Below, piece by piece: positions 1-26,751 of a stretch of DNA of 26,751 nucleotides. The notes under the pieces are model-generated. The model did no database searches. It had not been told where the DNA came from and was given only the letters and a program-made list of their open reading frames with translations. Where the stretch lies: the IMG/VR virus record IMGVR_UViG_3300025277_000122, positions 1-26,751 of that record; one strand, 5' to 3'. Each line of letters starts with the position of its first letter. The first letter of the stretch is position 1. The stretch comes from a virus (taxonomy: Duplodnaviria > Caudoviricetes). The position numbers and the translations under genes are program-made.

Positions 1-3000
1 ACAGAAGTAGGAGCAACACCTGAAGCTGATACAGATCAGAAGTTTACAATGGAAGGTCTTGATCGAAACAGGGATTGGTTAAAGAATGCCAAGATAATTT
101 TCAAGAATGAAGAGGGTGAGGACTTCAGAGGATCAAATCAAGAACTTGGATACTGGTTAAGAAACAGACATTCCAAGTTTGCCAACGACTTAACCAACCT
201 TGGTTTGACTGCTATGGATACTGGTGGTTGGTCAGACGAAGTTAAACAGGCATGGGTTGATTCACTGGATATGTGGGATAATACAGATCCTACTGTTGGT
301 TCTTTCTTCAATGCTCTTTATCAGGTTGGCACTGATCCTACAACAGTAGCGGCTGCTGCGGCCACCTTTGGGACAGGTATTCTGCCTAAAATATTTGGTC
401 AGAAAGGTGCGGCTCTTGCGGCTAAGTTTGTTTTTAAGGATCAATTAAAAAAATCATTGATTAAAAGAAAAGTATCTAAAGAGGTAGCTGAGAAGGTTGC
501 CCATAAAAAAGGTGCTGTTGCTGCTGTTGATGAATCCATTTTGAAAGCTTCCCGTAAAGAGGCTGCAAAAAATCTAGCTATTAATCGGGCTGCGGTTGCT
601 TATCCGGTTGGTGTGGCTGAGATGGGTACGTATGATTTAATGCAGCAGTCTTTTGATATTGATGTAGGTAGAGGAAGGGAGGAAACTGATTATGGTCAGG
701 CTGCAATTACAGCTTTGGTTGGTGGTATCCCCTATGCTATTCTAGGTTCTGGTGGATATGTCCCCTTTTTGGGTTCACCCGCTCAAAAACTTATGAAGGG
801 TAAAGCACTAAGAGAAAATAAAGTTTTACAGAATCTTGAGAAAGAAGCAGCTACTCCGCTTAGTCCCCGACTTGATGTTGAAATGAGTAGAAGTGCTGGT
901 CAGGCTGAAATACAAAAAATAATACGAGAGGCACAAAGAGATTTAAGTGAGGACGGAGATCTATTTTTAAATACTGGTAGTAATCTATCCAAGGAAACTT
1001 TTGAAGAAGTAGATCGTTCTCTCTTTAAAGAAGGTTTTGCTGTATTGGAAAAAGTTGGTTCCGGTAGATATAGGGCAAGAAAAATAAGACATCTTCCCAG
1101 AGCAGTGCCAGACGCTCCTGTTGAACCACGTACAGTATTACAAAAAACTATTGCAAGAGTTAAAAGAGGTATATATACTAATCCAATAAGGGGCGTAACT
1201 GATGAGGCAACTGAAAAAGCTGCCATTGCACGTAGAAGGGTTGATACTGAACGAGCAAGAATGGAAAGAACAATAGCAACAAGATTTAAAAGATTTACCA
1301 ATGCAATCAAAGAGGATTATTCCGTAAAGAATTTGAAAAACTTTTCTGAAGAAGAGATGAAAAGATTTAACAGGGCTTATGCTGGTGATGAGGAAGCTTT
1401 GGATGCTTTGACAAAAGCAGGAAAAGTTAATGTTCTTAAAGAATTGAGGGGAATGAGAGCAGACACTTCTGAGTTGCAGGATCAGTTATTAAAAAGTGGT
1501 GTAATAAAGAAAGGCTCTGATCTTGATATAAAAATAAGGGCTAACTTAAAGGGAGAGGGAGAGCTTTATGTAACCCGTTCCTATGAAGTTTTTGATAATC
1601 CTAACTGGAGAAACACTGTATCCGATAAAGTAAAGGAAGAGGCCAGTGACTTCTTCATAGGGCAAGCAGAGATCTCTAATCCTGCCTTTGCAAAAGTGCT
1701 ATCCAAGAGCAGGTCTGAAGGAATGGATTCTCTAACTGTTTCTGAAAAAGAACTATATGATTCTTATATGGGTCAGAATGGTTCTATTAATTTTAATATT
1801 AATAAAATTCTTGATGTAAATGGAGAGGAAGCCCTCTTTGAAATATTTGATAATGCTGCGTTAGGGAAAGCTCCCTTTAAAATATTAAGCAAGAGAGAGG
1901 ATGTACCAAAAGCAATCAGGGCTTTAATGGGTGAATATGAAGATCCCTTTACCAACTATTCCAGGACCATGATGAGGCTTGGTCAAACTGTAGAACAGGG
2001 TAACTACGAAAAAGAAATTGCTGATCTTGTTAATGCTGGTTTAATAGAAGGGGCTGTTGCTCCCACAGTTGCAAAAGGTGTTGGAAGGGAGATGGTGGAA
2101 CTTCAATCAAAGCTTCCAACAAGAGGCAGTATTAACGATCCCTTTGCCAGAGAAGTATCAGAGGAAGGAATACAAAGTCCATTAACAGGAATGTATGCCC
2201 ACAAAGAAATTGCTGATGCCATACTAAATGGCAATGAAATCAGTTGGAAAATTCCTAAAGCATTACAAGGGTATCTGGCACTACAGGGACATACCAGAGC
2301 AGCTAAAACTGTTTGGAGTCCGACAGCAATAGCCCGTAACTTTCTTGGAGCAGCCTGGATGTCTATAGGTGCTGGCTATATGCGACCAGCAGCTTTAAAA
2401 GAAATTGCTAAAGTAGCGAAAGGTTTATCTACTTTTTCTGATGAAGCTCTCAATGCTGAGATTGAAAAAGGAATAGCTCTTGGTTATCTTCAGAGTGGTA
2501 CGGATATAGGAGCATTCAGAGCAGCCCTGAAAGATGCTGGTGATGACTCGTTTTGGGATTTAACAAATTCTGCCTATAAATCCAAGAAGGGTTTAACTGC
2601 CAGAGCGAAACAGTTGAATACTAGAGCAGTTAAGCTCTATCAGTCAATGGATGATATGTGGAAACAGTTTGCTTTTATGAATGAGAAGGCAACCTACAGA
2701 CAGGTTCTTGTAGATCAGGGTATTGACCCCGAACAGATTGTGCGAAAATTTAGAACTGGAGATGGTATTGAAGTAAGTATAACAAGGCTGGATGAGTATG
2801 CAAGTAATCAGGTGTCGAAGCATATGCAGAATTATGCAGGTGTTCCTCAATTTGTAAGAGCCATGAGACTTCTTCCTGCTGCTGACTTCCTGGCTTTTAC
2901 AACGGAGATGTTAAGAACACAGAAAAATATTATCAAGACTGCTTTTGGAGATATGAGAGAAGGTCGTAAGCTTATGGCACTGAAGCAACCAGCAACAGAG

Positions 3001-4182
3001 ATGGTTCAGGATGCTGAAGGTAACATGGTGGAAAGAGTTATTGCGGGACAGTTAAAAGGACAGGCACAGGCAAAGGCTGGTGAACGTAGGCTTGGTTCTG
3101 TTATTGCTGCTCAATCAGCGGCTCCTGCTCTGGCTCTTGCCTCGTCTATGGCCTGGGGTATGGAAGATAAAGCAGTAGATGAGAATGGAAAAGAACTGCC
3201 CTTTACAGTAAGAGAAGGATTTGAAGCCTTTGACCAGCCCTGGGAAAAAGGATCGACCTTTCTTTATCTTGGTGCGCCTAAGAATGGTAAGGTCAGAAGG
3301 CTTAATTTAAGTTATCTAAATCCCTGGGCGCAGCTAATGGACCCCATACGTGCTGGAATGAGAGCCTTGTCCAGTGGGGCAGATCCAGACCTGGCTGTTG
3401 ATGATGCTATCGTTGAGTCGGTGTGGCGTCCTCTGAAAGAAACCTTTGGTCCTTCAATGCTGGCAGAATCCATAGCCAATATAGCATTTAACAGGGATAA
3501 CTATGGAAGAGAGATTTTTGCAGAGGGAGATTCGGCAGGTCAAAACTTTAGAAGCGGTGTGGAAACCATGTACAAAGCTTTTGAGCCTGGACTTTTTAAA
3601 TCTATGGGAGATATTGCGGGAGCATACAATCTTCCTGGGCAGCAGTTTGGTGTTACTCGTTCAGGCAGGAAAGTATATGCGGGAGATCAGTGGATGGGTC
3701 TTCTGGGAGTCAAACCACAGGAGATAGATATAAAAGATACTCTTGGCTTTAAGGTAAATGATATTAAAAGAGATATGGGAGCGTCTGGTAAAACTTTCCA
3801 GAGAGCTTACAGGCAGAGAACTCCAATAACTGCTACAGAACTTTCGGATGCTTATGCAGAGGGTCTGGCAAAGGAGTATGAAAAGGCAAGAGAAATGCAT
3901 CTTCTCCTGACAAAAGCAATGAGCCTTGGACTTTCAAAACAACAGATTATAAATGCTGTATCAGATGATGGGCTATTCTCCAATCGTCTGGACAAGCGTT
4001 TACTTTTAAATCTTATGGATAGAGGTGTGTTTGTTCCCGCTCCACCTAAAATGGGTGAAGTATATAAATGGGGACTGTCAACAAAGAAAAGAACAGGTTC
4101 AATGCCGCCAATCAGGGAGGCCCAAAGAGATATATTTGATATATACAGGTCTTATGTTGGTTCAGAAACAGGAGTACGTTAA
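1..4182 (+). CDS. Very large virion-associated protein, probably internal core/ejection protein (5' partial)
   Basis: The frame is open from base 1 to TAA at 4180-4182 (>1390 aa). Ala/Gly-rich and helical, and the last large gene before the lysis genes, as for podovirus ejection proteins. No catalytic motif recognised. Confidence 0.6.
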   Translation, partial: TEVGATPEADTDQKFTMEGLDRNRDWLKNAKIIFKNEEGEDFRGSNQELGYWLRNRHSKFANDLTNLGLTAMDTGGWSDEVKQAWVDSLDMWDNTDPTVGSFFNALYQVGTDPTTVAAAAATFGTGILPKIFGQKGAALAAKFVFKDQLKKSLIKRKVSKEVAEKVAHKKGAVAAVDESILKASRKEAAKNLAINRAAVAYPVGVAEMGTYDLMQQSFDIDVGRGREETDYGQAAITALVGGIPYAILGSGGYVPFLGSPAQKLMKGKALRENKVLQNLEKEAATPLSPRLDVEMSRSAGQAEIQKIIREAQRDLSEDGDLFLNTGSNLSKETFEEVDRSLFKEGFAVLEKVGSGRYRARKIRHLPRAVPDAPVEPRTVLQKTIARVKRGIYTNPIRGVTDEATEKAAIARRRVDTERARMERTIATRFKRFTNAIKEDYSVKNLKNFSEEEMKRFNRAYAGDEEALDALTKAGKVNVLKELRGMRADTSELQDQLLKSGVIKKGSDLDIKIRANLKGEGELYVTRSYEVFDNPNWRNTVSDKVKEEASDFFIGQAEISNPAFAKVLSKSRSEGMDSLTVSEKELYDSYMGQNGSINFNINKILDVNGEEALFEIFDNAALGKAPFKILSKREDVPKAIRALMGEYEDPFTNYSRTMMRLGQTVEQGNYEKEIADLVNAGLIEGAVAPTVAKGVGREMVELQSKLPTRGSINDPFAREVSEEGIQSPLTGMYAHKEIADAILNGNEISWKIPKALQGYLALQGHTRAAKTVWSPTAIARNFLGAAWMSIGAGYMRPAALKEIAKVAKGLSTFSDEALNAEIEKGIALGYLQSGTDIGAFRAALKDAGDDSFWDLTNSAYKSKKGLTARAKQLNTRAVKLYQSMDDMWKQFAFMNEKATYRQVLVDQGIDPEQIVRKFRTGDGIEVSITRLDEYASNQVSKHMQNYAGVPQFVRAMRLLPAADFLAFTTEMLRTQKNIIKTAFGDMREGRKLMALKQPATEMVQDAEGNMVERVIAGQLKGQAQAKAGERRLGSVIAAQSAAPALALASSMAWGMEDKAVDENGKELPFTVREGFEAFDQPWEKGSTFLYLGAPKNGKVRRLNLSYLNPWAQLMDPIRAGMRALSSGADPDLAVDDAIVESVWRPLKETFGPSMLAESIANIAFNRDNYGREIFAEGDSAGQNFRSGVETMYKAFEPGLFKSMGDIAGAYNLPGQQFGVTRSGRKVYAGDQWMGLLGVKPQEIDIKDTLGFKVNDIKRDMGASGKTFQRAYRQRTPITATELSDAYAEGLAKEYEKAREMHLLLTKAMSLGLSKQQIINAVSDDGLFSNRLDKRLLLNLMDRGVFVPAPPKMGEVYKWGLSTKKRTGSMPPIREAQRDIFDIYRSYVGSETGVR

Positions 4183-4433
4183 TGTCAGGTGATCCAACGA
4201 TGTTATGGAATGCAGTACTTAGTCTGGCTGTTGGAGGATTTCTCTGGTGGATGCGAGGAACAGCATCACAACTATCTGATCTTAGAAAACTTATTAGTGT
4301 AACAAGGGAAGAGATACCAAAGACGTATGCCACCAAGATCGAAGTAGAAAGAGATGTTGAAAAGATAATGGACAGATTTGACAGGCTGGATAACAAGATG
4401 GATAATATTCTTGAAAGGATTGGACGTGGCTAA
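4182..4433 (+). CDS. Small membrane-anchored coiled-coil protein (holin/lysis accessory-like)
   Basis: N-terminal TM segment (LWNAVLSLAVGGFLWW) then a coiled coil; TAATG coupling to the upstream gene; immediately precedes the endolysin. Confidence 0.6.
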   Translation: MSGDPTMLWNAVLSLAVGGFLWWMRGTASQLSDLRKLISVTREEIPKTYATKIEVERDVEKIMDRFDRLDNKMDNILERIGRG

Positions 4434-4809
4434 CTGGGAACACTTTACTGAAGATGAACTGAGATGTGATGGAACAGGTGAATGCAAAATGGACGAGGCT
4501 TTTATGGAAGCTCTGGTCCGACTAAGAAAAGACTATAATAATTCAATGGTAATATCTTCTGGCTATAGAGACAGGGCATATAACACAGTCATAGGTGGGA
4601 GTACCAACTCAGCACACATGTATGGTAAAGCAGTTGATGTAGTTGTATCAGGTCATGAAGCATACAGACTATTAAGGCTGGCTATTGTACATGGCTTTAC
4701 AGGCATAGGTGTGTCACAAAGAGGACCACATCTTAAAAGGTTCCTGCATTTGGACATGATGGAAGACAGTGATCGAAGTCCTCGCCCCTGGATATGGAGT
4801 TATAAATAA
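4426..4809 (+). CDS. Peptidase M15 family (Zn D-Ala-D-Ala peptidase) endolysin
   Basis: Motifs FTEDELRC, ISSGYR, S-x-H-x-x-G-x-A-x-D (NSAHMYGKAVD) and FLHLD; likely GTG start at 4426 after an AAGGA RBS. Confidence 0.85.
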   Translation: MANWEHFTEDELRCDGTGECKMDEAFMEALVRLRKDYNNSMVISSGYRDRAYNTVIGGSTNSAHMYGKAVDVVVSGHEAYRLLRLAIVHGFTGIGVSQRGPHLKRFLHLDMMEDSDRSPRPWIWSYK

Positions 4810-5213
4810 TGGTTGCATCAGTATTAGGACGGCTTGCTGGAAAGGGCGCTGCTAAAGGTGCAAAGAAAGCAACTAAGCGTGTTCCAAAAACTACAACTAA
4901 GAAAGAAGATCAAAAAGGATTACCAAGTGTACTTGAAAGAAAAATTCAAAAAGAAAAAACAACGAGAGATTATCCTGATGTAAATTTATCAGAAAAGGTT
5001 GGGTTTAAAAATACTGTTAAATTTTTAGAAGATCATGGATTTAAAATGAGAACAGGAGATAATAAAGGTAATACGTATGAAATACTTGGTGATAGTGTAA
5101 AAGTTTATACTCTACTGGGAGGGGATTTGTCGGGAGGAACAGCACCAAAATATTCTCAGAAAACTTTTAAAAATCCAACTCTTAAAGCATTAAGAAATTG
5201 GATGGGATATTAA
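4809..5213 (+). CDS. Hypothetical basic protein
   Basis: 134-aa ORF with TAATG coupling and a Lys/Ala-rich N-terminus. Confidence 0.6.
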   Translation: MVASVLGRLAGKGAAKGAKKATKRVPKTTTKKEDQKGLPSVLERKIQKEKTTRDYPDVNLSEKVGFKNTVKFLEDHGFKMRTGDNKGNTYEILGDSVKVYTLLGGDLSGGTAPKYSQKTFKNPTLKALRNWMGY

Positions 5214-5215
5214 TA

Positions 5216-5503
5216 ATGGATCACAAGTTTATCATACCTCTGGCTGTTGGTCTGTTCGTTCAGGCTGCTGCTGTGGTGTGGTGGCTGGCAGGACTCTCTG
5301 CAAGTGTACAGCATAACGACTTCCAGATACAGATGATCAGTAAGGATGTAGGAAAGAACTCAACTTTCGTAGAACTCTGGCCCGCTGGGAAATGGGGTAG
5401 TGGTTCTTTGCCTAGTGATGTTAGGCAGGATCTGAAGATAGGTCAGCTTGAAATGCAGATGCAGAAACTCAATGACAAGATATATAATGGAGCTAAGAAA
5501 TGA
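5216..5503 (+). CDS. Hypothetical membrane protein (N-terminal TM plus coiled coil)
   Basis: ATG at 5216 just after the upstream stop; TM segment FIIPLAVGLFVQAAAVVWWLAGL. Confidence 0.6.
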   Translation: MDHKFIIPLAVGLFVQAAAVVWWLAGLSASVQHNDFQIQMISKDVGKNSTFVELWPAGKWGSGSLPSDVRQDLKIGQLEMQMQKLNDKIYNGAKK

Positions 5504-5820
5504 AAGGCATAACATTAAACTATGCTTTAATATTTGCTGTAATTCTACAGGCTATAGGATTGATATGGTATGTATCCAAACTTGACAGCAAGGTTGAAAC
5601 GGTATATAAATTCTATCAGGAAGAATCTCAGAAATCTGTTGTGGAAACTCAGGTTAAAATGAAGTTTGATCTGGCTCTCGTAATGAGAGAACTGCAATCC
5701 ATCAAGGAAGATATAAAGGAAGGCAAGGATAAATCAAAAGTGATTATGGCGCAGCATGGTAAGATCTTTGAACTTCTTCAGGGTAAGGTTAAAATTCCTT
5801 CAGGATATAATTATCAGTGA
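5500..5820 (+). CDS. Hypothetical membrane protein (N-terminal TM plus coiled coil)
   Basis: ATGA overlap; TM segment LIFAVILQAIGLIWYVSKL resembles that of the preceding gene. Confidence 0.6.
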   Translation: MKGITLNYALIFAVILQAIGLIWYVSKLDSKVETVYKFYQEESQKSVVETQVKMKFDLALVMRELQSIKEDIKEGKDKSKVIMAQHGKIFELLQGKVKIPSGYNYQ

Positions 5821-5822
5821 GT

Positions 5823-5909
5823 ATGACAGGACTGTTGATATATGGCATCATCGTGGTTATTGGTCTGGGCATTATTTCTTGTATCATTGATAACCCTCCC
5901 CCTAAATAG
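5823..5909 (+). CDS. 28-aa single-TM micropeptide (not in ORF track)
   Basis: MTGLLIYGIIVVIGLGIISCIIDNPPPK, starting 2 nt after the upstream stop. Confidence 0.45.
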   Translation: MTGLLIYGIIVVIGLGIISCIIDNPPPK

Positions 5910-5961
5910 AGATGTCTATCTCTCATACTCAATCTTGAAACTATTATGTATAGGATAACAG

Positions 5962-6165
5962 ATGAATAAAACAATTAACATTGGTGAAGGTCAGAACAAT
6001 GTGGAGATCCATCAGACCATAGCCAAGCCAGATAAAGGACCAAGTGTAGGTGGTGTCAGTCTTACTACTGGTTATGGATGGGGTGTGGATGTATCTATTA
6101 TATTAGTTATCGTAGCCCTGATGTATATCGGAAAGAAGTGTGTGGATAAGTGGGCATTAAAATAG
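5962..6165 (+). CDS. Small protein with C-terminal TM segment
   Basis: 67 aa; AGGA RBS; hydrophobic VSIILVIVALMYIG followed by basic residues. Confidence 0.55.
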   Translation: MNKTINIGEGQNNVEIHQTIAKPDKGPSVGGVSLTTGYGWGVDVSIILVIVALMYIGKKCVDKWALK

Positions 6166-6180
6166 ATGTCTAAGAAATAA

Positions 6181-6285
6181 ATGGGAAGAATGATTACTAA
6201 TATTATTGTTATCTTAATCTTTATGTGGTTACTCTATATTATAGGTGCAGCAATAATGAATACAGTTTGTGGTAGATGTCTATAA
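6181..6285 (+). CDS. 34-aa single-TM micropeptide with C-terminal CxxC (not in ORF track)
   Basis: MGRMITNIIVILIFMWLLYIIGAAIMNTVCGRCL; fills the gap between flanking genes. Confidence 0.45.
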   Translation: MGRMITNIIVILIFMWLLYIIGAAIMNTVCGRCL

Positions 6286-6539
6286 AGATGGATATTGAAA
6301 ATGTTCTGGCTGAATATGTCTCACCCTCTCTTGCCATGCACGGTGGCATAATAGAATTGCTGGATTATAATGAAGACTCCAGAAATGTACATGTCAGACT
6401 CAGTGGATCGTGTGCAGGTTGTTCGGCCAGTACAATAACCCTGAAGATAGGGGTGGAGAACATGCTGTTCCACTTCTTTCCTGAAGATGTAAAGAGTATA
6501 ACCCATGAAGAGGGTGAGATAACCAACCCATTTTACTAA
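6276..6539 (+). CDS. NifU C-terminal (Nfu) domain Fe-S cluster carrier
   Basis: VSPSLAMHGGIIEL, VRLSGSCAGC (CxxC), TLKIGVENML and a C-terminal NPFY, as in NfuA/NifU-C; alternative start at 6288. Confidence 0.88.
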   Translation: MSIKMDIENVLAEYVSPSLAMHGGIIELLDYNEDSRNVHVRLSGSCAGCSASTITLKIGVENMLFHFFPEDVKSITHEEGEITNPFY

Positions 6540-6551
6540 ATCCATTTAAAC

Positions 6552-6637
6552 GAGCTAGGAGGGGTGCTACAGACGTATCTCCTGTTTTAGGCTACTACCC
6601 TACCAGAGATGTCCAGCATAGCCTCTCCTGATAGCTC
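6552..6637. other. Long imperfect inverted repeat in the non-coding junction between the convergent arms
   Basis: Nested pairings GAGCTA/TAGCTC, GGAGGGG/CCTCTCC, TGCT/AGCA, GAC..ATCTC/GAGATGTC, CTG/CAG, TAGG/CCTA. Confidence 0.55.
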
Positions 6638-6681
6638 TCAGGCGGTATTTTTGTAGCCTTCTGATGAAAAGGTAGGCTATT

Positions 6682-6870
6682 CTACCTAAATTGCATTTCA
6701 TCTACATGCTTTCGGTTATGTTGATCTATTTCATCCTGTATTTCATCTACCCTGTCTTCCAGAGTTCTGATCGTTGTATGAATATGTCCAGTATCATGTG
6801 GCTGTATCCTCTTCTCCAGTATCCGTATCTCCTTCAGAAGAAAGATTATATGTTCCGTTGGGTTCTTCAT
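6682..6870 (-). CDS. Hypothetical phage protein
   Basis: GGAG RBS before ATG at 6870; amphipathic helices around LEKRIQPHDTGHIHT; overlaps the acidic tail of TerS. Confidence 0.55.
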   Translation of the reverse strand: MKNPTEHIIFLLKEIRILEKRIQPHDTGHIHTTIRTLEDRVDEIQDEIDQHNRKHVDEMQFR

Positions 6871-7294
6871 CATCTTCTCCATCATTGTTATAAAAGTCAC
6901 ACTTTGAAACAAGACTATTTACTTTCTCTTCACCAAGTACATTAAGATAACCAACGATAGCTGACTCCAGTGTATCCTTGTCCGTAAATCTGGCGGTATC
7001 AGAGTTGGCTCCTCTTACTCTGGATAGCAACTCCAGTGCCTTGATTGCACTGTTGGTATGGCCATTGGCTTTTGCAAATGTATACTGCCCTTCGAGTTCT
7101 TCAATTACATTTACATCTGTCTCCAGTTCCTGCTCAAGTTCGTGTACTCTATCAACTACTTCCTGTAATTGAATTAGTCTATAGCCCTGATTGTTTGCTG
7201 ATCTGGGTGCATAACCAGCAGCCTTTGCCGCTTCAGTAGCATTCCTGTGTAGCACATAGGCTTGAGCAAACTTTTCCTGTTTATCATTTAACAT
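6794..7294 (-). CDS. terS: Terminase small subunit
   Basis: N-terminal LNDKQEKFAQAYV..NATEAAKAAGYAPRSANNQGYRL HTH signature (Terminase_2-like) and AIKALELL. Confidence 0.8.
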   Translation of the reverse strand: MLNDKQEKFAQAYVLHRNATEAAKAAGYAPRSANNQGYRLIQLQEVVDRVHELEQELETDVNVIEELEGQYTFAKANGHTNSAIKALELLSRVRGANSDTARFTDKDTLESAIVGYLNVLGEEKVNSLVSKCDFYNNDGEDDEEPNGTYNLSSEGDTDTGEEDTAT

Positions 7295-7541
7295 AATAAT
7301 TTAGTATTCCATTAAGTAATATAACGATTGAAACAGAATTAATAACAATCAATGCATGATCATTCCACATCAGTGCAACAATAAACCATCCTGTAACTCC
7401 AACAACATCAAAAAATAAGTTTAAAGGGTATATATTATTAGCTGTTAATGTTATTCCAGTAAGAAGTATTATGGAGGCCATCCATTTTATATACCAGTCT
7501 TTGGTTTTTTGTGACAGAGCTTTTTTGATCGAGTTGTTCAT
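7284..7541 (-). CDS. Small multi-TM membrane protein
   Basis: 85 aa with three hydrophobic segments (WYIKWMASIILL..., YPLNLFF...GWFIVAL, ALIVINSVSIVILL). Confidence 0.65.
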   Translation of the reverse strand: MNNSIKKALSQKTKDWYIKWMASIILLTGITLTANNIYPLNLFFDVVGVTGWFIVALMWNDHALIVINSVSIVILLNGILNYYVK

Positions 7542-7544
7542 GTC

Positions 7545-7958
7545 TTATTTCAGACGCTTCATATTGTTTCTTGCTACGCCCTTGAACTTCTCTGCACTTC
7601 GAGAGGCTGACAGTCCAAGCAGGGCTATTGTCAAACTGATAAGCCCTTCAGTGGGAATGAGGGGTAGAGTCAGAGTTGAATTTGTCACAGCTATAAGCCA
7701 TACCGCTATCGGTTGCAGGACGAATTGCCATGCCAGACCAAAACAGCATACCCACATGATGCTAGGTCTAGCCCCGGAAACGAAGAGGCTTGGATGCTTC
7801 GATTGTTCTATATTGGCTTGTGCTTGAGCAAGGTCAAGAGAAATAACCTGTGACTTCAACTCTGCTTCAAGCTTTGTTTTAAGATCTTTATCCTCAACAA
7901 ACTTGTCAAGAACTTTGCCAGCCACTCCAATGACTGATTCAGCAATTCCAAATACCAT
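7545..7958 (-). CDS. Holin, 3-TM (GTA holin-like) family
   Basis: SLFVSGARPSIMWVC, WQFVLQP and LLGLSASRSAEKFKGV match the GTA_holin_3TM family pattern. Confidence 0.8.
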   Translation of the reverse strand: MVFGIAESVIGVAGKVLDKFVEDKDLKTKLEAELKSQVISLDLAQAQANIEQSKHPSLFVSGARPSIMWVCCFGLAWQFVLQPIAVWLIAVTNSTLTLPLIPTEGLISLTIALLGLSASRSAEKFKGVARNNMKRLK

Positions 7959-8647
7959 TAGTTATCCTCCTCTTTCTCTTTGAGTTCAATTATTCTTGGA
8001 TACTGATCTATTCGATAACCTTTAGTTAAAAACTCATCTGTCTTTGCATCGACTGTATCAGCAAAAACATATATGACCAGCCTGGGAAACTGCCTGCTCC
8101 TGTGTGCAAGAAACTGTAACCAGTCTCCCGGATTGAATACTGATACGTGTACATTTGTACCATCCTTGAATGTCTTGAGTGCTTCAAAGCAGGCCACATT
8201 AATAAAGACCATCTTCCGTGCATAGGAAAAGATTTCATCTACAACCCAACCAAGATCACTCTCAGGTATGTGTTCCAGAACATCTGTACATATGACTGCA
8301 TCCTTCTTATGAACAGGAAGTTTGGAGTGTTCCTCATAGGCTGGGTCAAAGAGTTGATACTCATCAAGATTCCAGTACTCAGGAAGGGGGCTGTCGATCT
8401 CTTCTGTTATGTCTTTGAAAGTGTCTGTATAAAGATGTCCCTTACCACTACCATAATCCAGTATACTCTTGCATTTATTACGCTCAAGATATCCTTTGAT
8501 TATATCTACAAATTTTAGAAGGCTTCTTCCATTGAACATACCTTCTCCCATAAGATGAAACTCTTCATAGTTTTTTATATAGGATAAATAGTTTTCAGAT
8601 GTATTGTGTCTGCTTGTACTGTCATCAGGTTTGATCATCTCAGGCAT
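7958..8647 (-). CDS. Class I SAM-dependent methyltransferase
   Basis: Motif I ILDYGSGKG; FDPAY; DAVICTDVLEHIP. Confidence 0.85.
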   Translation of the reverse strand: MPEMIKPDDSTSRHNTSENYLSYIKNYEEFHLMGEGMFNGRSLLKFVDIIKGYLERNKCKSILDYGSGKGHLYTDTFKDITEEIDSPLPEYWNLDEYQLFDPAYEEHSKLPVHKKDAVICTDVLEHIPESDLGWVVDEIFSYARKMVFINVACFEALKTFKDGTNVHVSVFNPGDWLQFLAHRSRQFPRLVIYVFADTVDAKTDEFLTKGYRIDQYPRIIELKEKEEDN

Positions 8648-10994
8648 CGTAATACCCCTTGAATGCTGACCGTTTCTCCTGCTGTTCCTTTATCTTCCAC
8701 AGGTCTGCAACCATTGTATCTTCTCCATGAAAGGTAAGAACACCATCAAGACCGGGATCATTGAATATCTTTTCACAATCCTGTGCCATTGCCAGAAGTT
8801 CTCCTGTAGTCCAGTATGATTTGTCCTTTACGTTGACCTGAATATACTTTGGCTTTGGTGTTTCACCACCATCTATATCACCAGTAGTTTCGGTCTTCTC
8901 CTCATCAGTTGGCTCTTCCCTGCAACAGTCAAAACCAAAGAGATGTATCTTCCTGAATCCCATTGTATGCAGAAGACCAATGCTACGCATGGCAGCACAC
9001 GTACCACCTGTAATAAGTGTTGCACCCTTGGGAATACCAAGTTCTTCATTAAGCTTTACCTGCTGGTTCTGTATGGCCACACCCTGATCAGCCTCATCCC
9101 TGAGAGAATCAGTATAGGCGTGCCATCCCCACATACGTGCATCACTATCAATGAGAAAGTTTGTCACGGAAGGATCAGTCATGGAGGCCACAAAGAAGTT
9201 TGTCTCAGGATCAAGATCAGCAAACAGATCTTTACGTACAATATTGTGCGTACTCTTTCCTGTTATGGATCTTGGATCAAGAACAACACATCCCCAAGGT
9301 TTTATGTTGTGTTTCATCAGGGCTGGATATGCATGTTTGACAGTAACAACCTTGCAACCTGGATGCTTCTTGATAAAAGCTTTCAGCTTTTTATAATCTG
9401 TATATGGTCCTGCCGAAACAATAACACCCATTGTGCTGTGAGGTACATGTTTCTGAACCCACCTGTCAGATCCAAGAAGTTTCATGTTGGTCTGGATATT
9501 GTTTTTTATATAATCTTTTGGAACACAGTCTCTGGGATGTACAACAATAGGTACACGTTTCAGATCTTCAGGTACTTCTCCCAGTTCAGAATCATGAAGA
9601 AAGACAACAAGATGTGTGTGTCCACCATCTGCTACCTTGTCCCCGGAAGGCAATACATATTTTCTTGTAACTGATTCCTCATCAAAGGTTGTCCATCCAT
9701 CCTCTGTAGTTTCCTGTGCGTCCACCTTTTTGGTTGGAACCTTGTCAAAGACTTCCTTGACTCCCCGATATTCTTCATCAGGAATACCATCGTCTTCATC
9801 CTTTGTGAAGTAATGATCAGCAACAACAACCGGAACATCCTTCAGAATATCATATTCATGCTGCACTGTCTTCAGACTATTGCCACTTCCAATGAGTGCG
9901 AAGTCGGTATTCTTTACTGTGGTCTTGTCAAGTGTATCTCTGACATTTCCACGGTGAAGTTCAAAGGAAAATTCCTTATCCTTTTCTTTCTTCATATGTT
10001 CTTTAAACTCTTCCAGCCTGTTCCTGACAGCAGCCTCTGTATTGTGGGGCTTGGCATTGAATTCTTCCCTGTCAGTAGCTGCGGTGGCATCCTCAAAGAG
10101 ATCATATCCAGTGTAGTGTACACTATCAGCATTGTCAAATGCAGCCAGAGCCATTTCAATTGCACGTCCAGCATTCCATGTACCAGTTTCAAGAAGTCTT
10201 TTCGGTTTATAGAACCTGATAAGGTCAGCCAGTTGTTTATATCTGTTAGGTAATATGTCTGGAGAAGTCTCTGTTTCCGATAAAGGTATCAATCTGTTAC
10301 CAGATGCATCTCTCAATGCTCTGGCATTTTTGTCCCTGAGATTAACCAGAACAGGAGTGATGTCTTCAATCTCATGAATGTTCATACCATGAGCATTATA
10401 GATTGTAACAAGCCTGCTCAGAATAAATGAACTGCTCCACTCCCGATAGTTCATGAATTCTCCAGATATGTAAGCACCACGCCAATCTCCCATCAGATCA
10501 ACAGCAGTCTGCCTTCCTATGTTGAATGCCATGAAGTAATCATTCTCTGGAAGAGAAACAAAGTCTGCATTCTGGGAGGGTTCAGGAAAATAGTTATCCA
10601 GTGTAGTTGTTCTGATATCCTTCAATGTCAGGGAATGTGGATCAACCCATACCATCCATGATCCTTTGTTTTCAAAGGCGCACTCACTTACGGCAAATAC
10701 TTTTGGTGCAGCAGAAAGAACATCAAGCATATCAGTATATACAACGGCTCCATTTTCAGTTCCATCATGGATCTTGTTCTCTTCCATGAACTTTACATAC
10801 TCTGGAATGCTTTCCATCTTGTGGTACTTGATGTTCTTTGCCTTGGGAAGGGAATAGTTCTTGATATCCAGATTATAATAATAACAGTGGAATTCAAAGT
10901 CAGGATGCCAGTTACCCTTGAACTGCTCCAGAAGTTTGGATGCATTGGCTTTCAGGGCAGCTTCATCAAAGCATGTTACAATTTTATAGTTCAT
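8640..10994 (-). CDS. Three-domain protein: glycosyltransferase-like, SAM methyltransferase and Maf/DUF115 (MptE-like) domains
   Basis: Likely start MNYKIVTCF at 10994. GT-A-like N-terminus (KVFAV..WMVWVD); LLETGTWNAG methyltransferase motif; C-terminal VIVSAGP, VVLDPR, GGTCAAMRSIGLLHTMGFRKIHLFGFDC. Confidence 0.7.
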   Translation of the reverse strand: MNYKIVTCFDEAALKANASKLLEQFKGNWHPDFEFHCYYYNLDIKNYSLPKAKNIKYHKMESIPEYVKFMEENKIHDGTENGAVVYTDMLDVLSAAPKVFAVSECAFENKGSWMVWVDPHSLTLKDIRTTTLDNYFPEPSQNADFVSLPENDYFMAFNIGRQTAVDLMGDWRGAYISGEFMNYREWSSSFILSRLVTIYNAHGMNIHEIEDITPVLVNLRDKNARALRDASGNRLIPLSETETSPDILPNRYKQLADLIRFYKPKRLLETGTWNAGRAIEMALAAFDNADSVHYTGYDLFEDATAATDREEFNAKPHNTEAAVRNRLEEFKEHMKKEKDKEFSFELHRGNVRDTLDKTTVKNTDFALIGSGNSLKTVQHEYDILKDVPVVVADHYFTKDEDDGIPDEEYRGVKEVFDKVPTKKVDAQETTEDGWTTFDEESVTRKYVLPSGDKVADGGHTHLVVFLHDSELGEVPEDLKRVPIVVHPRDCVPKDYIKNNIQTNMKLLGSDRWVQKHVPHSTMGVIVSAGPYTDYKKLKAFIKKHPGCKVVTVKHAYPALMKHNIKPWGCVVLDPRSITGKSTHNIVRKDLFADLDPETNFFVASMTDPSVTNFLIDSDARMWGWHAYTDSLRDEADQGVAIQNQQVKLNEELGIPKGATLITGGTCAAMRSIGLLHTMGFRKIHLFGFDCCREEPTDEEKTETTGDIDGGETPKPKYIQVNVKDKSYWTTGELLAMAQDCEKIFNDPGLDGVLTFHGEDTMVADLWKIKEQQEKRSAFKGYYDA

Positions 10995-11784
10995 AAGGTT
11001 GGATCTTTCCATGTCCTGCAAGGTAAGTGTAATCTCCATTCCATTCTGATGCATACTGACCATCAATACTTCTCTTGCATTTCCAGGCCTTGAACCAGGG
11101 TCCACCTGTAGTGAAGTGTACGTTCTTTGCTTTCAGTTCTGGATCAGAGTGACCATCAAGCCAGTTCCATTCCTCATCTATGGTTCCTATGTCAGAATCT
11201 TTTTCTGGCAACCATTCAAAACCATGCAGCCATGATCCAGGCCGATGATTAACATCATGAACTGTCAGCTTTTTGTTAAGATCATGACCACAGTTCCAGA
11301 GCATAAGGCTTGACCAGTTCTTTCTTCGATAGTTTTCCTGTTTCTTTCCATCCATTTTCAGACCATCACCCGGAGCATAGTCATGCTTGACACAATAGAG
11401 AGGATAGTAATCCATGTTATACTCTTCAAAGAGTTCATTGATATCTGTTCGAAGATACATATCACAATCCATATACAAGGCCCATCCCTGATACATATTC
11501 AGGGCAGGAACAAGGAACCTTGTGAAGCTGAACTCACTGGAGAATGGACGGCCATCTATCTGATCTATGTACTGACCATCAACAACGTCATACTTCCTGT
11601 TATATATTCCCATTCGTTCCACAACATCACGACGAAGAGGAACAATACGTACATTGTCTACTGCTATCCTTTCTATTGTAAACTTTAAAACTTCATAGGC
11701 TACATCTTCCTTTGGATCATAGCCTATATAAACTGTATTGGGTTGTTTCTTCATGACCTTATACTCAATGTATCTCTCCTTCAT
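10984..11784 (-). CDS. Glycosyltransferase (GT-A fold, GT8/CDI-like)
   Basis: VYIGYDPKE, SEFSFTRFLVP, DxD motif (MDCD), RKNWSSLMLWNCGH, EWNWL, HFTTGGPW; alternative start at 11754. Confidence 0.85.
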   Translation of the reverse strand: MKERYIEYKVMKKQPNTVYIGYDPKEDVAYEVLKFTIERIAVDNVRIVPLRRDVVERMGIYNRKYDVVDGQYIDQIDGRPFSSEFSFTRFLVPALNMYQGWALYMDCDMYLRTDINELFEEYNMDYYPLYCVKHDYAPGDGLKMDGKKQENYRRKNWSSLMLWNCGHDLNKKLTVHDVNHRPGSWLHGFEWLPEKDSDIGTIDEEWNWLDGHSDPELKAKNVHFTTGGPWFKAWKCKRSIDGQYASEWNGDYTYLAGHGKIQPYEL

Positions 11785-11803
11785 TTCTTACTTTGTTGTA
11801 TAT

Positions 11804-11832
11804 AGTATACACTATAAACATCTGTATGTCAA
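11804..11832 (-). promoter_or_regulatory. Sigma70-type promoter for the GT/MTase/holin/terS operon
   Basis: TTGACA-17 nt-TATACT in the intergenic gap after the RNR stop. Confidence 0.8.
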
Positions 11833-11840
11833 GGACTTTT

Positions 11841-13517
11841 TTAAACACCACATACACCTCCGGTACCACTGATGTCACAGATGTCATGAGCCTGTATGTT
11901 ATCTTCAAATTCTTCACCAAGTTTTTCCATAGCTTCGGTGTAAGGTACAGCCGTGAGAGGTTGTCCACCCCTGCACCCATCAGGGAAGCATGTAAAGCCT
12001 CTGAGCCTGTGAGCGTACCTTGCAAGTGTCTGTGCAAAGTCTTCTACCTTGTCTTCATTGTTGTTCTCTGTATCCCATGCAGGAAGATTGATTGTACTGG
12101 AGATGGACATATCAACATACTCCTGTACGTTGGCCTGAAAACTCAGTCTTCGCTCATAGTCAGAAGACAGATCCAGAGCCGACTCGATATCTTGAGGTTT
12201 TGTACCATACAGATCGATCATCTCCTGTGCTGCACTATCCACTACATACTGGTAGTGCCACCGTCTGTTCTTGAGATACCTTCTTTTGTAGGCCACCGCA
12301 AAGATGGGTTCAATTCCAGTAGATGTTCCTCCCAGTATTCCAATGGTTCCTGTTGGTGCAACCGCCCTGACAGCAGCAGGTTTCGAAACTGATAGGAATG
12401 AAGCAAAGTCTCTTGCTGTCTTGTCTGATTCTGCTTCATAGACCTTGAGCCATCTGTGTAGTTCCGGGGTTGTCTCGTACCTTCCGCCACGCTGGATGAG
12501 CCATTCATGTAGCCCCATAAGTCCAAGTCCAAGGCGTCTGTTCTTTTCTCTGACCTGGGATACCTTTTCATAGGGTAGCTGCGCTCTGAGTGTACCGCAT
12601 AATAGAAACTTGGTGGCGAGTGTGACAACTTCCCGCAACTGGTTAAGGTCATCAATACGAGCAAAGTTAAGACTGCCAAGATTACAGACATCACTATCAT
12701 CTTCAGACGTAACCTCCGTGCAAGCGTTACGCAGTGTCTCATTTTCCTTCTCGAAGAAATTGAATGAGAAGCCGGGTTCAGCAGTTCTAAGAGCCTGACG
12801 TACATTAGTCCTGAAGACATCACCTATCTCTCCTGTTTCCCAATAGTTAAGTAACCATTCTGTATCATAATTAACTGATATGTTTGTCATGTCCAGAGGT
12901 GCAGGGAAGTTGAAGTCCTCCTGCTTGATATCAAAGAGTGTCTTGCCTGTGCTGCCTATGGGCATGTCAAACCAGTTCTTTGCCTTTAGAAATTTGTCTA
13001 CATCTGGATGCTTCCAGTTAAGGCTGGCATAGATGGCTGATCTTCTGGAGCCACCCTGCATTACATGGCGACCTATCTCATTGATCATCTGCATCTTGGG
13101 TATGGGACCACTACTGATACCACCTGTCCCCTTCAGGGTCTGTCCTTCCTGCCTGTATGCAGAGTAGTCTATACCTATACCACCACCAGTCATGAGACAT
13201 GATTCGGACTCCCATGAAAGCTTGGCCCAATCTTCTCTAGTGTCTGCTTCTGCCTTGAGGAGATAGCAGTTATTAAAGAATTTCTTTTCCCTTCCTGCAT
13301 AGTAGAGATATCTACCACCCGGAATGAATCTCAGGTTGGATATGTGGTCAATCAGTTCATCCTTGTCATCCTTCAAAAGATAATCCTGACACACATCATT
13401 GACCAGAGTACATGCAAGTTCGTGAAATGTTTCTGCCCCTTCATGAGAATACTTGGTATTGAATATATCCTCGCTGAATTTGGAACGGAACTGTGGATTG
13501 CGGTTTGATTTAAACAT
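11841..13517 (-). CDS. nrdJ: Ribonucleotide reductase, class II (adenosylcobalamin-dependent)
   Basis: PGGRYL, NNCY, GGSRRSA, NACTE catalytic motif, CNLGSLN, APTGT and a C-terminal Cys pair; no beta subunit adjacent. Confidence 0.85.
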   Translation of the reverse strand: MFKSNRNPQFRSKFSEDIFNTKYSHEGAETFHELACTLVNDVCQDYLLKDDKDELIDHISNLRFIPGGRYLYYAGREKKFFNNCYLLKAEADTREDWAKLSWESESCLMTGGGIGIDYSAYRQEGQTLKGTGGISSGPIPKMQMINEIGRHVMQGGSRRSAIYASLNWKHPDVDKFLKAKNWFDMPIGSTGKTLFDIKQEDFNFPAPLDMTNISVNYDTEWLLNYWETGEIGDVFRTNVRQALRTAEPGFSFNFFEKENETLRNACTEVTSEDDSDVCNLGSLNFARIDDLNQLREVVTLATKFLLCGTLRAQLPYEKVSQVREKNRRLGLGLMGLHEWLIQRGGRYETTPELHRWLKVYEAESDKTARDFASFLSVSKPAAVRAVAPTGTIGILGGTSTGIEPIFAVAYKRRYLKNRRWHYQYVVDSAAQEMIDLYGTKPQDIESALDLSSDYERRLSFQANVQEYVDMSISSTINLPAWDTENNNEDKVEDFAQTLARYAHRLRGFTCFPDGCRGGQPLTAVPYTEAMEKLGEEFEDNIQAHDICDISGTGGVCGV

Positions 13518-13526
13518 TTTGTTCCC

Positions 13527-13844
13527 CTATTTATTATAGTAAAGTTCGAGTATCATCTGTGCATAATGTATGGCTTTCTCTACATCCTTCCTCCCTTCTC
13601 CTTTCTTGCGATGTCGGGTTATGTATTTCACCACGTTCCCTTCAAAATAGTCAAGATTGTTATGAAAGATATATTCTACTGGCTGGATACCACAAGTCTT
13701 GTAGTGATGCCCACCTATCTGATAGTCCAGAGCATATGATCCATCGCTCTTTGCCGTGTGGTAATTAACTGTTCCCAGTTTTTTACTATCGTTCTTATCT
13801 CCTGTATCTTCACAAGAGAGAGGTGATTCTTCTCCTGACTCCAT
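13527..13844 (-). CDS. DUF3310 / T7 gp1.7-like nucleotide kinase
   Basis: QIGGHHY, IQPVEYI, GNVVKYITR, KDVEKAIHY. Confidence 0.8.
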   Translation of the reverse strand: MESGEESPLSCEDTGDKNDSKKLGTVNYHTAKSDGSYALDYQIGGHHYKTCGIQPVEYIFHNNLDYFEGNVVKYITRHRKKGEGRKDVEKAIHYAQMILELYYNK

Positions 13845-14163
13845 TTACATCTCCTGATTTGGTAACATTAATGGCAAATGTTCTTATCACTCCTGGCTCA
13901 ATACCAGCCAAAGCACAGGTATCCTCGAAGTTCTCACAGGTAACACCAACCGAAGCAAAGACCCATGCATTTGCCTGATCTCTTTGCAGCCTGATGTCAC
14001 TGCTTTCTTTGGTTTCTTCTGGCTTGGTAATGTCCAGAACTGCCTGTAGAATAACAGCAAGATAAAGACTCCTGTGAGGATTTTTACGTGTAACATCATA
14101 GAGGGTCTGGAAGTCCAGTTTAATTGTCAACAGGTTCCTGAACAGGTCTGTAGAACTTTCCAC
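13810..14163 (-). CDS. Hypothetical phage protein
   Basis: Helical ORF (RSLYLAVILQAVLD...FEDTCALAG) filling the operon; start uncertain. Confidence 0.6.
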   Translation of the reverse strand: MESSTDLFRNLLTIKLDFQTLYDVTRKNPHRSLYLAVILQAVLDITKPEETKESSDIRLQRDQANAWVFASVGVTCENFEDTCALAGIEPGVIRTFAINVTKSGDVNGVRRRITSLL

Positions 14164-14512
14164 CTACATAGTTATTGTAGTAGGCTGGTTCGTCTGTTCC
14201 CTCCAGTGTAGATGTCAGCACATGATAGATCATCTGATAATAACACTCATAGTATCTTAGACTTCTTTTGTTTTTATATTCACCGACAATCTGGAAGCGG
14301 AACTGCTTCTTGCCCAGCCTCTTGATCTCTTCATTGAGATGCTTGCTTGACCCGGTATAGACCTTCCAGTTTGATTCAACCTTCTTCCCCTTTCTGGTAA
14401 CAAAGTACTGCTTGCATCCTATGTAAGCCTTCTTTGTTTTCTTGTGAGTTATTCGATAGACAAAACCAAAATGACTTTTGATGTCAGGATTCTTTTTATA
14501 TTCCCAATGCAT
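14120..14512 (-). CDS. GIY-YIG-like nuclease
   Basis: GFVYRIT..(x)..YIGCK bipartite motif, WKVYTGSS and C-terminal YYNNY. Confidence 0.6.
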   Translation of the reverse strand: MHWEYKKNPDIKSHFGFVYRITHKKTKKAYIGCKQYFVTRKGKKVESNWKVYTGSSKHLNEEIKRLGKKQFRFQIVGEYKNKRSLRYYECYYQMIYHVLTSTLEGTDEPAYYNNYVGGKFYRPVQEPVDN

Positions 14513-15372
14513 TACCAGTTGACTACTTCTTCCACATCAGGTTCTTTCCCAACTCTAGTAAGGTATCTCTTGCCCTTTGCATAGCTAAAGACACGCAACC
14601 CCCGACCTTTATTAGCATCAGACCAGCACTCCCGTTTATGGCTACAATAAATGCAGCCAATAGAAAGCTTATAGTTGCCAGACTTGCCATCAGGAACATC
14701 GGAATAGCACCTGTCAGGCATACTACCTTCACTAACCATTCCCTTGAGGTGCTGTATCCTTCCTTTAGCATTGATCATATCCATTTGATGTATAGGGGTA
14801 AGGCATATCTCTCCTGTTGATTTATTGATTGCAAGAAATGCAGCACGATCAACCCCATTGGCCTGGGCATATGCTGATATCTGTGCTATGTATCCGAATG
14901 GATCGTCCTCTGTGACCCTGTTGTATTTAAACTTGTCAAACCCGGGACCACTAGCTGACTTGCAGTCAACCAGGACATCATCTATCATTGAGTCCTGATG
15001 TCCCTTGACACCCTCCAGAGTAACTTCCTTCTGTTGTTCAGTAACCTTGTGTCCTGAAATGGAAGAACACAGAAGAAGTAACTCCTCAAGAATATAACCA
15101 TAAAGAAACTTGATCCTTGTGGAGGGTTTCAGTTCAGCATCAAGCAGTGGTTTGTTAACGTCATACCATAACTGTCTGTCTGGTTTACCTATGGCAGACA
15201 ACCTCAGATTGCCACGATCTCTGGGCTTTTCATACAGAAAGTCCTTGATGTGTACCTTCAACATATCACCAAAAGTATCTATATGTTTATCTACTTCCTC
15301 TTCGTCCATATCAATGGGATCAAGAGTAAACAGATTGTATATGTCCTCTACTAGTGTTTCTATCTGTTTCAT
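14512..15372 (-). CDS. PD-(D/E)XK (Cas4/RecB-like) exonuclease
   Basis: LRLSAIGKPDRQLWY, GHQD, VDCKSAS, YIAQISAY and C-terminal C..CIYC.....C. Confidence 0.75.
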   Translation of the reverse strand: MKQIETLVEDIYNLFTLDPIDMDEEEVDKHIDTFGDMLKVHIKDFLYEKPRDRGNLRLSAIGKPDRQLWYDVNKPLLDAELKPSTRIKFLYGYILEELLLLCSSISGHKVTEQQKEVTLEGVKGHQDSMIDDVLVDCKSASGPGFDKFKYNRVTEDDPFGYIAQISAYAQANGVDRAAFLAINKSTGEICLTPIHQMDMINAKGRIQHLKGMVSEGSMPDRCYSDVPDGKSGNYKLSIGCIYCSHKRECWSDANKGRGLRVFSYAKGKRYLTRVGKEPDVEEVVNW

Positions 15373-15382
15373 TATAAATAAT

Positions 15383-15416
15383 GGGGGAGCATCGAAACCG
15401 CAAACGACACTCCCCC
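15383..15416 (-). terminator. 12-bp hairpin after ssb (terminator or processing site)
   Basis: GGGGGAGUGUCG-10 nt loop-CGAUGCUCCCCC followed by AUUAUUUAU. Confidence 0.55.
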
Positions 15417-15430
15417 TCTCCTGTCAGATG

Positions 15431-15892
15431 TTAAAAGGGTACTCGCTCTTCCTGCACATAACCACCTTCTACGGGTTCAAAATCACCACCATCATTGTAT
15501 TCAATAAAATCTACAATCTGTACTTTTTGAAGGTCCGCAGATACACCTGACTTACCACCATAATCCCAATCAAAGGGAACAGCTTTAACACTTACAGTAC
15601 TTCCATTGGCAACCAGCTTGCCATCCCATAGATTATTCTGTGAATCCATTACGACAGGTGGCCGGTTTTGCTCCCCATTTTTACGGATGACATTACGTTT
15701 GATTGTTACGAAGTCTCCCTGATCATCTCCCCTGTTTCGGATGGGAAGTTTAGCAGCTTCTATAACAGAACGATTGTTATCGTCTACCTGTATGTTGATT
15801 TTCCACGCATGGGGATCATACCTGGTATTGGGTTCAGTAATCGAAGCGTAATAACACTTGCCGGTAATAAAAATAGGATCTTTTCTACTCAT
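15431..15892 (-). CDS. ssb: Single-stranded DNA-binding protein (gp2.5-like)
   Basis: YASITEPNT, VANGSTVSV, LQKVQIVDFIEY, acidic tail ending PF; AAGGAG RBS. Confidence 0.8.
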   Translation of the reverse strand: MSRKDPIFITGKCYYASITEPNTRYDPHAWKINIQVDDNNRSVIEAAKLPIRNRGDDQGDFVTIKRNVIRKNGEQNRPPVVMDSQNNLWDGKLVANGSTVSVKAVPFDWDYGGKSGVSADLQKVQIVDFIEYNDGGDFEPVEGGYVQEERVPF

Positions 15893-15976
15893 TCTATTCT
15901 CCTTTGATGCCGCACCACTGCGACTGTGAAGGGGGACGATTCCCCAGTTGTCTACTACTAACTAAACAACAGATAT

Positions 15977-16005
15977 ATTATAGCACATAATAATACATAT
16001 GTCAA
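15977..16005 (-). promoter_or_regulatory. Consensus sigma70 promoter for ssb
   Basis: TTGACA-17 nt-TATAAT with extended TGn. Confidence 0.88.
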
Positions 16006-16448
16006 CGTCTTTTTTCATAATCTTCTAAATAATTTAATGCCCTCTTTACATAGTTAATATTATCTTCAAAAAAACCTAACGCTGAATTACACTTATTACA
16101 TAGCCATCCTTTAAAGGCTCCTGTTTTATGGTCGTGATCTAAAACAAATGGAGATGTTTTTCCGTTTGTTTCTGGAATAATTTGTTCAGGTACCTTAAAA
16201 CAAATCGGACACTTATAATTTTCATCAGGATAAGCATGTGTTTTTTTCAACTCAGCTACTTGTTTCATTTTTTTTTGTTCACATTTTTTACATATATTCA
16301 TTCTCACATGGTTGTTTTTAATATCCCTTCTCCCTAAAGTTATAAAGCTTTCAAGGGATTTTTCCTGTTTACATTTAATACAAATCTTAGTACCTTTAGA
16401 CCTATCAATAGATTTATTGGTATGAAAAAACTCTAATTGATTGTACAT
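16002..16448 (-). CDS. Endonuclease VII-family (HNH) protein, probably a free-standing homing endonuclease
   Basis: CxxC pairs, CPIC, LDHDHKTG..KGWLCNKCNSALG; visibly more AT-rich than flanks; TGATG overlap with polA. Confidence 0.8.
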   Translation of the reverse strand: MYNQLEFFHTNKSIDRSKGTKICIKCKQEKSLESFITLGRRDIKNNHVRMNICKKCEQKKMKQVAELKKTHAYPDENYKCPICFKVPEQIIPETNGKTSPFVLDHDHKTGAFKGWLCNKCNSALGFFEDNINYVKRALNYLEDYEKRR

Positions 16449-18082
16449 CAATGCGTTTCTGCCCAATTATTTCCAACTTTATAATCGGAATCAAGATCAC
16501 ACCTGAAACTGAATACCTTCTGTGTCTGATACATGGCATCCTTTGTAATCTGTGTGAACCTCTGTATGTCTGGACGTGCTACCTCGAACTGATACTCATC
16601 GTGTACTGAGGCAACAAGTTGGACATCAAGACCAGCCTTTGTTATTCTGCGATCCATCTCCACCAGCCACTGCTTGCAGATGATTGCACCTGCACCCTGC
16701 AAGAGAGTATTGAGTGCTGCATGTTCATACCTTATCTGTAGCAGCCTGCCATCAAGACCCTTTATGTACCCTCTCTTGGCTGCTTCCTTTATGTTAGATC
16801 GCAAGACACGTAAGGCTGGCATGTTTGTCAAGAACTTTTTAATAAGCTGTTGACCAGCCCCTGATCCTCTACCTACTACCTTGCCTATCTTTGCTGCACC
16901 TGCACCATAAAGAAAAGCATAGATGAAAGTCTTGGCCTGATCTCTTGTCTTTAATCCTGCTGCCCTCTGATTGGCAGTATGTACATCACCAGTAAGAACC
17001 TCATTGGTAAACGAGGCATCATCCATATAGTGGGCAAGACACCTCAGTTCCAGACCAGAAGCATCAGTACCTACTAGCTGGTGTGTCTCTGGATTGGAGA
17101 CTGTCCATAGTTCCCTGCACTCCTTGCCATAAGGACTATAGCCTGCTGGTACCTGTGCCATGTTGGGACTGTGGTGTGCCATCCTTCCTGTTACAGTACG
17201 AAGGGTAAGGACTTTCCCATGTACCCTGTCGTTCTCATCACACTCCTTTATCCATGCCTTGAGAAGTCCTGTCCGTTTCTGCAAGAGGAAATATCTGTTG
17301 AACATCTCAGCTTCTGGTATCTTTTTAATCCTGGACAGGACATCTTCATTAACAATAATATTATCCTTGTCGGTATACCTCGTAGGTTTCCAACCTAACT
17401 CCATGAGACGTTCAGCTATCTGTTTGCGGCTTGCTATATTGAATGGGATCTCCTTGACTTTTGTTTTCATCTGTAGTTTGACAGGAGGAAACGTCTGATC
17501 AGCCCACTCCTCAAGCTTGTGCTTTTCGTCTTCCAGCTTTGCAAGCAGGAGTTGTCCCTTCATCAGGTCAAAAGCAAAACCATTCTCCTGTTGTTTATCA
17601 ACAATTACCCTGACGTTTCTCTCCAGTTCGTAAGCTTTCGATGAAAAGTTTTTACCTTCTGTCTCAAGCTGAACAGCAAGCCTCCTTGTAAGTTGCGTAT
17701 CACGCAGACAATAGAGAAGCATGTCCTGACTATATTCCTTGAACTCATTGAAGTCTCCTTTGATAAAGCTTAGTCTCTTGCCCCACGATTCAAGAGAGTG
17801 TCCACCGTCACGAACAGGGTTGTACAATTGTGATTCAATAAGAGTGTCCCTTACCTGTTCACGTCTTATTCTGGTATTTAGAAGTCGGTTGAGAACAGGT
17901 GCGTCAAAGCTTAACCCGTTGTGCATTATGAATTCGTCTACTCCTCTAGCCCACTCAGGAAATCTTTTACATCCATCCCCAACCCACTGCCATGTCTGAC
18001 CTGTATAATAATTCTGTGCTACTATACAGTGTATCTTTGTTGCGTTGAGTGCGTCAGTCTCTATATCAACTACTGCTTTCAT
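16448..18082 (-). CDS. polA: DNA polymerase family A with 3'-5' exonuclease
   Basis: Exo I DIETD, HNGLSFD, YCLRD; TGRMAH; motif A DASGLELR; motif B RDQAKTFIYAFLYG (Tyr at the 762 position); motif C VHDE. Confidence 0.95.
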   Translation of the reverse strand: MKAVVDIETDALNATKIHCIVAQNYYTGQTWQWVGDGCKRFPEWARGVDEFIMHNGLSFDAPVLNRLLNTRIRREQVRDTLIESQLYNPVRDGGHSLESWGKRLSFIKGDFNEFKEYSQDMLLYCLRDTQLTRRLAVQLETEGKNFSSKAYELERNVRVIVDKQQENGFAFDLMKGQLLLAKLEDEKHKLEEWADQTFPPVKLQMKTKVKEIPFNIASRKQIAERLMELGWKPTRYTDKDNIIVNEDVLSRIKKIPEAEMFNRYFLLQKRTGLLKAWIKECDENDRVHGKVLTLRTVTGRMAHHSPNMAQVPAGYSPYGKECRELWTVSNPETHQLVGTDASGLELRCLAHYMDDASFTNEVLTGDVHTANQRAAGLKTRDQAKTFIYAFLYGAGAAKIGKVVGRGSGAGQQLIKKFLTNMPALRVLRSNIKEAAKRGYIKGLDGRLLQIRYEHAALNTLLQGAGAIICKQWLVEMDRRITKAGLDVQLVASVHDEYQFEVARPDIQRFTQITKDAMYQTQKVFSFRCDLDSDYKVGNNWAETH

Positions 18083-18548
18083 ATGTCATATCCACTTCGT
18101 AAGCATCACCTACATTTACATGGAAAAACTTTTCACCTTTTCTTATGTTTCGATTGGAGGCTTCCTTTACTTCTGCTTCAAGCAGTGTGTTGCCGTCTAT
18201 GTGCCATGCCCGTGTACAATCATGATTGAATACAACGAAAGTCAGAAGATCTTCCGGGCAAGTATCTTTCCATTTGTTAAGCAGCCTAAGTTTTCGATAG
18301 GGTATTCTTATTTCCTTCCAACTGTCAGGCCAGTCACTCCTCCAGGAATATTTTATTTCCACTTCATATAGATGTCTGGGTAGACCATGATCAACAAAAG
18401 ATATTATATCAAAGAAAGTTGTTTCATTACTGCTTATATTGGCATGATCTTTTTCTTTGAGCCAGCCAATCATACACTCCTTGGCTTTGGAATCTGCTAC
18501 ATCATAGAGTGCCTTGTCAAAACTTTTCTTTATTCCGGGACTATTCAT
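18066..18548 (-). CDS. Hypothetical protein, possible PD-(D/E)XK fold
   Basis: AGGAG RBS before ATG at 18548; FDI...YEVEIK motif. Confidence 0.6.
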   Translation of the reverse strand: MNSPGIKKSFDKALYDVADSKAKECMIGWLKEKDHANISSNETTFFDIISFVDHGLPRHLYEVEIKYSWRSDWPDSWKEIRIPYRKLRLLNKWKDTCPEDLLTFVVFNHDCTRAWHIDGNTLLEAEVKEASNRNIRKGEKFFHVNVGDAYEVDMTYESSS

Positions 18549-18586
18549 GTAAGTTTTCTCCTGTGATATCCAAAGTACATTAACTT

Positions 18587-18886
18587 TTACCAACCCATCA
18601 TGGCTCTTGTTTCTTCTGGTACTGAATCAACTGTAAACGGTGGTTCAAATGTAGTTATAACATTAACAATTCGTACATTATCAACTAATCCTGCTTGGCG
18701 AATATTGCTAATAATTTCATCCGCAAAGGGACAGAAAGCAGACGTAAGGGTATGTGTAATATCTACACTATATTCAGCGGTACAGGTTTCAACATCGTAG
18801 ATCAACCCCAGATCATATACATTTATACTAATCTCAGGATCAAATACCTCTCTTAGATTAGCAATTATGTGGTCTTTATCGATCAT
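18587..18886 (-). CDS. DUF59 / SufT / MIP18-family Fe-S assembly protein
   Basis: LREVFDPEISINVYDLGLIY, TLTSAFCP and FEPP, giving the DPE-T-CP signature. Confidence 0.9.
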   Translation of the reverse strand: MIDKDHIIANLREVFDPEISINVYDLGLIYDVETCTAEYSVDITHTLTSAFCPFADEIISNIRQAGLVDNVRIVNVITTFEPPFTVDSVPEETRAMMGW

Positions 18887-19536
18887 TGGGTTAAACTTTC
18901 CTCTTCCAACTGTTTATAAAATTCACCTACTGTAATAATTTGTTTAGGTGTTGCTGATGTTTTAATACAATTTGCTAACCAACTAATCCAAATAACATTG
19001 CCTCTTACGTATCCTCCTGATGGGTCTATTCTATCAACAGATGGTGACAATCTCCAATCCGAATCATATCCCGCTTTCATTTCTACATTTAATGCAGGAC
19101 ACTTACCATCTTCAGGATAAATACTTTGTAAATACTTTCCATCCAGATCATAGAGTATTTTGTTTTTTCTGGATTTAATTTTTAATTTACTTGCTCTTTC
19201 TCCAAAATACCTATACACCTCAGTAGTTGGTTTGGCTCTGCTCTTATCATATTCTTTTTGATACTCTGTTAGACGCTCTTTATTTTTTTGATAATATTCT
19301 TTCATATACTCTGCTTTACGCTCTTTATTTTTCTGTTTATATTCTTTATCATACTCTGCTATACGCTCTTTATTTTTCTGTTTATATTCTTTATCATACT
19401 CTGCTATACGCTCTTTATTTTCCTTTCTATATTCTTTACCACACTCTGCTATACGCTCTTTATTTTTCTGTCTATATTCTTTTAGACGCTCTTTATTTTT
19501 TTGATAATATTCTTTCTGGTATTCCGCTCTAGACAT
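18883..19536 (-). CDS. HNH-like endonuclease with N-terminal 15-aa tandem repeats
   Basis: CPAL, SPSVDRIDPSGGYVRGNVIWISWLAN..K; repeats of KEYxQKNKERIAEYx. Confidence 0.75.
   Translation of the reverse strand: MSRAEYQKEYYQKNKERLKEYRQKNKERIAECGKEYRKENKERIAEYDKEYKQKNKERIAEYDKEYKQKNKERKAEYMKEYYQKNKERLTEYQKEYDKSRAKPTTEVYRYFGERASKLKIKSRKNKILYDLDGKYLQSIYPEDGKCPALNVEMKAGYDSDWRLSPSVDRIDPSGGYVRGNVIWISWLANCIKTSATPKQIITVGEFYKQLEEESLTQ
19247..19520. repeat. 45-nt coding tandem repeat, about 6 units
   Basis: Unit atactctgctatacgctctttatttttctgtttatattctttatc at 19261, 19306, 19351, 19396 and 19441, plus a shortened unit. Confidence 0.92.
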
Positions 19537-21170
19537 CAGTCAGTATCTTCCAGAAAGGGGTTGTCGATCTGTGTCATACGACCCGTATCTTTATTGTAGT
19601 GCAGGTAGCAAGCTACTCCTGTGTCTCCAGTGTATCTGTTCTTTAATATCCTAACCGTAGTTGTGTTGGCTTCTATCTCATCGTCTGCCTGCTGGTTTCT
19701 TTCAAGGGCTATGACACTATCAGAGAGATGTGCGATACTTGCTGAACCTCTAAGATGTGAGAGCGATACTTCCTTGCCATCCTCATGTCCTCTGTCACCT
19801 GATGGTCTGCGTAGGTGGGAGACAAGCATAAGACCTATACCTGTTTCCTCCACCAGTGATCGAAGCTTGGTCATAAGAATGTCAATAGACTTACGCTCAT
19901 CACCGTTGTCTTCCTGTCCACTGACAAGAATACTGAGGTGGTCAAGGATTACCCACTTGCAGTCAAGAGCCTTTGCCATGTACCGTACACGATCAAGAAT
20001 CTCATCGTTGTTGATCGATCCAAAATGATCAAAGGCAAAGAACCTCCCGCTGTCTACTGTCTTGTTCTGCCAATCTCTTAGCTGCTCGTCACTAAACTTC
20101 TTTCGTATCTCCCTGATGTACAACCTGGCATCAGCTTCAACTGACATGATATTGAATGCAGTATTCTTTACGTTCTCCTCCATTGCAAGGACACCTATGT
20201 TGTCCTCTGTGCTGCGAAGGATGTGGTGCATAAGCTCCCGCATTGCGGATGACTTGCCCATCCCTGCACCACTGGTGAAGCAGACAAGCTCACCTGTCCT
20301 CATGCCATAGGTCTTTTCATTAAGCTTCGGCCACGGATACAGACACGTCTCGCTGTACGTTTCTTCATAGAGACTTTCACCAAGGTCGGCAAGATTTATT
20401 ATACCTGCTGGTGTATAAGTCTTTGCATTCCACCAGGCTTGAGTAAACTTCTCACGTTGTCCCATCTTGAGATACTCATTGGCATCCTTGTGTTCAAGAT
20501 TTATTATCTTGCATTTGTTTGGTTCGAATAACCTAGCCACCTCCGTAGCTGCTGCCTTACCTGCTGCATCATTGTCAAAACACAGAACAATATTTTCAAA
20601 CCTGTTAAGATATTCAAGCGACTGCTTGCAATTCTTGAGCGCACCTGTAGCACCATTCTTGATGGATACTGAAGCATACTTGGAACCAAGAAGCTGGAAG
20701 GCACTCATGGCATCTATCTCACCCTCACAAACTGTGATGTACTTTCCAGGCTGATTGAACATGTGTTCACCAAACAGACCACACTGACCGAGAGTACCCT
20801 CAGACCAGAAGTCTTTGGTTTGTGTCTTGCGATACTTGTTGGCAAGATTGTTTCCATCCCCATCATAGTAAGGATACCTGTGTTCCGTAATGGTCTGGTT
20901 CTGTCTGGCGACCATGACACCATATCTTTTACAGGTATCCAGTGTTATCTTTCGGTCGGGTATGTCAGACCACACATAAGAATTGTCAGAGATGTTTCTG
21001 GTCTGGATTGGAACTACAGTGTTTTGGGTTGCCATTTTATCTCCGGGTATAACGGTGTTACATTTGTGACAGTATTCATGCCCATCATCATACAATGCAT
21101 TGGCATTGCTTGACCCACATTTTTTGCAGGGTATATGTTTTATAAAAGTATTATCTAAATATTTTACCAT
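19536..21170 (-). CDS. T7 gp4-like DNA primase-helicase
   Basis: Zn finger CKKC...CHKC, TOPRIM CEGEID and FDND, Walker A SGAGMGKS, ILDHL, LRGS, KNRYTG. Confidence 0.95.
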   Translation of the reverse strand: MVKYLDNTFIKHIPCKKCGSSNANALYDDGHEYCHKCNTVIPGDKMATQNTVVPIQTRNISDNSYVWSDIPDRKITLDTCKRYGVMVARQNQTITEHRYPYYDGDGNNLANKYRKTQTKDFWSEGTLGQCGLFGEHMFNQPGKYITVCEGEIDAMSAFQLLGSKYASVSIKNGATGALKNCKQSLEYLNRFENIVLCFDNDAAGKAAATEVARLFEPNKCKIINLEHKDANEYLKMGQREKFTQAWWNAKTYTPAGIINLADLGESLYEETYSETCLYPWPKLNEKTYGMRTGELVCFTSGAGMGKSSAMRELMHHILRSTEDNIGVLAMEENVKNTAFNIMSVEADARLYIREIRKKFSDEQLRDWQNKTVDSGRFFAFDHFGSINNDEILDRVRYMAKALDCKWVILDHLSILVSGQEDNGDERKSIDILMTKLRSLVEETGIGLMLVSHLRRPSGDRGHEDGKEVSLSHLRGSASIAHLSDSVIALERNQQADDEIEANTTTVRILKNRYTGDTGVACYLHYNKDTGRMTQIDNPFLEDTD

Positions 21171-21189
21171 TTTCCTTTACTCATGTCAA
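21161..21189 (-). promoter_or_regulatory. Sigma70-type promoter overlapping the primase start codon
   Basis: TTGACA-17 nt-TAAAAT with extended TGn. Confidence 0.6.
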
Positions 21190-21358
21190 GGAGTTCCTTG
21201 CATAGTTCTTTTCTGTAACCCATGATCTCCTTTTCCATTGATACAAGTGTTTCGATCTTGTCTATTCTGTCCATCTTTCTCCACGCAGCCTTAAAAGATA
21301 AGGTGGGTTGAACCCTCTCTCCACTGCTATAGATTTCTAAGAGTACGTCCATTTTCAT
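21164..21358 (-). CDS. Hypothetical protein
   Basis: GAGG RBS before ATG at 21358/21352; the 3' part of the 106-aa ORF. Confidence 0.55.
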   Translation of the reverse strand: MKMDVLLEIYSSGERVQPTLSFKAAWRKMDRIDKIETLVSMEKEIMGYRKELCKELLDMSKGKW

Positions 21359-21512
21359 TCCCTCTTTTGATTGAATAAATTTTATCACTGCTGGCTCCCA
21401 GGTGCTGAGTGAGGCGCTCTCTGTTTTTGATTTCCTCTTCAGCTTCTCTGCGAGTTTTAAAACGCTTGATAACCACATCACCAAAATCTTTCTTTAACAT
21501 CAGGTTCCACAT
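21327..21512 (-). CDS. Hypothetical protein
   Basis: GGAGG RBS before ATG at 21512; FKTRREAEEE motif. Confidence 0.55.
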   Translation of the reverse strand: MWNLMLKKDFGDVVIKRFKTRREAEEEIKNRERLTQHLGASSDKIYSIKRGNENGRTLRNL

Positions 21513-22171
21513 AAAGCCCTCCATGATACATCAAATAAATTTTTCATCTCATTATGTATGTCAGTGGCTATGTCTCTTGTTTCTTTCTGGGCATCATCGC
21601 TCATTCTTAATTTACACACCCTTGCAAAGGCAGCAAGAGATCCAGACCAGAACCACTCAGTATTCATAGACTGAGGGAGTACACTGCGGGCCTGCTCAGG
21701 ACACACACCAGATTTCAACATGAAGTTATAGGCATCTCTTGCGTGGCGTACTGCATCAGCATAGACATGCTGCATACTCTCCTGTTTGTCCACAGGTTCC
21801 TCACTTGATCCCTGCTTTTTGTTGTCTGCCTTACCTCTCCATACCAGTGGGGTCCAGAAGTCTGGATCGTAATCGACATAACGTCTGCTAATCTCATTCC
21901 ATACCAGACCAACCTGGTGTTTCATTAACTGTCTTGCTACAAATACAGGTGCTTCGATCCTGAACTGTGCAAAGCAGTGACCGAAGGGCGTCCAGTGATT
22001 ATGTCTTGCCAGATATCCTATCAGCTTTTCATCCTTCTCTGACAGGTTGCCTTCCAGGACACCACCAAAAGGGATAGCCTCCCATTCTGATTCCTTGTCA
22101 AAGGACACCCTTGCTGCATTGACAACAGTCAAATCACTTCCCATATGAGTGATAAGTTTAACAGTCATCAA
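21500..22171 (-). CDS. thyX: Flavin-dependent thymidylate synthase
   Basis: VVNAARVSF, HNHWTPFGH, VARQLMKH..WNEISRRY, EQARSVLP, AQKE. Confidence 0.93.
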   Translation of the reverse strand: MMTVKLITHMGSDLTVVNAARVSFDKESEWEAIPFGGVLEGNLSEKDEKLIGYLARHNHWTPFGHCFAQFRIEAPVFVARQLMKHQVGLVWNEISRRYVDYDPDFWTPLVWRGKADNKKQGSSEEPVDKQESMQHVYADAVRHARDAYNFMLKSGVCPEQARSVLPQSMNTEWFWSGSLAAFARVCKLRMSDDAQKETRDIATDIHNEMKNLFDVSWRALCGT

Positions 22172-22343
22172 AAGTATCAGACAACAGGTTTTCTATGAAG
22201 TCTTCCTTGTCCTGCATGATCTCATCCACCTCCAGCTTGGCGAGCTTACGAGACTCTTTTGGATCGTATCCTTCTTCAGAATACTGTCGAAAGAGATCTC
22301 GAAACAGTGTGCTTCTCTCCCTCTGCCATAAATTCTTAGCCAT
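22158..22343 (-). CDS. Hypothetical protein
   Basis: 61 aa; GAGG RBS; coupled to its neighbours. Confidence 0.55.
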   Translation of the reverse strand: MAKNLWQRERSTLFRDLFRQYSEEGYDPKESRKLAKLEVDEIMQDKEDFIENLLSDTFDDC

Positions 22344-22510
22344 TATTCTTCCTCTAAGTCCTCAAAAAAAGTATCAATATCTTTAGGATCATTAACATTA
22401 TAACCCTGATCTTTCATTAGGTTCCAAAGTTCCTTTGAATAACCATAAGCTATTCTGTTCTGATCTTCTTTTCTTTCCACATACTTCTGAAAGTTATATA
22501 TCTTTTTCAT
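22343..22510 (-). CDS. Hypothetical 55-aa protein (not in ORF track)
   Basis: MKKIYNFQKY...DTFFEDLEEE; TAATG coupling to the downstream gene. Confidence 0.55.
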   Translation of the reverse strand: MKKIYNFQKYVERKEDQNRIAYGYSKELWNLMKDQGYNVNDPKDIDTFFEDLEEE

Positions 22511-22655
22511 AAAGTTCTATCCACTGGGATTTATGTTGGGCTTCCTGTTTTACTTTAGATATTTCTTTAAGTTGTTTCTTGATAGTTTCAGACTGTTCAT
22601 CATTTATTTTTCTTAATTGTTTAACCTGTTTTCTCAGTACTTCAAGTTCATTCAT
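22494..22655 (-). CDS. Hypothetical 53-aa coiled-coil protein (not in ORF track)
   Basis: AGGAG RBS; MNELEVLRKQVKQLRK...; first gene after the promoter at 22679-22707. Confidence 0.55.
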   Translation of the reverse strand: MNELEVLRKQVKQLRKINDEQSETIKKQLKEISKVKQEAQHKSQWIELYEKDI

Positions 22656-22678
22656 AAGTAACTCCTAATAAGTTATTT

Positions 22679-22707
22679 AGTATACACCTATTTGTATCTC
22701 ATGTCAA
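22679..22707 (-). promoter_or_regulatory. Sigma70-type promoter
   Basis: TTGACA-17 nt-TATACT spanning the end of the hydrolase gene. Confidence 0.75.
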
Positions 22708-23179
22708 TGTAAAAAATATGTTTACCTATCTGACCTAGCTCCATGAAGTTTTCGGCATGTCTCCAATGGGGGTTGACATAGGTTGCATGATAGTGGGTAG
22801 CACCTAGCGTAGCTTCAACTGAGACCCCATTGATTGCCATCTCAGCTATGGAGATAGACTTCTTCAGAGCATGTATCTCTTTCATTCTTTCGGGCTTTCC
22901 ATCACACCAATAGGAGAACATACACTGATGTCTTACTGGTTGTCCTCTCCTGTTATATATTCCCTGATGCACTACACCACAAATGGTGTTGGGAAACCTC
23001 TCATCTCTCACTCTCTGAAGTACAACATTTGCAACCGAGAGTTGTGCTATCACGGGTTCGGATCTTGCTTCATAATATATAGCTTCAACCAGACAGTTAA
23101 GTTCACTGGCCTTAACCGTTGAAAACAATACACAAATTGTTAGATAGATGAGTGCCATTAACAATAATATTTTTCTCAT
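22688..23179 (-). CDS. Cell wall hydrolase, SleB / Hydrolase_2 family
   Basis: Signal-like N-terminus; CLVEAIYYEARSE, VANVVLQRV, FPNTICGVVHQ, FSYWCDG, GATHYHATYVNPHW. Confidence 0.9.
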   Translation of the reverse strand: MRKILLLMALIYLTICVLFSTVKASELNCLVEAIYYEARSEPVIAQLSVANVVLQRVRDERFPNTICGVVHQGIYNRRGQPVRHQCMFSYWCDGKPERMKEIHALKKSISIAEMAINGVSVEATLGATHYHATYVNPHWRHAENFMELGQIGKHIFYIDMRYK

Positions 23180-23370
23180 TAGTGTATCCTCTGTATCTCT
23201 ATTTCAAAAGGAAAACCAAACTCCAGTTCCCGTAGTCCAGACTCAGCCAGGAAGATAGCTGCTTCCTCCCTTGTCTGAAAGGTTTGAAGGGCAGTACCTT
23301 CCTGGTTTATCATGGCATCAACACCCTCGAAGCCTGCTTCTTTATCAAGCTGAACAATTATATAGCTCAT
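23179..23370 (-). CDS. Hypothetical protein
   Basis: 63 aa; GGAG RBS; FQTREEA motif. Confidence 0.6.
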   Translation of the reverse strand: MSYIIVQLDKEAGFEGVDAMINQEGTALQTFQTREEAAIFLAESGLRELEFGFPFEIEIQRIH

Positions 23371-23391
23371 TATTTTTCTCCACTTTTGGGT

Positions 23392-23514
23392 TAGGAAGGG
23401 GGGGAATTGAACCCCCCATTAGGTAGCTGTACCTACCTTGCTGCATTGTACAGACCTCCAGCACAACTACTTGTACCTTCGCAGGTTTACAGCATTCATT
23501 CACCAGACTTCCCA
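23392..23514 (-). ncRNA. tRNA-like structured RNA with pseudoknot, copy 1
   Basis: Intergenic. Acceptor-like stem UGGGAAG/CUUCCUA, T-arm GGGGGG-UUCAAUU-CCCCCC, stem GCUGUA/UGCAGC and arm AGGUAG-GUACAG-CUACCU; covaries with copy 2. Confidence 0.8.
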
Positions 23515-23621
23515 TAATGTTTATTTATTAGCTCCACTTCTAGGTCGTTTCATAGATGTCGAGGCGTGGTACTCCGAGATATTGAATTGAAAAATATCCC
23601 GAAGTTGTTTCATGACCACAC

Positions 23622-24032
23622 TCATTCCATATCCAGTGAAATCTCCCAACCCTTCTGGGTTAGGTAGTCTATTGCATCAGCTTCAATGCAATCTGCTGCA
23701 TCAATTCTCTCCTCCGAATTACCGTGAATGGGACAAGAGATTGGATTTGCAACTGGGAGAACACACTCACAGATTTCCCCTGAATTAACTGGTTCTACCC
23801 AGCCTTGGCTCTCTGCAAACTCAAGCAGATTACCAAGACCTTTATAGGTATAGATCTTATAAGATTTCATATTCATGCCGCAATCAACTCCTTCCTTCAG
23901 GGTTGTCTGTAAAGCATGTAACTTCTTAATACACTGTGACAATATGTCGCCATCATAAAGTCTAACCTGCCCATTAAGTTGCAGGTTAGACAATATCTCA
24001 AGTGCTTCTTCAAGGGCTTCAGTGGATGTCAT
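23622..24032 (-). CDS. Hypothetical protein
   Basis: 136-aa ORF in the early-gene run; possible internal start at 23876. Confidence 0.55.
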   Translation of the reverse strand: MTSTEALEEALEILSNLQLNGQVRLYDGDILSQCIKKLHALQTTLKEGVDCGMNMKSYKIYTYKGLGNLLEFAESQGWVEPVNSGEICECVLPVANPISCPIHGNSEERIDAADCIEADAIDYLTQKGWEISLDME

Positions 24033-24243
24033 ACTCTACACACTCTATCCAATCGTCGTAACCCTCTGTGGCTGACTTCATTTCGTTTTCAATCCATCCA
24101 TTGAGGTCTTCAAGATCAATCGGATCATCATTAATATGAATCAGTTCGAGATATTCCTCCACCATTGGGAGGCACCATGAGTCATCCGACAGATCGACGA
24201 ACTGCCAGACTTCCTCTTCACTACGAAATTCTGGGATGAACAT
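24019..24243 (-). CDS. Hypothetical acidic protein
   Basis: 74 aa; TGATG coupling. Confidence 0.6.
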   Translation of the reverse strand: MFIPEFRSEEEVWQFVDLSDDSWCLPMVEEYLELIHINDDPIDLEDLNGWIENEMKSATEGYDDWIECVEYDIH

Positions 24244-24461
24244 CAGTCAATTTCCTTTTCTTTTGCCTCTGTTGTGATTGTCTCAAGTGTCTGCCCATAT
24301 GGAAGGAACAATTTGAGATCGTTCCTGGAAGTTTCGTCAGTCCACTTGTCAGTTGACGTAACTGATACAGTTACACAGGAAAACCAGCCATCACCTGAAC
24401 TACCCTTGTGATGAACTGTTTCACTTTTGATTTCCGTGACGTTGTGTATGCTCATTTCCAT
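24243..24461 (-). CDS. Hypothetical protein
   Basis: 72 aa; AAGGAG RBS. Confidence 0.6.
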   Translation of the reverse strand: MEMSIHNVTEIKSETVHHKGSSGDGWFSCVTVSVTSTDKWTDETSRNDLKLFLPYGQTLETITTEAKEKEID

Positions 24462-24462
24462 A

Positions 24463-24687
24463 TTACTTCTCCTTGGTTAAAGATTCTGTGACTACGCCAC
24501 ACATTACATCATTGAATGCCTTACAAATTAACTGAATACCCATAAGGGTAGTTGGCGCTTTTGTTATAGTATAACACATCGCTGTCTTTAGAGATAGTTC
24601 TGCTATTTCCAGAGGCTGCTTTCCTTCCTCATCAAGGAACTTGAGTTCGCTTGCCAGCCTCTCTGTTATTTCCTCATAATGCCTCAT
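24463..24687 (-). CDS. Hypothetical protein
   Basis: 74 aa; AGGAG RBS just downstream of RNA copy 2. Confidence 0.6.
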   Translation of the reverse strand: MRHYEEITERLASELKFLDEEGKQPLEIAELSLKTAMCYTITKAPTTLMGIQLICKAFNDVMCGVVTESLTKEK

Positions 24688-24711
24688 TGTAAATCACTCC
24701 TAATGAGTAGC

Positions 24712-24842
24712 TGGAAGGGGGAGGAGTCGAACCTCCCGTTAGATGTCTGTACCCACCTCGCTGCATTTTGCATAGTACAGACCTCTAGCACAATTTCTCA
24801 TGCCGTCTCAGGCTTGCAGCGTTCACTCTACCGGACCTTCCA
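24712..24842 (-). ncRNA. tRNA-like structured RNA with pseudoknot, copy 2
   Basis: Intergenic. UGGAAGG/CCUUCCA, T-arm GGGAGG-UUCGACU-CCUCCC, GCUGCA/UGCAGC and arm AGGUG-GGUACAGA-CAUCU. Confidence 0.8.
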
Positions 24843-24847
24843 CATTT

Positions 24848-25003
24848 TTAAACTTCTCCAATCTCAGGTTTAATATTCTTTTTCTTATTGGGTATTACTT
24901 TACTACGAAACAGACGTGATGTCAAGACCTTTCCATATGGGTTTCTTTTTATTCCATATCTACGGTGTTGCTTCCCCATCCTGCCTTTCTTTTTTCTTCC
25001 CAT
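24848..25003 (-). CDS. 51-aa basic protein resembling alternative ribosome-rescue factor ArfA (not in ORF track)
   Basis: Strong GAGGAGG RBS; MGRKKKGRMGKQHRRYGIKRNPYGKVLTSRLFRSKVIPNKKKNIKPEIGEV; QH....IK.N.....L...LFR..V..NKK pattern. Confidence 0.6.
   Translation of the reverse strand: MGRKKKGRMGKQHRRYGIKRNPYGKVLTSRLFRSKVIPNKKKNIKPEIGEV
24897..24925 (-). promoter_or_regulatory. Sigma70-type promoter upstream of RNA copy 2, inside the ArfA-like ORF
   Basis: TTGACA-17 nt-TAAAGT. Confidence 0.55.
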
Positions 25004-25125
25004 TTTTCCTCCTCCTCAACATAATTCTTGTATGCTTCATGTCTGTTGAGAACAGACCACCACCAGGATGGCATTACCTCATAGCGGAGCCGCTGTTCCT
25101 GTTCCCATTCATACTTGGTCAGCAT
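24949..25125 (-). CDS. Hypothetical 58-aa protein (not in ORF track)
   Basis: MLTKYEWEQEQRLRYEVMPSWWW...; AAGGA RBS; starts right after the MTase stop. Confidence 0.5.
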   Translation of the reverse strand: MLTKYEWEQEQRLRYEVMPSWWWSVLNRHEAYKNYVEEEEKWEEKRKAGWGSNTVDME

Positions 25126-25127
25126 TA

Positions 25128-26060
25128 TTAATCCTTTCTTTCCAGTTCATTCAATAGGTGTGTAATTACATCTATTGTCCATCCATTGCCCAGCATCTTG
25201 TATCTCTGAGTGTTGCTAACATGGTTGGTGTAACCCTCTGGCACTGTCTGTAATCGTTCGCATTCGAGGGGAGTAAGTTTTCTGTATGTGAGTCCTTCAT
25301 CAAAAGTTAAATGATTATTATGTTCCCATCCACTTGTGGTTAAAGATGGAACTTTACCATCAAGTGCTTTTAATCCACCTTTATTCCAACCACGGGGTAT
25401 CTGACGTATTTTAGGGTTTGTATTACCACTCTTGCTAAACACCAACTGTCTGCGATGTTTCTCAAAGTAGGATTTCAAATTGCCTCCCTTAAAATAATTC
25501 GCATCCAGACAGTGTGACTTATCTCGATCTGTCAGGAAGGAATCCTCAATAATATCTTTGAGTTTTATTCCTTTATCTTGTGGAAGACCATCTACCTTGA
25601 GGTTAGTCCAGTAGAGTCGGTACCTGTTCTGTGCAGAAACCAGGTTGGAGTTGATAGCTACAGGGGACACACCCAGAGCATCTGTGATTACCTCCATACT
25701 TTCCTTTTTCATTCGGACATTTTCCATCAGGAATTTCACATCAGGATTTATCTTTCTAGCTTCACCCAGTATGCGAACAGCCTCAAAGAACAGCGCTGAT
25801 CTTGGATCATCAAAGTTCAGATGCTTGCCAGAGAAACTGAATCCTTGGCACGGGCTGCCGAACATGATCAAATCAAAATGTTCTCTGACATTTACATCCC
25901 TTACATCTCCAAGGTGTATTGTATCAGGATAGTTTGCCTTGGCAACAGCTATTGCATACCTGTCTATCTCACTGGCATGGTAGGATTCCACCTCTATTCC
26001 TAGTCTGTCTAGTGCTATCTGTCCACAGGACATACCATCGAATAGGCTTAGAACTTTCAT
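25128..26060 (-). CDS. DNA (cytosine-5)-methyltransferase
   Basis: Motif I VLSLFDGMSCG, catalytic GSPCQGFS, ENV, QNRYRLYW, LTPLECERLQ, LGNGW; no cognate endonuclease adjacent. Confidence 0.93.
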   Translation of the reverse strand: MKVLSLFDGMSCGQIALDRLGIEVESYHASEIDRYAIAVAKANYPDTIHLGDVRDVNVREHFDLIMFGSPCQGFSFSGKHLNFDDPRSALFFEAVRILGEARKINPDVKFLMENVRMKKESMEVITDALGVSPVAINSNLVSAQNRYRLYWTNLKVDGLPQDKGIKLKDIIEDSFLTDRDKSHCLDANYFKGGNLKSYFEKHRRQLVFSKSGNTNPKIRQIPRGWNKGGLKALDGKVPSLTTSGWEHNNHLTFDEGLTYRKLTPLECERLQTVPEGYTNHVSNTQRYKMLGNGWTIDVITHLLNELERKD

Positions 26061-26182
26061 GGTTCCAGTTCCTCCATCCTCTTTTCCATAGCTTCCTCTG
26101 CTTCCTTCTCAGTCATACCTTCATCCAGAAATTCAAGGTATATGTTTTCTCTCTGGGCTTCTATGTGTGCTGGTCTACTCAT
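26057..26182 (-). CDS. Hypothetical 41-aa acidic protein (not in ORF track)
   Basis: MSRPAHIEAQRENIYLEFLDEG...; ATGA overlap with the MTase start. Confidence 0.5.
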   Translation of the reverse strand: MSRPAHIEAQRENIYLEFLDEGMTEKEAEEAMEKRMEELEP

Positions 26183-26369
26183 TTTTCTTCCTTTCCAATA
26201 TCTTGTCCACCTCCTGAAGGATCAGCATCACCCTCTCAGCCTGGGAGGTTGTCATCTCGTTCCCAATTTCCACAAGGTGCTGATCACCACTCTCTTTGAG
26301 TTGTGTTATGAATCTTGCTGCTGTTTTCTTTTTCATCTTCTTCTCCAGTTGTTGGTAGAACATTATCAC
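26175..26369 (-). CDS. Hypothetical protein
   Basis: 64-aa ORF; the true start is probably the internal MKKKTAAR after GGAG. Confidence 0.5.
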   Translation of the reverse strand: MIMFYQQLEKKMKKKTAARFITQLKESGDQHLVEIGNEMTTSQAERVMLILQEVDKILERKKNE

Positions 26370-26388
26370 AAATATCCAGGGGTGTCAA
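26360..26388 (-). promoter_or_regulatory. Sigma70-type promoter
   Basis: TTGACA-17 nt-TAATGT with extended TGn, at a gene junction. Confidence 0.55.
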
Positions 26389-26596
26389 CACCTGTCATAT
26401 TGCTCAGTTCCCGAATATATTTTAGCCATTCCATACGCATTGAAAGTTTAAGCGTTATCGTGGGATGACGTGTAGCTGCACGTTTTCTTATTATATTGTT
26501 TTCTGTTTCCACAATGTATCCGAATGGAATGTGTGTATATACAAGCTTATCCACTTTTTCATCACGGCACTGTGCATATCCGGTTTCGTATGTCAT
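26366..26596 (-). CDS. Hypothetical protein
   Basis: 76 aa; GAGG RBS; ATGA overlap with the upstream gene. Confidence 0.55.
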   Translation of the reverse strand: MTYETGYAQCRDEKVDKLVYTHIPFGYIVETENNIIRKRAATRHPTITLKLSMRMEWLKYIRELSNMTGVDTPGYL

Positions 26597-26751
26597 GTTC
26601 TGTTCCTCTGCTGGATTGGTTTAAGACGTAGTGCAACTGTGTGTGGTTTGTAGTCTCCTTTCTCTGCCCAGTTCAGGAATGCCGAACATTGCAGACCCTG
26701 GGTGGCACATCTATCAGCCTGTGGGCAACCCTCACAGGGGCATTCCTTTTT
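26593..26751 (-). CDS. Cys-rich hypothetical protein (5' partial)
   Basis: Open from the window edge: KKECPCEGCPQADRCATQGLQCSAFLNW...; ends in an ATGA overlap. Confidence 0.55.
   Translation of the reverse strand, partial: KKECPCEGCPQADRCATQGLQCSAFLNWAEKGDYKPHTVALRLKPIQQRNRT

What the first reader, a model, noticed from the sequence alone, without database searches (positions are those of the whole stretch)
24712..25003. Hidden ArfA-like ORF abutting the tRNA-like RNA: candidate phage ribosome-rescue manipulation module
Seen: a 51-aa, very basic ORF below the track cutoff, with a strong RBS, whose stop lies 5 nt before RNA copy 2. QHRRYGIKRNPYGKVLTSRLFRSKVIPNKK aligns without gaps to E. coli ArfA as I recall it ([30 protein letters not shown]), about 13/30 identical by eye. 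It lacks the following GKGSY segment. Known: ArfA recruits RF2 to non-stop ribosomes as the backup to tmRNA-SmpB, and its KGKGS region and C-terminus occupy the mRNA channel. Inference: an ArfA-like protein next to an RNA resembling the tmRNA tRNA-like domain could recycle ribosomes stalled on degraded host mRNA, bypass trans-translation, or act as an altered or dominant-negative factor.
Basis: partly seen in the sequence, partly recalled or inferred. Interest (0 to 1): 0.82.

Follow-up and report, generated by a model that had tools for sequence, protein, structure and literature searches.

The report
Short ArfA relative beside tRNA mimic
A marine phage carries a real 51-codon gene related to the bacterial ribosome-rescue factor ArfA next to a tRNA-shaped RNA family that the RNA libraries searched do not hold; the two are inherited separately, and the RNA is predicted to lock its anticodon-position arm against its variable-arm loop, as the long-unexplained RNA C of phage T4 likely does too.

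Summary
The ORF (24848-25003, minus strand) is real and conserved at codon level. It is a true but distant ArfA relative: Pfam ArfA is its only hit (E=0.0047, below cut-off), and a profile of its family hits only E. coli ArfA in the PDB (E=4e-5). It belongs to a large short-ArfA/DUF7230 family (547 clusters); a pelagiphage member is already published as ArfA. This copy has Lys at ArfA's Ala18, lacks GKGSYxR, ends at ArfA residue 44 with a neutral tail and keeps an ordinary stop, so canonical rescue activity is uncertain. The ORF+RNA 'module' is not supported: 2 of 48 RNA variants abut such an ORF, two near-complete RNA-bearing genomes lack it, and ArfA-like phages lack the RNA. The RNA is the more novel part: a covariation-supported family of 90-223 nt with a 6+6 bp acceptor/T branch, a stemless D-like loop and a 6-bp pairing between anticodon-position arm and variable-arm loop (41 of 41 members). 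It is not tmRNA (no G3-U70, no tmRNA match). Its model's only hit in the T4 genome is rnaC (weak, E=0.016), which shows the same complementary loops. Functions untested.

The parts
24848..25003 (-). 51-aa short ArfA-like gene ('KPE-tail' subfamily of the ArfA/DUF7230 group); residues 12-41 match ArfA 5-34
   Evidence: predicted helix 22-27 and turn 30-32, pLDDT about 90 there
25008..25017 (-). Shine-Dalgarno-like GAGGAGGAGG, also coding EEEE of the upstream ORF
24949..25125 (-). 58-aa upstream ORF overlapping the first 55 nt of the ArfA-like gene; similar C-termini precede the gene in L083, L025, L092, L093
   Evidence: read by eye from the printed upstream DNA
24897..24925 (-). sigma70-like site (TTGACA-17-TAAAGT) inside the ORF, about 55 nt before RNA copy 2; weak: 13 such sites found vs 9.6 +/- 3.5 in shuffles
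24712..24841 (-). tRNA-like RNA copy 2 (130 nt, G1 to discriminator A): 6-bp acceptor, stemless D-like loop with GG, P2 arm with inner three-way junction, P5 hairpin, AAC linker, 6-bp T stem with 7-nt T loop; no encoded CCA
24775..24780 (-). CUGUAC in the P2 (anticodon-position) arm; predicted pseudoknot strand
24747..24752 (-). GUACAG loop of the P5 (variable-arm-position) hairpin; predicted partner of CUGUAC
24719..24737 (-). T arm GGGAGG-UUCGACU-CCUCCC (6 bp)
23392..23513 (-). tRNA-like RNA copy 1 (122 nt), same architecture, no ArfA-like ORF beside it
23378..23539 (-). copy-1 cassette bounded by two CTCCACTT repeats (23378, 23532; AAGTGGAG on the minus strand, RBS-like); a contig of a related strain in run X1 skips 23387-23540

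Best explanation
The window holds two separately inherited cassettes: a short ArfA-related gene whose product likely binds the empty A site of non-stop ribosomes and would help release factor 2 free them without the non-stop-mRNA gating that bacteria use, and a tRNA-shaped RNA that is predicted to be matured like a tRNA but to carry no usable anticodon and likely serves as a decoy. Shown: homology to ArfA 5-34, purifying selection, ordinary stop codon without hairpin, the RNA's covarying secondary structure, and independent presence/absence of gene and RNA. Inferred for the protein: it keeps ArfA's RF2-facing hydrophobic patch (V/L/F at 19/24/25) and the R-x-x-V-x-x-N-K-K strand, so it would dock and recruit RF2 while host mRNA is being degraded; its tunnel tail is short and neutral, so binding would be weaker or lean on the basic N-terminal extension. 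Inferred for the RNA: the 12-bp acceptor/T helix, T loop, D-like GG and discriminator A would let RNase P and the CCA-adding enzyme process it; the kissing pair would fold the anticodon-position arm onto the variable arm, so it would show a tRNA elbow and acceptor end to host proteins (tRNA-cutting defence nucleases, SmpB) without decoding mRNA. Their adjacency here is likely gene order in a shuffled region of small genes.
For: Protein: Pfam sole hit ArfA; family profiles A4 and A7 hit only ArfA chains in the PDB, 6 of 6 hits each, best E=4.4e-5 and 1.5e-4; N14, L20, F/Y25, K33, K34 conserved in 94, 101, 99, 99, 99 of 103 aligned relatives; L19/L24/F25 contact RF2 Trp319 and residues 25-29 pair with RF2's sheet (PMC5378476, passages); HTVC027P gp30, published as ArfA and highly expressed (PMC12753301, passages), is a family member with NPVAK and a GRGSF tail. 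Stops in the KPE subfamily overlap the next ATG, no hairpin. RNA: 39 pairs, 99.7% of 1209 cells paired, 16 pairs with two-sided change, 0 of 500 shuffles as high, slid controls 38-56%; loop pairing perfect in 41 of 41 members caught by the script vs 0.42 expected, four sequence types; often directly followed by real tRNAs (Leu L055/L100, Tyr L009/L072/L104, Trp L187). Independence.
Against: Position 18 is Lys here (K 76, R 12, A 3 of 103), and A18T kills RF2 activation in E. coli (PMC8012679, PMC5378476 passages). The protein ends at ArfA residue 44 with net charge 0 after NKK (family median +2), whereas truncation after Met40 abolishes release and 47 residues are needed. Below the Pfam ArfA cut-off. 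When an ArfA-like ORF is found near the RNA it is on the same strand within 1.4 kb in all 14 cases, more clustering than random placement; shared ancestry and gene order explain it but a loose functional link is not excluded. No expression, processing or binding data; 33 of 41 kissing pairs are one sequence type, and the decoy role rests on analogy only.
Confidence: 0.45

Rival explanations
1. The protein is an altered, inactive ArfA: it binds the decoding centre and perhaps RF2 but cannot open RF2 (like A18T), so it plugs or parks non-stop ribosomes or competes with tmRNA-SmpB.
For: Lys at 18 in 76 of 103 relatives; A18T binds and recruits RF2 but does not release; GxG after KK in 0 of 150 top hits; short neutral tail.
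Against: Ala is invariant one position earlier (100 of 103) and may do the packing; K18 also occurs in HTVC027P gp30 with an intact GRGSF tail and L003 carries an arfA-like long hairpin over its stop, which fits a working rescue factor; a weak tail would make a poor plug.
Confidence: 0.2
2. Protein and RNA form one module that disables trans-translation (RNA titrates SmpB, like the TLD-only RNA of phage DS6A) and replaces it with tag-free rescue.
For: Stemless D-like loop with GG, T arm and discriminator A; TLD-only phage RNA precedent (PMC4131195, passages); 14 of 48 RNA variants have the gene within 1.4 kb, same strand (123).
Against: Abutting in 2 of 48; absent from G002 and G003; RNA absent from HTVC104P, HTVC027P, G022; G3-U70 in 1 of 31, 6/6 branch; P5 and the kissing pair would occupy the space SmpB takes on tmRNA (inference from general knowledge).
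Confidence: 0.12
3. The protein has left ribosome rescue and is a general basic nucleic-acid-binding peptide (DUF7230-like); the ArfA match reflects ancestry only.
For: More relatives hit DUF7230 than ArfA (20 vs 2 of the 60 scanned, E<=0.05); tails vary freely.
Against: The conserved positions are the ones that touch ribosome and RF2 in ArfA; IMG names some relatives ArfA.
Confidence: 0.15
4. The RNA acts in cis as a processing and stabilising element that lets RNase P cut the early polycistron; here the cut would leave the ArfA-like message with a 6-nt tail that nucleases could trim into a non-stop mRNA, giving arfA-like gating.
For: Stop 6 nt before G1; RNAs sit between small genes and tRNAs; other windows of the scan report ArfA-like genes ending in tRNAs (not checked here).
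Against: The stop stays intact after a cut at G1; most relatives have no RNA after the gene; the invariant pseudoknot and modular inserts exceed what a cleavage signal needs.
Confidence: 0.08

Closest known systems
E. coli ArfA (YhdL; Pfam PF03889; PDB 5MDV, 5MGP, 5U4I, 5H5U, 7OJ0)
   Same: Gapless match over ArfA 5-34, 13 identities; RF2-facing hydrophobic patch and NKK kept; short helix predicted at the same place.
   Different: Lys for Ala18; no GKGSYxRK; ends at residue 44 with neutral KPEIGEV tail; basic N-terminal extension; ordinary stop, no hairpin.
Pelagiphage HTVC027P gp30 (published as ArfA, PMC12753301) and DUF7230 (PF23876)
   Same: Same NPxAKxL..PxF/Y..V/I..KK core.
   Different: gp30 keeps a GRGSF tail and its genome has no match to the RNA model; the window protein itself does not hit DUF7230.
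Phage T4 RNA C (rnaC, species 1 RNA; function unknown per PMC3014915 and PMC9697503)
   Same: Only match of model R1 in the T4 genome (19.5 bits, E=0.016), above T4's real tRNAs (best 16.3 bits); GUAG-6nt-CUAC hairpin and UAAC before the T arm; loop CGUCAA complementary to UUGACG in the long 5' arm, both invariant in 5 of 5 relatives aligned, including one with a fully diverged arm (108, 120); lies among tRNAs.
   Different: 7/5 branch with two U-U mismatches instead of 6/6; no covariation seen in its loops; score is weak, E-values are rough and partly come from the T arm, so homology is not shown.
tmRNA tRNA-like domain, incl. TLD-only RNA of mycobacteriophage DS6A (PMC4131195)
   Same: Stemless D-like loop with GG, T arm, G1-C72, discriminator A.
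   Different: No G3-U70, 6/6 branch, extra P5 hairpin and kissing pair, no tmRNA call by ARAGORN or Rfam.
Non-canonical 8/4 and 9/3 tRNAs (Mukai et al., PMC5389517)
   Same: 12-bp acceptor branch with shifted junction; some in phages.
   Different: Junction shifted the other way (6/6); no D stem and no free anticodon loop. The passages read name 7/5, 8/4, 9/3, 8/5, 9/4 only; I did not read the whole text.

Membership tests
ArfA (PF03889) | Profile score above Pfam cut-off (25.5 bits) | tested here: not met
   16.8 bits, E=0.0047
ArfA (PF03889) | Common ancestry with ArfA core 5-34 | tested here: met
   family profiles hit only ArfA in PDB
ArfA (PF03889) | Hydrophobic patch L19/L24/F25 for RF2 Trp319 | tested here: met
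   V26, L31, F32 by the gapless alignment
ArfA (PF03889) | Small residue at 18 (A18T inactive) | tested here: not met
   K25; K/R in 88 of 103 relatives, A at 17 in 100 (84)
ArfA (PF03889) | Basic mRNA-tunnel tail with GKGSYxR reaching residue 47 | tested here: not met
   ends at 44, net charge 0 after NKK (136, 137, 71)
ArfA (PF03889) | Non-stop mRNA by hairpin or terminator before the stop | tested here: not met
   ordinary TAA, no hairpin over the 3' end; same in KPE relatives
ArfA (PF03889) | RF2-dependent peptide release on non-stop ribosomes | not testable with these tools
   needs biochemistry
DUF7230 (PF23876) | Profile match | tested here: inconclusive
   window protein no hit; 4 of 18 and 20 of 60 relatives hit, 2 of 60 over cut-off
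tmRNA / TLD | G3-U70 alanylation pair | tested here: not met
   AU 19, GC 11, GU 1 of 31 (66)
tmRNA / TLD | 7-bp acceptor + 5-bp T stem | tested here: not met
   position 7 pairs with 66 in 0 of 31; sixth T-stem pair covaries GC 18 / AU 13
tmRNA / TLD | Stemless D loop with GG | tested here: met
   GG invariant in 31 of 31, no conserved D stem (59, 29)
tmRNA / TLD | tmRNA covariance-model or ARAGORN match with tag frame | tested here: not met
   minimal members are 90-91 nt (119)
tmRNA / TLD | SmpB binding | not testable with these tools
   needs binding assay
canonical tRNA | Cloverleaf with D stem and 7-nt anticodon loop | tested here: not met
   ARAGORN 0 genes in window; ARAGORN gave doubtful calls on two minimal members, L193 and L212 (102)
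T4 rnaC-type stable RNA | tRNA-like ends with complementary loops on the two inner arms | tested here: inconclusive
   architecture matches, score weak
T4 rnaC-type stable RNA | Stable, processed RNA in infected cells | not testable with these tools
   only contigs available
bacterial Y RNA (YrlA) | Rfam match and neighbouring Ro60 gene | tested here: not met
   no Rfam hit; no such domain among 36 window ORFs scanned; record is 46% complete

The most novel reading that the evidence does not exclude
The RNA defines a class of phage 'anticodon-locked' tRNA mimics: a 6/6 acceptor-T branch carrying two kissing arms that accept swappable inserts (90-223 nt), and T4's RNA C, unexplained for decades, is a distant member. 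Such RNAs would act as processed decoys for host tRNA-reading proteins, with the tail-less ArfA relative as a frequent companion that keeps ribosomes cycling once tRNA supply or trans-translation is disturbed.
Probability: 0.3. Interest if true: 0.85.

Novelty: new variant of a known kind. Interest (0 to 1): 0.62.

Why it matters
The ArfA-like gene alone is modest news: phage ArfA-like genes are common (547 clusters) and one is published, though none is tested in the papers I found. This subfamily is a natural test of which ArfA features (Ala18, tunnel tail, non-stop gating) are needed. The RNA matters more: it is absent from Rfam 15 and missed by ARAGORN, has a 6/6 branch, a strongly supported loop-loop pair and natural 90-nt minimal forms suited to structure work. 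It also gives a concrete, cheap prediction for T4 RNA C (UUGACG pairs with CGUCAA), testable in laboratory E. coli, which would open a long-standing question about that RNA.

Tried and rejected
Complex prediction with E. coli RF2 115-365: no verdict (0.23 and 0.16 vs mark 0.32, controls not folded); not used as evidence. phmmer of the single protein vs PDB: 0 hits; tblastn vs phage isolates: none; word-index protein search: one near-identical hit. ESM Atlas: unnamed clusters, one with DUF7230 in 12% of members, lead only. First reading of the fold (CUGUAC/GUACAG as a nested stem, GCUGCA/UGCAGC as pseudoknot; MFE) was rejected: covariation supports P2 and P5 as stems. Rfam's only hit (snoZ163, E=0.85) is chance. 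blastn of the RNA vs phage isolates gave T-arm fragments only. GTDB pattern scans: 11 and 6 hits, none matched the RNA profile or model; these are exact-pattern scans, not proof of absence from cells. Pattern hits dropped as non-members before counting: see 'no hit' list and L192, L204, L214. Expression: five runs, three with a 0.05 share; one 151-nt contig of RNA run X2 covers 23388-23538 at depth 2, no laid run covers the ORF or copy 2; no evidence either way. A profile scan of cellular genomes for the protein family could not be run, so its spread in bacteria stays open. Literature: searches found no description of this RNA, of DUF7230, or of a kissing pair in rnaC; subscription and old T4 papers are not in the library. 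In PMC10690425 (10,006 candidate viral RNAs) five motifs and five contig ids gave 0 hits in the supplements searched, but files 1 and 2 could not be searched, so the RNA may be listed there.

Full report
Setting. The window is a 46%-complete virus record, 41% GC, with a methylase, cell-wall hydrolase, ThyX, primase-helicase, family A polymerase and ribonucleotide reductase on the minus strand (7). Its polymerase is closest to pelagiphages HTVC104P/103P/115P at 46% identity, but HTVC104P's first 30 kb is 29% GC, so the host is not established. The finding lies in a run of small genes upstream of the replication genes.

Observation. The 51-aa ORF, the purine-rich RBS, the 13 of 30 gapless match to ArfA 5-34 and the missing GKGSY are all there. 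The stop is 6 nt before the RNA's first paired base. The ORF behaves as a gene: in 11 close relatives, changes pile up at third positions (488/290/777) and other frames are closed.

The protein. Pfam gives ArfA as the only hit, below cut-off. A profile of 18 phage relatives finds 547 clusters at E<=0.001 (62) and, in the PDB, only E. coli ArfA; a 103-sequence profile repeats this. Of the first 60 hits, 20 match DUF7230 and 2 ArfA at E<=0.05 (65), so DUF7230 and these proteins look like short ArfA relatives. Against the cryo-EM description (PMC5378476, passages): the RF2-facing patch and the 25-34 strand are kept; Ala18 is Lys (K/R in 88 of 103, with Ala one place earlier in 100); GxG follows NKK in 0 of 150 top hits, YxR in 58 (63); the window protein replaces both by KNIKPEIGEV and ends at residue 44, short of the 47 needed in E. 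coli. Its subfamily ends in an ordinary stop, mostly overlapping the next ATG, with no hairpin, so it is not gated like arfA. A family member is in print: HTVC027P gp30, called ArfA and highly expressed (PMC12753301, passages); it has Lys18 and a GRGSF tail, which weakens the case that Lys18 must be inactivating. AlphaFold gives a helix at 22-27 and a turn at 30-32 (88).

The RNA. Neither ARAGORN nor Rfam calls it. Pattern scans of IMG/VR and metagenomes gave 48 distinct variants. On 31 aligned members a 39-pair structure is 99.7% paired with 16 pairs changed on both sides, beyond all 500 shuffles and all slid controls (relatedness can inflate this, as the tool warns). The parts: 6-bp acceptor, stemless loop with invariant GG and UGAA, P2 arm, P5 hairpin, AAC, 6-bp T stem, discriminator A in 30 of 31, CCA encoded in 3 of 31. 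The register is 6/6: position 7 never pairs with 66. The P5 loop has a perfect 6-base partner in the P2 arm in 41 of 41 members that the script caught (0.42 expected; types CUGUAC/GUACAG 33, UGUGAG/CUCACA 5, CUAUAC/GUAUAG 2, UUUAAG/CUUAAA 1). Five more members missed by that regex show matching pairs by eye (L187, L190, L201, L203; 5 bp in L212); one member (L197/L035 upstream copy) has a long insert in P5 and was not tested. Minimal forms of 90-91 nt (L193, L205) are plain two-hairpin kissing shells; L193 folds so with z=-4.6. Others carry inserts in the D-like loop, P2 or P5. Several sit directly before real tRNAs. It fails tmRNA membership (G3-U70 in 1 of 31) while sharing the stemless D loop; a TLD-only phage RNA is known (PMC4131195, passages).

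Link to T4 RNA C. This lead came from memory and was then tested on the fetched record. Model R1's only match in the T4 genome is rnaC (19.5 bits, E=0.016), above T4's tRNAs. rnaC has the GUAG-loop-CUAC hairpin before the T arm, and its loop CGUCAA is complementary to UUGACG in the long 5' arm; both are invariant in 5 of 5 aligned relatives, one with a wholly different arm. There is no covariation, the branch is 7/5 and the score is weak, so this is shared architecture, not shown homology. Its function is stated as unknown (PMC3014915, PMC9697503, passages).

Is it a module? Mostly no. Of 48 RNA variants, 14 have an ArfA-like ORF in the fetched flanks (39 were scorable: at least 1.4 kb each side, or a hit), and 2 abut it, both in the window's close lineage. 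Of three RNA-bearing records at least 90% complete, one has the gene (75); a filter-free search of the other two found nothing. The model finds no RNA in 12 IMG/VR records with ArfA-like ORFs (mostly fragments, one complete), HTVC104P, HTVC027P or CRP-13 (the CRP-13 protein match is weak and unverified). A related strain's contig lacks the whole copy-1 cassette between two 8-nt repeats. Against my reading: all 14 co-occurring ORFs are on the RNA's strand within 1.4 kb; these phages are related and no tree correction was made.

Mechanism. Most likely the protein is an ungated, short-tailed ArfA-type factor that docks on non-stop ribosomes and recruits RF2 (inferred; rival: binds without activating). 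The RNA is most likely processed like a tRNA and acts as a non-decoding decoy; phage tRNAs are known to counter tRNA-cutting defences (PMC11555353, abstract and outline only), but no target is shown here. PMC8012679, PMC6514570, PMC5389517, PMC10690425 and PMC10680825 were read as passages only; PMC6514570 and PMC10680825 added nothing.

Verdict. Observation confirmed; ArfA kinship real; membership as a canonical ArfA not met on four tested features; module not supported; the neighbouring RNA is an uncatalogued (in the libraries searched) tRNA-mimic family with a testable link to T4 RNA C. New variant of a known kind; interest 0.62.

Noticed in passing
L133-L138, L140, L142-L144: ArfA-like ORFs appear to lie in another frame inside longer acidic ORFs (scaffold-like by eye); possible overprinting, or a frame artefact of Glu-rich sequence.
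   Followed up: no
L003:2980-3175: ArfA-like ORF whose stop lies at the loop of a hairpin of about 32 bp, two tRNAs upstream: arfA-like non-stop gating in another phage.
   Followed up: partly
L146:8846-8986 (HTVC104P): Unannotated ArfA-like ORF overlapping the end of gp33.
   Followed up: partly
L035:1300-1471; L092:2033-2177; L014, L057, L068, L074, L115; L183, L184, L196, L200, L203: Same RNA shell with different inserts in the D-like loop, P2 or P5; tandem copies in L035 and two copies in L092; the inserts may be separate functional modules.
   Followed up: partly
L024, L028, L043, L045: tRNA-like element with an irregular anticodon loop that ARAGORN cannot assign, preceded by a conserved structured stretch and followed by tRNA-Arg.
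   Followed up: no
L183, L196, L200, L203, L205, just upstream of the RNA: A second conserved element (…CCCGAAUGG…GCUGAA…GUGGACUGA…) precedes the RNA in several loci; may be another structured RNA.
   Followed up: no
window 19197-19560: Array of about 8 repeats with 45-nt period inside the 217-aa ORF 18883-19536, which has no Pfam hit.
   Followed up: no
window 8640-11105 and 18587-18886: 821-aa ORF with an MptE-like domain; 99-aa ORF with an Fe-S cluster assembly domain: possible auxiliary metabolic genes.
   Followed up: no
L220:449-543 (phage PG7): The 3' part of an rnaC relative is annotated as tRNA-Met; similar tRNA-Lys labels on rnaC hits suggest mis-annotation of such RNAs.
   Followed up: no
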